From: Escherichia phage vB_EcoM-S1P5QW
Sequence record: OL956808.1
DNA: 64,000 nt
Direction: 5' to 3' (one strand)
Part shown: in pieces, positions 1 to 64,000 of the stretch
How positions within the stretch are numbered: position 1 is the first letter of the stretch
How the letters are laid out: the number at the start of each line of letters is the position of its first letter
The notes under the pieces: model-generated
Database searches by the model: none
What the model saw: the letters and a program-made list of their open reading frames with translations, nothing else
Told to the model about the DNA's origin: nothing
Translations under genes and position numbers: made by a program

Positions 1-369
1 ATTGACCCAGAAATGAAAATGGATTGGGACAAAGACGTTTCCAGATCTCTTGGATTAAGGTCAATTAAAAATAGCCTTTTAGGAATTATTACAACCAGGA
101 AAGGGTCAAGGCCATTTGACCCAGAGTTTGGATGCGATTTATCTGATCAGCTTTTTGAGAATATGACTCCTCTTACTGCTGATACTGTTGAGCGTAACAT
201 TGAAAGCGCAGTAAGAAACTACGAGCCACGTATTGATAAATTAGCAGTTAATGTAATACCAGTTTATGATGATTATACTCTGATAGTAGAAATACGCTTT
301 TCAGTCATCGATAACCCTGATGATATTGAGCAGATAAAACTACAACTGGCTTCCAGTAACAGAGTATAA
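1..369 (+). CDS. 25: baseplate wedge protein gp25 (5'-truncated at window edge)
   Basis: Open frame from nt 1; translation IDPEMKMDW...SSNRV matches recalled T4 gp25 C-terminal region; lies upstream of uvsY as in T4. Confidence 0.85.
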   Translation: MDPEMKMDWDKDVSRSLGLRSIKNSLLGIITTRKGSRPFDPEFGCDLSDQLFENMTPLTADTVERNIESAVRNYEPRIDKLAVNVIPVYDDYTLIVEIRFSVIDNPDDIEQIKLQLASSNRV

Positions 370-393
370 TGCTTCACGTATAAACGTGGTATA
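367..393 (+). promoter_or_regulatory. MotA-dependent middle promoter for uvsY
   Basis: MotA box aaTGCTTca about 12 nt upstream of -10 ggtataat. Confidence 0.6.
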
Positions 394-435
394 ATGAATC
401 TAAGTCCATCCAATAACAATTGAATAGAGAACAAT

Positions 436-849
436 ATGAAATTAGAAGATCTTCAAGAAGAATTGAAGAAAGATGTGTTTATAGATTCGACTAAATTACA
501 GTATGAAGCAGCTAATAATGTGATGTTATATAGTAAATGGCTCAATAAGCATTCAAGTATTAAAAAGGAAATGCTTAGAATTGATGCACAGAAAAAAGTT
601 GCTCTTAAAGCTAAATTAGACTACTACTCGGGACGAGGAGATGGTGATGAATTTAGTATGGATCGTTACGAGAAATCAGAAATGAAAACAGTTCTATCAG
701 CTGATAAGGATGTTTTAAAAGTTGATACTTCATTGCAATATTGGGGAATTTTATTGGATTTCTGTAGCGGAGCTCTTGATGCTATTAAATCACGCGGATT
801 TGCTATTAAGCATATTCAAGACATGCGAGCATTTGAGGCTGGAAAATAA
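436..849 (+). CDS. uvsY: recombination mediator UvsY
   Basis: 137 aa, near-identical to recalled T4 UvsY; ATG with agaga RBS; MotA-type middle promoter upstream. Confidence 0.92.
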   Translation: MKLEDLQEELKKDVFIDSTKLQYEAANNVMLYSKWLNKHSSIKKEMLRIDAQKKVALKAKLDYYSGRGDGDEFSMDRYEKSEMKTVLSADKDVLKVDTSLQYWGILLDFCSGALDAIKSRGFAIKHIQDMRAFEAGK

Positions 850-1073
850 TGAGATATAGCATTGATGATGCTTTTAATTATGAAGAAGAATTCGAAACGG
901 AAATTCAATTCTTAATGAAAAAGTATAATCTCAAGCGTCAGGATATTCGTATCCTGGCCGACCACCCATGCGGTGAAGATGTACTTTATGTTAAAGGAAA
1001 ATTTGCTGGATATCTTGATGAATATTTTTATTCTAAAGATATGGGCATTGATATGCATATGAGAGTTATATAA
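849..1073 (+). CDS. hypothetical protein (uvsY.-1 position)
   Basis: 74 aa ORF; TAATG start/stop overlap with uvsY. Confidence 0.6.
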   Translation: MRYSIDDAFNYEEEFETEIQFLMKKYNLKRQDIRILADHPCGEDVLYVKGKFAGYLDEYFYSKDMGIDMHMRVI

Positions 1074-1076
1074 ATA
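1069..1076 (+). promoter_or_regulatory. late promoter (TATAAATA)
   Basis: Exact TATAAATA about 26 nt upstream of ATG 1102. Confidence 0.6.
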
Positions 1077-1101
1077 GATATATAATTTAGAGGAGACAAT
1101 C

Positions 1102-1269
1102 ATGTCAGATAAGATTTGCGTTGTCTGTAAAACTCCAATCGATTCTGCATTGGTTGTTGAAACAGACAAAGGTCCTGTACATCCTGGGCCTTGCTATAAT
1201 TACATTAAAGAACTACCAGTTTCAGAAAGTTCGGAAGAACAATTAAATGAAACACAACTTTTGCTATAG
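1102..1269 (+). CDS. hypothetical Cys-containing small protein (uvsY.-2 position)
   Basis: 55 aa ORF not in track (<60 aa); ATG at 1102 preceded by aggag RBS; TATAAATA late promoter at 1069-1076; terminator hairpin downstream. Confidence 0.55.
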   Translation: MSDKICVVCKTPIDSALVVETDKGPVHPGPCYNYIKELPVSESSEEQLNETQLLL

Positions 1270-1288
1270 TGTGACCTTTAGTCTATAG

Positions 1289-1320
1289 TTTTGGCCCTTC
1301 CTTTTTGGTTGGGCCTTTTT
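1289..1320. terminator. bidirectional intrinsic terminator between uvsY.-2 and uvsW.1
   Basis: GC stem ggccc/gggcc flanked by T-run on plus strand and A-run upstream; convergent genes. Confidence 0.5.
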
Positions 1321-1324
1321 TAAT

Positions 1325-1555
1325 TTAAAAGCTTTCTTCTACTTCATCGTCTGAATCTTCTAATTCAGCTCTTTTTCCTGCCAAAGCATCTCTCACAGAG
1401 ATGTCATCAGTATCTTTTAATTCAGTTTCTTTGACTCTTTTCTTATAATAAGCTTCAAGTTCTTCTAAACCTTCTAATGTTTGACAAGAGGCAATTTTAC
1501 CCATAAATTCATCAATAGAAGCTTCATAAAGAAATTGTTTAAATTCTAGTAACAT
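1325..1555 (-). CDS. uvsW.1: UvsW.1-like small protein
   Basis: Track ORF starts at a TTG (1567); first ATG at 1555 gives 76 aa, the length recalled for T4 UvsW.1; directly downstream of uvsW. Confidence 0.7.
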   Translation of the reverse strand: MLLEFKQFLYEASIDEFMGKIASCQTLEGLEELEAYYKKRVKETELKDTDDISVRDALAGKRAELEDSDDEVEESF

Positions 1556-1580
1556 CTTTTTCTCCAAAGGGCCGAAGCCC

Positions 1581-3092
1581 TTATAAATTAACTGTTTTCA
1601 TTACGTAATTAAATTTTTCATCTGCGTAGCGCTGAATACGATCAATGCCGTGTTTTAAAAGATAGTTCAAATGAACGTATTTCTTTTTCGTATTAGCAGA
1701 TTTTGGCTTAACACCGCAATCATCAATGAGGTCCCAGACCGTTGCGATTGTTTTAGAACCATGCTTACGTAATACGCGACCTATTGTTTGCAATACAATA
1801 ATTTTAGATTTAACACCGTGTGCTAAAACAACGTGATGCAGATTTTTAACTGAAATACCAGTAGAAAATACACCATAACTAGCTACTATAATTATTCCTT
1901 TACCGTTTTCAGCTAAAGTTTTCATTACATTGCGGGTTTCGGTATCAACTTCCCCTGATACGTAATAAACTTTATCGTATTCATTTTTAATTAAATCGAA
2001 AATAGCTTTACCGTGTGATACGTGTTTAAACATGACAAAAGCGTTTTCATCTTTTTGCGCAAGCTTAATAGCTAATTTAGCGATCCATTTATTTCTTTTA
2101 CTGAGTCCAGTAATAATTTTTATTTCTTCTTGGTAAGTTTTTCCCTTTAATTTAGTAGTGAACTCATCGGGATAGCGAAGAAAAATACTATTAATTTTTA
2201 ACTCAGTTACTTGTCCATCTTCCATTAATTTAGAAGTCGTTACTGGCTTAAATATTTCACCAAACATTCCAACATACTGCATGATATTAGCTTTGCCATC
2301 ACGCAATGAACCGGACAAACCAAATTTAAACATGCAGTTATTTAAACCTGATATGATAGATGAAATACTTTTTCCTGTAGCAAGATGACATTCATCATTC
2401 ATCATCATTCCAAACTGTGAGAACCATTCTTTTGGTTGTTTTACTACAGTTTGCCATGTACCAACAACGACTGGTGCATCATTTTTATATTTATCATCTT
2501 TTGATGCTCCACCGCCGATTTTCTTTATCATTGCATGACTGAATAAACGATAGTCAACAAAGTCATCAGCCATCTGAGTTGTTAAAGCAGTTGTTGGAAC
2601 AATGATAAGAATTTTACCTTCATAATTTTCCAAATAATACCGAGCAAGCAGAGCTTGAATTAACGATTTACCAGCGGATGTTGGAAGATTAAGAATTCTA
2701 CGACGATTAACTAATCCTTCGAACACTGCATCTTTTTGATACCAGTGTGGTTCAATTCTTTTATTTCCTGAATAGATTTCTAATTTAGAAAGCCATTCAT
2801 CAAAATCTTTTCTTGATAATTCTTCTTTTTCGTTAATCTGCGGGTCAATCCAGGCTTTATAGCCAAAGTTATCACAGAACTTTTTAATTTGCCCGACTAA
2901 GCCGAATGGAAGAAGGCGATTATAATCTAAAAGACGGATTCGTCCATCCCAGTGACCATATTTGTATTTCGGATTAAAACGATACCCTTCAGCTTCAAAG
3001 CTAAAGAAATCACGGAGTTCATGAAATGTACTTTCTTCACAATCAATTCTCACGTGACTAAAATCATAAAAATGTACTTTAATGTCAGTCAT
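1581..3092 (-). CDS. uvsW: UvsW DNA/RNA helicase (SF2)
   Basis: 503 aa; Walker A TSAGKS and DECH box; matches recalled T4 UvsW. Confidence 0.9.
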   Translation of the reverse strand: MTDIKVHFYDFSHVRIDCEESTFHELRDFFSFEAEGYRFNPKYKYGHWDGRIRLLDYNRLLPFGLVGQIKKFCDNFGYKAWIDPQINEKEELSRKDFDEWLSKLEIYSGNKRIEPHWYQKDAVFEGLVNRRRILNLPTSAGKSLIQALLARYYLENYEGKILIIVPTTALTTQMADDFVDYRLFSHAMIKKIGGGASKDDKYKNDAPVVVGTWQTVVKQPKEWFSQFGMMMNDECHLATGKSISSIISGLNNCMFKFGLSGSLRDGKANIMQYVGMFGEIFKPVTTSKLMEDGQVTELKINSIFLRYPDEFTTKLKGKTYQEEIKIITGLSKRNKWIAKLAIKLAQKDENAFVMFKHVSHGKAIFDLIKNEYDKVYYVSGEVDTETRNVMKTLAENGKGIIIVASYGVFSTGISVKNLHHVVLAHGVKSKIIVLQTIGRVLRKHGSKTIATVWDLIDDCGVKPKSANTKKKYVHLNYLLKHGIDRIQRYADEKFNYVMKTVNL

Positions 3093-3121
3093 GTCTAAAT
3101 ACCATGTAATAAATATATCTA

Positions 3122-3129
3122 TATTTATA
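3122..3129 (-). promoter_or_regulatory. late promoter for uvsW
   Basis: Plus-strand tatttata = minus-strand TATAAATA, about 30 nt upstream of uvsW ATG. Confidence 0.6.
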
Positions 3130-3142
3130 CTGAGGAAATATT

Positions 3143-3823
3143 ATGATAGATAAAGATTATATTGCAGAGCTGAAGGCTCTTGATGATAACAAAGAAGCTA
3201 AAGCTAAATTAGCTGAATATGCTGAACAGTTTGGTATAAAGGTCAAAAAGAATAAATCTTTTGATAATATCGTTGTTGATATTGAAGAAGCCCTCCAGAA
3301 GCTCGCTAGTGAACCTATGCCAGAGACTGATGGGTTATCTATTAAAGACTTAATTGATGCTGCTGATGCCGCAGACGGATTAAAATATGACGATGAAGAA
3401 GTCAATCTAGAGGCAGCACTTCTGATTGATTCTCCGGTTAAATCTGACATTAAAATTGAAGTAGTAGAAATGGATAAAATTCCTGAAAATACCGATGTTT
3501 TGATTGAAGATACTCCTTTTGTTGAAGAAAAATTCGAGCAAGCTGTAGCTGAGATTATTGAATCTGAAAAGCCGTCTGTATTTACTCTTCCGGAAAACTT
3601 TAGTCCGAATCTTCAGCTGATTGGAAAAAATCCAGGATTCTGCACTGTTCCTTGGTGGATTTACCAGTGGATTGCTGAAACTCCGGATTGGAAATCTCAC
3701 CCAACAAGTTTTGAACATGCGTCGGCACACCAAACTTTATTTAGCTTAATTTATTACATTAATCGCGACGGATCAGTTCTAATTCGTGAAACACGCAATT
3801 CTTCTTTCGTAACATTAAAATAA
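3143..3823 (+). CDS. inh: Inh, inhibitor of prohead protease gp21
   Basis: 226 aa, same length and position as T4 inh, next to hoc; gagga RBS. Confidence 0.75.
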   Translation: MIDKDYIAELKALDDNKEAKAKLAEYAEQFGIKVKKNKSFDNIVVDIEEALQKLASEPMPETDGLSIKDLIDAADAADGLKYDDEEVNLEAALLIDSPVKSDIKIEVVEMDKIPENTDVLIEDTPFVEEKFEQAVAEIIESEKPSVFTLPENFSPNLQLIGKNPGFCTVPWWIYQWIAETPDWKSHPTSFEHASAHQTLFSLIYYINRDGSVLIRETRNSSFVTLK

Positions 3824-3832
3824 GGATAACTT

Positions 3833-4963
3833 ATGGCTTTTACAGTTGATATAACTCCTAAAACACCTACTGGAGTTATAGATCAGACTCAGCAGTTTAC
3901 TGCTACACCCAGTGGTCAAACTGGAGATGGACCTATTACATATGCTTGGACTGTAGACGACGCTCCACAGGAAGAAACGTCAGCAACTTTTAGTTATGTA
4001 CTAAAAGGACCTGCCGGTCAAAAGACTATTAAAGTAGTTGCAACAAATCCAGTTCCTGATTCTGAAGCTGAAACAGCTGAAATTAGTACAACTATCACAG
4101 TTCAAAATAAGACACAGACAACTACTTTAGCTGTAACTCCTAATAGTCCTCCGGAAGGAGTAATCGGAACAGCTGTTGAATTTACCGCTACTTTAGCTTC
4201 ACAGCCACCAAGTGCATCTGCTACATATAAATGGTACGTAGATGATTCTCAAATTGGTGGAGAAACTAATTCTACATTTAGCTATACTCCAACTACAAGT
4301 GGAGTAAAAAGAATTAAATGCGTAGCCCAAGTGACGGCAACGGATTATGACGCAAAAGAAGTTACTTCGAATGAAGTATCATTAACGGTTAATAAGAAGA
4401 CAATGAATCCACAGGTTACATTGACTCCTCCTTCTATTAACGTTCAACAAGATGCTTTGGCTACATTTACTGCTAATGTCACTGATGCTCCAGAAGAAGC
4501 ACAAATCGAATACTCATGGAAGAAAGATTCTTCTCCAGTAGAAGGATCAACTAATGTATATACCGTTGATACCTCATCTATTGGAAGTCAAACTATTGAA
4601 GTTACTGCAACTGTTACTGCTGCTGATTATGATAGCAAAACTATTACAGCAGAAGGTCAAGTTCAGGTAACTGATAAAGTTGCTCCGGAACCAGAAGGTG
4701 AATTGCCTTATGTTCATCCTCTTCCACATCGTACTTCAGCTTACATCTGGTGTGGTTGGTGGGTTATGGATGAAATCCAAAAAATGACCGAAGAAGGTAA
4801 AGATTGGAAAACTGATGATCCGGATAGTAAGTACTACTTGCATCGTTACACTCTTCAGAAAATGATGAAAGACTATCCAGAAGTTGATGTTCAAGAATCA
4901 CGTAATGGATACATCATTCATAAAACTGCTTTAGAAACTGGTATCATCTATACCTATCCATAA
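3833..4963 (+). CDS. hoc: Hoc, highly immunogenic outer capsid protein (Ig-like domains)
   Basis: 376 aa; N-terminus MAFTVDITPKTPTGVID... matches recalled T4 Hoc; repeated Ig-like segments; terminator hairpin after stop. Confidence 0.9.
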   Translation: MAFTVDITPKTPTGVIDQTQQFTATPSGQTGDGPITYAWTVDDAPQEETSATFSYVLKGPAGQKTIKVVATNPVPDSEAETAEISTTITVQNKTQTTTLAVTPNSPPEGVIGTAVEFTATLASQPPSASATYKWYVDDSQIGGETNSTFSYTPTTSGVKRIKCVAQVTATDYDAKEVTSNEVSLTVNKKTMNPQVTLTPPSINVQQDALATFTANVTDAPEEAQIEYSWKKDSSPVEGSTNVYTVDTSSIGSQTIEVTATVTAADYDSKTITAEGQVQVTDKVAPEPEGELPYVHPLPHRTSAYIWCGWWVMDEIQKMTEEGKDWKTDDPDSKYYLHRYTLQKMMKDYPEVDVQESRNGYIIHKTALETGIIYTYP

Positions 4964-4968
4964 TCATA

Positions 4969-4992
4969 AGGGGCTTCGGCCCCTTTCTTCAT
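4969..4992 (+). terminator. intrinsic terminator after hoc
   Basis: Hairpin aggggc-ttcg-gcccct followed by T-rich run. Confidence 0.6.
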
Positions 4993-5052
4993 TTTGAAAG
5001 CACACAAAACACAATCAGAAAATGATGTATATAATGGCACCAACTCGATAAC

Positions 5053-5268
5053 ATGAGATTGATTATGAGAACTGAGGTTGTGGTGTTTACTCTTCATGAG
5101 TCTGGAAAGTCATTCATTGAAATTGCTCGTGAATTAAACTTACAGGCGAAAGAAGTGGCTGTATTATGGGCTCGAGCTATGACTGCTAAGAATAAATTTG
5201 AGACTCGAGAAAAAGTTGTCTATAGAAAAAGACATATTAATAAAAAGGTGAAAAATGGAACAGTATGA
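5053..5268 (+). CDS. hypothetical protein (24.3 position)
   Basis: 71 aa ORF with ATG start between hoc and rnlB. Confidence 0.5.
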   Translation: MRLIMRTEVVVFTLHESGKSFIEIARELNLQAKEVAVLWARAMTAKNKFETREKVVYRKRHINKKVKNGTV

Positions 5269-5533
5269 TCTTTATGAAAATGAATCTTTTGCTAATCAAT
5301 TACGTGAAAAAGCATTAAAAAGTAAACAGTTTAAGCTAGAGTGTTTTATTAAAGATTTTTCAGAACTTGCTAATAAAGCAGCTGAACAAGGTAAAACATA
5401 TTTTAGTTATTATTGTACTGCTCGCGATAAACTGATTACTGAAGAAATTGGTGATTGGCTGAGAAAAGAAGGATTTAATTTTAAAGTCAATAGTGATCAG
5501 CGTGATGGTGATTGGTTAGAAATTACATTTTGA
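5255..5533 (+). CDS. hypothetical protein (24.2 position)
   Basis: 92 aa ORF; aaggtg RBS; overlaps upstream ORF. Confidence 0.55.
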   Translation: MEQYDLYENESFANQLREKALKSKQFKLECFIKDFSELANKAAEQGKTYFSYYCTARDKLITEEIGDWLRKEGFNFKVNSDQRDGDWLEITF

Positions 5534-5542
5534 GGATTAATT

Positions 5543-6547
5543 ATGTTTAAAAAGTATAGCAGTCTTGAAAATCATTACAACTCTAAATTTATTGAAAAAC
5601 TTTATAGCTTGGGATTGACTGGCGGCGAATGGGTAGCTCGTGAAAAAATTCATGGAACAAACTTTTCTTTGATTATTGAGCGTGATAAAGTAACTTGCGC
5701 TAAACGTACTGGACCGATTCTTCCTGCTGAAGATTTCTTTGGGTATGAAATTATTCTAAAGAATTACGCTGATTCCATTAAAGCAGTACAAGATATTATG
5801 GAAACTTCAGCGGTTGTATCTTATCAAGTCTTTGGCGAATTCGCTGGACCTGGCATTCAGAAGAATGTTGATTATGGTGATAAAGATTTTTATGTATTTG
5901 ACATTATTGTTACTACCGAAAGTGGTGATGTAACTTATGTCGATGATTATATGATGGAATCATTTTGTAATACATTTAAATTTAAAATGGCTCCACTTTT
6001 AGGTCGCGGTAAATTTGAAGAACTTATTAAATTGCCAAATGATTTAGATTCTGTCGTCCAAGATTATAATTTTACAGTAGACCATGCTGGATTAGTTGAT
6101 GCAAATAAATGCGTTTGGAATGCTGAAGCCAAAGGCGAAGTATTTACCGCTGAAGGATATGTATTGAAACCTTGTTATCCTTCTTGGCTGCCTAATCGCA
6201 ATCGTGTAGCCATCAAATGCAAGAATTCTAAATTTAGTGAAAAGAAAAAGTCTGATAAGCCTATTAAAGCTAAAGTTGAACTGTCAGAAGCTGATAACAA
6301 ATTAGTGGGGATTTTAACTTGTTACGTTACACTGAACCGAGTAAATAACGTTATTTCTAAAATTGGCGAAATTGGTCCAAAGGATTTTGGAAAGGTGATG
6401 GGGCTAACTGTCCAAGATATTTTGGAAGAAACTTCTCGTGAAGGTATTACTTTAACTCAAGCGGATAATCCTTCCTTGATTAAGAAGGAATTAGTTAAAA
6501 TGGTACAAGATGTACTTCGTCCGGCTTGGATTGAATTGGTAAGTTAA
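5543..6547 (+). CDS. rnlB: RNA ligase 2 (Rnl2)
   Basis: 334 aa; nucleotidyltransferase motif I KIHGTN near N-terminus; matches recalled T4 Rnl2. Confidence 0.9.
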
Positions 6548-6552
6548 ATAAA

Positions 6553-6576
6553 AAGGGACCTTTCGGTCCCTTTGTT
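6553..6576. terminator. bidirectional terminator between rnlB and gene 24
   Basis: Hairpin aaagggacc-tttc-ggtcccttt with T-run; convergent genes. Confidence 0.65.
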
Positions 6577-7860
6577 TTATTCATCAACGATAATTTTTGG
6601 TAGCTTAACACCTAATAAAACAGACAAATCTGAACGACCCGCCATTTTATCCATGTCTCCACCATCAATTATTCTTGCTTCTTTTTCATCTTTTGCTACA
6701 GTATAAGGATTTGCAGATAAAGCATATCTAACCAATAAACCGATAGATGGCTGCAAACTTTCTGGATCAACTACAACTTTAAATGCACCTACATGTTCAG
6801 GGTCATCTAAGTCAAGACCTTCTGTATACGGAGCATAGAAAATTGATCCAACAATTTCTTTTTCACCGATATTTTCTACTACGCCAACGATTACATAATC
6901 TAATGGGCTGTTAGTATCGCAATAAAGCGGTAAACCATTAGCTAAGAACCCATAGGCATTTTGTGAAAGATATTTATCATCTTCTGGTTTATGTTTTAAC
7001 CAACCTGATGCAGCAAGAATCGCAGCGGCACGAGCAGAAGCTACACAGAACGTTGCTGTATAAGTTGATTCTTTTTGGATATGCGAAACCATTTCACATA
7101 CCATTCGGTATAATGAACGACCAGCTTCAGGTGCAGATGCATAACTCAAATCAATGAATCCAGTATCAGTAATTCCTGTAACTTTATAACGTTTTGATAC
7201 TGTAATCAAAGACTGCAGAATATCTTTATTGATTTCATCTGCCATTTCAGTTGCAAGCAAATCTTCCAAGAAATTAGGAGCATCGAATCCATTTGCTTCT
7301 AAATCTTGTGCTAATTCAACTGTGATACCAGTTTTAAGTTTACGAGATTTAACTGCGGTTTGCCATTTATTAATCTGGAATCTAGCATCCGCAATTTCAC
7401 TATCAGAGCTTTCAAATTTGCTTGTTACTGCAGCATCAGAAAATAGACGAACCTTTAAAAGAACAATTGCAATCTGAAGAGCTAATTCTAGATCACTTTC
7501 CTGAATATCTGCAAACGGTGTATCTTCTAACACTTTATAGACGATATTATTATATTTGAAAAAATCGCCTTTATTGAGAGTTAATTTAGACTCTTCTGTT
7601 AATTCTGTGATTTGTTCTCGGTCTACGTATCCAGCTTCGCCAGCGTAAGTAGCACCAGTTTTAAATGTAAATTCGTTATCTGGGTTAAGGTATTTGATAC
7701 CATAAAAAGCAGCAACAGGTTGATTAGTTCTTTGCGTTGCTACAATGTCAGAATATATTAATTTAGTGGTAGCGCGAGTCAAAGCAACGAGATTTGGGCG
7801 ACCGATTGAGTTGCTATTCGTTGTGGTTGATTCGCGCAGAAGTTCGTTGATTTTAGCCAT
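6577..7860 (-). CDS. 24: capsid vertex protein gp24
   Basis: 427 aa; paralog of gp23; length and position as T4 gp24; late promoter upstream. Confidence 0.9.
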   Translation of the reverse strand: MAKINELLRESTTTNSNSIGRPNLVALTRATTKLIYSDIVATQRTNQPVAAFYGIKYLNPDNEFTFKTGATYAGEAGYVDREQITELTEESKLTLNKGDFFKYNNIVYKVLEDTPFADIQESDLELALQIAIVLLKVRLFSDAAVTSKFESSDSEIADARFQINKWQTAVKSRKLKTGITVELAQDLEANGFDAPNFLEDLLATEMADEINKDILQSLITVSKRYKVTGITDTGFIDLSYASAPEAGRSLYRMVCEMVSHIQKESTYTATFCVASARAAAILAASGWLKHKPEDDKYLSQNAYGFLANGLPLYCDTNSPLDYVIVGVVENIGEKEIVGSIFYAPYTEGLDLDDPEHVGAFKVVVDPESLQPSIGLLVRYALSANPYTVAKDEKEARIIDGGDMDKMAGRSDLSVLLGVKLPKIIVDE

Positions 7861-7887
7861 TGCGCTTTCCTTTTGGTTTATATGATT

Positions 7888-7895
7888 TATTTATA
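7888..7895 (-). promoter_or_regulatory. late promoter for gene 24
   Basis: Minus-strand TATAAATA 28 nt upstream of ATG. Confidence 0.65.
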
Positions 7896-7910
7896 CCATA
7901 AAAACAACTA

Positions 7911-7932
7911 AAGGGACCCGAAGGTCCCTTAA
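7911..7932 (-). terminator. hairpin after gene 23
   Basis: Stem agggacc/ggtccct with 4-nt loop just past gene 23 stop; T-rich on minus strand. Confidence 0.5.
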
Positions 7933-7943
7933 ATCGTCAAAGA

Positions 7944-9509
7944 TTAGATACCTTTAACATATACACGGCGGAAGTAAGCGTTTTTACCAAGGCTATTCAG
8001 AATAGAAGGCATACCGCTCTGGATGCGAGAAGCCGGAGCCTGAGCAGCGGATTCTGCAAATGGGTTGATACCGATACCGTAACGAGTTTTGAATCCCATT
8101 ACTGGTTGGAAGTTCTTCGGATCGGAACCACGCAGCGGAGTCAGAGCTACATATGGAGCGTAGTAAATACCAGCATCCATTTCGTTCGGACCTTTATAAC
8201 CTACAGTGAAATAATCCTGTTTAGCATACTGGTCGATATATACACGGTATTTACCACCCAGAACACCAGCAAATACTGACTTGGTAGTATCAGTGTTAAA
8301 GCCGGTAGCCAGACCTTGTGCAGCATAAGAAATGCCAGTATCAACAGAAGCCAGTACGTTAACTACGTTACGAGAAGCGATAATGAAGTTACCTTCACCA
8401 CGACCGGTTTGACGAGCGATTTCAACTGCTTCTTTATCAATCTGGAACAACAGAGCTTTAAAGGATTCACCAGCCCAGCGAGCACCACGAATATCAATTG
8501 GATCCTGGAAGTCGAATACACCAGCTTTAGAACCCGGAGTCAAGGTCATACCAGATTTACCAACCTGAGCGGAGTAGTTAATCCAATCAACAACTTCACG
8601 GTTGATTTCCAGCATAATTTCGGTAGCCAGAATACCGGACAGTTCAGCATCAGCATCCATACCGTGAACAGCGCGGAGGTCTTGTGCTAATTCAATAGAG
8701 TAAGCAGCTTTCAGCTGACGAGATTTAGCTTCGATAACTTGTTTATCGATACGGAAGCCCATTTCATTCCATGGGTTATCGGTAGAACCGTTAAAACCTT
8801 CCTGAAGTTCAGCGATAGAAGTAGCCATACCTTCAGCGATTTCTACCAGTACACCTGCTTCCATTTGTTTCTTAATTTCAGCATCTAATTTAGCTGCATC
8901 ATTTGCACTAGAATCAATTGTCACAACAGCTGAAGCTTGCAGATATACAGTACCGGTTTCCTGGAAGAAGTGAGTATAGATATCACCTACTGTGGTTTCT
9001 GTGCTAGCAGCCAGAGCTGGGAATTTCTTAGCAGCACCCTGACCAGAGAACATTGCATCTGGACCATACATTGGGTGGAATGCTTCTTTAGCACCGGCAG
9101 CGATCGGATCTTTACCATATACCGCGCGGAGTGCGAATACCTGACCGGTTGGGCTGCTCATCGGTTGAACACCGCAAATATCGAAAGCAATCAGGTTAGG
9201 AATAGCACGACGTACCATACCCATAACAGCCGGGCCAATCTGAGTTACTGCGCCAGAAGTCTGACCTGCAGCGATGTTGGTAGCATTGTAACCGTGGTCA
9301 CCACCGATTTCAGCTTCTGTTAAGAAAGAACCGAATGCCTGAGCAATTTTTTCGTCTTTATATTCCGGAGCTGTCTGGAAATCTTTTTCCTGGTTTTCAA
9401 AGATTTTAGCGATAATCGCTTGTTTGCTATTAGCAATTTCCGGTAAACCTTCACCTTCCAGTAATGGCTTCCATTTGTTCAAAAGTTCAGCTTTAGTTTT
9501 GATAGTCAT
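7944..9509 (-). CDS. 23: major capsid protein gp23
   Basis: 521 aa; N-terminus MTIKTKAELLNKWKPLLEGEG... matches recalled T4 gp23. Confidence 0.95.
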   Translation of the reverse strand: MTIKTKAELLNKWKPLLEGEGLPEIANSKQAIIAKIFENQEKDFQTAPEYKDEKIAQAFGSFLTEAEIGGDHGYNATNIAAGQTSGAVTQIGPAVMGMVRRAIPNLIAFDICGVQPMSSPTGQVFALRAVYGKDPIAAGAKEAFHPMYGPDAMFSGQGAAKKFPALAASTETTVGDIYTHFFQETGTVYLQASAVVTIDSSANDAAKLDAEIKKQMEAGVLVEIAEGMATSIAELQEGFNGSTDNPWNEMGFRIDKQVIEAKSRQLKAAYSIELAQDLRAVHGMDADAELSGILATEIMLEINREVVDWINYSAQVGKSGMTLTPGSKAGVFDFQDPIDIRGARWAGESFKALLFQIDKEAVEIARQTGRGEGNFIIASRNVVNVLASVDTGISYAAQGLATGFNTDTTKSVFAGVLGGKYRVYIDQYAKQDYFTVGYKGPNEMDAGIYYAPYVALTPLRGSDPKNFQPVMGFKTRYGIGINPFAESAAQAPASRIQSGMPSILNSLGKNAYFRRVYVKGI

Positions 9510-9527
9510 TTGTGTTAACCTTTAAAA

Positions 9528-10337
9528 TTAGAAACGAGATGCGACTTTCGCATATACACTTACAATATCTTCTGCACCCTGTGCAGCTTTATCTTCTACA
9601 GCTTCAGTGACGAAATTCAGTCCGGCTGCTTCAGTATCAGGAGTATTTATACCCTCAGTAATAGTGCTTTCATCTTTATTAGACTTCTTCACCATTTCTA
9701 CGATGGCACTCAATTTACTTGAGAATGCATCTGAATAATCCATACCTTCGACCAGAGCAGAGACTTTTTCTTTTTGAGACTCAGTCAGATCTTTAGTACT
9801 TTCGCTCAATGCCACTTCACGCTGCACATAATTGATATATGCGTCACGCTTATTGAGTTCTTCGAACAGACGAGCTGATTCTTCTTTATGTTCTTGCAGC
9901 TCTTCTTCCATTTCAGCTACAACATCAACTGATTCTTCTGGAACAACAACGTTGTGTTCAACAAAGAGCTCTTTTAATCCACCAAGCATGGATTCAAACA
10001 GTTCGGCTTTGATGCCTTTATCAACTGCTAATTTATTTTCAGCGAGCCATTCTTTCGCAAGATGGTCAATGAATTTAGAAGCTTGCTCAGCGATTTTCTT
10101 CTCAGCTTTTTCTTCTGCTTCTTCTTTATTTTTTTCTACTTCTTCTTCTGCTTTTTCAGCAATTTTAGCGATATGAGATTCAGCTAATTTAACGGCGTGC
10201 TGCTTGACGGTAGCTTCGAATACAGTGCCGAAAGTTTCTTTTGCTTCCGGAGAAATATTAACTGATTCGAAAATACTATCAAGAGCAACGGAAGCATCAA
10301 TTTTCTGCGCTTCGGCAATCAGTTGTTCTTTAAGCAT
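9528..10337 (-). CDS. 22: prohead core scaffold protein gp22
   Basis: 269 aa, highly charged/helical; length and position as T4 gp22. Confidence 0.85.
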   Translation of the reverse strand: MLKEQLIAEAQKIDASVALDSIFESVNISPEAKETFGTVFEATVKQHAVKLAESHIAKIAEKAEEEVEKNKEEAEEKAEKKIAEQASKFIDHLAKEWLAENKLAVDKGIKAELFESMLGGLKELFVEHNVVVPEESVDVVAEMEEELQEHKEESARLFEELNKRDAYINYVQREVALSESTKDLTESQKEKVSALVEGMDYSDAFSSKLSAIVEMVKKSNKDESTITEGINTPDTEAAGLNFVTEAVEDKAAQGAEDIVSVYAKVASRF

Positions 10338-10364
10338 TTTGTAGTCCTGTTGTTTAGATAATAA

Positions 10365-10372
10365 TATTTATA
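10365..10372 (-). promoter_or_regulatory. late promoter for gene 22
   Basis: Minus-strand TATAAATA 28 nt upstream of ATG. Confidence 0.6.
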
Positions 10373-11006
10373 ACGCTTTTTTCATGGCCTCTGCGAGAGC
10401 CATATAGGCGTCATCGGCACTTGTATCGGCTTCCGCCGTCTGTGATTCGGTAATTTCCTTAGGAGTTACCCATGCATCTGGAGCACTTGGACCCCATACT
10501 GCATCAACACCTACAGTTAATTTGAATCCTTCGTTTACGATACGATAACCTTTATTTGTGTCAGTCAATGAACCTAATCCACGAGAAGAAACTCCTGGAA
10601 TCCATCCGGCACGAATATTAGCTGCTAATTTATCTCCAGGACCATGGTCACCTTCAATAACACGAGCTCGTCCGTATACGTCATTTCCTTTCCACCACAT
10701 ATCTTCTATAATGATAGCGGCTTGCATCGGGTCAACATTAGCGCGTGGAGGATGATTTAATTCTCCGAGAGCTTGTTTAGTTAAAACTTGCTCATTAATA
10801 TAGTCTTTTACCGCTTTTTCTAATATACGTTTTGGATAAAGACGTTTATTTCTATTGACAACTTCCGCTTGCATGAATATTCCTTCGATGTATAAACCCG
10901 GTTTTAAACCTAAGTCTTTTCCATCATGAGATTCAAGCATTGGCACGCCATCAATAATTTCGCCAGGTTGACCCCAAGTTTCAATTAGTAATTGGGGTTC
11001 ATTCAT
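10368..11006 (-). CDS. 21: prohead core protease gp21
   Basis: 212 aa; length and position as T4 gp21. Confidence 0.88.
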   Translation of the reverse strand: MNEPQLLIETWGQPGEIIDGVPMLESHDGKDLGLKPGLYIEGIFMQAEVVNRNKRLYPKRILEKAVKDYINEQVLTKQALGELNHPPRANVDPMQAAIIIEDMWWKGNDVYGRARVIEGDHGPGDKLAANIRAGWIPGVSSRGLGSLTDTNKGYRIVNEGFKLTVGVDAVWGPSAPDAWVTPKEITESQTAEADTSADDAYMALAEAMKKAL

Positions 11007-11431
11007 TAGCTTAATCCTAATGCTTTACGGCGTTTAAGAGCTTTTTTACGCTTACGCTGAGCACGAGATTGACCTGCTGGATTGGCAATCTTCGTTTTGG
11101 TAGCTTTACGAGCAATTTGTCTACGTTTTGCTTTAGACAGCCCAGTGGTTTGAAATGCATTACGTTCACGCGTTTTGCGGTCTTTAGTGCGAGTAATTTC
11201 ACCACGGGCGGAAACATGTTTAACGATGAATTCATTTAACGGCATATTTTCATTAATAGAAGCTAATGCAACCGCTAAATCAGTTTCATCATCAAGCATA
11301 TTCTCGACAATTGTATTTATATCGTCTTTATTTAAAGCAGAAGACAATTCGTCAAAGCGACCCTGTGCTTCAGGAATAAGTGCTTCGACATTCTCGAGAA
11401 CTAATTCATGAGTTTCAGGGATCAGAAGCAT
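11006..11431 (-). CDS. 68: prohead core protein gp68
   Basis: 141 aa; basic C-terminus; 1-nt overlap with gp21 start. Confidence 0.75.
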
Positions 11432-11684
11432 TATTCATCATCCTCGTCTTCGTCATCTTCATCAGAGTCTTTGTCTTTTTTGTCGTCTTTATCATCGCTA
11501 TCTTCGTCATCATCTTCATCTTCATCCTCGTCTTCAGGTTCTTCACCTTCGATTAAAAAATTACGAGCGATAGCGATTTTTTCTTCTTTAATTAAATCAA
11601 TCGTTCTTGCAGCCATGGCTTCAGCAAATAATTTACGAGCGGCTACGAGGTCGTTTGATTTAATAGCTTCAATTAAACCTTCCA

Positions 11685-11685
<1 letters not shown>
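11431..11685 (-). CDS. 67: prohead core protein gp67 (acidic)
   Basis: 84 aa with poly-Asp/Glu C-terminal tail; TAATG overlap with gene 20. Confidence 0.8.
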
Positions 11686-13310
<1,625 letters not shown>

Positions 13311-13342
13311 TTAAGCAGGATGGGGATTTCTCCCCATTCATT

Positions 13343-13834
13343 TTATTCCCAATAATCGAGAGCAAGAGTTACTTCAAAGGTTTGAATTTCATTGTTTGAA
13401 TCCCAATCTAATTGAAGTTCACCCACGTTAGTAGGCCACAGACCTTTAATTTCAATTTCTTTTGTTACTGTTTTAGCGTCACGAGCATATTGACGAACGA
13501 TAGCGCTCTTTTTATACTCTGCAGGTTTTCCACCAGTAATTTCGTTTCCTTGTCCTGCAGCAATGCTTTGCCAATCAACAAACTTCTGGCGAGCATCATG
13601 AGCTTCATCGTTCATTACTGTAACAGTCCAGTCATCGAATGTACGATCGCCTGCCACGTTAATTTTACGGTTCATAAATCCGACTGGAATTTTTTCTACA
13701 ATACCAGCTGGTAAAGCAGTGGCTTTACATTGGAACGTAAAATTTTGTCCAAGATAAGAAATTTCTACTTGGAATAAGTTAGGTCGAGCAAAATCACCAG
13801 ATTCAAACGCTCGTGTTACATCATCTACAAACAT
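13343..13834 (-). CDS. 19: tail tube protein gp19
   Basis: 163 aa; length and position as T4 gp19; late promoter upstream. Confidence 0.88.
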   Translation of the reverse strand: MFVDDVTRAFESGDFARPNLFQVEISYLGQNFTFQCKATALPAGIVEKIPVGFMNRKINVAGDRTFDDWTVTVMNDEAHDARQKFVDWQSIAAGQGNEITGGKPAEYKKSAIVRQYARDAKTVTKEIEIKGLWPTNVGELQLDWDSNNEIQTFEVTLALDYWE

Positions 13835-13848
13835 ATTAGCCTCTGTAG

Positions 13849-13856
13849 TATTTATA
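13849..13856 (-). promoter_or_regulatory. late promoter for gene 19
   Basis: Minus-strand TATAAATA shortly upstream of ATG 13834. Confidence 0.6.
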
Positions 13857-13914
13857 TCCCTATGTTTAACCTAGGGCATATAGAATTAAAGAATTAAGGA
13901 TATAGTGTATTTAT

Positions 13915-13937
13915 ATGGCCTGCCGAAACAGGCCTTT
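13915..13937 (-). terminator. hairpin flanking the HNH endonuclease gene
   Basis: Stem ggcctg/caggcc with loop ccgaaa just past the HNH ORF stop. Confidence 0.45.
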
Positions 13938-13941
13938 AGAA

Positions 13942-14592
13942 TCATTCTAGTAAATCCCAAAGATCTACACTATTTCTTTTTGATTTTTCTCGGTTAGATT
14001 CCCAAGTGATTATTTCTAAATTATTAATACCGCCAATTATTTTAGCAGGAATTAAATTATCAAAACCGTATTTGATAGATACCTTATGATCAAGTTGGTA
14101 AGCACCTTTTGTACCACACACTCCTATTTTATCAGCATTTGGCCATTTTGACCAAATTTTCTTATGCTTACGAGTTTCTTTATATACCAATGAAATATAT
14201 TCACGCATTTCAGATTTATTTGGGTTCCATCTTGGATGATTTACGCCATGCATACATTCTACTGTTTTTCCTTTATTCGCGGAACCATATGAATTATTGC
14301 GCATTTTATCTTTATGACGGCAATCACGACAAATATCAGTGTTTCTTCCAATGCGTTGGTTATATTCAATTCCACATTTATCGCAACGGCATTTTACATA
14401 CGCGGTACTACCTTTAATGTCTTCAACTTTAACATCAATTTCATAATACCTAAATCCATGTTTAACCGCTCCAAGAGGTGTTAATTTATAACCCTTTGAT
14501 TGATAATGTTTAAAATTTGATGGTACAATTTTCACTTTAATAAATTTAGAAATAATCACTTGATTCCTCGAGAATAGGGGCCGAAGCCCCAT
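13942..14592 (-). CDS. HNH homing endonuclease (free-standing, inserted between genes 18 and 19)
   Basis: 216 aa; CxxC pairs plus HNH-like QLDHKVSIKYGF...NLEIITWESNREKSKR; ATG lies inside a hairpin, alternative GTG start at 14559 has a GAGGAA RBS; flanked by GC-rich hairpins. Confidence 0.7.
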   Translation of the reverse strand: MGLRPLFSRNQVIISKFIKVKIVPSNFKHYQSKGYKLTPLGAVKHGFRYYEIDVKVEDIKGSTAYVKCRCDKCGIEYNQRIGRNTDICRDCRHKDKMRNNSYGSANKGKTVECMHGVNHPRWNPNKSEMREYISLVYKETRKHKKIWSKWPNADKIGVCGTKGAYQLDHKVSIKYGFDNLIPAKIIGGINNLEIITWESNREKSKRNSVDLWDLLE

Positions 14593-14597
14593 ATCAA

Positions 14598-16577
14598 TTA
14601 ACCTGCAAGACCAGTTAACTCATCGAAATCTGCACCAGTAGCAGTTGCGACGAAATTCAAAGTAATATAATTTATACTGCGCGCCGGTTGGATGTAGAAT
14701 GTTGCAACAAACTCATTTCTATCAATTACTGACGGAGTGTTATTTGTTGTATCGCAAACTACACGATATTCATAAATTCCACCGAGAGCTTTAATTCCCT
14801 GTAAGTACTGGGCAGTTTCTGTGCGGAATGATGAACGAGTAAACGCGTTGTTTAATTCGAACAAACGATATTTTGAACTACGTCCGATATTCGTTTTCAA
14901 CATATTAAACAGACGACGAACGTTAATACGATCAAATGGAGAAGGAACAGAAGTAGCTGTTTTATCACCATACAATACGTAACCATCACCACCTGTACCA
15001 GTTACTGGGTTGATAGCTTCTTGGTATAAACGGTTGCGCTGCGCCTGACGAGTTTCAATAGCAAGTTTAATAACGTTAAGAATCTGGCCACGATTATAAC
15101 CAGCTGGAGACATCCAAGTCTGAGAAACGTTATCAGTTCTTGCGCATAAACCAGCAATATCAGCTGCTAATGGAACCCAACGATTCACATCATTATATTT
15201 GTCGTACTGATACTTGTAGTTACCATCAATTGCTGCGTAGGTTGAACTGATATTAAAGTTATTATCAGTGTATGAACCTACTGCAGTTCTCCAGTTAACT
15301 AAATTATCTACTGCACGAGTTACAGGAATTCCAACTACAGTTTCACGCGGTGGTGAGCACAGTACTAAGCAATCTTGGCGAGCATCCCCAATTGAAACGA
15401 CGTGTTTTTGGACAGTAGATGCTGTTTCTAAAGATTCACCGGCACAAGAACCCGCAATAAACAACTGAACGTCAACAGATTCACGGTCAGCAAAGAAGTC
15501 CCAAGCTTCCATCAAATCTCCTGCTGTTACTTCAGCATTTGATGATAAACCACCAGACAGAGTTAAAATTCCAGAGAAGCCTTCTGGCCAGTTTTGTGCA
15601 GTTGCGAAAATATATTCTGAACCACCTTTTGCGAAAAAGTCATCAATATAGATGTTACTATCGTAAATATCTTTTTCACCACGCTTCGTTGAAAGAACAA
15701 CGCTTTGAACAATAGCATCATTGCGACGAACTATAATAGCGTATTGTGAATCAGTTTGTGGTCCATATCCAAACACTGCTTTGGCAGTAGATGCGCGTGT
15801 TCCGCCACCTGGATAAATTGGGAGTAATGCAGAAGCACCTTTTGCGTAGTCTGCTTTAGATACGATTTCAATTTCGATTTTATCGCCCAACTCGCCTGGA
15901 TAAAGAGCTACTACTCCTGGAATTCCATATTTTTCGAGATTTGCTTGAAAGTCAACAGCTGTCATAGCAGCTTCGGCATTTTCAATTTCAGCTAATAAAA
16001 TACCAGAATCAGTAATAATTTTTCCAAGAGTTATTACTGCAGCTAAACCAGAGGAAGACGAAGAAATTTCCGCAGTCCAGTTAGAACCTAATGCTGGATA
16101 TTCGCCTACTTCTTTCGCTTTAGCGATAATTTTTGCGGTAGGAATATTAATTTTCTTAATTTTTCCATCTGCGTCTACTTCAGTAATTTTACCTTCTGTT
16201 TCAACATCTTCTGAAACATACTTAACAGTGATTTTATCTCCAACCGCGTAGTTACTACCTGGGGTAGAAATAGTGTATTCAATATTACCGGCAATCGGAG
16301 ATGAGTTTTTAGCGGTATCTCTATCGACAGCACGCACAACTCGCAAATCATTTCCGTATTGTAAGAAATTCATTGCAGACATAAAATAGTCAGCAGTTTC
16401 AGCTGTAGGTTGACCAAAAGTATTAACTAAATCTACTTCATTTGTAACCTGTTTAATTTGAAAAGCAGGACCCCACTGGAATTTACCGGCCAAAGCTGCT
16501 GTACCAGTAGAGTTATTAACCACGGTGCTTTGAACCGTAGTTTCTTTGAGCTCAATGCCCGGAGATAATAAAGTCAT
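14598..16577 (-). CDS. 18: tail sheath protein gp18
   Basis: 659 aa; length and position as T4 gp18; late promoter upstream. Confidence 0.92.
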   Translation of the reverse strand: MTLLSPGIELKETTVQSTVVNNSTGTAALAGKFQWGPAFQIKQVTNEVDLVNTFGQPTAETADYFMSAMNFLQYGNDLRVVRAVDRDTAKNSSPIAGNIEYTISTPGSNYAVGDKITVKYVSEDVETEGKITEVDADGKIKKINIPTAKIIAKAKEVGEYPALGSNWTAEISSSSSGLAAVITLGKIITDSGILLAEIENAEAAMTAVDFQANLEKYGIPGVVALYPGELGDKIEIEIVSKADYAKGASALLPIYPGGGTRASTAKAVFGYGPQTDSQYAIIVRRNDAIVQSVVLSTKRGEKDIYDSNIYIDDFFAKGGSEYIFATAQNWPEGFSGILTLSGGLSSNAEVTAGDLMEAWDFFADRESVDVQLFIAGSCAGESLETASTVQKHVVSIGDARQDCLVLCSPPRETVVGIPVTRAVDNLVNWRTAVGSYTDNNFNISSTYAAIDGNYKYQYDKYNDVNRWVPLAADIAGLCARTDNVSQTWMSPAGYNRGQILNVIKLAIETRQAQRNRLYQEAINPVTGTGGDGYVLYGDKTATSVPSPFDRINVRRLFNMLKTNIGRSSKYRLFELNNAFTRSSFRTETAQYLQGIKALGGIYEYRVVCDTTNNTPSVIDRNEFVATFYIQPARSINYITLNFVATATGADFDELTGLAG

Positions 16578-16605
16578 TTTTAATCCTCTTTAATATGCTT
16601 TAATA

Positions 16606-19746
<3,141 letters not shown>

Positions 19747-19787
19747 GATTTCTCCTAATCTGGGCTTTAATTAGTTTATAATATTTA

Positions 19788-21489
<1,702 letters not shown>

Positions 21490-21520
21490 TTAAAATCCTT
21501 TGGGGCCTTGCGGCCCCATG

Positions 21521-22984
21521 TTATGCTGGTGATAAAAAGGTAGAAAGCAATACCCATTCGCCGTCTTTACGAACGTAAGCTTGGCCATCTTTTGGAGCTT
21601 CAGGAATATAACCTGCTTCTTGGAGAGCTTGAACATCGCCTTGTAAAGAAGATATATTGCCTTTAGCTGTATTCACTTCTTGTGTAACTGATGCAATGTT
21701 AGTTTCGTTAGCTTTTATTGAATTGGTTAATCCGCGTTCTTCAACAGTTGAACCGTTTGGATTAGTTCCATTTACTAAAGTATTTAACGCTACAACTTGC
21801 CCTTTAATTCCTGTGCTGTTATTACCAATCTCTACTTGTAGGTTTTGAACATCGTTATTCAAGCCTGAAACAGAAGTTTCAATTGTAGAAACTCGGTTTA
21901 AAAGAGACCCAGGAGGAGAAGGTTGTCCACCGCTAGAATCAGTTCCAACAATTTGGTTTAACCACGAAACATTCGCTCTTAAACCAGATGAAGTGTTTTC
22001 ACCGACGATTCCATTTAAAGATTCGATTGAAGTTGTATTATCTTTGATTTGGCCTTTAATACTCGAAGGAATATCATCTGAACCAATAGAAGTTTCAATA
22101 ACGGTTAAACGCTGTTTAATACCTCCACTTTGATTTAGCTCTAAATTAATAGATGCAATATTATCAGTGTTTGTATTAACACTCGTAATAATCGAATTAT
22201 TTCCTGGATATCCTATTGAGGTCTTAATAGCACTAATATCAGACTCAACTGTTGTCTGTTTAGTGTCAATTTCATTTAAACGACTATAAACAGTCTGTGA
22301 AAAAGACGGTGGTTTCGGTCCAAGCTCTTCGCGAAGATTACCAACTTCAATGGTCAAAGAACCTACATCAGATTCAATAAATTTTGTTTCTAATTCACTT
22401 AAACGTATTCCCTGTGAAGTAATGACATCAGTATTATTAATAATACGATGCTTCATTCCAGTGCTAGGATTTCCTACAACAGGAAGACCATTAATATCTT
22501 GACCTGTATATTGACCTAATTCACGTTTAATCCACAGTAAATCATTTCTGATCGTTCTATATACAGAGTTGGCCTCAGAGTTAAATGGACCAATATCAGC
22601 AAGAATGTTGTCAACCGTACTATTAGTTCCATTTAATATTTCTGTATGTTCACTGGTTAGCGTTTTGAGGTCAGAAATATCCTTTTTATTGATACTTATT
22701 TGTGCTAAAGCTTCTATATCACCAGATACATCTAAGATGCCCTGGATGGTTTTAATATCACTATTTGCGGTTTCTAAAGATGTTTTAAGTATTCCAATGT
22801 TTTTATCGAGAACTTCAACATTTCTTAGTACAGAAACTGTAGGTCTATTCATTGAACCTTCGCTTCCATACTGTGTGTCAGCTCCTAATATTTCTTCGCC
22901 GTTTTTAATCCAGGAAATGCGGCTCTGGCCCTCCTGCGGAGGGCCGTCAACGAATGGTAAGTCATTCAGTACAATATCTGTCAT
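21521..22984 (-). CDS. wac: fibritin (whisker antigen control)
   Basis: 487 aa, coiled-coil-rich with Ser/Thr/Asn repeats; length and position as T4 wac. Confidence 0.85.
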
Positions 22985-24564
22985 TCTTTTACCTTAATTA
23001 TGTAGTTTAAAGAAATGTTCCATGGACGTGTTTCATTTCCAATTAATTCAGGACGATTTAATGTATATTTGGAATTTCGTTGTGATGCCGGGTCAATTTC
23101 ATATCCGTCATTGGTGAAGTATGAACGGTTATCCCAGTCAAGTCCTTTACGTGTACCAACAAAATTTGATCTACGGGTATTACCGAATGCTCCAGAATCA
23201 TCATGCTCACCAAATCCGCCAGCATGTTTATGATAAGACATCTGTTGTTTCTGTACTTCACCAACATATCCACCAGTACAACCTACACCTAATCTAGGCT
23301 TACCAAACTGGTCATTACCATTAACATTTGGATTTGTTAAGTGAGAGCCACGACCAGAGCCGCGAACGAAAAGACCACGCATATCAGGTAATCCAGGATT
23401 TGATGAACTTCCGCCGTATCTTGTTCCAATTCTAGAAGCATATAATGGACAATCTGATGCTGAAACAGTTCCACCGTGGCAAAAACGCCAAGCATCACTA
23501 GGAAGACTATCAGCGGCCCACATCATAATAGCTCCGACAGGAATAGTTCTATCAATTTCATTTTGTGTTACGACACGCTTACCTTGAATATAACCACCGG
23601 TCATGTTAACTGTTCCGGTAATATTTGCTCCACCTGAAGCTATTGTAAGCGTGTTATTAATGCGGAGTGTTCCATTAATAGTTTGACCGCCTCTTTGATG
23701 GATAACGTCAGCATTCCAAGCTAGTGCTGATGAAGCATCACCTCCACTCTGTGAGCCGGCAGTTGTAGTTAATTTAACTACGCCTCTCATTGACGTTGTA
23801 GAACCACGACCATTAAGAGTTGCACCAGTAACAGCAACAGAAGCATTATTCGAGTTAACTTCTGACTGTGTTCCTAATTTAATTACGCCTTTATATTCTT
23901 CAGTAGCAGATGAATTCATAAACGTATAAGGAGAAATTGCATAGCCTTCTCTTAAAGTTCCCTGACGAACCTGTGCTACTGTTGCTAATTGAACAACACC
24001 TTGGTCTGATTCAGTAGCTGTGGTTTCAGAAGGAGCAATTTGCGCAATTAATTTAATAGCTAACTGCTGTGTTTTTAATGGAGTCATTGCAGTAGTATCA
24101 TCTGCACCAGCTAATGCTTGCGGTAGAGATGAAATTTTAATAACACCATTCGAGGATTCAGTTGAAACTCGTGTTTCAAACGCATTATTAAGAGCAACAG
24201 TAAATTTAGCTGGAGTTATAGAAGATTCATTATTAACTCCGGCAATGGCTTCATCATTGGTTGAATATCTTGTTAATCCGTAAACAGTTTCAGTTGCGTT
24301 TGGATAAGATAATCTTGTTGCCAACGTTGCTGGTGTAACTGCTTTGGTATTATTAGTTCCATCTATAACTTCCTGTTCAGTGGCAAGAAATAAAATTCCC
24401 TTTGTTGTTGACGATGCATCAGGAACTCCATTTACGCCAGCAGGAGAAATGGCTGCTATAGCAGCCTGAACATCAGTAATCTCTTCCGGAAAATTTGTAC
24501 CAGTTGGATCAAATTTTACATAACGAGATTCATTAGAAACGTGTTGATATGTATTATTACTCAT
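22981..24564 (-). CDS. 12: short tail fiber gp12
   Basis: 527 aa; length and position as T4 gp12; ATGA overlaps with wac and gene 11. Confidence 0.9.
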
Positions 24565-25220
24565 GCTGTTCTCTCAAAATGATAAAGTACTGTAGGAGTC
24601 TGCTGATTATCTAAAGTTACAGTTTGTGCGCCTAATAAATTCCATGTACCGTAGCCAGGTTTAGACTCAGAAATAATTTCCTGTGAAATAGTTATTCCAT
24701 ATGTAGAATATGTGCTTAATACATGTTTTTGATTATCTAAATAAGTAACTTCTAATTTACTACCATCCGTTGGGTGGTCTTTATATGAGTTGATAGCAGT
24801 AAATGACGCAATAGCTTCTTGAAGGGCAACACGAACTTTTGCAACAAACTCAATTGCCGTCATTCCAGTAGTTGCTGAAACTGGAAGACCAAATACTAAT
24901 ACAGTAACAGGAGAACCAGGAGGAAGCGAATCGTCTGTTACCGTTCCCGAAAATGCCCAATAATCAGTTTGAGAAACACCCTCAGGCGAAACACCAGTTT
25001 TATTAGTAATAATTGTACCAACGTCTTTTATAGAAAAATTATGAACGTCATTAATAGCTGATTCTACGTTTGGTTCATAAAATCCTTTCGCTAATTGAGA
25101 AATTGTCACTGACCCAACTGATTGACGATTCATTACATCTATATTACCAGCTTTAGGTCTAAAACCAAGAAAATCGGCTAAGCGGGAAATAACTCCCGCT
25201 TTATTATTAAGTAAACTCAT
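24561..25220 (-). CDS. 11: baseplate wedge / tail pin gp11
   Basis: Track ORF over-extended at 5' end; ATG at 25220 gives 219 aa ([10 protein letters not shown]...), the length recalled for T4 gp11; TAATG overlap with gene 10 stop. Confidence 0.85.
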
Positions 25221-27028
25221 TATGCAATCCTTATCCAACGATAAACTGTAATATATGGTTGAATGTTAGTTATTGATGTTGGCGGAGTGTGAGTAGAGTT
25301 AGTAGATGCTTTAGCTTCACGGTATTTAGTGTAGATTGGACCGGATTCATCTGGATCGTATTGACACCCATCAACAATGACTGATCCATTTTCATCAACT
25401 ATTAGAACTTCTTCATCTGTTTCAGTTGCAGGAAGATTAGCATTTTCCAATGTAACAGAAGTAGAACCACCTGTTCCACCTGCAGTATGCGAAGGATTTC
25501 CGCCAGAATCTAAATCGTTGTTATTTAGAGCAAAATTCGGATCCGAAATATCTTCATTCCATCCAACTAAAACTTTTCCTTGCCCAAATAATTTCCATGA
25601 GCCGAATCCCATATATGTAACAGGGTTGTTTGGATTAACAGCGTTTTCATATATAGTTCCAATAGGATAAATCGTATCAAAGATATTTGAAACAGCATTA
25701 AATTCGCGTTGATAAGATTGAACTGCTTCTACATTTGGCCAACCAATTTTATCGAAGTCTGTTAAATTTACATCACCGGAAATATCTACTCCTGGTCCTT
25801 GCGATACATAGAGATTATCAGTTTCATCAATAATCTCATCTTTTGTTAATAATGTACCCAAATCATTATTAAACCAGGTGATATTGATAATGTCACCATG
25901 CTCAAATACTCTATCGAAATGTAAAATTTCCGGTATGCCGTTTTCATCAGTTTCAACTGAATAATCGGTATGAGATTGTTCCCAAGTTCCACCTAAAACA
26001 GAGCATTCTACTTCATCGTCTGAATCGGCACCAACACAATGAAATAATGGCATTCCAACTGTGCCAGCCAATTCCTGCAAAATCCCATTAAAACGAACCT
26101 CAAGAGAGTTAGGATTAATAGGTTCTCCTGGAATTAATCCAAAAGCAGAAAATGGAATTGATTTCATTGTTGATAAATCAGTAACGTAAATACTTCCTTC
26201 TAGAGAAGTTTTTGACGTTAATTTTGAATCTAACAATCTAATTTGACGTCTTGTATATGAACTTCTCCACTGCGATACACCATCCATAAATGTTTCAATT
26301 TGAACAGTGTCACCAATATTACAAGGCTGTCTTAATCGAATATTAAATCCATCAAGAGGAACCAGTTCTCCTTCATTTTCGCCTGGAGAGCCAAAATCAC
26401 TGTTTTCGCTAAACACATCGCCGTAATATAATTCGTTACCACGATGTTTTACTCTGATGTTATTTACATTATAACTAGTTCCACGGAAAACATCTAAAAA
26501 GTCCGTTTGTCCTTGAACTTCAACTAAAAATTCTTTACGAGCTACATTACTAATGTCTGAACTGGTAATTTTGTCAATTTGTTTATTTTTGACATATTCC
26601 CAACGTCCTGGGGCACAATACACTAGTTCTAAATCGCTGAATTGAACATTAATTTCAACTGGTACTGCAGACCCTTTAATCGTATCGCCGGAAGCAGCTA
26701 CTAGTGTAACTGGGTTGACGTTCCATGTAGCAAATACGTCTCTAGCTCTAATTACCTTGTTGTAATCATTAACTGTGCCCTTTGGAAGATTTATAGTCAC
26801 TCTTCCAGAAGATGTATTAATAGCGTACGATTTTCCCCATTCTGCTGTTAATGTTTGTCCTGATGAAGCATTATAAGTTTTCCAGGCACCGGCTGAATAT
26901 GGAACATCTCCATCACCAAGCTCATAATAAAGCTCATCAAAGTTTTCATTTATTTTTATACCACCTTTACGCAGGTAGTCACCGGTACCATCATCAACAA
27001 CATTACCGATATTAATATTTTGTTTCAT
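25220..27028 (-). CDS. 10: baseplate wedge / tail pin gp10
   Basis: 602 aa; length and position as T4 gp10. Confidence 0.9.
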
Positions 27029-27894
27029 TATTGAGCCACCCCGATTTTCTGCGTAGCGATAACTTTAACTGCTGCTCTCATACCGACAGTTGGAGAACTT
27101 ATAGTCGCCGTTACATAATTTTCTTTAATACTAAATGCAATATTAGCGATTTCGTCTTCTTCGGTTTCATTCCCAACTCGCATGACAGCATATTCAGAAG
27201 AAATGACCTCTGAATTAACAGTATCCACAAGAATATTTATTTCTGCTGTTTTAATTTTTCTTCCATCTACTGATTGGCATGTAACTAGCAATTTAGCCAT
27301 ATTGTATTCAGTGCGATGAAATAGTGGAATATCAACTGATCCGGATGTAGAAATATTCCATGTACCTTCAGCTGGTGATTCCTTTTGTCCAAACATGCTT
27401 TCAATAGAATAATTCCAAACCGATGTAGAATTATCAGATGAAATACAGCGTAAAGTTACTTTACTGTATGGGCTAGTTACTACTAAATTACCCGAAACAC
27501 CTTTAATTGAATCAATGGCTTGAATTGTTAAAGGATTAGTAACTGATATAGATCCATTTGAGTTAATAAATTCAACGCAGTCGCCAAGTTCGCCTCTTTC
27601 AATGATAACTTTAACACCTACAGTAGAGGTATCAATATCATGCCTAGTGCCAACTTTTACTGGAGTTGCGTACTCTGCAATAGAGTGTTTTTGATAATAT
27701 CCAGTAGCATGGATAATTTGGCCATCTGCTCCAGTTCCATTTGCTACTGCCATTTTACGTTGATCGCCAAACGCATTATAAATTGCGTTAAAATCACTAT
27801 TAATTTTATTACCACCGTCGAATAAGATATCACCAGTAGAAGCGTTACCAATTTCGCCGGTATCAATCAATTTCTTTGGTTCTTGAATGAACAT
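27028..27894 (-). CDS. 9: baseplate wedge tail-fiber connector gp9
   Basis: 288 aa; length and position as T4 gp9; late promoter 27919-27926. Confidence 0.85.
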   Translation of the reverse strand: MFIQEPKKLIDTGEIGNASTGDILFDGGNKINSDFNAIYNAFGDQRKMAVANGTGADGQIIHATGYYQKHSIAEYATPVKVGTRHDIDTSTVGVKVIIERGELGDCVEFINSNGSISVTNPLTIQAIDSIKGVSGNLVVTSPYSKVTLRCISSDNSTSVWNYSIESMFGQKESPAEGTWNISTSGSVDIPLFHRTEYNMAKLLVTCQSVDGRKIKTAEINILVDTVNSEVISSEYAVMRVGNETEEDEIANIAFSIKENYVTATISSPTVGMRAAVKVIATQKIGVAQ

Positions 27895-27918
27895 AGCGGT
27901 TTCCTTATGAGTTTATAG

Positions 27919-27926
27919 TATTTATA
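27919..27926 (-). promoter_or_regulatory. late promoter for gene 9
   Basis: Minus-strand TATAAATA 25 nt upstream of ATG. Confidence 0.65.
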
Positions 27927-27934
27927 AAGAAAAA

Positions 27935-27957
27935 GGGAGCCCATGGGCTCCCTTAAG
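27935..27957 (-). terminator. intrinsic terminator after gene 8
   Basis: Hairpin gggagccc-atg-ggctccc followed by T-run on minus strand. Confidence 0.6.
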
Positions 27958-28962
27958 TTAAAATGTAAACAGAATATTGATTTCTTCTGTTTGATCCATT
28001 GCCATGATAATAGGTGGCCTATTTTCCATATAAATCATTTCGCCCGAATGCCTCATTAAATCTTCCGGATCATAATAATCCTTTTCAGCTTTAACGTTTG
28101 GGTCATTTGGATGAGCTTTAGCTTCAAGAGGATTCGTGATTATTGATATTTGTCTAAATCCTTTATTTCCCGGCAATGCAGCCTCAGGAAAATAAACTGA
28201 ATCTAAATATGCTTTAAAACGGATAGTATTTGCCTTAACACGGTAAATTAATCCAAAATCATCTTGCTGCCAAGTGAGATTATCTTCATATCCCCATCTA
28301 GTCGGGTCTTCTTTTAATTCCTCAGGCCAAGGAACCACGATATATTCATTCGTACATCTATTTATAGATACATCAGGCGGAATCTCAAATAGATATTCCC
28401 AAACATATCCGTCCCCAGGTTCAATTGTTCCTTCAGCATCTCCTCGACCTTCAGGAGGAGTCATTGACCTAGCAGAAGGAGTCCATTTTCCACCTAACTT
28501 AAGGCATTCATCCTTATCAGTTAAAGATGCGATTGAACACATTCCAGTATCAGGAACATCTAAACAACGATATACTAACCAGCCTGCGCCTGATTCAGTA
28601 GCGTTGTAAGGAGCTGAGTTACACACTACAATATCGTTAATTCTAAATGTGTATGGATCCGGATATCTAGTATCTCCCCAATCTCGACGAGGAATAACTG
28701 CATCAAGCATTGATGGAAGAACTTTTACTGTTCCCATCATATGTGTCCACATGTCAGTTACGCCTAATACAGAATCGGTAGGATAAGGTGGGGCAAAGCC
28801 CACCTCATTTTCATTTGATGACCACGGTTCTGATCTTCCAAATGTGATAAAGATAGTGTTTTTATCCGGACCACTTCCAATTGAATTATAAAAATTCAAC
28901 ATTTTTTCTGTTCTAAATTTTGAAGTAACTATCGCACGATAGATAACACTTGAATCATTCAT
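27958..28962 (-). CDS. 8: baseplate wedge protein gp8
   Basis: 334 aa; length and position as T4 gp8. Confidence 0.85.
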   Translation of the reverse strand: MNDSSVIYRAIVTSKFRTEKMLNFYNSIGSGPDKNTIFITFGRSEPWSSNENEVGFAPPYPTDSVLGVTDMWTHMMGTVKVLPSMLDAVIPRRDWGDTRYPDPYTFRINDIVVCNSAPYNATESGAGWLVYRCLDVPDTGMCSIASLTDKDECLKLGGKWTPSARSMTPPEGRGDAEGTIEPGDGYVWEYLFEIPPDVSINRCTNEYIVVPWPEELKEDPTRWGYEDNLTWQQDDFGLIYRVKANTIRFKAYLDSVYFPEAALPGNKGFRQISIITNPLEAKAHPNDPNVKAEKDYYDPEDLMRHSGEMIYMENRPPIIMAMDQTEEINILFTF

Positions 28963-31900
28963 CTATTTTAACCTGTGTTGGATTTTCAGGGTCTCTTGGA
29001 TTTCCTATATTATCTTTTAGACGTTTATTAACTAAATCTCTAAATTGCGCAAATGTTGTTCCAGATGCATCAAATAAAGGACTCATTAATTTACGTCGTT
29101 CAGACGGCAATTGACCTTGAAATATTGAATTATTATTTTCAGCATTATAGTCATCAGGAAGAGGATATTCTACACCAGCCATTGGGCCAGGCTCATAAAT
29201 TGCTTCACCTGTTACCGAATCATGCTCAATTTCACCAGTTGGAGTCAATTTAGCTACTCTATCAGCATATTCAGTAGGCAATCCAGAATCCCATTTATAG
29301 TTTTTGTATTTATTAATTATAGTCTCTGTGTGTTTAAGAGTTAAACCAACATTAATAAACATCGTTAAAAGGGTAATTGCTATAAATCCAAATCCCACTG
29401 GATGAACAAAACGAATAACGTCAGATTTCCAACGAGAAGAAGGTAAATTGGATTTAATTTTCATTACATAATATGATCGACTTCTATTAATATAGTCTAT
29501 ATTATTTTGAAGCAAATCCTTTCCTTTAACCCCACGAATAATTTCGCCTTCAAAACTAGGAAGTCTTTCTGCTTTAACTTCTTGACCAGCAATTAATCGT
29601 CCCAAAAGATTATGAATAGTTACGGTCCATTGCAATTTACCATTAGAATAGCTTCTTTCTATATAAGTAACATTACATCTTCCTGTAGCTGTATAAATCG
29701 TTTGTCCTACTAAGTCTTCAGTCAAAGAATCAGATTGAACGATTATATCATATTCAGTACCAGCCCCAGATTCAATTTCAATTTCAACCTCTTCATTATA
29801 AAGAACTTTAAAAAGAAATTTGTATGATGCTTCAATTCCTTTAGTAGAATAAAAATCATAGCTACGTGATTCGAAAAATCTTGCAACTGCATCGCGTTTG
29901 TCAGCATTTAAATAAATGTTTCTTTTATATATCTCTGACCACAAATATTCCCACGCATGCTCTTCTCGTGGATATTTGTTACGAATTAAATTTCGTAAAT
30001 TATTATACTGAGTTCCATATCCATCAGAAAGATATTGAATATATGCTTCGCAAAATGCTTCAAAATTCGAATCCTGTAACAAATAAGAATCAGGCATCAT
30101 TGTGCCAATCAATGGTCTTAAATCAGGGTCAGCTAATCCACGCTCTTCTTCTGGTGACCAAGGAGTCTCATGCTCTTGGTTTTGTAAAAATGCTTTTAAA
30201 AATACTTCAGTTGGCTTCCAAATAATTTCTACTGTATCTCTCACACGATAGTTAAAATCATAGTAAGAAATTATTTCACCAGAGGCTTTATAGAAAAGCA
30301 TTCCTGATGCGTATTTTTTAAATCCAGTGAATTTAACATTTGGCATTACTATAGTGCAATCACCATCATCCCAGTATTCATGAACTAATCTATCTGGTGA
30401 TGTTTCCGGAATATTTTCTATAACTTTGGTGTATTTTAAATCAGCATAAACTACTACAACCCTATCAGAGTTGTTTATCCAACAACGTGTGTTAGATTTT
30501 TTAGACCAGTTAAAGAATGGTTCTGCATAGTATTTCATCGGCTGAGGAGTAAAAGTTTCCCAATCAGACTTTTCATCTGCTATAAATGCCATCATATGAT
30601 AATGCTTATCAGCTAGCCATTCACGAGGAAATTCATATTTAACAGCACCGATTAACTGATATTTTGCTGCAGTTTCAGGGTCATTAACAACATTATCACT
30701 TAAAAATTTAAAATTACTCGATGATAGAGAAACTAATTTACCATCAGTTGACATATTCGCATACCCGGGTTGAATACGTCTTCTTTCTTCTTCGGTATTA
30801 CCAAAAACTCTTTTCCATGTTTTTTCGTCATGATTTAAAACATATATTCCTTTATCAGCAGAATCAATTATTTTTGAAGTTCTCGGATTAGCATTTAATG
30901 TTTCAACTTCACCAATAATAAGAGCAAAAACTTTATCACCAACAGAATCCATTTTATAGCATACTGCTTTAGGATTTCCGGTTATAGTCATTGTGTCAGG
31001 TTCAAAAAGTCTTTCCGAATATGTTGGGGATAATGGATCAGAATCTATGGGTGCATTACTCGTTTTTATGTATCTAACTTTATCTCTGGCAACAACATAG
31101 ATATAATCATCCGTGCAAGTAATAGCCTCAGCTATACGGTATACATTCGCTGGTAAAGTAGCATAAGTAGCGAAGATTTCAACATCGAATCCTAAATGAA
31201 GTTGGTCTCCTAATTTAGCAAATGTTATATCCTGTGAACTGAATCTGACATCATCTGCTGACCATCTAACGTCAGTCGATTTACGGCCGTAGAAAATCTT
31301 GTCGTATCCTAGAACGTATGTTGTGTTTGCAGATTGGTAATATACTGTCTTAGATAAAGGATATCCTACGCGGTCATTGAAGAGCTTCACAGCTTTCCAG
31401 GTTTGTCCTTTATCATTAGATACTTTAACTACAGGTTGATAACGCTCAAAAAGATATAGAATCCCTTCTGATTCCATCAAATAAACTCGGTTAATATCCT
31501 TACATACCTGCTGAATAGAACCTTGTATTTCATGATACTCATTTTCACCAATAATAAAATTACTGATTGATGAAACATCAACATATGATGGGCTGAATTG
31601 AAACGATTCATTCATCAATGCAGCCATTATGGTGTCATTATTAAAATTAACATAATCAGAATTATTAAGAGTGAACTTTTCCTGAATGAATTTATTAGCT
31701 AATTGCATTTCAATCATATTTTGAAATGTGTAAGCATTCGTAGCAAAAGTTTCAAACTCTTCGGTATAAATCCAGTCAGACTGCTCAAAATCTTGAGCCG
31801 CCGTAGCTACTCTAATAACATATGATGTCAGTGGATCAGCATCATCAAAAAAGAAGCTGTTATTTGCAGTATATCCTAAATTAATCCAACGATATTGATT

Positions 31901-32053
31901 ACTCGGGAGTTTTTCCCCCGAGTTTGTTTTTGTCTCAGCGATTTCTACAAAATAGTAGAAATTAGCACCAACGTCATCCCAGCGTACTTGCACCTGATTT
32001 GCGGATAACTTGGAAATTCTGAGACTAGTGACTGAAGGTGCTTTTACTGTCAT
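28955..32053 (-). CDS. 7: baseplate wedge protein gp7
   Basis: 1032 aa; length and position as T4 gp7. Confidence 0.9.
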   Translation of the reverse strand: MTVKAPSVTSLRISKLSANQVQVRWDDVGANFYYFVEIAETKTNSGEKLPSNQYRWINLGYTANNSFFFDDADPLTSYVIRVATAAQDFEQSDWIYTEEFETFATNAYTFQNMIEMQLANKFIQEKFTLNNSDYVNFNNDTIMAALMNESFQFSPSYVDVSSISNFIIGENEYHEIQGSIQQVCKDINRVYLMESEGILYLFERYQPVVKVSNDKGQTWKAVKLFNDRVGYPLSKTVYYQSANTTYVLGYDKIFYGRKSTDVRWSADDVRFSSQDITFAKLGDQLHLGFDVEIFATYATLPANVYRIAEAITCTDDYIYVVARDKVRYIKTSNAPIDSDPLSPTYSERLFEPDTMTITGNPKAVCYKMDSVGDKVFALIIGEVETLNANPRTSKIIDSADKGIYVLNHDEKTWKRVFGNTEEERRRIQPGYANMSTDGKLVSLSSSNFKFLSDNVVNDPETAAKYQLIGAVKYEFPREWLADKHYHMMAFIADEKSDWETFTPQPMKYYAEPFFNWSKKSNTRCWINNSDRVVVVYADLKYTKVIENIPETSPDRLVHEYWDDGDCTIVMPNVKFTGFKKYASGMLFYKASGEIISYYDFNYRVRDTVEIIWKPTEVFLKAFLQNQEHETPWSPEEERGLADPDLRPLIGTMMPDSYLLQDSNFEAFCEAYIQYLSDGYGTQYNNLRNLIRNKYPREEHAWEYLWSEIYKRNIYLNADKRDAVARFFESRSYDFYSTKGIEASYKFLFKVLYNEEVEIEIESGAGTEYDIIVQSDSLTEDLVGQTIYTATGRCNVTYIERSYSNGKLQWTVTIHNLLGRLIAGQEVKAERLPSFEGEIIRGVKGKDLLQNNIDYINRSRSYYVMKIKSNLPSSRWKSDVIRFVHPVGFGFIAITLLTMFINVGLTLKHTETIINKYKNYKWDSGLPTEYADRVAKLTPTGEIEHDSVTGEAIYEPGPMAGVEYPLPDDYNAENNNSIFQGQLPSERRKLMSPLFDASGTTFAQFRDLVNKRLKDNIGNPRDPENPTQVKIDE

Positions 32054-34032
32054 TGTGATATAGGCTCCAAATCGATAGTTAAGTATTGTGGACGTAAGTC
32101 ATTTTCAAATACAATCAGTGAACCATCGCGAGTAAAGATAACATCATCGGTTGGGTCAGAATATAATTCAATAGTCTGAACTTCAAATTTTTCAGATGTT
32201 AAATTAATTTTAGCGATATTCCAGTAAATTGTGTCAGCTGGATAGTTTATTTCACCGATAACATAGTATTTGTCACGTCCTGTGGAGTTTGCTAATTTGT
32301 TAAAATCGTTTCCTGTATACGGCTGAATGTTTTCATTTTCTGTAACATCGCCAGAAGCAAATGGACCAATAATAACTTTACCAATTCCTTTAGAATCTCG
32401 GTCTGTTGATACTATACGAACGTCATATAATACATCTTCTTCTAAACCAGTATCAGGATTTACAACCTTTCGTCCAGAATTAAATGAAAACGTATTAGAT
32501 TCCATAGAACGATCTTTTATTTGATTATTGTATTTAATACCTGCTTCAGGCGTTTTATAGAAGTTTTGTACTTCACGAACAATTTGAATTGTCGCTGATG
32601 AACCAATGATAGAATGATCTGCATCATCTACATATGTCAACATCTTAGACTTGGCAAAAGACGAGTTAAAAATTTCTACATCTTCGGTATAATAACGATC
32701 AATTTTATCAATTATTTGACCTTCGAGCCACTGTTCGGATTCTTGTAGCTTATTTAAAGCATATGTGACTTTTAAATTAGTCTTAATGAAAAGATAATTA
32801 GGAGAAATAATTGACGGCGTAATAGGTGCTAAATTATAATCTTTGAGATAATTTTTAATATCTTCACGCTGCACAGTAGTTAAATATAATCCTGATTTAG
32901 GTTTAGCAGCAATAAATGCATAACCAGGTTTAGTAGAATCAGTGAAAGTCTGAACGGCTTGAATAATAGAACCAAATCTTTCTGAGACAAATGTATCATA
33001 ATCTGTCGCAGTTACACATCGCTGCTGAGTTTCACGCTTAATAGTACCCAATTCGCGAATACGTTCAATATCTTCTGGATCACCACCACCATCAGCACCA
33101 ACAAAATCTGGGTCGTCGTTTGGATTTTCATTAATATTGATGACAGTTATATTTGTTAATGTATCTGCATATGAAAATCCGACTGCGCCATTCGCATCTG
33201 CACCGTTAGTACTGATGTACTCAATAACAATAGTAGAGTTCTGGGTAGGTTTAAGACCTCCGATATAATTAGCGGTCAAAGCTCCTTCAGAAGCATTAAC
33301 AGAAATTTCACCTTCACCAAAATAGAATTCAGTGTTTCCGTCAATAGTTTCACGCATATAGTAAATCGTTGATGTTGAACCAGCATGAACCATTGACTTT
33401 CTCGTCCAGTTAATCCATTCCGCTCCATCAACATATAATTTAACCTGGTTTCTATCAATATTTTTATCATAAATGATAATAGGTGTTAATTTATCATAAA
33501 TGATTTCAGTTCTTACTATACGTCCCTGGGCCAATTTTAAACGTGGAAAATATTGGTTATTTTTATCACGAATAGCAATAACGTCTTCGGTAGAAACGAA
33601 GTTATATGGATTAACAGAAGTATCTTTTGCATATGCTAAAAAGCGAGTTCCGCGAGGAATAGTAATGTAATTCCTATTCAATGCGTCGGTGCATGTTAAC
33701 ATAATTTCGGTCTGCGCAGCGGATTTTGAAGTAGGTAAATATCCGTTATCTTGTGCAGCTTGAACAACTGAACTTCGTAAGTTAGCAGTACGCATAAAGC
33801 TTTCGTACACAGCAGCATTACCAAACTGCTGAATGTACAATGTATTATAAGCCAAAAGGTCACACAGAACGTTTAATCTTGAGCCTTCAAAATCATAATC
33901 CAAAAATTCATTTTGGCCATTAAGCCATTCAATGAGGTTTTGTTTTATTTCAGCAAACGTACCCCCGACGAATATCTCGGGAATAGCATTTGCTGTTCTT
34001 GTTAATTGATAATTTACAGGGGTATTTGCCAT
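32050..34032 (-). CDS. 6: baseplate wedge protein gp6
   Basis: 660 aa; length and position as T4 gp6. Confidence 0.9.
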   Translation of the reverse strand: MANTPVNYQLTRTANAIPEIFVGGTFAEIKQNLIEWLNGQNEFLDYDFEGSRLNVLCDLLAYNTLYIQQFGNAAVYESFMRTANLRSSVVQAAQDNGYLPTSKSAAQTEIMLTCTDALNRNYITIPRGTRFLAYAKDTSVNPYNFVSTEDVIAIRDKNNQYFPRLKLAQGRIVRTEIIYDKLTPIIIYDKNIDRNQVKLYVDGAEWINWTRKSMVHAGSTSTIYYMRETIDGNTEFYFGEGEISVNASEGALTANYIGGLKPTQNSTIVIEYISTNGADANGAVGFSYADTLTNITVININENPNDDPDFVGADGGGDPEDIERIRELGTIKRETQQRCVTATDYDTFVSERFGSIIQAVQTFTDSTKPGYAFIAAKPKSGLYLTTVQREDIKNYLKDYNLAPITPSIISPNYLFIKTNLKVTYALNKLQESEQWLEGQIIDKIDRYYTEDVEIFNSSFAKSKMLTYVDDADHSIIGSSATIQIVREVQNFYKTPEAGIKYNNQIKDRSMESNTFSFNSGRKVVNPDTGLEEDVLYDVRIVSTDRDSKGIGKVIIGPFASGDVTENENIQPYTGNDFNKLANSTGRDKYYVIGEINYPADTIYWNIAKINLTSEKFEVQTIELYSDPTDDVIFTRDGSLIVFENDLRPQYLTIDLEPISQ

Positions 34033-34040
34033 TTTAAATC

Positions 34041-34334
34041 CTATTTAATGAATACTTTAGATGATGCCTGAGCCACAGTATCACCGCATGATATTGGATC
34101 AGCCATTTGAACAGCTTTCTTTCCAGTGACATATACCTTAGAAGTTCTAGGTTGTGTCACTCCGCCATGTGTTTCATATGGCTTTTTAATTTCTGTATGT
34201 TCTGTAATTGGATCACCTGCTACGAGAACAGCAATTCCTCCAGTGAATACTTTACTTTGTGTAGCATTCACAACTGTTGGAGGCCATGCTTCATGGCCGG
34301 CAGTAACACACTTATCATAACTTAATCCTGACAT
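34041..34334 (-). CDS. 5.4: PAAR-repeat spike-tip protein gp5.4
   Basis: 97 aa Gly/Cys/His-containing small protein; length and position as T4 gp5.4. Confidence 0.85.
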
Positions 34335-34829
34335 TTATGGCCTCTCATACACATAGCTTCTCAATTTATTAGCCCAACGACTCCAATTTCCAACTATAGT
34401 TTTTGTGTAATTTTTAACAAGAGTTTTTCTTATTGGAGCTGGAGGATTCGTTGGTTCAGTAGTATCAGAAGATGACCTAGAATTACTGCCAGAACCTCCA
34501 GATTCACCTTGTTCTTGGTAGTCATATATTAATGTTACTTCGTAAGTGAATGTCTTCTGGAGGTTTTGAGGAGCTTTCCATAAATATAACTGAGTATTAG
34601 AATCAGTTGGAAGGTCTTCCCATGAAGCAGCGGTTTTAAATTCATTATCTAAACGATATTTCAACGCATCATTTCCAAATCCAAATACAGATTCATACGT
34701 TCCATATAAACGATTTTCTTCTACTAAAACCCCAGGAGTTTCTTCGTAACTAGTTATATTTATAGATACTAACGTTTCACCTGTTTCTAATTGAGCGGTA
34801 AAGGTGACGTCGATAGAAGAACCTTCCAT
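34335..34829 (-). CDS. hypothetical protein (5.1 position)
   Basis: Track ORF (to 34892) starts at TTG inside gene 5; the ATG at 34829 has an AGGAGAA RBS and gives 164 aa; ATG at 34889 is an alternative. Confidence 0.55.
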
Positions 34830-34863
34830 GGATTCTCCTAAATCAGCGCTCATTGGAAGTATA

Positions 34864-36591
34864 TTAGCCAATGTCAATCCTCGATCCATCAATTGTGTAT
34901 TGACCAGATGAAATAGAACTCATAGATGCCATTTTTTCTGTCCAATCACCACCAACGTCCCAATCAACTGTCCCAGCAACTTTCCAAGAAAGATTTCCAT
35001 TTACTGTATTAGTCTGATTTCCTTCAACTAAAGTGGTAGCATCTCCTTTAACTGTAATGTCAGCATTACCTTCAACTACAATAGTAACATTACCTTTAAC
35101 TAGGATAGTTCCATTACCTTCAACCGTCTTAGTTTCATCGCCACGTACAAATATTGTATTGCTTCCATCTATTTGGTGGAGACGATTATCCATGTTGTAA
35201 TAAATTTCTGACCCACCGACGTTAGTCTTTTTATCGCCAGCTACCAAAAAATTACCATCAGCATTTGTTATATCATACAAATTATCAACAGTTTTTCTTG
35301 TTTTTCTTCCTGACGGTGATACTTCCTCATATGTTCCAGTCGGATGAACTAATCTGTATCGTTCTTGTCCCGGGGTATCGTCAAATTCCTGAATATGACC
35401 GCTTTCAGTTTCCATTGTGTGAACATACGGGTATTCACCTTTATATGAAGAAACAGGTTCTTTAAATAAAATTCTCGAATCATTCGGAATAGGAGGGTCA
35501 GCTGGATCAGAAGACTTTGCTACAGCAGCAGCCATTGCTGACAAAGACCTAGCCGGTGTTTTCACTTCAATACCGTATGATTCCAAATTACCGGTAAGAA
35601 TAATCATGGTAACACGGGATGCACGGCCTTTTGTTTGTTGATACCACAATGAATCACGACCGGCTTTATATGCTTTTTCCCAATCTCCAGCTAACATAGC
35701 AGTTAACATTGTGTTAAATTTAGCTACACCGCCAACACCCATCTGAAATGCCATATTTTCTAACGCCATTTGACGAGAACGATTAACTGCTTGCCAAACT
35801 GGGCCAACTTTAGAATGTGATTTAATGTCACGTTGCATATCAGCCAAATCACGTTCAAATAAAGCTACCGCTTCTTCCATTGTAATAGAACCTGGATTTC
35901 CGGTAATTTCACGACCAACTTGTTTTGATAAAACTTTATTAATTTGAGTCATATCACGAACTGGCTGCTTCATGATAAGATGACCAATACCAATTGTCGG
36001 ATATCCTTCAGTATCCCAATAAACCTTTAGTCTTAATCCTTCATCACGGCGAAGCATTTCAGCCATTGACATATTTGGATTATCATCAGTTGGAATTTCT
36101 GATAGCGGTCTATCATCGGGATTTATCGCAGTATCTAGATTGCTATCTTGGATAATATTAGAAGACGAATCATATCCTACTTCTCCGCCTTGGTTTAATA
36201 CGTTAGTATCATTTCCTAGACGTCTAGGATACTGTCCAGTCGGGTCAGAAAATCCTTCAAGTCTATTCGGTTTTTCGCGAACTATTCCACCATACGTACC
36301 AAGGACAATTCCGTTAGTTTTCCATTTGTCTAAAAAATGACCATAAACTCTAGTTCCTTCTACTGGACCAGTAACGGAGCCTCCAATTCCAGACATTGCT
36401 GCAGAAGTTATAGGTTGAATAACTGACATCCATGGTAATTTATCAGTTGGAATACCCATTACGTCGCCTTGCGCTCTTTGAGGTGGATGCAGACCAACTA
36501 CACGAACACGAACACGACCTAATTTTAATGGGTCCATTCTATCTTCAACAACACCAACAAACCAATTAAGGTTATTACTTATCATTTCCAT
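34864..36591 (-). CDS. 5: baseplate hub subunit and tail lysozyme gp5
   Basis: 575 aa; internal lysozyme domain LRLKVYWDTEGYPTIGIGHL paralogous to e lysozyme in this window; C-terminal beta-helix repeats. Confidence 0.95.
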   Translation of the reverse strand: MEMISNNLNWFVGVVEDRMDPLKLGRVRVRVVGLHPPQRAQGDVMGIPTDKLPWMSVIQPITSAAMSGIGGSVTGPVEGTRVYGHFLDKWKTNGIVLGTYGGIVREKPNRLEGFSDPTGQYPRRLGNDTNVLNQGGEVGYDSSSNIIQDSNLDTAINPDDRPLSEIPTDDNPNMSMAEMLRRDEGLRLKVYWDTEGYPTIGIGHLIMKQPVRDMTQINKVLSKQVGREITGNPGSITMEEAVALFERDLADMQRDIKSHSKVGPVWQAVNRSRQMALENMAFQMGVGGVAKFNTMLTAMLAGDWEKAYKAGRDSLWYQQTKGRASRVTMIILTGNLESYGIEVKTPARSLSAMAAAVAKSSDPADPPIPNDSRILFKEPVSSYKGEYPYVHTMETESGHIQEFDDTPGQERYRLVHPTGTYEEVSPSGRKTRKTVDNLYDITNADGNFLVAGDKKTNVGGSEIYYNMDNRLHQIDGSNTIFVRGDETKTVEGNGTILVKGNVTIVVEGNADITVKGDATTLVEGNQTNTVNGNLSWKVAGTVDWDVGGDWTEKMASMSSISSGQYTIDGSRIDIG

Positions 36592-37165
36592 AAGATTTCT
36601 CCATTATACGTATAAGGTCGTTCATAAATGAATTGATGTCTGATTTTGCTATTATTTTTATTTGACGAAGTTTTTCATTTTCAAGAACAGCAGCTTCATA
36701 CGTATCGACCGCGGCAAGTGCTCCTTCATATTGAGGATATTTTCTAGCTTTATCACCTTTGTCATACCAAACATATGGATTATCATCATATGATACTAAA
36801 TTATAAAATTTTTCACCATTTTCATTCACATGATATACTATTTGGTCTCCACCTACGTTTTTGTATTTTTGTATAGATGCTTGATAAGCAGCTTCTTGCG
36901 AAGTAATCCATCCATAATACGGATCATAATTATCATTACACATCAATAAAACCCAATACAACTGCGGATTTCCATATATAGCATTTGCTAATTCTTCCGG
37001 GCGTGGTGAACCTTTAATATAATAAGTACGTAAGCGGTATCCCGCAAGAGCACGTTTGAAATAGTCTTTATAGTTTCTAAAAATATCTGTCATAGGAATA
37101 GTCGGCGCGTTTTTATTCACCGTTTTGGCCGCATATTCAATCGGATCAAAAAATGTAAAGAGCAT
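36575..37165 (-). CDS. 53: baseplate wedge protein gp53
   Basis: 196 aa; length and position as T4 gp53; late promoter 37194-37201. Confidence 0.85.
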   Translation of the reverse strand: MLFTFFDPIEYAAKTVNKNAPTIPMTDIFRNYKDYFKRALAGYRLRTYYIKGSPRPEELANAIYGNPQLYWVLLMCNDNYDPYYGWITSQEAAYQASIQKYKNVGGDQIVYHVNENGEKFYNLVSYDDNPYVWYDKGDKARKYPQYEGALAAVDTYEAAVLENEKLRQIKIIAKSDINSFMNDLIRIMEKSYGNDK

Positions 37166-37178
37166 GGGCCCTCCTGTT

Positions 37179-37186
37179 TATAAATA
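37179..37186 (+). promoter_or_regulatory. late promoter for gene 4
   Basis: Exact TATAAATA 27 nt upstream of gene 4 ATG; divergent from gene 53 late promoter. Confidence 0.65.
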
Positions 37187-37193
37187 TATTATC

Positions 37194-37201
37194 TATTTAT
37201 A
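37194..37201 (-). promoter_or_regulatory. late promoter for gene 53
   Basis: Minus-strand TATAAATA 29 nt upstream of ATG. Confidence 0.65.
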
Positions 37202-37212
37202 AGGAGAATCCA

Positions 37213-37665
37213 ATGGCATATTCTGGAAAATGGGTTCCTAAAAATATATCAAAATATAGAGGTGACCCTAAAAAAATTACGTATAGATCAAATTGGGAAA
37301 AATTCTTTTTTGAATGGTTAGATAAAAATCCAGAAATTATTGCATGGGGTAGTGAAACAGCAGTAATTCCTTATTTTTGTAATGCAGAAGGGAAAAAACG
37401 TAGATACTTCATGGATATTTGGATGAAAGATTCTTCTGGACAAGAATTTTTTATTGAAATAAAACCTAAAAAAGAAACACAACCACCAGTTAAACCGGCA
37501 CATCTAACAACTGCAGCGAAGAAAAGATTTATGAATGAAATTTATACATATTCCGTTAATACTGACAAATGGAAAGCAGCGCAAGCTTTAGCTGAAAAGC
37601 GTGGAATAAAATTTAGAATTCTAACAGAAGATGGATTAAGAGCTCTTGGCTTTAAGGGGGCATAA
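37213..37665 (+). CDS. 4: head completion protein gp4
   Basis: 150 aa; aaggag RBS; late promoter TATAAATA 37179-37186; length as T4 gp4. Confidence 0.85.
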
Positions 37666-38489
37666 TGGCTATTTTTCAAATAATTAATGAAAGCACTCCC
37701 CAAGTTCCAAAGGTTAAGCAATCATTAAACGAAAAGAAATGGATTCAGATAGGTCTTGAATACAGAAAGGCCAAAGCAAAAGGAATGACAGGAAAGCAAT
37801 TTGCTGAAGAAAGAGGAATCAAATACTCTACGTTTACTTCGGCAATGTCAAAATATGCTTCAGGAATTAAAACAGCTGAAAAGATTCAAAAGCTTGAATC
37901 AAAACCAATGAATAAACTCAATAAGCAAGAAAGACAACTGCTTATGATAAATTCATTCAGGCAAACATTGCGTGATAAAATTCGTAATGAAGGTGCAGCA
38001 ATTAATAATAAAACCAGAAAGTGGTTTGCTGAAACTATTAAGCAAGTAAAAGGACATAAAGTTGTTCGCCCGCAGCCGGGACGAATATATGCTTTTGCTT
38101 ATGATGCTAAACACAAGGAAACTCTTCCTTACTGGGATAAATTTCCTTTGATAATTTACCTTGGTTTAGGTAAGCATAATTTAATGTACGGATTAAACTT
38201 GCACTATATTCCACCTAAAGCTCGTCAGCAATTTCTAGAAGAGCTTTTAAAGCAATATTCAAATACACCTACTATTACTAATAAAACGAAATTAAAAATT
38301 GATTGGAGTCAAGTGAAAGGATTTAGGGGTGCAGACCAAATGATTAAGGCATATATACCTGGTAATATTATGGGTAGCCTTGTTGAAATCGCCCCGAAAG
38401 ACTGGGCGAACGTTGTATTAATGCCACTTCAGCAGTTCGTTTCAAAAGGAAAACGTTTCTCTGCAAACAAAGTCTGGTCAAATATCTAA
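37665..38489 (+). CDS. 2: DNA end protector protein gp2
   Basis: 274 aa; TAATG overlap with gene 4; length as T4 gp2. Confidence 0.85.
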
Positions 38490-38595
38490 TTCTATTATCT
38501 TCCATTCTTTTCTATTGTTTGTTCTAATTGGAATTGAATGGAAGGGACTTAGACCCATTATACCACCAACATTTATGAAGCATTATGAGGAATAT

Positions 38596-39126
38596 ATGTC
38601 GCAAGCACTACAACAAATTTTTAACCAAGCAAATACAACTAACTTTGTAGTATCAATACCGCATAGTAATACTACATCTGCTTTTACTTTAAATGCTCAG
38701 TCAGTTCCTATTCCGGGAATTAGGATACCTGTTACTGATACCGTGACTGGGCCGTTTGGACTAGGCCGAGCACAACGTCCAGGTGTTACATTTGAGTACG
38801 ACCCACTCATCGTGAGATTTATAGTTGATGAAGAGCTTAAATCATGGATAGGAATGTATGAATGGATGCTAGGAACTAGTAACTATCTTACAGGCGAAAA
38901 TACTGCCCAAAAAACAGGTCCTGAATACATTACGCTTTACATTTTAGATAATAGTAAAACTGAAATCGTGATGTCAATAAACTTTTATAAGCCTTGGGTT
39001 TCTGACCTGTCTGAAGTAGAATTTAGCTACACAGAAGATTCAGACCCAGCCTTAGTATGCACAGCAACGATTCCTTATACGTATTTTCAAGTAGAAAAAG
39101 ATGGCAAAATTATAGCAGAAGTTTAA
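38596..39126 (+). CDS. 3: tail completion and sheath stabilizer gp3
   Basis: Track ORF (38515) over-extended; ATG at 38596 with gagg RBS gives 176 aa, the length recalled for T4 gp3. Confidence 0.78.
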   Translation: MSQALQQIFNQANTTNFVVSIPHSNTTSAFTLNAQSVPIPGIRIPVTDTVTGPFGLGRAQRPGVTFEYDPLIVRFIVDEELKSWIGMYEWMLGTSNYLTGENTAQKTGPEYITLYILDNSKTEIVMSINFYKPWVSDLSEVEFSYTEDSDPALVCTATIPYTYFQVEKDGKIIAEV

Positions 39127-39151
39127 TGCTTCAGTTTCATGTGTTATAATC
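39125..39151 (+). promoter_or_regulatory. MotA-type middle promoter upstream of gene 1
   Basis: aaTGCTTca followed by -10 tgttataat. Confidence 0.5.
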
Positions 39152-39175
39152 TTAACTAAATTTGAGGAGAAACAT

Positions 39176-39888
39176 ATGAAACTAATCTTTTTAAGTGGTG
39201 TAAAGCGTAGCGGAAAAGATACTACTGCAGATTTTATCATGAATAATTATTCTGCAGTTAAATATCAACTTGCTGGTCCTATTAAGGATGCATTGGCTTA
39301 TGCATGGGGTGTATTTGCAGCAAACACTGACTATCCTTGCTTAACTCGTAAAGAGTTTGAAGGAATTGACTATGATCGTGAGACTAATTTAAATCTGACT
39401 AAATTAGAAGTAATTACGATTATGGAACAAGCATTTTGCTATCTTAATAGTAAAAGCCCAATTAAAGGTGTGTTTGTTTTTGATGACGCAGTTAATTTCG
39501 TAGCATTTAATAAGATTGCTGACGTTATAAATAATATTGAAGATCAATGGTCAGTCCGTCGTCTGATGCAAGCCCTAGGTACGGATTTGATTGTTAATAA
39601 CTTCGACCGCATGTATTGGGTAAAATTATTTGCTTTAGATTATCTTGATAAATTTAACTCAGGTTATGATTATTATATCGTTCCTGATACTCGTCAAGAT
39701 CATGAAATGGATGCGGCTAGGGCGATGGGTGCTACAGTAATTCATGTAGTTCGTCCTGGTCAAAAATCCAATGATACTCATATTACAGAAGCTGGATTGC
39801 CAATTCGTGATGGCGATTTAGTAATTACAAACGATGGTTCTCTTGAAGAACTTTTTTCTAAAATTAAAAATACACTAAAGGTACTATA

Positions 39889-39889
<1 letters not shown>
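39176..39889 (+). CDS. 1: deoxynucleoside monophosphate kinase gp1
   Basis: 237 aa; P-loop GVKRSGKDT; position as T4 gene 1; MotA-type middle promoter upstream. Confidence 0.9.
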
Positions 39890-40586
<697 letters not shown>

Positions 40587-40598
40587 TTTCACAAAGTT

Positions 40599-40629
40599 GT
40601 TTACACAGGGTTTTAGTAGTGATACTATT
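40599..40629 (+). promoter_or_regulatory. early promoter upstream of ipI
   Basis: -35 GTTTAC, about 17-nt spacer, -10 tgaTACTAT; short inverted repeat agggt/accct around -10. Confidence 0.55.
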
Positions 40630-40662
40630 ACCCTATCAAAACAAAACCAAATGGAAATCAAA

Positions 40663-40896
40663 ATGAAAACTTTCAAAGAGTTTATCGCTGAATCTTCTGA
40701 TGTAAAAGTTGAGTTTATTTACACCGGCAAGAAAGATAAAATGGGTGAAATGCCTCATGGAGTTCTTCGTGATGCATTAGATAATTTCGGTCAACTCGCC
40801 GCAGAAGATTACGGTGATAAAATTGTTGTTACTGGTCCTGCTGCAGTTATTGAAAAATGGGCAGCAGAAAATAAATCAATTTTTCGTAAAAAATAA
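40663..40896 (+). CDS. ipI: internal protein I-like, N-terminal capsid targeting sequence
   Basis: Track ORF starts at TTG inside the promoter; ATG at 40663 gives MKTFKEFIAE-SSDV..., matching the T4 IP capsid targeting sequence and gp21 cleavage context; adjacent to 57B as T4 ipI; start could be the ATG at 40651. Confidence 0.7.
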   Translation: MKTFKEFIAESSDVKVEFIYTGKKDKMGEMPHGVLRDALDNFGQLAAEDYGDKIVVTGPAAVIEKWAAENKSIFRKK

Positions 40897-40927
40897 GTTT
40901 ACTTTTAGATAGGGTAGTGATACTATT
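40897..40927 (+). promoter_or_regulatory. early promoter with stem-loop
   Basis: GTTTAC then inverted repeat atagggta/taccctat enclosing -10 gtgaTACTAT; near-duplicate of the element at 40611-40637. Confidence 0.55.
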
Positions 40928-40954
40928 ACCCTATCAACTACCGAGGAGAATAAA

Positions 40955-41140
40955 ATGAAACGTTGTGAATTAATTCGAAATGTTGCTATTGCAATTTCTG
41001 CTTCTGCTTTTAGTTTTTCAATGTTTGTTGGATTTATATGCGGATTATTGACTACAGCAGAAAATGTTTTTTCACTTGTAGCAGCATTTTTAATTGGTTT
41101 AATTGCTATCGTTATGGATAAAATTTCTAAAGGTGAATAG
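40955..41140 (+). CDS. small membrane protein (2 predicted TM helices)
   Basis: 61 aa hydrophobic ORF; gaggag RBS; downstream of early promoter 40897. Confidence 0.55.
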   Translation: MKRCELIRNVAIAISASAFSFSMFVGFICGLLTTAENVFSLVAAFLIGLIAIVMDKISKGE

Positions 41141-41141
41141 A

Positions 41142-41525
41142 ATGTATAAAGTGTACGCGGATTATCAGGCTAATCCATCTGAAAAGCCAGGTTGTCAAAT
41201 TGGATGGGCTCATGATACTTTGCTTGAAGCAGTAGATGCTGCTCAAAAATTAGGATATAAATATGTAGAGATTGTTCAACTACCATCAGGAAAAGTTATT
41301 ACTCTTGAAGAGTTCAATAATATTAAACCAAACTTTTTACTTTTTGCAGGTGATAATTATTATCCTCGTGGTGGATATGCTGATTTAATCGCGAAAGCCG
41401 CTACCGAAGATGAACTTCGTGATATTATTAAAGAAAATGAAAATAAACCGATGTATGGTTCTAATCGTTTTGACTGGTGGCAAATTGTAAATGCCCATAC
41501 TCATACTATTGTTGATGAAGGCTGA
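41142..41525 (+). CDS. hypothetical protein
   Basis: Track ORF starts at non-ATG 41103; ATG at 41142 with aggtg RBS gives 127 aa. Confidence 0.55.
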   Translation: MYKVYADYQANPSEKPGCQIGWAHDTLLEAVDAAQKLGYKYVEIVQLPSGKVITLEEFNNIKPNFLLFAGDNYYPRGGYADLIAKAATEDELRDIIKENENKPMYGSNRFDWWQIVNAHTHTIVDEG

Positions 41526-41527
41526 TA

Positions 41528-41815
41528 ATGATTCTTTATGCGAAAGTATCATCCATTGAAAATGGATATAAATATGATCAAGACGCGACTAAAGCCTTGA
41601 TTGATGATTATGGCATTTTAACATGTTTTGAAGTTGAAAAGGTTTACATTGACCGTTCATCTTCTCAGGTTAAATTAGTGAAGGAAGACCGTAAATTTAA
41701 TACAGTAAATTTTGATTTCTTTATTGAAACAGAAAAAGGTCCTCTTGAATATGATATTTTCAAGAATCCTTTGGGTCTTGAATGCATCGTAAATATGTAT
41801 TATCATAAATGGTAA
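41528..41815 (+). CDS. hypothetical protein
   Basis: 95 aa; start overlaps upstream stop (coupled). Confidence 0.5.
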   Translation: MILYAKVSSIENGYKYDQDATKALIDDYGILTCFEVEKVYIDRSSSQVKLVKEDRKFNTVNFDFFIETEKGPLEYDIFKNPLGLECIVNMYYHKW

Positions 41816-41887
41816 ATATGCTTTAAGAATTATTTGTTATTATTAACTCATACCGCACTGATTAATACCCTCTATCATCAAGGGTTC

Positions 41888-41911
41888 TTGCTTAAGAGCC
41901 TTTGTTAATAA
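41888..41911 (+). promoter_or_regulatory. candidate middle promoter for the tRNA cluster
   Basis: MotA-box-like tTGCTTaa followed by AT-rich -10-like taataat just upstream of tRNA-Gln. Confidence 0.35.
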
Positions 41912-41912
41912 T

Positions 41913-41985
41913 TGGGAATTAGCCAAGTTGGTAAGGCACTGGATTTTGATTCCAGGATGCAAAGGTTCGAGTCCTTTATTCCCAG
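41913..41985 (+). tRNA. tRNA-Gln (anticodon UUG); CCA not encoded
   Basis: Cloverleaf folded by hand: acceptor tgggaat/attccca, anticodon loop ttTTGat, T-loop ggttcgagtcc. Confidence 0.85.
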
Positions 41986-41986
41986 C

Positions 41987-42073
41987 GCGAGAATGGTCAA
42001 ATTGGTAAAGGCACAGCACTTAAAATGCTGCGGAATGATTTCCTTGTGGGTTCGAGTCCCACTTCTCGCACCA
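41987..42073 (+). tRNA. tRNA-Leu (anticodon UAA), type II
   Basis: Acceptor gcgagaa/ttctcgc, anticodon loop ctTAAaa, long variable arm, encoded CCA; abuts tRNA-Gln (dimeric precursor as in T4). Confidence 0.85.
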
Positions 42074-42078
42074 AATTT

Positions 42079-42152
<74 letters not shown>

Positions 42153-42198
42153 ATTTATGTCTCGTCGTGAGACGCTCAGTTCTTTATTAGGGACTGAT

Positions 42199-42807
42199 AT
42201 GCATTTTTATCTTTATAAAATAACAAATAAAATTAATAATAAAATTTATATTGGTGTGCATTCTACCGAAAATTTAGATGATGGATATATGGGTTCTGGT
42301 AAATTATTAAAAAGAGCCCAAGATAAATATGGTATAGAAAATTTTTCTAAAGAAATATTAGAGTATTTTGATGATAAAGAATCTATGCTTGAAGCCGAGA
42401 AAAATATTGTCACAGAAGAGTTTTTAAATAGACCAGATGTGTATAATTTAAAACTTGGAGGTGAAGGTGGATGGGATCATATAAATAATTATCCTATGAC
42501 AGATCAGCAACGCGAATTAATTTCATTGGGTGTTAAAAAGGCACATTCTAACGGAAAATTAAAAGGATGGTCTTCAAATGGATTAATGAAAAATGGCTTT
42601 GCTGGTAAAACTCATTCTCAAGAAGCTAAACGTAAAATAGCAAAAGCAAACGAAGCAAAAGTTTCTGCGAATGAAAGAAAAAGAAGAATAGAAATTTCTA
42701 AATTATATGATTTTTCTAAGCGGGGTGAATTATCTAAATATGCTAAGCATATTGGCGTAAGTCATACTCAAGCAAAAAGAATTCTAAATCAAATTAACAA
42801 TATATAA
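42199..42807 (+). CDS. segB: GIY-YIG homing endonuclease, SegB-like
   Basis: GIY-YIG signature FYLYKITNKINNKIYIGVH...YMGSG; track ORF (42157) begins just after tRNA-Gly, ATG at 42199 has an RBS; inside the tRNA cluster as T4 segB. Confidence 0.75.
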   Translation: MHFYLYKITNKINNKIYIGVHSTENLDDGYMGSGKLLKRAQDKYGIENFSKEILEYFDDKESMLEAEKNIVTEEFLNRPDVYNLKLGGEGGWDHINNYPMTDQQRELISLGVKKAHSNGKLKGWSSNGLMKNGFAGKTHSQEAKRKIAKANEAKVSANERKRRIEISKLYDFSKRGELSKYAKHIGVSHTQAKRILNQINNI

Positions 42808-42813
42808 ATATTT

Positions 42814-42903
42814 GGAGGCGTGGCAGAGTGGTTTAATGCACCGGTCTTGAAAACCGGCAGTCGCTCCGGCGACTCATAGGTTCAAATCCTATCGCCTCCG
42901 CCA
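42814..42903 (+). tRNA. tRNA-Ser (anticodon UGA), type II
   Basis: Acceptor ggaggcg/cgcctcc, anticodon loop ctTGAaa, long variable arm, encoded CCA. Confidence 0.85.
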
Positions 42904-42908
42904 GTTTT

Positions 42909-42984
42909 GCTGATTTAGCTCAGTAGGTAGAGCAACTCACTTGTAATGAGAAGGTCGGCGGTTCGATTCCGTCAATCAGCACCA
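42909..42984 (+). tRNA. tRNA-Thr (anticodon UGU)
   Basis: Acceptor gctgatt/aatcagc, anticodon loop ctTGTaa, T-loop ggttcgattcc, encoded CCA. Confidence 0.8.
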
Positions 42985-42985
42985 A

Positions 42986-43060
42986 GGCCCTGTAGCTGGA
43001 AGGTTCAAGCAAGCGACTCATAATCGCCAGATGGTGGTTCAATTCCACCCAGGGCCACCA
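42986..43060 (+). tRNA. tRNA with CAU anticodon (Ile2-type as in T4, or Met)
   Basis: Acceptor ggccctg/cagggcc, anticodon loop ctCATaa, encoded CCA. Confidence 0.75.
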
Positions 43061-43069
43061 AATTAATTT

Positions 43070-43156
43070 GGGGAGTTATCCCGTAGAGGTAGCGGTGTGG
43101 ACTGTAAATCCATTGTCATTGCGACTCGGGTGGTTCGACTCCATCACTCCCCACCA
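43070..43156 (+). tRNA. tRNA-Tyr (anticodon GUA), type II
   Basis: Acceptor ggggagt/actcccc, anticodon stem gtgga/tccat with loop ctGTAaa, long variable arm resembling E. coli tRNA-Tyr, encoded CCA. Confidence 0.7.
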
Positions 43157-43160
43157 ATTT

Positions 43161-43235
43161 GGATGTGTAGCTCAATGGCAGAGCGATCGCCTGTTAAGCG
43201 ATTGGTTATAGGTTCGAATCCTATCACTTCCGCCA
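43161..43235 (+). tRNA. tRNA-Asn (anticodon GUU)
   Basis: Anticodon stem atcgc/gcgat with loop ctGTTaa, T-loop ggttcgaatcc, encoded CCA; one U-U mismatch in acceptor stem. Confidence 0.7.
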
Positions 43236-43349
43236 AATTTGTGACAACTGTCACATTAATATCTACTTGACGCGATTATCGGGGTTGAACTGATCACTCT
43301 TCTCTTAATTTCGTGTGAAGACATCTTGATTGTTGGAGTAGGTATTAAT

Positions 43350-43425
43350 GTGGCCGTAGTTCAGTTGGTAGAACTCGAGATTGTGATTCTCGTAGTCATG
43401 GGTTCGACTCCCATCGGTCACCCCA
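43350..43425 (+). tRNA. tRNA-His (anticodon GUG)
   Basis: D-stem gttc/gaac, anticodon stem cgaga/tctcg with loop ttGTGat, T-loop ggttcgactcc, discriminator C and CCA; no encoded G-1. Confidence 0.7.
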
Positions 43426-43429
43426 ATTA

Positions 43430-43505
43430 CGGGGCATAGCTCAGAAGGAAGAGCAAGGACCTTCTAAGTCCTGGGTCGTAGGTTCGATCCCTACTGCCTC
43501 GACCA
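43430..43505 (+). tRNA. tRNA-Arg (anticodon UCU)
   Basis: Acceptor cggggca/tgcctcg, anticodon stem aggac/gtcct with loop ctTCTaa, encoded CCA. Confidence 0.8.
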
Positions 43506-43850
43506 AACAAGAAGCCGGGTCGCTACCGGTAAGTCGTCGGACTGATGTTCCCTGGGTAAGGACTGGCATTAACAAATCTTTACGATCGGTTAATGCCCCC
43601 TTACATCACAGCAGAAACGGCGCACCGAATTATCGATTCGAGGAAATATCTTTGCCGTAAGCCGAGTAGCGTTTTTGACGGAACGTTCGGATATGGTCGA
43701 GATATGGCCTTTTAAAATATTAAGTAGCGTCAACTGCTTAATAACCGGGTTCGAATCCCGGCGTTTCGTACAAACACTTGCCTTAGCAGGTGGAACCCCG
43801 ACAAGGTTGCCGCAAGGCTTAGCCCCGACCGAAAGGTTGGGGCTTTTTAG
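43506..43850 (+). ncRNA. stable small RNA region (T4 RNA C/D-like) ending at an intrinsic terminator
   Basis: 345 nt without a credible ORF right after tRNA-Arg; tRNA-like T-arm ccgggttcgaatcccgg at 43745-43763; ends with hairpin plus T-run 43822-43850; T4 has two stable RNAs here (recalled). Confidence 0.4.
43822..43850 (+). terminator. intrinsic terminator (copy 1)
   Basis: agccccgaccgaaaggttggggc + TTTTT; near-identical copy at 44377. Confidence 0.7.
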
Positions 43851-43894
43851 TATAAATAAGTATATTAAAACCACGAATTAAAACAGGAAATAAG

Positions 43895-44368
43895 ATGAAA
43901 TCATATGCTCAATTTTTAAATGAAGCGGTGTTAAATGAAGCATCTAGCACCGAAATTCAAGCCGTTGCAAAAGCTGCCATTGCCGCGGGTAAATATTCCT
44001 ATAAAGATGCTTCTGATGAGTCACGATTCCAATTTGCTCGCGATATGAAAGCGGAAGGATTTACAGGGAATGCAGTTAGTATGGCCTGGAAAAGTCTAGT
44101 TGCTACTGGAGCTGCTTTTGCAAAGGCTTCGGGTAAACCTGCTCCTAAAGCAGATCCTAAAGTCACACAAGAGAAAAATATTGTTAAAGGAATTATCTCC
44201 AAATATGAAGCTATCCTTAAAGAGCTTTTAGTAATCAAAACTGAAGGCCAAAAACTGGCTCGTGCTTATAGTTTCAAAGATAACCCACATGCTCACTCTC
44301 TTGAGTATGTTGAAGACATCCAAAAAATTATTAAAGACCGCATTTGGTCTGCTAAACAAATCAAATAA
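43895..44368 (+). CDS. candidate packaged internal protein with CTS-like N-terminus
   Basis: 157 aa; N-terminus MKSYAQFLNE-A resembles T4 CTS MKTYQEFIAE; Ala/Lys-rich; flanked by near-identical terminators. Confidence 0.55.
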   Translation: MKSYAQFLNEAVLNEASSTEIQAVAKAAIAAGKYSYKDASDESRFQFARDMKAEGFTGNAVSMAWKSLVATGAAFAKASGKPAPKADPKVTQEKNIVKGIISKYEAILKELLVIKTEGQKLARAYSFKDNPHAHSLEYVEDIQKIIKDRIWSAKQIK

Positions 44369-44376
44369 CATTCTTA

Positions 44377-44403
44377 GCCCCGACAGAAAGGTTGGGGCTT
44401 TTT
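44377..44403 (+). terminator. intrinsic terminator (copy 2)
   Basis: agccccgacagaaaggttggggc + TTTTT after the CTS-like gene. Confidence 0.7.
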
Positions 44404-44536
44404 GGCATCTAGGCTTTTCCGGGCCTCTCTAGGCATCATTTAGTTTATATCCTTTATAATATATTATCCTATCCTTTGATTTCCCCTCCCTGCCCTAGAA
44501 TTCCCTAAAACTTTTTAAAAATTTTTTCACAAAACT

Positions 44537-44568
44537 GTTTACATCCCTGTTCTTCCATGGTACTATAT
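44537..44568 (+). promoter_or_regulatory. early promoter
   Basis: GTTTAC, -10 tggTACTATat; shares tggtactata(c/t)aactatcaact with promoters at 59485 and 60924. Confidence 0.55.
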
Positions 44569-44609
44569 AACTATCAACTACTGATACAGAAAACAACTTG
44601 GAGAACGAA

Positions 44610-44873
44610 ATGGATAATTACGGCGAACTGTTCAACTTCTTTATGAAATGTGTTTCAGAAGATTTCGGTCGTACAGTGAATGATATTAAAGTTATCGGTC
44701 CTGATCATCCGATGTTTGAAACTTATGCGGTAATGGGCAATGAAGACGGTCAGTGGTATACTGTAAAGGTTGTGATTAACATGTTCACTGCTGAAAGTTA
44801 TGTTAAACTGTCTTCTAAAGTTTACCATGATAACGACGAAATCGCAGAAGAATATTTCAATAATATGAAATAA
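44610..44873 (+). CDS. hypothetical protein (e.8-like position)
   Basis: Track ORF starts at TTG 44598; ATG at 44610 with ggag RBS gives 87 aa; downstream of early promoter. Confidence 0.5.
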   Translation: MDNYGELFNFFMKCVSEDFGRTVNDIKVIGPDHPMFETYAVMGNEDGQWYTVKVVINMFTAESYVKLSSKVYHDNDEIAEEYFNNMK

Positions 44874-44883
44874 GTTTACATAG

Positions 44884-44913
44884 GCTCATGATTGAGATAT
44901 TATGAGCCTATAA
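44884..44913 (+). promoter_or_regulatory. early promoter with stem-loop
   Basis: GTTTAC; 10-bp inverted repeat ataggctcat/atgagcctat brackets the -10 gaTATTAT. Confidence 0.55.
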
Positions 44914-44929
44914 CTTTGAGGAGAACATA

Positions 44930-45328
44930 ATGAATATTAAAGATAAAGAAATGCGAGAGTTATATAATTCATTAACACCCGAACAACAAAAATCTGTTAA
45001 AGAATTAGAGAAAGCTCTTAGTTTAAGCTTGACAAAAACTGATTGGGTCGCCGTGTATGAAGAAAAAATGAGATCGGAAAATGAAGCTGTCGAGAGAAAT
45101 GAATGGATTGTAGACACCAAGATTGGTGATGATGGATGTTCTGTTGAGGTGTCAGCTGTAGTTAAAGGTACTCATGGCGAAGAATCATGGGGTTGGCATA
45201 ATGAGGCAAACAAATATATTGTTCTCTCAACGTCAAAAACTTATGGTCAAAAGGTTCCTGTATCCAAAGCTATTATTAAGCAAGCTCAATGGGAAGCCAA
45301 TGAAATCTGCCTCGCAAAAATGAAATAA
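44930..45328 (+). CDS. hypothetical protein
   Basis: 132 aa; gaggag RBS; own early promoter. Confidence 0.55.
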   Translation: MNIKDKEMRELYNSLTPEQQKSVKELEKALSLSLTKTDWVAVYEEKMRSENEAVERNEWIVDTKIGDDGCSVEVSAVVKGTHGEESWGWHNEANKYIVLSTSKTYGQKVPVSKAIIKQAQWEANEICLAKMK

Positions 45329-45331
45329 CAT

Positions 45332-45361
45332 GTTTACAAACTCTCGGGAGTAGAGTATAAT
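45332..45361 (+). promoter_or_regulatory. early promoter with stem-loop
   Basis: GTTTAC, -10 gagTATAAT; inverted repeat gggagta/tactccc around -10. Confidence 0.6.
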
Positions 45362-45405
45362 ACTCCCACGGATTATAAAACCCTTAATTAACTAAAGGAA
45401 ATGCT

Positions 45406-45999
45406 ATGAACATGCTGAAGAAAATTGTTGAGTTTATTCGCACTAAACTTGGTTCTGCTATGGCTAAAAATCTATCTGTTGAAGAGCAGTATACTGCCGC
45501 AGCAGCAAAACTACTTGATAAAATTAAAGATCTAAAAACTGCTTCTGTTAAATCTATTAATGAAGAAAAGCGTATTCGTGAACTTATTGTCGAAAAGAAT
45601 CGACAGGCCGAATCAAAAGAGCGTGAAATTCGCAAGCTTCTTTCGGAAGGTCAAGATGTAACAATGCATGCTAAACTTGGTTTACTATATCGTCGAACAG
45701 CTGAGCAGTTGACTACTAAAGCTGATGGTTATGCTGAAATGCGAATTGAAATCGCCAAGAAAGTAGTTGAGTTAGATGATGCTCGCCAAGAACTTGCAGT
45801 TAAATTGGAATATATCCGTGAAACTCGCGCCGCGAATGCCCTCGGAATTAGTACTGCTGATGATGTAGTTGAAATTGCAGCACTGACTAAGGTTGATATT
45901 GAAGATACTCTTGCTCGAGTTGAAACCTTTAATGGCAATATTTCTGGGGTTGAAACTACCTCTGCCGATGTTCAGGAATACATTAATTCTCTGAAATAA
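45406..45999 (+). CDS. hypothetical helical/coiled-coil protein
   Basis: 197 aa; aaggaa RBS; own early promoter; terminator after stop. Confidence 0.55.
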
Positions 46000-46022
46000 T
46001 GATAAGGGGCTTCGGCCCCTAT
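45998..46022 (+). terminator. hairpin after ORF 45406-45999
   Basis: Hairpin aggggc-ttcg-gcccct; weak T-run. Confidence 0.45.
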
Positions 46023-46040
46023 TACTTGGAGTAAGTAGGA

Positions 46041-46646
46041 ATGAAAATGCAAAGTGATTTCAATTCAATGTTTGAAGAGTTCCAAAGACAGGTTGATGTT
46101 CCAGACCAATTATTAAATGCTCTTAAACGTATGGCAGAAGGACGTAATTATTATTGGGGTTCTTCATATGAAACTGATGAAAGTCTTTCTGGATTTTATA
46201 AAGGTAAAAAGTCTTTAATACGTCCTGGAATACTTATTAACAGTATTGAATCAATTCATTCATTAACATGTGATTTTGATGTTGAATTTACTGATTTCAT
46301 TTCTCCTGAATGGACAGTATGTTATTTAAACGACGATTATGATTATCTTGGCGTTTACAGTTTAAGTGACGCATGGTTTAAACGTAATTTACAAAAGTCA
46401 AATTTGTTCTATATTGATACTACGGTAAAATTTCAGGGAAAGAAATATTTCTTTACTCTTATAGTTGACTCTGAAACAAAATATGAAAATAAGCGTATTC
46501 TTAATAAAAAGAATATCTTAACTATCGTTGATGATCTTTTTGATAAATTCGTGGAAAATCCTAATTTTGAAAGCGATTTATTATTAGAAAAATTTGTTAA
46601 GGAATGTAGAGAATATGTCAAAGCCATCACTATACCTTCCAAGTAA
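46041..46646 (+). CDS. hypothetical protein, first member of C-terminal FVKECR paralog array
   Basis: 201 aa; aggaa RBS; C-terminus LLEKFVKECREYVK. Confidence 0.55.
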   Translation: MKMQSDFNSMFEEFQRQVDVPDQLLNALKRMAEGRNYYWGSSYETDESLSGFYKGKKSLIRPGILINSIESIHSLTCDFDVEFTDFISPEWTVCYLNDDYDYLGVYSLSDAWFKRNLQKSNLFYIDTTVKFQGKKYFFTLIVDSETKYENKRILNKKNILTIVDDLFDKFVENPNFESDLLLEKFVKECREYVKAITIPSK

Positions 46647-47007
46647 ACCCTTAAAGTATGAACTAAAGCGTCAGCTAATTCCTACTGATGTATTAATAGG
46701 TCCTGTGACAGCTATATCATTTGTAATTCTATTGGTTGTTGGAATGGTTATAGACTTTATGACTGATATTGAATCTGGCGTAATATTTTTGTTAGTATTA
46801 ATTCTTCCATTAGTAGTTCCATTTTTATTGGTACCTGTAAATTGGGTAGGATATTGGTATCAAGGAAGACATTATCGTAAACGTGTACGTGAATGGAAAG
46901 CTCAGTGTAAAAAGATTAAAAAGGAACACCAGCTTAAATTAGATATGCATGAATTTAACGAAATTATGAAATTTGTTAAGGAATCACGATGCAAAAGCCA
47001 AAACTAA
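46615..47007 (+). CDS. membrane protein, FVxECRK-motif paralog
   Basis: Track ORF starts at TTG 46594; ATG at 46615 gives 130 aa; 2 predicted TM helices; C-terminus MKFVKESRCK. Confidence 0.5.
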   Translation: MSKPSLYLPSKPLKYELKRQLIPTDVLIGPVTAISFVILLVVGMVIDFMTDIESGVIFLLVLILPLVVPFLLVPVNWVGYWYQGRHYRKRVREWKAQCKKIKKEHQLKLDMHEFNEIMKFVKESRCKSQN

Positions 47008-47363
47008 ATAAAGTCAAATATTCTTTTTCTGAGTCATTTTTAATTTTTGCTGTGGCGTTGGCTGCAGCTCTTGCTGGTAGTCTTATTGGATTAATGATTG
47101 ACTGTATTATTTTAAACATCCGCAGTAATGTCAGCGGTATAGTAGATATAATAGAAGTTTGGAGTGAACTTCATTATACTATAGCGATTTCATTATTTTC
47201 ATTCTTTGGTATTATTTTATATTTTCATTATGATAATTTTAAAATAAATTGGCAAAGAAAAAAGGATTACAAAATACAATTAAAAGAATATAATAACTAC
47301 ATGTCTTATATTGAAAATGAATCAATGAAAGAATTCGTGAATGATTGTAGGAAAATCAAATGA
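46989..47363 (+). CDS. membrane protein, FVxECRK-motif paralog
   Basis: 124 aa; 2 predicted TM helices; C-terminus KEFVNDCRKIK; overlaps neighbours. Confidence 0.5.
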   Translation: MQKPKLNKVKYSFSESFLIFAVALAAALAGSLIGLMIDCIILNIRSNVSGIVDIIEVWSELHYTIAISLFSFFGIILYFHYDNFKINWQRKKDYKIQLKEYNNYMSYIENESMKEFVNDCRKIK

Positions 47364-47848
47364 TTTTAAAAACTCGCTGGTATGATTTAGATGATGGGGA
47401 TGATGGCATTTCAGTTGATAGAGTTGACTGGAATGGCTGTTCCGAAGATATGAAAAATTTGCTGATTAGGGAGTTTAGAATGGGATATCAACCAGTTAAG
47501 CCATCTACTGCAACAGATGATAAATTCGTGTGTATTCATAATGGTCGCGCTAAATTAACGAACACTGATTGGTTCACAGATAAGATTATGATTCTGTGGT
47601 ATATTATTAGTTTTCCTGTGACATCATTTGTATTTTGCTTCTTTGGAGAAAGTCCAGTAGACAGAACGGGAGATTGGATTATTTTAACCATACTTGTTAA
47701 TATTTTTACAGCAGCAATATTATCTGGGATATGGTACACGTTCATTGAAATGCCATGGCGTTTACGTAGGCAGCAAAAGATTTTTGATGAAAAGAAATAT
47801 ACTCAAAATTTAAATAATTTTATCACCGAATGCAGGAAATTAAAATGA
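47360..47848 (+). CDS. membrane protein, FVxECRK-motif paralog
   Basis: 162 aa; hydrophobic segments; C-terminus NNFITECRKLK; ATGA overlap. Confidence 0.5.
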   Translation: MILKTRWYDLDDGDDGISVDRVDWNGCSEDMKNLLIREFRMGYQPVKPSTATDDKFVCIHNGRAKLTNTDWFTDKIMILWYIISFPVTSFVFCFFGESPVDRTGDWIILTILVNIFTAAILSGIWYTFIEMPWRLRRQQKIFDEKKYTQNLNNFITECRKLK

Positions 47849-48285
47849 AAACATTATCAGCTGGTATTATCTTTATGACAGAAGATAAAGATTTATTCAT
47901 GGGACGGGTTACTGGTTCTCGTAAGCCTGGAATGATGGCACATCGCTGGGATATTCCAAAAGGCCGTGTAGAAAATTCTGATTTGAGCGCACTAGATGCA
48001 GCACGAAGAGAATGCTTAGAAGAGACCGGTTTTAGCAATTATAATCCAGACCTTCTAGAAGACCTAGGTGTATTTAAATATTCTAGTAATAAAGACTTAC
48101 AGCTGTTTTATTATACGATTCCAGTAGAGCATGAGATGTTTAGAAATTGCCATTGCGAGTCTTATTTTGAAAATAAAGATGGTGTTATGATTCCAGAGAT
48201 GGATGCTTTTGCTCTTATTCCTCGTACTCAGTGGCAATATGTGATGGGTCCTTCACTTTACCGAATAATGAACAGCCTCTTTTAA
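47845..48285 (+). CDS. nudE: Nudix hydrolase NudE (e.1)
   Basis: Nudix box GRVENSDLSALDAARRECLEETGF; ATG at 47845 overlaps upstream stop (ATGA) and has aggaaa RBS; track start 47830 is an alternative. Confidence 0.8.
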   Translation: MKTLSAGIIFMTEDKDLFMGRVTGSRKPGMMAHRWDIPKGRVENSDLSALDAARRECLEETGFSNYNPDLLEDLGVFKYSSNKDLQLFYYTIPVEHEMFRNCHCESYFENKDGVMIPEMDAFALIPRTQWQYVMGPSLYRIMNSLF

Positions 48286-48816
<531 letters not shown>

Positions 48817-48820
48817 AGTT

Positions 48821-48850
48821 ATTTACTTTCTCCTAGAATTGTGATAGTAT
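48821..48850 (+). promoter_or_regulatory. candidate early promoter upstream of the IPIII-like gene
   Basis: -35-like ATTTAC and -10 gtgaTAGTAT. Confidence 0.4.
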
Positions 48851-48910
48851 ATTCACAGTTACTTGAAGAGATAAATTATTAATTAAAATATTTACATTTA
48901 AAGGATACAC

Positions 48911-49384
48911 ATGAAAACATATCAAGAATTTATTACTGAAGCAGCTATTAATTCTCAAATTATTGCTGAATCTTTTACTGATCTTTTGAAATTTAAAAAA
49001 GGACAGAAAATCACTGCTGTACTGGATGATGGTACAGAAGTTGAGATGGATGTACAGGGATATAATTATGCAGTAGATGGAAAACTGTATAATAAATCTC
49101 ATGCTAAATTTGATTCATTTGACGACTTTGTTAATACAGTTGAAGATGAAAAAACTCGTCGATCCATTGCAACAGGTGATGCTAAGGTTCTTATGGCACA
49201 TGGTCATGAACGTATTCGCGCTAAACAGAATAAAATGGGTGAAGATAATTTTGCATTAGTTGGTTATCAATCTGGTAAACAAACTTATGGCTATCAACGT
49301 ACTGCTACCATGTATAACAAAAATGGTAAAATTGCCTTTGTGAATAGTAAAGGTTCTATTCAGTACGTTAAATCGTTCAAATAA
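48911..49384 (+). CDS. internal protein (IPIII-like) with capsid targeting sequence
   Basis: 157 aa; N-terminus MKTYQEFITE-AA matches T4 CTS; adjacent to e as T4 ipIII; aagga RBS. Confidence 0.6.
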   Translation: MKTYQEFITEAAINSQIIAESFTDLLKFKKGQKITAVLDDGTEVEMDVQGYNYAVDGKLYNKSHAKFDSFDDFVNTVEDEKTRRSIATGDAKVLMAHGHERIRAKQNKMGEDNFALVGYQSGKQTYGYQRTATMYNKNGKIAFVNSKGSIQYVKSFK

Positions 49385-49537
49385 GCAAATAAGAAATATG
49401 GGAACAACCTGGACCTCATGATTCTGTGAGGGATTCCCGCCAACCTGTAATAAGGTCGAGCCCAAGTGCGGTAATGGGTAAATACAGAAATGGACAATTC
49501 ATGCGCCACGGAATGGCCCAAACCTAGAGAGAATAAA

Positions 49538-50077
49538 ATGAGAACATTTTTAACTGGTCCTTATCTATCCCTGATGAATGCTTTTACACACCATTCTGAT
49601 GCTAGAGTAGAAGAAATTTGTAAAAACGAATATATCCCGCCATTTGAAGAATTACTTAAACAGTATTGCACACTTCGACTAGATGGTGGACGTCAATCCG
49701 GTAAATCAATTGCTGTGACTAACTTTGCTGCTAATTGGTTGTATGATGGCGGAACAGTTATCGTTCTTTCTAATACTTCAGCTTACGCTAAAATTTCTGC
49801 AAATAACATTAAAAAGGAATTTTCGCGTTATTCTAATGATGATATACGTTTTCGTTTATTTACTGATTCTGTGCGCAGTTTTATTGGTAATAAAGGAAGC
49901 AAGTTCAGAGGTTTATCGCTTTCGCGAATTTTGTATATAATTGATGAGCCTGTCAAATCTCCTGATATGGATAAGATTTATAGTGTCCATATTGAGACTG
50001 TACACTACTGCTGTAATAGTAAATGTTGTATTGGTGGTATTACTCGTCCACAGTTTTTCGTAATCGGAATGCAATGA
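49538..50077 (+). CDS. small P-loop NTPase-like protein with Cys-rich C-terminus
   Basis: Track ORF (49490) over-extended; ATG at 49538 with RBS gives 179 aa; Walker A GGRQSGKS, Walker B-like ILYIIDEP, C-terminal HYCCNSKCC. Confidence 0.55.
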   Translation: MRTFLTGPYLSLMNAFTHHSDARVEEICKNEYIPPFEELLKQYCTLRLDGGRQSGKSIAVTNFAANWLYDGGTVIVLSNTSAYAKISANNIKKEFSRYSNDDIRFRLFTDSVRSFIGNKGSKFRGLSLSRILYIIDEPVKSPDMDKIYSVHIETVHYCCNSKCCIGGITRPQFFVIGMQ

Positions 50078-50403
50078 TGACAGACACTCAGCTTTTCGAA
50101 TATCTTTATTTTTCGCCAAAAACTATTAAAAATAAATTGGTGAATCATTTTGAAATTTTGGCAAATAACAACGTCTTGAGCGAATTTTATCCTAAGCAAT
50201 ACAAATTACAAAAAGGCGTATTCAAAGGATGCAGAGTTTTGTGTACTGCTCCTAATGCACGGCTAATGAATAAAATTCCATATTTTACCATGGAATTTAT
50301 TGATGGTCCTTTTAAAGGACTAATCACCCAAAGTTTAATGGCATATGATTCTGAGCCATTTTTAATTAAAGAACAATCTTGGATAAATTTATTTTCTAAT
50401 TGA
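50074..50403 (+). CDS. hypothetical protein
   Basis: Track ORF starts at non-ATG 50023; ATG at 50074 overlaps upstream stop (ATGA), 109 aa. Confidence 0.45.
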   Translation: MMTDTQLFEYLYFSPKTIKNKLVNHFEILANNNVLSEFYPKQYKLQKGVFKGCRVLCTAPNARLMNKIPYFTMEFIDGPFKGLITQSLMAYDSEPFLIKEQSWINLFSN

Positions 50404-50409
50404 GGTTAT

Positions 50410-50772
50410 ATGAAAGCATATCAAATTCTTGAAGGCACACATAAAGGTACTATTTATTTTGAAGATGGTATTCAAGCACGAATTATTGTCTCTAAAACCT
50501 TTAAAGAGGACTCTTTTGTAGACCCAGAAATTTTCTACGGTTTGCATGCCCGTGAAATTGAAATTGAGCCACAGCCTACAGTTAAAATTGAAGGTGGTCA
50601 ACACCTGAACGTTAACGTTCTGCGTCGTGAAACTCTGGAAGATGCAGTTAAGCATCCGGAAAAATATCCGCAGCTGACCATCCGTGTATCCGGTTATGCA
50701 GTTCGCTTTAACTCTCTGACTCCGGAACAGCAGCGCGACGTTATCGCTCGTACCTTTACTGAGAGTCTGTAA
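50410..50772 (+). CDS. autonomous glycyl radical cofactor, GrcA/YfiD-like
   Basis: 120 aa; C-terminal 60 aa contain glycyl-radical motif RVSGYAVRF and look identical to recalled E. coli GrcA C-terminus; 3' half has host-like GC-rich codons. Confidence 0.85.
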
Positions 50773-50993
50773 TGGCAAAGATAATTATTGAAGGTTCTAA
50801 AGATGTGCTAAATGCTTTCGCAGAATGGTTTAGTAATTCAGGCGAACAGCAATTTAATGAAGCCTGGAATATGGGTGATATTGATGGAATTTATCCTACG
50901 ACAGAAATTTCTGTTCAAGGATATGGCATTCATGAACCTATTCGTTTAGTTGAATATGATTTATGCACTGGTGAGGAAGTCAAATATGATTGA
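50772..50993 (+). CDS. hypothetical protein
   Basis: 73 aa; TAATG overlap with upstream gene. Confidence 0.45.
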   Translation: MAKIIIEGSKDVLNAFAEWFSNSGEQQFNEAWNMGDIDGIYPTTEISVQGYGIHEPIRLVEYDLCTGEEVKYD

Positions 50994-51252
50994 AGATATT
51001 AAAGGTTATAAGCCACATACCGACGAAAAAATCGGTAAAGTAAATGCTATTAAAGACGCTGAAGTTCGTTTAGGACTTATCTTTGATGCTTTATACGATG
51101 AATTTTGGGAAGCATTTGATAGCTGTGAAGATGATGAACTCGCGAAGAATTACGCCGAAAGCCTCGATCAGTTAACTATTGCTAAAACGAAACTCAAAGA
51201 AGCCAGTATGTGGGCTTGTCGTGCAGTGTTCCAACCAGAGGAAAAATATTAA
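50986..51252 (+). CDS. hypothetical protein
   Basis: Track ORF starts at TTG 50950; ATG at 50986 with gaggaag RBS gives 88 aa. Confidence 0.45.
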
Positions 51253-51530
51253 TGGCTCAATTAAGCGCAGGGTTTGGTTATGAGTATTATACTGCCCCTC
51301 GTCGTGTATCTGCCGCTCCTAAGAAAATTCAAAGTCTTGATGACTTCCAGGAAGTAGTCCGTAAAGCTTTCCAGGACTATGCACGTTATCTTAAAGAAGA
51401 TTCACAGGACTGTCTTGAAGAAGATGAAATTGCTTACTATGAGCAACGTCTTGAACAGCTTAAAAACCTACATGAGGTCCGTGCAGAAGTTTCAAAGTCT
51501 ATGAATAAATTGATTAGATTTAAAGAATAA
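51252..51530 (+). CDS. hypothetical protein
   Basis: Track ORF over-extended; ATG at 51252 overlaps upstream stop (TAATG), 92 aa. Confidence 0.45.
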
Positions 51531-51539
51531 CTGTTTACT

Positions 51540-51569
51540 TTTCCTCTTGACTGTGGTATAATTTTTCTA
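51540..51569 (+). promoter_or_regulatory. early promoter upstream of regB
   Basis: GTTTAC, 18-nt spacer, -10 tggTATAAT; imperfect inverted repeat cctcttgactg/cagttaagagg. Confidence 0.6.
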
Positions 51570-51589
51570 TCAGTTAAGAGGAGAATAAC

Positions 51590-52051
51590 ATGACTATCAA
51601 TACAGAAGTTTTTATCCGTCGAAATAAGCTTCGTCGTCACTTTGAGTCGGAGTTTCGTCAAATTAACAATGAGATTCGTGAGGCATCAAAAGCAGCAGGG
51701 GTCTCATCGTTTCATCTAAAATATTCTCAGCATCTTCTTGATCGTGCAATTCAACGGGAGATTGATGAGACATATGTTTTTGAATTATTCCATAAAATAA
51801 AAGACCATGTTTTAGAAGTTAATGAATTCCTGAGTATGCCTCCGCGTCCTGACATTGACGAGGATTTTATTGATGGGGTTGAATATCGTCCTGGACGTTT
51901 AGAAATCACAGATGGAAATCTTTGGCTTGGATTTACGGTTTGTAAGCCTAATGAGAAGTTCAAAAACCCGTCACTTCAATGCAGGATGGCAATTATCAAC
52001 AATCGTCGTTTACCAGGAAAGGCTTCTAAAGCAGTAATTAAAACTCAATGA
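51590..52051 (+). CDS. regB: RegB site-specific endoribonuclease
   Basis: 153 aa; MTINTEVFIRRNKLRRHFESEFRQ... matches recalled T4 RegB; own early promoter and gaggag RBS. Confidence 0.85.
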   Translation: MTINTEVFIRRNKLRRHFESEFRQINNEIREASKAAGVSSFHLKYSQHLLDRAIQREIDETYVFELFHKIKDHVLEVNEFLSMPPRPDIDEDFIDGVEYRPGRLEITDGNLWLGFTVCKPNEKFKNPSLQCRMAIINNRRLPGKASKAVIKTQ

Positions 52052-52058
52052 GGTAAGC

Positions 52059-52604
52059 ATGAGAAAAGCACTACTCGCTGGTCTATTGGCCATTTCAATG
52101 ATGGCACATAGCTCCGAGCATACTTTCAGTAATGTCCAACTCGATAACATGCGTTACGCGTATCAATTCGGGGAACAATTTTCTAAGGATGGAAAATATA
52201 AAACACACAAAAATATCCACAAGAGCGGATTAGGTCATATAATGGCTGCCATTTTATGGCAAGAAAGCTCTGGCGGAGTTAATTTAAAATCTAAACCAAA
52301 GCATCACGCCTACGGAATGTTCCAAAATTATTTGCCTACTATGCGAGCAAGAGTTAAGGAACTTGGTTATAATATGACCGATGCTGAAATAAAAAGAATG
52401 TTGAATAAACGGTCCAATTCAGCTTCCTGGGCGTACATTGAACTTTCTTATTGGTTAAATATACATAAGGGCGATATAAGAAAAGCAATATCCTCTTATA
52501 ATTCGGGATGGAATGTTAAAGCAGGTTCTAAATATGCTTCTGAAGTCCTAGAAAAGGCTAATTACCTTAAAAATAATAAACTTTTGGAAATAGTAAATGA
52601 CTAA
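52059..52604 (+). CDS. secreted lytic transglycosylase-like protein
   Basis: 181 aa; N-terminal signal peptide; SLT-like AILWQESSGG motif. Confidence 0.6.
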   Translation: MRKALLAGLLAISMMAHSSEHTFSNVQLDNMRYAYQFGEQFSKDGKYKTHKNIHKSGLGHIMAAILWQESSGGVNLKSKPKHHAYGMFQNYLPTMRARVKELGYNMTDAEIKRMLNKRSNSASWAYIELSYWLNIHKGDIRKAISSYNSGWNVKAGSKYASEVLEKANYLKNNKLLEIVND

Positions 52605-52938
52605 AATTTTGGTTTTATGTATAGGATTAATTTCATTTTCTGCGTTAGCAGATACATCATATACTGAAATTAGAGAGTATGTAAACCGTACTGCAGCGGA
52701 TTATTGCGGGAAAAATAAAGCATGCCAAGCTGAATTTGCGCAGAAATTAATATATGCATATAAAGACGGAGAAAGAGATAAATCAAGCAGATACAAAAAC
52801 GATACATTGTTAAAACGATATGCTAAAAAGTGGAATACCTTAGAATGTTCAGTTGCGGAGGAAAAAGATAAAGCCGCTTGTCATTCAATGGTTGACCGTT
52901 TGGTAGATTCTTATAATCGAGGATTGAGTACTAGATGA
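52597..52938 (+). CDS. secreted or lipoprotein-like small protein
   Basis: 113 aa; N-terminal signal peptide MTKILVLCIGLISFSALA; several Cys. Confidence 0.5.
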   Translation: MTKILVLCIGLISFSALADTSYTEIREYVNRTAADYCGKNKACQAEFAQKLIYAYKDGERDKSSRYKNDTLLKRYAKKWNTLECSVAEEKDKAACHSMVDRLVDSYNRGLSTR

Positions 52939-53414
52939 TTGTAAAATATATCAAGGGCGATATTGTCGCCCTCTTTCTTGAAGGTAATATTATTGCGCAT
53001 GGGTGTAACTGTTTTCATACAATGGGCAGTGGTGTAGCTGGTCAATTAGCAAGAGCCTATCCCAAAATTTTAGAAATAGATAAAACCACTACTGAGTACG
53101 GTTCTCGTGATAAATTAGGCGATATGTCTATTGTTTTTAAACATAAACCTAATGGTTTTGGCATATGTTATAACTTGTATACGCAATACGAACCAGGTCC
53201 TAATCTTGATTATGGTGCTTTAGTAAACTGCATGATAGAATTAAATCTACAGGCAGAAACCCTTTTGTTTAAACCAGTAATTTACATTCCACGCATAGGT
53301 TGTGGTATTGCTGGCGGCGATTGGGATAAGGTTTCTAAATTAATCGACATGTTTACTCCTGATATTGATTTAATAGTGGTGGATTATGAAAGTACATTAC
53401 CCACATCCGTTTGA
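52935..53414 (+). CDS. macrodomain-like protein (ADP-ribose binding/processing fold)
   Basis: 159 aa; Gly-rich motifs HGCNCFHTMGSGVAGQLA and RIGCGIAGGDW resembling macrodomain nucleotide-binding loops. Confidence 0.5.
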   Translation: MIVKYIKGDIVALFLEGNIIAHGCNCFHTMGSGVAGQLARAYPKILEIDKTTTEYGSRDKLGDMSIVFKHKPNGFGICYNLYTQYEPGPNLDYGALVNCMIELNLQAETLLFKPVIYIPRIGCGIAGGDWDKVSKLIDMFTPDIDLIVVDYESTLPTSV

Positions 53415-53598
53415 TCCTAAAAACAAAGTGGAAATTATTCGTCAATGGGAACGCATTTGCCGTACTAAATGTCCAATTAATAGTCCACATGATGTAGATA
53501 AAGACTACATTGGAACATTCGTTGAATATACCTTTATTGATAAGAAAGGTCGTAAACAACATGTAGAAGAATATTGCTTAAAGGTTACATGGTTATGA
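53386..53598 (+). CDS. hypothetical protein
   Basis: 70 aa; overlaps upstream gene 3' end. Confidence 0.4.
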   Translation: MKVHYPHPFDPKNKVEIIRQWERICRTKCPINSPHDVDKDYIGTFVEYTFIDKKGRKQHVEEYCLKVTWL

Positions 53599-53801
53599 GC
53601 CAAACTAGTATTCTTAAAAATGCCCACTGTGAAAAGTGTAAGTGGCCTGTTGTTTTTGCTTTATGTAATGATGAAATGGCTTGTGATTTCGATTATTGGT
53701 GCTATTGTTCTAATAAAGGATGCATCAATCATAAAGGTGAAGGATTTTATTCGGGATTTTATCCTTATCCTGATTTCGTTAAAGAAGGTAAACCAAAATG
53801 A
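53595..53801 (+). CDS. Cys-rich small protein (putative zinc-binding)
   Basis: Track ORF starts at TTG 53574; ATG at 53595 overlaps upstream stop; 68 aa with CxxC and further Cys pairs. Confidence 0.45.
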   Translation: MSQTSILKNAHCEKCKWPVVFALCNDEMACDFDYWCYCSNKGCINHKGEGFYSGFYPYPDFVKEGKPK

Positions 53802-53974
53802 ATGATGATTTAAAATATCAATTATTACGTGAACTTGATGTTTTGATTGAACTTTCTGCGCAAAAAGGATTTATAATTGGATCAGGTCAAAAAGACCCCA
53901 ACGGTCATTCAATCGTAGCGGTTATGAATCAGAAACGAGTCATTTTAAAACTTTTGGGGATTGACATACTGTGA
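53798..53974 (+). CDS. hypothetical small protein
   Basis: 58 aa ORF not in track; ATG overlaps upstream stop (ATGA). Confidence 0.35.
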   Translation: MNDDLKYQLLRELDVLIELSAQKGFIIGSGQKDPNGHSIVAVMNQKRVILKLLGIDIL

Positions 53975-54156
53975 GTCTAAGCAAAGAACAAAAAGATAAA
54001 TTGTTTGAGCTTATCCATGAACTTCTAGATGAGCATATAGAAGCAAACACCTTTTATGATGAATACGGCCCGCTATCTCCAGAACAGCAGGAAGAATTTG
54101 CTGATCGGTTTGATAAGAAAGAAAATGAATTAATAGCTTATGTGAATACGCTTTAA
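53971..54156 (+). CDS. hypothetical small acidic protein
   Basis: 61 aa; GTG start overlapping upstream stop (GTGA); low certainty. Confidence 0.35.
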   Translation: MSLSKEQKDKLFELIHELLDEHIEANTFYDEYGPLSPEQQEEFADRFDKKENELIAYVNTL

Positions 54157-54165
54157 GAAGGTGAT

Positions 54166-54747
54166 ATGGCGAGTTTAATTTTTACTTATGCAGCAATGAA
54201 TGCTGGAAAATCTGCTTCTCTTTTGACTGCTGCACATAATTATAAAGAACGTGGAATGAGTGTATTAGTTCTTAAGCCTGCTATTGATACTCGCGATTCT
54301 GTCTGTGAAGTTGTTTCTCGCATTGGAATTAAACAGGAAGCGAATATTATTACAGATGATATGGATATTTTCGAGTTCTATAAATGGGCTGAAGCACAAA
54401 AAGATATTCATTGCGTATTTGTAGATGAAGCTCAGTTTTTAAAAACTGAACAGGTGCATCAATTAAGTCGAATTGTTGATACATATAATGTTCCTGTTAT
54501 GGCTTATGGATTAAGGACTGATTTCGCTGGAAAATTGTTTGAAGGTTCTAAAGAACTTTTAGCGATTGCAGATAAACTTATTGAACTAAAGGCAGTTTGT
54601 CATTGTGGTAAAAAAGCGATTATGACAGCTCGATTAATGGAAGATGGAACACCAGTTAAAGAAGGTAATCAAATCTGTATTGGTGATGAAATTTATGTTT
54701 CTTTGTGCAGAAAACATTGGAATGAATTAACTAAAAAGCTCGGTTAG
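54166..54747 (+). CDS. tk: thymidine kinase
   Basis: 193 aa; P-loop AMNAGKS; C-terminal CxxC zinc ribbon; matches recalled T4 Tk. Confidence 0.92.
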   Translation: MASLIFTYAAMNAGKSASLLTAAHNYKERGMSVLVLKPAIDTRDSVCEVVSRIGIKQEANIITDDMDIFEFYKWAEAQKDIHCVFVDEAQFLKTEQVHQLSRIVDTYNVPVMAYGLRTDFAGKLFEGSKELLAIADKLIELKAVCHCGKKAIMTARLMEDGTPVKEGNQICIGDEIYVSLCRKHWNELTKKLG

Positions 54748-54789
54748 TGCAAAAGTTATAAATAGGTTTATCTAACTAAAGGGGTATAT

Positions 54790-55002
54790 ATGCTACAATT
54801 AACTGAAAAGCAACTTCGCAATCTTACTGTTCTTCAATTAGATGAAATTCGTAGGGAAGTTGGAAATATCATTTCAGCTTTGCGTCGAGAAGTATCACTC
54901 AACCAATCTCCGGCAGACTATACTAGATTGCGAAATTTTGAAAAATACCTTGATAAAGTTAAGGCCGTGCATCGGCATAAAGTAAATACAGGACAAAAAT
55001 GA
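54790..55002 (+). CDS. hypothetical protein
   Basis: 70 aa; RBS present; between tk and rI. Confidence 0.5.
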
Positions 55003-55014
55003 TAGGAGGCCTTT

Positions 55015-55308
55015 ATGGCCTTAAAAGCAACGGCACTTTTTGCCATGCTAGGATTGTCATTTGTTTTATCTCCATCGATTGAAGCGAATGTCGATCCTCA
55101 TTTTGATAAATTTATGGAATCTGGTATTAGGCACGTTTATACACTTTTTGAAAATAAAAGCGTAGAATCGTCTGAACAATTCTATAGTTTTATGAGAACG
55201 ACCTATAAAAATGACCCGTGCTCTTCTGATTTTGAATGTATAGAACGAGGCGCGGAGATGGCACAATCATACGCTAGAATTATGAACATTAAATTGGAGA
55301 CTGAATGA
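55015..55308 (+). CDS. rI: lysis inhibition regulator RI (antiholin)
   Basis: 97 aa; N-terminal signal-anchor MALKATALFAMLGLSFVLSPSIEA; matches recalled T4 RI. Confidence 0.85.
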   Translation: MALKATALFAMLGLSFVLSPSIEANVDPHFDKFMESGIRHVYTLFENKSVESSEQFYSFMRTTYKNDPCSSDFECIERGAEMAQSYARIMNIKLETE

Positions 55309-55691
55309 AATTCAGCGACTTTTCACAAAGTGGAAAACCTTCAAAGGCAGATGAATACTTAGGTTTATTAATGGCTGCACAAGCTTATTTTCATTCTGCA
55401 CATTTTGAAACTAAAAGTTATGCTAGACACAAAGCATACGATTTTATTTTCTCCGAGTTGCCAGATTTGATTGATAAATTTGGTGAGCAATATTTGGGGT
55501 ATTCTGGTAGAAAATACACGCCTTCAATTCCAGATGCCAGTAAACTTCCTACCGACACAATTAAAATGATTGATCGCATACTAGACCAATCTAACAGCAT
55601 TTATAAAGAAATGCCTCCAGCCATTCAAAGCACGATAGATGATATTACTGGAATGTTTTACCAGAGTAAGTATCTTCTTTCCCTCGAATAA
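55305..55691 (+). CDS. hypothetical protein
   Basis: 128 aa; ATGA overlap with rI; terminator hairpin after stop. Confidence 0.5.
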
Positions 55692-55696
55692 CATTA

Positions 55697-55722
55697 GTCT
55701 CCTTCGGGAGACTTTTTTCATT
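55697..55722 (+). terminator. intrinsic terminator after ORF 55305-55691
   Basis: Hairpin agtctcc-ttcg-ggagact followed by TTTTTT. Confidence 0.7.
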
Positions 55723-55728
55723 TTACCG

Positions 55729-55760
55729 GTTTACTTTCCGTTTGAGCTGTGATACTATAC
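55729..55760 (+). promoter_or_regulatory. early promoter
   Basis: GTTTAC, -10 gtgaTACTATacaactatc. Confidence 0.5.
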
Positions 55761-55786
55761 AACTATCGGATAAAGAGGAGAACATC

Positions 55787-55975
55787 ATGAAAATTGAAGC
55801 ACTCAATCAAGAAGGAAATATCTACGTCATCATTAATGGTGATTTTTTCGTCGACATGGATGAAGTTACTAGTGAAGAACTTGTAGAATTTCTTAAGAAA
55901 CGTTATAATATGTGTGATGAAGTTGCAACTCACATGGCATGTGCAATATTCTCTCTTTCATATGTGGTGGAATAA
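55787..55975 (+). CDS. hypothetical small protein
   Basis: Track ORF starts at TTG inside promoter; ATG at 55787 with agaggag RBS gives 62 aa. Confidence 0.45.
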
Positions 55976-56178
55976 TGATTAGTATCGAACAAGCGGATAA
56001 AATTAAGGAATTGGTAGCTTTAATTCGTAAAGCAGATGAGGAACTTAGTGACTTTGCTTGGTTTTCGTCAGGCATTGCAAATAAAGGTATTGATGAACTT
56101 GAAGCTAAAGTTGATAATGCTTTAGAAGCGTTAGATATGTTTCTTGATGAAATTATCGATCATAATACGAGAGTTTAA
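55975..56178 (+). CDS. hypothetical small acidic protein
   Basis: Track ORF over-extended; ATG at 55975 (TAATG overlap) gives 67 aa. Confidence 0.45.
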   Translation: MISIEQADKIKELVALIRKADEELSDFAWFSSGIANKGIDELEAKVDNALEALDMFLDEIIDHNTRV

Positions 56179-56180
56179 GT

Positions 56181-56375
56181 ATGCTAACACGCGAACAGTT
56201 TGAAAAAATCATTAAATTAGCACGTGATATTGAAATAGATTCATACCAATTAGCAGTTGAGCATTGTGAAGGATATTCATACGACGGTATAGAAGCAGCT
56301 AAAAAGGATTTGGATAAATCTAAAGCTAAGTTAGTTCAATATCTTGAAATGATTAGGTGGAATAATGAAAACTGA
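56181..56375 (+). CDS. hypothetical small protein
   Basis: 64 aa ORF. Confidence 0.45.
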   Translation: MLTREQFEKIIKLARDIEIDSYQLAVEHCEGYSYDGIEAAKKDLDKSKAKLVQYLEMIRWNNEN

Positions 56376-56538
56376 AAAGCAGATGTTTTTAATGAAACTA
56401 ATTGAAGAATATGCTAATGCAGTTTCTGACTATGAATGTTCTTCTCGGGAAAGAGGTACAGCTTTCGCCAAAGAAGAAATGAAAATCATGGTTGATGCTC
56501 ACACAAAGCTTCAGAATTTTATTGAAAACGTCATTTAA
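56365..56538 (+). CDS. hypothetical small protein
   Basis: 57 aa ORF not in track; aggtgg RBS; overlaps upstream 3' end. Confidence 0.35.
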   Translation: MKTEKQMFLMKLIEEYANAVSDYECSSRERGTAFAKEEMKIMVDAHTKLQNFIENVI

Positions 56539-56540
56539 TG

Positions 56541-56571
56541 GTTTACAAGTTGGCAAGGTTATGGTATAGTA
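56541..56571 (+). promoter_or_regulatory. early promoter
   Basis: GTTTAC, -10 tggTATAGT. Confidence 0.5.
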
Positions 56572-56702
56572 ATCTTGTCAACTTCCAAGGAGAAGAGAAT
56601 GAAAGTTTTGTTTGTTGTGTATGTGATGATTCAATATAATTACCCAATGTTTACTTATAATTTGGTAAACAACATTATTGATATGATTCAGAGGAGTATG
56701 TA

Positions 56703-56888
56703 ATGACAAGTGAGCAGGCTTTTAAATTAAGAGAATTAATTGAGACGTATAGTAAAGCTGTTCATACATCAACAATTATTGATGAATCAGCTTTCTCCGG
56801 ACATGCTAACAAGATTAAATACAAAACTCTTATGGAAGAAGCTAAAGTAAATCTTGATTCTTATATTGAAACTTTAATTGGTAAATAA
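56703..56888 (+). CDS. hypothetical small protein
   Basis: 61 aa; gaggag RBS; preceded by early promoter and a 34-codon mini-ORF. Confidence 0.45.
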   Translation: MTSEQAFKLRELIETYSKAVHTSTIIDESAFSGHANKIKYKTLMEEAKVNLDSYIETLIGK

Positions 56889-56889
56889 T

Positions 56890-57432
56890 ATGAAAGCTGT
56901 AATTGAAACAACTGATTTGTTCGGTGACCTAGTTATCGAAAAACGCGGTAATGTATACGTTCTGACGCAGGAAGACGATAGTATTACTATTCTTCCTATG
57001 GAACTGGCTGCGATTTTATCTTATGCTCCCTCAGGAGTTACCGGTGTAACTAATATTACAGGTGACCTCCAAGTTCGTTTTTATCGTGGCCTTTACGGCG
57101 GTAATATTGAAACTGAATTTATGTGTCTTTCTATCAACAATTGGGCAACATTCGTTGCCAAGGTGAAAGAATTCTTAGAATCTGAAACAGCCGAAACACC
57201 CGAAAAGGCTAAACTTCAATGGGCTAAAGATCGCGGTGCTAACATTATTAATCCAGTAGCTGCAAACTATACTACGACTTTGGATGTCAAGACTTCTTAT
57301 GAAGATGGCGATGTCGTACTTGTTCGCCAAAATGATGATTCTCGAGCACATATTGTCACATTTACCAAAGACGAAGCTATTGCGCTAAAGACTTATCTTG
57401 ATTCTGTCATTCCAACTATGATTTCAAAGTGA
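56890..57432 (+). CDS. hypothetical protein, tandem paralog A
   Basis: Track ORF starts at TTG 56878; ATG at 56890 gives 180 aa; C-terminus EAIALKTYLDSVIPTM resembles that of the next gene. Confidence 0.5.
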   Translation: MKAVIETTDLFGDLVIEKRGNVYVLTQEDDSITILPMELAAILSYAPSGVTGVTNITGDLQVRFYRGLYGGNIETEFMCLSINNWATFVAKVKEFLESETAETPEKAKLQWAKDRGANIINPVAANYTTTLDVKTSYEDGDVVLVRQNDDSRAHIVTFTKDEAIALKTYLDSVIPTMISK

Positions 57433-57438
57433 GGAAAT

Positions 57439-57960
57439 ATGTTTATTTCAAGTGGAAGTGGTTTAATTCGTGTTGAATTTAAAAATGACATCTTTCTTAT
57501 TCAAGGAGATGATATTATTAAAATGAGTTATGACGAAATCAAGAAAATTTGTCATGCTCTTGAAAGTCATGGAAAAGTGAACGCTGTTATTGATATTGGC
57601 GATTTATGGGTGACGCTTTATGAAGTATCCGAAGGATTTAACATTGAAGATGAAAATAACATTTTAGCTATTGATAAAAGAACTGATTTGCTTGATATAT
57701 TAAAAGCCTATGAGCAGTCAAATGGCGGAAGAAAAGCTGCATTGATTTATCAAAAACCGCATTCATGTGGAACTGCTTCAATCATTTCAAATATTGAAGG
57801 CGAAGTTGATACTTATATGTGTGTTTTAAAAGCTGGTGGTGACCGTCATCCGGATTTTATTTCTATTCGTCAAAGCAATGGAGAAATTTCATTATCAAAA
57901 TCAGAAGCTGAAGCTATGATTAAGTATTTAACAACCGTTACGCCTTCAATGAAAGGATAA
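57439..57960 (+). CDS. hypothetical protein, tandem paralog B
   Basis: 173 aa; gagga RBS; C-terminus EAEAMIKYLTTVTPSM. Confidence 0.5.
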   Translation: MFISSGSGLIRVEFKNDIFLIQGDDIIKMSYDEIKKICHALESHGKVNAVIDIGDLWVTLYEVSEGFNIEDENNILAIDKRTDLLDILKAYEQSNGGRKAALIYQKPHSCGTASIISNIEGEVDTYMCVLKAGGDRHPDFISIRQSNGEISLSKSEAEAMIKYLTTVTPSMKG

Positions 57961-57962
57961 TT

Positions 57963-58424
57963 ATGATTATTAATGAAAACTCTTGGCATTATAAATTATT
58001 CAAATTGTTTAACGACGAATGGCAACGACCTAAGACACTATGCGCATATTTTTGGTCTATTGCCATTCCTACATTTTTCGTTTCTATTTTTGGATGTGCT
58101 ATACTCGTAGGGCTAACAATTATTTGTGCAGAAAGCCTACAACGTTGGCTTATTTTCGGTAGTTTATGGACTCTTCTTCCATCGGCATTTATACTTGCAC
58201 TTTTGGTTGTTTTACTTATTATCGGTTCATTTGTTATTCCTGCACATTTGCGTGAAAAATATAAAGATTATAAATGGAAAAAGGATTATGCTTTACGCGT
58301 AGAAAATATTGATAGGGCGTATAAAGGTTTACCTCCTATTCAACCCAAGAAATCGATTATCGTTGAATTTTTAAAAGCTCGTAAAGCTAAAGTATGTCCT
58401 GTTATTGAATATAAGGCTGAATGA
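57963..58424 (+). CDS. polytopic membrane protein
   Basis: 153 aa with 2-3 hydrophobic helices; translationally coupled to the downstream nucleotidyltransferase. Confidence 0.5.
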   Translation: MIINENSWHYKLFKLFNDEWQRPKTLCAYFWSIAIPTFFVSIFGCAILVGLTIICAESLQRWLIFGSLWTLLPSAFILALLVVLLIIGSFVIPAHLREKYKDYKWKKDYALRVENIDRAYKGLPPIQPKKSIIVEFLKARKAKVCPVIEYKAE

Positions 58425-59434
58425 TGAAAACAGTAATGAAAAGCTATTTTGGTAGTCATCTTTATGGAACTTCTACCCCAGAATCTGATGTAGATTTTAA
58501 AGAAATCTTTGTTCCTCCTGCTCGCGATATTCTTATCGGAAATGTCAAAGAGCACATGAGTAAAAACACTAACAACACATCATCTAAAAACACTAAAGAT
58601 GATATTGACCATGAACTATACAGTCTTAAATATTTCTTTAAATTAGCAGCAGATGGTGAAACTGTAGCATTGGATATGCTTCACACTCCACCTGAATTAG
58701 TGGTTAAATCTGATTTGCCTGATGTGTGGAAGTTTATTCAAGACAACCGTTCTCGTTTTTATACGACTAACATGAAATCATATTTAGGATATGTTCGCAA
58801 GCAAGCTTCTAAATACGGTGTCAAGGGTTCTCGTTTGGCTGCATTACGTGATGTATTGAAAGTAGTTAATCAAATCCCTGAGCAATGGGTTGATTACCAA
58901 GAAGACGGTTCCATTAAGCATCGTCGAACTAAAGTTGAAGATATTAAGCATCGTCTTCCAGAGAACGAATTCTGTGAATGGGTATTCCATAATCATGAGA
59001 AAACAGGTCCACAAACGTTCTACACTGTGTTGGGTCGTAAATATCAAACAACGCTTTCTCTCATTGAGCTTAAGCAGTCTTTGAATAAACTTGATGCTGA
59101 ATACGGCGAACGTGCTCGTAAGGCTGAAGCGAATGAGGGCATTGACTGGAAAGCTCTGAGTCATGCTTGCCGTGGTGGACTCCAACTATTGGAAATTTAC
59201 AAAACTGGTGACTTAGTCTATCCACTTCAAGATGCTCCATTTATTCTTGACGTGAAGTTGGGTAAGCATCCATTTAAAACGGTTCAAGAGTTTTTAGAAG
59301 ATGTGGTCGATCAAGTAGAAGCAGCATCTACTGAAGCTTCTAAGAACGGTATGCAGCAAAAAGTAGACATGAGTTTCTGGGATGACTTCCTTGAGAAGGT
59401 GTATCTCGAAAACCATCGAAGTTATTATAAATGA
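58421..59434 (+). CDS. Pol-beta superfamily nucleotidyltransferase-like protein
   Basis: 337 aa; N-terminal signature FGSHLYGTSTPESDVDF (G[GS]x9-13DxD) plus downstream acidic ALDMLH; ATGA overlap with upstream gene; terminator after stop. Confidence 0.6.
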   Translation: MMKTVMKSYFGSHLYGTSTPESDVDFKEIFVPPARDILIGNVKEHMSKNTNNTSSKNTKDDIDHELYSLKYFFKLAADGETVALDMLHTPPELVVKSDLPDVWKFIQDNRSRFYTTNMKSYLGYVRKQASKYGVKGSRLAALRDVLKVVNQIPEQWVDYQEDGSIKHRRTKVEDIKHRLPENEFCEWVFHNHEKTGPQTFYTVLGRKYQTTLSLIELKQSLNKLDAEYGERARKAEANEGIDWKALSHACRGGLQLLEIYKTGDLVYPLQDAPFILDVKLGKHPFKTVQEFLEDVVDQVEAASTEASKNGMQQKVDMSFWDDFLEKVYLENHRSYYK

Positions 59435-59461
59435 TAGGGAGCCTTCGGGCTCCCTTTTTTA
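59433..59461 (+). terminator. intrinsic terminator after the nucleotidyltransferase gene
   Basis: Hairpin gggagcc-ttcg-ggctccc followed by TTTTTT. Confidence 0.7.
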
Positions 59462-59484
59462 TTTCAAAAATTTTTCACAAAGTT

Positions 59485-59517
59485 GTTTACAAGCATAAAG
59501 CTTTATGGTACTATACA
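59485..59517 (+). promoter_or_regulatory. early promoter with stem-loop
   Basis: GTTTAC; inverted repeat cataaag/ctttatg in spacer; -10 tggTACTATacaactatcaact. Confidence 0.55.
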
Positions 59518-59548
59518 ACTATCAACTGATACGGATTTGGAGAATAAA

Positions 59549-60517
59549 ATGAAAACTGTAACTATCAATAAGGGTATCTACTTCGGTAAAGAAATCTCTG
59601 GAACTTTTGAGCTCTTAGGCGAATGGTTCCCAGATAATGCTCCGGTGGATGCACAAGGAGATGGTAAAGTTTTTGTTGAAATTGACGGTAAGCGTCGCGG
59701 TGTTTGGGTTTACAAATCAGACATTTCATATGATGGTGTAAAAGTTGAAGAAGTTAAAGAATCATATGAAGATATGAAAACCCGCATTAATAAAAGATTT
59801 AATGTTATGGGAATGATGACGAATGGTATTATTAACGGAAACATTCGTTCATTAATTATCTCTGGTGCGGCGGGTATTGGTAAAACGTATTCTTTAGATA
59901 AAGCTTTAAATAAAGCAAATGATATTGGATACATTGAATATAAAAGCATTAACGGTAAAATCTCCGGTATCGGTCTTTATGAACAACTTTGGAATAATCG
60001 TGAAGAGAATTCTGTCCTTTTGATTGATGATGTGGATGTTTTCTCTGATATGGACATTCTTAATCTTCTAAAAGCTGCTCTGGACACTGGAGAGACCCGT
60101 AAAGTCTGCTGGAGCACTGCATCTTCTTACTTAGAAGAAAAAGGCATTGAGCGTGAGTTTGAATTTAAAGGAACGATTGTTTTTATCACAAACGTTGACA
60201 TTGACCGCGAATTAGACCGTGGTACTAAACTTGCTCCACATTTACAAGCATTAGTGTCCCGCTCAGTTTATTTGGATTTGGGTGTTCACACTAATGAAGA
60301 AATTATGGTCAGGGTTGAAGATGTTATTCTTTCAACTGACATGATGCAAAAGCGCGGTCTTTCTGATGAAGAAACTTATAAAGCATTATCATGGATGAAA
60401 GTCAATGTTAATCGTTTACGCAATGTTTCACTGCGTACTGCTCTTTATCTTGCTGACTTTATTATGACCGACAAAAACGGTTGGGAAGAAATTGCTGAGG
60501 TTACTCTTCTGAAATAA
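59549..60517 (+). CDS. P-loop ATPase (AAA-like)
   Basis: Track ORF starts at TTG inside promoter; ATG at 59549 with ggaga RBS gives 322 aa; Walker A GAAGIGKT, Walker B VLLIDDVD. Confidence 0.6.
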   Translation: MKTVTINKGIYFGKEISGTFELLGEWFPDNAPVDAQGDGKVFVEIDGKRRGVWVYKSDISYDGVKVEEVKESYEDMKTRINKRFNVMGMMTNGIINGNIRSLIISGAAGIGKTYSLDKALNKANDIGYIEYKSINGKISGIGLYEQLWNNREENSVLLIDDVDVFSDMDILNLLKAALDTGETRKVCWSTASSYLEEKGIEREFEFKGTIVFITNVDIDRELDRGTKLAPHLQALVSRSVYLDLGVHTNEEIMVRVEDVILSTDMMQKRGLSDEETYKALSWMKVNVNRLRNVSLRTALYLADFIMTDKNGWEEIAEVTLLK

Positions 60518-60618
60518 TTCATAAGAGGACTTCTATGACAAAAAGGCAGTTCAGAAATAGATTATATGGACTGCCATTAAAAAGATGACTAGAATTAAAC
60601 TGGTGAATGGAGGTAGTG

Positions 60619-60921
60619 ATGTTATACTCAAAGGCTCGTGAAATTTATGAAACTAAAATTAAAGACGCGGTTCATCAGTTCGCAACGACAATGCGTTGGA
60701 CAAATGATTGGGAGTATTCAAAAAATCATAAGAAGCCCTTGGTGACAAGAAAGGCTCATATGTTAGTGTTAATAGACCGTGAGCAGATTAAAGCCCGAGA
60801 AGCCCTCCAGAATCATAAAAAGGCTGCTTTTGAATGGTTTATGGATAACACTGCTCCTGAGACTAAGAAAGCAGTGAGCGCTTGGTTCAGTGGAAAAAAT
60901 TGTGAAAGAAGTTTCTTTTAG
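60619..60921 (+). CDS. hypothetical protein
   Basis: ATG at 60619 with ggaggtag RBS (100 aa); upstream ATG at 60607 is an alternative. Confidence 0.45.
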   Translation: MLYSKAREIYETKIKDAVHQFATTMRWTNDWEYSKNHKKPLVTRKAHMLVLIDREQIKAREALQNHKKAAFEWFMDNTAPETKKAVSAWFSGKNCERSFF

Positions 60922-60923
60922 TT

Positions 60924-60955
60924 GTTTACAAGACCGTTCCTCTGTGGTACTATAC
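60924..60955 (+). promoter_or_regulatory. early promoter with stem-loop
   Basis: GTTTAC; inverted repeat gttcctc/gaggaac brackets -10 tggTACTATacaactatcaact. Confidence 0.55.
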
Positions 60956-60981
60956 AACTATCAACTACGGAGGAACACAAA

Positions 60982-61509
60982 ATGAACGCTAAAGATATTT
61001 TCAACCTGGTAAATTACAACGATGGTAAATTTAAATCTGAAGCACAAAGCAAGTTCTTTAATGACATCTCAATCGGAGGTGAAATCACGGTTGATGGAGG
61101 ACAAATTTACAAATCCCGTTGGAATTGGATCGTTATTATCGATGAGATTGGTATTGTAGAAATTTACAAGAATACGAATAAAAATCGTACATTACACTGG
61201 TCTCGTGATACTAATGAACAGTACAAAAAGGATAAAGCATCTAAATTATCTCGTGTAACTCAAGAAGATATTGAGTTCATCAAGAAAGATATTTTGATGT
61301 ATGATAACTTAATTGCTGAAGAGCAAGCTGTTATTGATAAATTTGACGAGATTAAAGCTTCTCGTGAAATTCCTGATTTTATGAAAGAATCAGTAAATGA
61401 ACGATACACTCTCATTTCAGAGCGTATTGAAACTTACAAAAAGCAAAGAGCTGAACGCCAGAATACTCTTCGGAAGTTTGAAGAACGGTTAAAGACGGTA
61501 CTCGCATAA
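60982..61509 (+). CDS. hypothetical protein
   Basis: Track ORF starts at TTG inside promoter; ATG at 60982 with ggagga RBS gives 175 aa. Confidence 0.5.
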   Translation: MNAKDIFNLVNYNDGKFKSEAQSKFFNDISIGGEITVDGGQIYKSRWNWIVIIDEIGIVEIYKNTNKNRTLHWSRDTNEQYKKDKASKLSRVTQEDIEFIKKDILMYDNLIAEEQAVIDKFDEIKASREIPDFMKESVNERYTLISERIETYKKQRAERQNTLRKFEERLKTVLA

Positions 61510-61564
61510 CCGCTTTATACCAAGGATGGTATAATGGTTCTAAGCCCTTTTAATTGAGATTATT

Positions 61565-61966
61565 ATGAAACAGTTGATAATTAAAAGATTGAATTTATTG
61601 ATATGTTGTTTATGTATAGTAATTGCATATGGTTATTACGCAATTAATGATTATATGCATTATAAAGATTATGATGTTACTGTAGTTAATACCTTTACAG
61701 GAACTCAAGGAAAGGGGTCTAGTTTATCGTTTATTGCCGTATATGAACTAAATGACGGTTATAGATTTAGCGAATATATTTCACCGGAGATGTATTCTTC
61801 AATAGAAAAAGGTGATAATATTACTGTAAGTTTACGTCCTTTCGACGTAAAACAGACATTGTTTGATAATATTGTTTGGTTCTTTGGAATGGTATTAGTT
61901 CAATCTGTGTGTGGTGCTTATATAGTCTTTTCCATCATATTCTGCGTATTTAGTAAAATTGAGTGA
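61565..61966 (+). CDS. membrane protein (N- and C-terminal TM helices)
   Basis: 133 aa with hydrophobic helices at both ends. Confidence 0.5.
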   Translation: MKQLIIKRLNLLICCLCIVIAYGYYAINDYMHYKDYDVTVVNTFTGTQGKGSSLSFIAVYELNDGYRFSEYISPEMYSSIEKGDNITVSLRPFDVKQTLFDNIVWFFGMVLVQSVCGAYIVFSIIFCVFSKIE

Positions 61967-61973
61967 GGAAAAT

Positions 61974-62861
61974 ATGTCAGTAGTAATTAATAATGTCAAT
62001 GCAGTAATTAAATCTTTAGTTAATAAAAAATTGAATGAATGGACTGTACTTCGTCGTGGAGAGCCAGATAAATTTTTTCATAGATTTAACCCAACTTTGG
62101 ATTTGAATGTTATTGACAGAGATGTTCATGCTGAAATTTTAGATAAATTTAAAGTTGATATTGGGTTTGGATTAGATAAACATTTACAACGAACAAACGG
62201 GTCTGGAATGGGTTTATCTAATCGCATCATGAAAGCCCTTAATAAAATTGGAGCGTTGTCTCGTATTAACGCGAGTGAAATTCTTCGCAATTATAATAAA
62301 GGATATGACCTTTATGGTAGACTAATGCCGAAATTGTCATTCGATCAAATGATTGCGGATTTGTGGGAAAATCAACGACGATTATTAGCATTAGGCGCTC
62401 GATTAGCTAAAGGTCTAGATAAACAAATGATTTTTAAGACCAATAATACAGAAGACCTTAAATGCTTTAAATTTAGTATTCGCGGCGATGATTATTATAT
62501 CAGAGCTCGCTCTACAGATTATGTTAATATGGGGCATCATCTCTGTTTAGCTTTTGAAGTTTTAAAAGAAGCTGGAACGTTAGAATATTCATCTGGTGCT
62601 AAATGCCCGATTGGTTCAAATTGCATTTTAATTTATCGCCCGGATGAATCCAGTTTAACTAAATTTCCTACAAAACCTGTACCAGTTCGTAGTAACGAAA
62701 AACATTCTGAACAAATTGATTATTTTAATAAGCAAATTGAAGAGCTAAATATTTCTATTCAACAATATGACGATGAAATTTTCAGACTATCTGGACTGAG
62801 TAGTAAAGCTAAATCTGAACGTGAAAAATTAATTAAAATTGTTGATTTACTTAAATCTTAA
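61974..62861 (+). CDS. hypothetical protein
   Basis: Track ORF starts at TTG 61959; ATG at 61974 with gaggaa RBS gives 295 aa; coiled-coil-like C-terminus. Confidence 0.5.
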   Translation: MSVVINNVNAVIKSLVNKKLNEWTVLRRGEPDKFFHRFNPTLDLNVIDRDVHAEILDKFKVDIGFGLDKHLQRTNGSGMGLSNRIMKALNKIGALSRINASEILRNYNKGYDLYGRLMPKLSFDQMIADLWENQRRLLALGARLAKGLDKQMIFKTNNTEDLKCFKFSIRGDDYYIRARSTDYVNMGHHLCLAFEVLKEAGTLEYSSGAKCPIGSNCILIYRPDESSLTKFPTKPVPVRSNEKHSEQIDYFNKQIEELNISIQQYDDEIFRLSGLSSKAKSEREKLIKIVDLLKS

Positions 62862-62869
62862 GGAACACC

Positions 62870-63889
62870 ATGAAAACTCGTTCTCAAATTGAAGATATGG
62901 TTCGTAATGCCAGCTATACTCGTGATGTTATGACATTTTTGTGCCAAAATAATTTAGACCCTGATAAAGTTAATCGTGATATTCACTTTAAATATATGAA
63001 TAGCAGTGAATGGTTACGTCATTTTAGTAAAGCGGGGTATATTACACAAATGACTGCTCGTGAGCAGCTCACCGATTTCTGTAAAACTATTGATTATAAA
63101 AATCCTCTATTTGTTCAAGGTGTTGGTCAGAGTAAGGTCGATTTATCATCTGGATTTTTCAATCCAAATCATTATCGTATTGAATGGAGATTTATTGCTC
63201 TATTCCGTAAACAATTAAAGCAAATTTTGTCGACGGCTAGTCGATTAAAAGGTTCTGATATTAACTTAAAGAACCTGAAATTTGATGGTTATACTCTTCA
63301 GATGGAAGTAAGACCATTAAAAGAAAATAATAGAACTGCACGAATTAGCTTTAAACCTAATACAAAAAATTCTCTTTCAATTTGTGAATGTCTTAAATCA
63401 CAGCTGACAGAAGCATTTAAGTATATGGATGTTGTTGCTGCTGTTCAATCTAAGATTTCGCAGCATTTCGAACGATTTAAATTAGATACGACAACATATG
63501 AACTTGATATGATCGTTTCATTTAAATACGATTTTTTGAGAAAGGACGAAGTCCCGCAAGAGAAAAAGCAGGAAGTGCAAGATAACTTAAATTTATCTAA
63601 TTACTCATCAAACGATCCTAAATTTTGGATGTATAGTTCAGGTAATAAAGATGCATGGAAATTCAATAAAGTGAATTTTCTTCCTATTGAAAATCCGAGT
63701 CTTAAACCTGTTGAAAAATGGCACGCGGATGCGATTGAGAAGTCCCTTAAGGCAGTAGATGATGAACTCGTTAAAGCGACCAATGAAGTGTTAGAAGCTG
63801 AAAAGATGCTAGAAAAAGCACAAGAAAAAGTCAAAAATCTCACGAAGCAACGTTCTAAACTGAACAATGCACTAAATGCACTGAACTAG
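62870..63889 (+). CDS. hypothetical protein with coiled-coil C-terminus
   Basis: 339 aa; aggaa RBS. Confidence 0.5.
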   Translation: MKTRSQIEDMVRNASYTRDVMTFLCQNNLDPDKVNRDIHFKYMNSSEWLRHFSKAGYITQMTAREQLTDFCKTIDYKNPLFVQGVGQSKVDLSSGFFNPNHYRIEWRFIALFRKQLKQILSTASRLKGSDINLKNLKFDGYTLQMEVRPLKENNRTARISFKPNTKNSLSICECLKSQLTEAFKYMDVVAAVQSKISQHFERFKLDTTTYELDMIVSFKYDFLRKDEVPQEKKQEVQDNLNLSNYSSNDPKFWMYSSGNKDAWKFNKVNFLPIENPSLKPVEKWHADAIEKSLKAVDDELVKATNEVLEAEKMLEKAQEKVKNLTKQRSKLNNALNALN

Positions 63890-63918
63890 TTTACTTTGCC
63901 ACAAGGATGTGGTATAAT
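63889..63918 (+). promoter_or_regulatory. early promoter
   Basis: GTTTAC, palindrome ccacaaggatgtgg in spacer, -10 tggTATAAT. Confidence 0.6.
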
Positions 63919-63946
63919 GTTCTTACTTTCTACTGAGGAGATTAAT

Positions 63947-64000
63947 ATGACTCGTAACGAATATATCAAATCATTCAATAGCGTTATTGATGATAAAGCT
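63947..64000 (+). CDS. hypothetical protein (3'-truncated at window edge)
   Basis: ATG at 63947 with gaggag RBS and early promoter upstream; frame open to window end. Confidence 0.4.
   Translation, partial: MTRNEYIKSFNSVIDDKA

Follow-up and report, generated by a model that had tools for sequence, protein, structure and literature searches.

Two adjacent plus-strand genes near the end of the window, that is, the whole 64,000-nt stretch of Escherichia phage vB_EcoM-S1P5QW (OL956808.1) that was analysed, are, by sequence identity, profile matches and gene order, the orthologs of T4 nrdC.6 and nrdC.5. The finding is largely ordinary, the identity of both genes and the activity of NrdC.5 against the host defence Dsr1 being already known; what is new here is the linking of NrdC.3, NrdC.4, NrdC.5, and NrdC.6 into what seems to be a single, fast-evolving family of tandem paralogs. 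Taken jointly, the best explanation, which we consider probable, is that both proteins are T4-type orthologs from one paralog family that would act as early, non-enzymatic inhibitors of host immune proteins. The following features of the window are relevant:

60925–60953, plus strand: putative T4-early-type promoter upstream of nrdC.8 (promoter scan).
61965–61969, plus strand: Shine-Dalgarno sequence GAGGA of nrdC.6, read from the sequence, 4 nt before the ATG.
61974–62861, plus strand: coding sequence of the nrdC.6 ortholog, 295 aa, Phage_T4_Y05B / phrog_2257 (open reading frame, T4 identity, PHROG match).
62214–62444, plus strand: NrdC.6 residues 81–157, most conserved core (invariant columns in a 27-sequence alignment).
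62445–62651, plus strand: NrdC.6 residues 158–226, predicted variable beta-beta-alpha-beta-beta unit (AlphaFold2).
62652–62696, plus strand: NrdC.6 residues 227–241, predicted disordered linker with the conserved PVPVRSNEKH at its end (pLDDT <50).
62697–62855, plus strand: NrdC.6 residues 242–294, predicted C-terminal coiled-coil-like helical hairpin (AlphaFold2, heptads).
62860–62864, plus strand: Shine-Dalgarno sequence AAGGA of nrdC.5, read from the sequence, 5 nt before the ATG.
62870–63889, plus strand: coding sequence of the nrdC.5 ortholog, 339 aa, DUF7235 (Pfam, PHROG, T4 identity, synteny).
63533–63706, plus strand: NrdC.5 residues about 222–279, low-complexity, indel-rich linker ending in KPVEKWH (alignment, AlphaFold2).
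63707–63883, plus strand: NrdC.5 residues 280–338, predicted single 59-residue C-terminal coiled-coil helix (AlphaFold2, heptads).
63890–63918, plus strand: putative T4-early-type promoter in the nrdC.5/nrdC.4 gap (TTTACT, 17 nt, TATAAT, TG).

The first gene runs from ATG to TAA and the second from ATG to TAG, with exactly the coordinates and lengths given in an earlier sequence-only reading, which had described two large uncharacterised proteins at 61974–63889 and had suggested a comparison with the nrdC-proximal ORFs of T4. The region is that of a Tequatrovirus (99.5% identity to Shigella phage Sf22), and the gene order nrdC.7-nrdC.6-nrdC.5-nrdC.4 is the same as in T4, with nrdC.4 starting at 63948 and continuing past the end of the window; the suggested synteny check thereby places the pair as nrdC.6 and nrdC.5. 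The 295-aa protein is 96.9% identical to T4 NrdC.6 across the 259 aa preceding the frameshift of the T4 gene and matches phrog_2257 over its full length (E = 2e-152), and PF26899 (Phage_T4_Y05B) is precomputed on 105 of the 105 NrdC.6 homologs found, including proteins 98% identical. The 339-aa protein is 93.8% identical to T4 NrdC.5 over 340 aa, lies between nrdC.6 and nrdC.4, the arrangement seen in T4, and matches phrog_2351 (E = 4e-171) and DUF7235 (PF23882; 410.9 bits for a gathering score of 30 bits, E = 4.8e-123, residues 1–339 on profile positions 1–307 of 307). This full-length Pfam match departs from the earlier statement that no motif could be assigned, which stands for functional motifs. 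Likewise, the term uncharacterised is still valid for nrdC.6, for which a full-text search of the available papers returned none mentioning the gene and which has no published function, but is outdated for nrdC.5 since the anti-Dsr1 genetics of its T4 ortholog. The sequence-only reading held that clear homology to characterised T4 proteins would speak against its own description; such homology was found for the 339-aa protein (94% identity to T4 NrdC.5), so the function of that half is already known. The claim that these are the largest unannotated proteins of the accessory region is roughly right: among the plus-strand early genes, a comparable size is reached only by NrdC.11 (337 aa), with an RlaP nucleotidyltransferase domain, and by NrdC.10 (322 aa), an AAA-type ATPase, and both have recognisable domains.

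From sequence comparison, nrdC.6 and nrdC.5 are real coding genes, because their dN/dS is low (0.14 and 0.19, respectively, among seven Tequatrovirus copies) and each is present in more than 500 phage genomes. The good ribosome-binding sites attributed to them are indeed present, and they overlap the stop codons of the preceding genes, GAGGA that of nrdC.7 (61964–61966) and AAGGA that of nrdC.6 (62859–62861). An alternative TTG start for nrdC.6 lies upstream, at 61959; the true start is the ATG at 61974, since MS..IN at the N-terminus does not vary among 27 homologs. Minus-strand ORFs inside both genes (up to 88 aa) had no supporting evidence and were rejected, and an Rfam scan of 59000–64000 gave no RNA feature, only a sub-threshold L20_leader match at a terminator hairpin. 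The common GenBank label "thioredoxin", which derives from the gene names nrdC.x, was also rejected, given that neither translation contains a thioredoxin domain (Pfam, NCBIfam) or a CxxC. Neither the NCBIfam scan nor the PADLOC defence-system models (E up to 0.1) returned any match for the two proteins, and the weak Pfam matches to Sec16, DUF4164, CENP-F, AAA_23, and Cas6b_C were all under the cut-offs and were judged compositional because several of them fall in the coiled coil. Moreover, Pfam, NCBIfam, PADLOC, and PDB sequence searches detected no enzyme signature in NrdC.6 or NrdC.5, and profiles of both found no solved relative in the PDB; neither protein has a recognisable enzyme fold.

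The AlphaFold2 model of NrdC.6 (pLDDT 77) allows a division into modules. The conserved core would comprise the helices 81–91, 94–106, 123–132, and 134–144 (pLDDT 88–92), which carry G.LSR.NA..IL..YNKGYDLYGR and NQRRLLALGARLA.G.DKQM.FKTN, and it aligns with NrdC.5 residues 48–135 and with the relatives from Kanagawavirus and Mosugukvirus phages described below. The variable unit is predicted to consist of two strands (165–170 and 173–178), a helix (186–199), and two further strands (204–209 and 217–221), and this unit is duplicated in frame in the sequences of phages Sf22 and Sf25, as apparent tandem duplications of 342 bp and 249 bp. The linker shows indels in the alignment, followed by the invariant S240, N241, and K243, and the C-terminal segment is highly conserved (DDEIFRL, K.ER, LLK). 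Searched with Foldseek against the PDB, this model matched no fold significantly (best E 0.018, TM <0.26); weak hits on designed proteins and H-NOX domains were discarded at this TM.

The model of NrdC.5, built from 17 sequences with a mean identity of 88%, has an overall pLDDT of 44.8 and is confident only in the C-terminal helix, and the globular fold is therefore argued here from sequence profiles. The residues GVGQ, EWRFI, KNSLS, and WHA are invariant throughout the NrdC.5 family, the linker shows indels and NL repeats in the alignment (pLDDT about 27–42) with a conserved KPVEKWH, and the C-terminal helix is kept even in relatives of 40% identity and below. Foldseek with this low-confidence model returned one ortholog and nothing else. 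An exhaustive HMM search with NrdC.5 gave 13 matches, among which the only informative distant relatives were P0166 and P0169, and a second, alignment-based word-indexed search for distant homologs added none. P0174 is a spurious repeat protein, and P0168, which joins an unrelated N-terminus to an NrdC.5 tail, was set aside because its source is a metagenomic contig of 803 nt and a chimeric assembly is possible.

The Lys/Glu-rich, coiled-coil-like C-termini that the earlier reading had noticed were found in both proteins. The predicted helices span 242–271 and 277–294 in NrdC.6 and 280–338 in NrdC.5 (pLDDT 77–92). In a single heptad register, positions a and d are hydrophobic in 80% (NrdC.6) and 88% (NrdC.5) of cases, compared with 36% and 41% overall, and Lys plus Glu make up 26% and 30% of these helices vs. 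15% and 18% of the whole proteins. In the models, NrdC.6 242–294 and NrdC.5 280–338 thus have the long helix and continuous heptads of a coiled coil. The order of secondary-structure elements is also the same in both models, that of NrdC.5 having a pLDDT of 45.

Profile comparisons indicate that NrdC.3, NrdC.4, and NrdC.5 are homologous and support, without proving it, that NrdC.6 joins them. In hhalign, NrdC.3 and NrdC.4 match with a probability of 98.8% (E 1e-15), and NrdC.5 matches NrdC.3 plus NrdC.4 with 97.8% (E 6e-12, 301 columns). The direct comparison of NrdC.5 with NrdC.6 is not significant (hhalign probability <1%, BLASTP E = 0.24), and the connection would run only through a bridging family, termed KAN, formed by the single-copy relatives of Kanagawavirus and Mosugukvirus phages. 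KAN matches NrdC.6 with a probability of 97.5% (E 3e-11) and NrdC.5 with 96.5% (E 9e-10), the latter dropping to 4.8% when the coiled coil is removed; NrdC.6 plus KAN matches NrdC.3, NrdC.4, and NrdC.5 with 97.1% (E 1.6e-10). Reversed and column-shuffled controls were negative, with shuffled local scores of 9–20 vs. real scores of 49.5 and 71.6. In addition, the NrdC.6 model matches the KAN proteins of PM2 and IME523 over their full length (TM 0.49–0.50, E = 4e-7 to 9e-7). In the shared architecture, a helical N-terminus is followed by a small alpha/beta unit and then, after a disordered linker, by a C-terminal coiled coil. The KAN relatives (PM2_092; IME523 QEA10564) have this architecture, show profile similarity to NrdC.5 as well as to NrdC.6, and, like nrdC.6 and nrdC.5, are encoded in the nrdC cluster, just upstream of nrdC.2; however, they are present in one copy instead of the three or four of the nrdC.3–nrdC.6 array and are only 12–17% identical to NrdC.6. 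T4 NrdC.3 and NrdC.4 (Pfam Phage_T4_Y04OP) resemble NrdC.5 and NrdC.6 in being tandem neighbours of similar size range and architecture, and their profile matches NrdC.6 plus the bridging family with a probability of 91%, but they belong to separate Pfam families and pairwise identity is beneath BLAST detection.

The rate of change in the proposed family is high. The dN of these genes is 5–10 times that of neighbouring genes, with dN/dS still at 0.14–0.29; the protein at the NrdC.5 position shows 22–28% identity between genera while gene order is retained, and in-frame duplications and gene fusions are seen within the NrdC.3/4/5/6 family.

Regarding expression, the site at 60925–60953 aligns with sites upstream of nrdC.10 and nrdC.4, with GTTTAC and TGTGGTA.TA in common, and no convincing plus-strand terminator was found between it and 63890. 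An early unit nrdC.8-nrdC.7-nrdC.6-nrdC.5 probably starts at this predicted promoter and ends before 63890–63918, so that nrdC.6 and nrdC.5 would be transcribed together with the two genes preceding them. Anti-defence roles have been reported for neighbouring genes: gp49.2 acts against OLD, nrdC.1 acts against Septu, and Druantia III is countered by bas37_0203, the gene that Bas37 carries in place of nrdC.8 and whose assignment as the nrdC.8 ortholog is based on gene size and order only. Both nrdC.6 and nrdC.5 are non-essential on E. coli K-12, and in a transposon screen neither T4 nor phage Bas37 required nrdC.6. The T4 reference nrdC.6 carries a 1-nt deletion that replaces the coiled-coil tail by 16 out-of-frame residues, so that at least one laboratory lineage can do without the gene; the gene of this phage is intact, as in most relatives. 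Neither nrdC.6 nor nrdC.5 is among the genes that the HIDEN-SEQ screen newly named as acting against one of six defence systems.

The function of NrdC.5 is known from T4. Dsr1 is a sirtuin defence of E. coli ECOR17 that is counteracted by T4 nrdC.5 on genetic evidence, and a T4 deletion clone plates again on MG1655 with ECOR17 dsr1 when T4 nrdC.5 is supplied from a plasmid (PMC9391042). The sensor domain of Dsr1, common to Avs7, detects the phage major capsid protein (PMC13581612). The anti-Dsr1 phenotype of T4 NrdC.5 is thus established in the literature, and for the allele of this phage it is expected by orthology. NrdC.5 would neutralise Dsr1, a SIR2 NADase with a capsid-sensing domain, most likely by stoichiometric, non-enzymatic binding, in which the coiled coil would render the protein oligomeric and the globular part would bind Dsr1. 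Since NrdC.5 would be made early, Dsr1 could already be blocked by the time the capsid protein, a late trigger, is produced. NrdC.6 would most likely act in a similar way on a different host immune protein. We infer the direct binding, the oligomerisation, the role of timing, and the anti-defence role of NrdC.6 from the observations given above.

This reading can be extended, more tentatively, to the whole family: NrdC.3, NrdC.4, NrdC.5, NrdC.6, and KAN might be modular blockers of immune sensors, each paralog directed against a different host protein, with a conserved coiled-coil tail that oligomerises and a fast-diversifying head that sets target specificity. The targets could be, for instance, various proteins of the large Dsr1/Avs7-type capsid-sensor group. 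If so, NrdC.6 would be a new anti-defence protein and the in-frame duplications of Sf22 and Sf25 would reflect recent adaptation.

A clearly less probable alternative is that NrdC.6 shares only ancestry with NrdC.5 and is an accessory early factor of host takeover or regulation, e.g., a nucleic-acid- or protein-binding protein. It has no reported phenotype, nrdC.6 is not significant in the HIDEN-SEQ comparisons covered (q = 0.8–1.0), its core (81–157) evolves more slowly than the remainder, and the segment G.LSR.NA..IL of this core is helix-turn-helix-like, a likeness seen by eye only. Nevertheless, Foldseek detected no significant PDB relative of the model, DNA-binding or otherwise, and the gene is non-essential and fast-evolving, lies in an early unit that adjoins two genes with reported anti-defence roles, and is linked to the NrdC.5 lineage by homology through the bridging family.

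It is unlikely that NrdC.6 and NrdC.5, perhaps with NrdC.4 and NrdC.3, form one hetero-oligomeric complex through related coiled coils. The order NrdC.6-NrdC.5-NrdC.4 is kept in Tequatrovirus, in Dhakavirus- and Gaprivervirus-like phages, and in a divergent metagenomic phage, the intergenic gaps of 7–8 nt with Shine-Dalgarno sequences overlapping the previous stop suggest coupled translation, and similarity between the families is highest in the C-terminal modules. However, NrdC.5 from a plasmid was sufficient alone for rescue (the nrdC.6 status of the clone, which bears the "evo 3" deletion, being unstated in the paper or its supplements), Kanagawavirus and Mosugukvirus phages have a single family member, NrdC.3 is absent from Dhakavirus- and Gaprivervirus-like phages, and the frameshifted NrdC.6 of the T4 reference has no coiled coil.

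Least likely of all is that NrdC.5 defeats Dsr1 indirectly, by masking or delaying the capsid trigger, altering NAD+ metabolism, or modifying a host factor, perhaps with an enzymatic activity that present libraries miss: the published evidence on NrdC.5 is solely genetic, the family has the invariant residues listed above, and NARP1, NARP2, and NARP3 of other phages are reported to rebuild NAD+ against NAD+-depleting systems, but NrdC.5 has zero matches to enzyme families or solved structures, its linker, long coiled coil, and rapid divergence suit a binding protein better than an enzyme, and DSAD1 (anti-DSR2), the single case with structural work, is reported to bind its defence protein directly.

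In practical terms, the pair should be labelled NrdC.6 and NrdC.5 (anti-Dsr1 counter-defence, DUF7235), and both "hypothetical" and the wrong "thioredoxin" should be dropped. NrdC.5, the sole member with a known function, sits in a tandem array of distant paralogs whose neighbouring genes have reported anti-defence roles, and nrdC.3, nrdC.4, and nrdC.6 gain a concrete anti-defence hypothesis that is cheap to test. This suggests that T4-like phages may widen their counter-defence repertoire by duplication and diversification of one scaffold.

Among known systems, the closest is T4 NrdC.5 itself (UniProt Y05A, DUF7235; Srikant, Guegler and Laub, eLife 2022), which has equal length, position, and Pfam family. 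About 6% of the residues differ between the two proteins, clustered near the N-terminus, in the linker, and inside the coiled coil. Counter-defence proteins can be allele-specific. T4 NrdC.6 (UniProt Y05B) occupies the same position, but is a frameshifted protein of 275 aa in the T4 reference, compared with 295 aa in the intact protein of this phage. No DSAD1 chain was found in the PDB sequence searches with NrdC.5 and NrdC.6 profiles (E up to 1), nor in the Foldseek search with NrdC.6. DSAD1 of SPbeta-like Bacillus phages is nevertheless a functional analogue of NrdC.5, since it is reported to disarm a defence-associated sirtuin that senses a late structural protein, and differs from it in the target (DSR2 vs. 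Dsr1), the trigger (tail tube vs. capsid), and the phage lineage.

The two consecutive plus-strand open reading frames at the end of the window, first described as large uncharacterised proteins of 295 and 339 aa with good ribosome-binding sites, were recovered at exactly the same coordinates, with both sites present, and are the orthologs of T4 nrdC.6 and nrdC.5:

61965-61969, plus strand: Shine-Dalgarno GAGGA of nrdC.6, sharing bases with the nrdC.7 stop codon
61974-62861, plus strand: nrdC.6 ortholog CDS, 295 aa, ATG start, TAA stop
62860-62864, plus strand: Shine-Dalgarno AAGGA of nrdC.5, sharing bases with the nrdC.6 stop codon
62870-63889, plus strand: nrdC.5 ortholog CDS, 339 aa, ATG start, TAG stop

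The TTG at 61959, given as the nrdC.6 start in the ORF list, was rejected in favour of ATG 61974, since the N-terminus MS..IN is invariant in 27 homologs. The 295-aa protein is 96.9% identical to T4 NrdC.6 over 259 aa and matches phrog_2257 (E = 2e-152), and its homologs carry the precomputed family PF26899, named Phage_T4_Y05B; the 339-aa protein is 93.8% identical to T4 NrdC.5 and matches Pfam DUF7235 over its full length (E = 4.8e-123) as well as phrog_2351. Each gene is present in more than 500 phage genomes, with dN/dS values of 0.14 for nrdC.6 and 0.19 for nrdC.5 (seven Tequatrovirus copies), and both are real genes. The region shares 99.5% identity with Shigella phage Sf22 and 90-99% with about 500 other Tequatrovirus genomes, and its plus-strand order, nrdC.11, nrdC.10, nrdC.9, nrdC.8, nrdC.7, nrdC.6, nrdC.5 and then the start of nrdC.4 at the window end, agrees with the T4 reference map, as the synteny check proposed for the pair had asked. 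Both are thus catalogued T4 genes, already known from hundreds of genomes, and the sequence-only reading is half outdated: "uncharacterised" no longer holds for NrdC.5, whose T4 ortholog has a published anti-Dsr1 function, and still fits nrdC.6, which no paper found in the literature search names.

E. coli ECOR17 resists an evolved T4 clone carrying compensatory deletions and is infected again once the host dsr1 is deleted; MG1655 with plasmid-borne dsr1 is protected from this clone, and T4 nrdC.5 in trans restores its plating (Srikant, Guegler and Laub, eLife 2022, PMC9391042). The target of NrdC.5 is Dsr1, as demonstrated genetically for the T4 ortholog, and the literature search found no paper on NrdC.5 mechanism or structure. 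Dsr1 is a SIR2-domain NADase whose sensor domain, also present in Avs7, is reported to recognise phage major capsid proteins (Nature 2026, PMC13581612). Both nrdC.6 and nrdC.5 are non-essential in T4 and phage Bas37 (transposon screen, HIDEN-SEQ preprint). Other defence systems are reported to be inhibited from the same neighbourhood: OLD by gp49.2 (PMC13096335), Septu by nrdC.1, and Druantia III (Druantia type III) by bas37_0203 (528 nt), which by size and position, on synteny only, appears to be the nrdC.8 ortholog.

The C-terminal tails of T4 NrdC.3, NrdC.4, NrdC.5 and NrdC.6 resemble each other, with short motifs repeating in one order, and NrdC.3 and NrdC.4 already form one Pfam family, Phage_T4_Y04OP. 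Direct comparison of NrdC.5 with NrdC.6 gave no significant similarity. Profile alignments from 13 IMG/VR loci, T4 and Bas44 were compared with hhalign, including KAN, the single-copy bridging relatives in Kanagawavirus/Mosugukvirus phages.

Profile comparisons within the family (hhalign, probability and E value)
NrdC.3 vs NrdC.4: 98.8%, E = 1e-15
NrdC.5 vs merged NrdC.3+4: 97.8%, E = 6e-12, 301 columns
KAN vs NrdC.6: 97.5%, E = 3e-11, 265 columns
KAN vs NrdC.5: 96.5%, E = 9e-10, 252 columns
NrdC.6+KAN vs NrdC.3+4+5: 97.1%, E = 1.6e-10

Reversed KAN alignments gave no match, and with 20 column-shuffled ones the local score stayed at 9-20, the real alignments reaching 49.5 and 71.6. Without the coiled coil, KAN vs NrdC.6 was still 87.7%, KAN vs NrdC.5 dropped to 4.8% and NrdC.4 vs NrdC.5 to 56.7%. 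In BFVD, a library of predicted viral protein structures, the NrdC.6 model has full-length matches (TM 0.42-0.50, E = 4e-7 to 3e-4) to 304-335-aa proteins of other T4-like phages; two of these placed in genomes, the KAN members PM2_092 and IME523 protein QEA10564, are each the sole large gene directly upstream of nrdC.2 (Mosugukvirus, Kanagawavirus). Common ancestry of NrdC.5 and NrdC.6 is judged very probable. Copy number differs between genera (loci L007-L021): it is four in Tequatrovirus (NrdC.3 to NrdC.6) and one in Kanagawavirus/Mosugukvirus; Dhakavirus-/Gaprivervirus-like phages (IMG/VR loci L007-L015) have three family members, lacking NrdC.3 and also NrdC.7, and keep the NrdC.6-NrdC.5-NrdC.4 order, with an NrdC.5-position protein only 22-28% identical to that of T4. 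NrdC.3 to NrdC.6 show a dN 5-10 times as high as NrdC.8, NrdC.10 or NrdC, yet their own dN/dS is 0.14-0.29. The evidence points to NrdC.3 to NrdC.6 as a single diversifying family, built on the scaffold of a protein whose counter-defence role is proven.

Rearrangements are also seen. Two relatives carry a lengthened NrdC.6 in which one stretch is repeated exactly, in tandem and in frame: residues 149-262 in Sf22 (342 bp, 409 aa in all; L022, 1581-2810) and residues 176-258 in Sf25 (249 bp, 378 aa in all; P0001). Their boundaries are not the same; each takes in the alpha/beta unit and linker as well as the beginning of the coiled coil. Either duplication could be a recent adaptive change or an artefact of assembly; the window's nrdC.6 has none, unlike Sf22, its closest relative. 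The homolog P0161 (299 aa, 167-kb phage contig) is a chimera of NrdC.5 from about 145 to 272 and the C-terminal half of NrdC.3, joined at a short common KVN/NVN-MLFKH sequence, and therefore reflects a deletion that took out nrdC.4 and fused two paralogs. P0168 (173 aa, locus L023) has an unrelated N-terminus followed by 56 C-terminal residues with one substitution relative to the window's NrdC.5, and would be either a true module swap or an assembly chimera, its metagenomic contig having 803 nt. Set against window 62745-62861, the T4 reference (NC_000866, 10067-10894, minus strand) has a 1-nt deletion at about codon 259 of nrdC.6 (GAGCT-GATATT; window, GAGCTAAATATT), so that its annotated NrdC.6 is 275 aa long and ends out of frame, and a 70-nt "gap" separates the gene from nrdC.5; the conserved coiled-coil tail is unbroken in a different frame. 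This frameshift has two possible sources, a sequencing error or a lineage-specific mutation; the T4 annotation of the HIDEN-SEQ preprint gives nrdC.6 as 891 nt.

The AlphaFold2 model of NrdC.6 (pLDDT 77, pTM 0.65) has five parts:

N-terminus: helical, variable
Residues 81-157: helical core, strongly conserved, G.LSR.NA..IL..YNKGYDLYGR and NQRRLLALGARLA.G.DKQM.FKTN
Residues 158-226: beta-beta-alpha-beta-beta unit, variable
Disordered linker, with the conserved PVPVRSNEKH at its end
C-terminal helical hairpin: predicted helices 242-271 and 277-294

The whole NrdC.5 model is poor (pLDDT 45) because of a shallow alignment, and its C-terminus is a single predicted 59-residue helix (280-338, pLDDT 77-92). 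Its predicted order, a long helix, strands, helix, strand, an indel-rich long linker to KPVEKWH and the coiled coil, is the same as in NrdC.6. In one register, heptad a/d positions are hydrophobic in 80% (NrdC.6) and 88% (NrdC.5) of cases, against 36% and 41% overall, and Lys plus Glu reach 26% and 30% of the C-terminal helices; helices, heptads and composition bear out the coiled-coil-like C-termini proposed from sequence. No enzyme family, defence family or solved structure matched either protein. Many GenBank/UniRef records of NrdC.4, NrdC.5, NrdC.6 and NrdC.7 homologs read "thioredoxin" or "Mur ligase domain-containing protein"; scans of the NrdC.6 and NrdC.5 orthologs found neither domain, and "thioredoxin", rejected here because both proteins lack that domain and a CxxC motif, seems to have been carried over from the nrdC.x gene names.

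T4-early-type promoter-like blocks (GTTTAC, about 17 nt, TGTGGTA.TA) lie around these genes:

59483-59530, plus strand: block before nrdC.10
60922-60970, plus strand: block before nrdC.8
60982-61509, plus strand: nrdC.8 ortholog, 175 aa, 98.9% identical to T4, without match in the Pfam models searched
63887-63925, plus strand: block before nrdC.4

Since early-type sites flank them and no convincing terminator was found between the nrdC.8 and nrdC.4 sites, nrdC.8, nrdC.7, nrdC.6 and nrdC.5 probably form one early transcription unit. The nrdC.10 and nrdC.8 blocks are almost identical across about 45 nt, which is why the TTG-start ORFs at 59483 and 60922 both contain GTIQLST; their N-terminal extensions are promoter-like sequence and not real coding. 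Just upstream of the pair, two larger accessory genes encode enzyme-like domains: NrdC.11 (337 aa, 58421-59434, plus strand), with an RlaP-type nucleotidyltransferase domain (E = 2e-11), and NrdC.10 (322 aa, 59549-60517, plus strand), which matched AAA and STAND-type NTPase models below threshold. Directly after nrdC.11, a perfect 8-bp GC-rich hairpin (59436-59455; AGGGAGCC TTCG GGCTCCCT, then a T run) is a likely intrinsic terminator; an Rfam L20_leader match over it (26.9 bits, gathering score 58.7) is probably spurious.

In the best-supported reading, NrdC.6 and NrdC.5 are made early and bind host immune proteins as oligomers, not as enzymes. NrdC.6 would have an anti-defence role against a target other than Dsr1, as suggested by its common ancestry with NrdC.5, its probable co-transcription, its non-essential status and its fast evolution; its kinship with NrdC.5 makes nrdC.6 a concrete test candidate, a modest gain. 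Less probably, the products of the two adjacent genes could act as a hetero-complex, or the role of NrdC.6 could lie outside defence, against which the same four features count. It is least likely that NrdC.5 works indirectly or through an enzymatic activity; against the latter counts the missing catalytic signature. As an oligomeric binder, NrdC.5 would contact Dsr1 directly through its globular part, oligomerise via its coiled coil and gain from early expression, before the late capsid trigger. These steps are suggested by the absence of any catalytic signature, by the architecture, by how the genes evolve and by analogy with DSAD1, the phage protein that counters DSR2.
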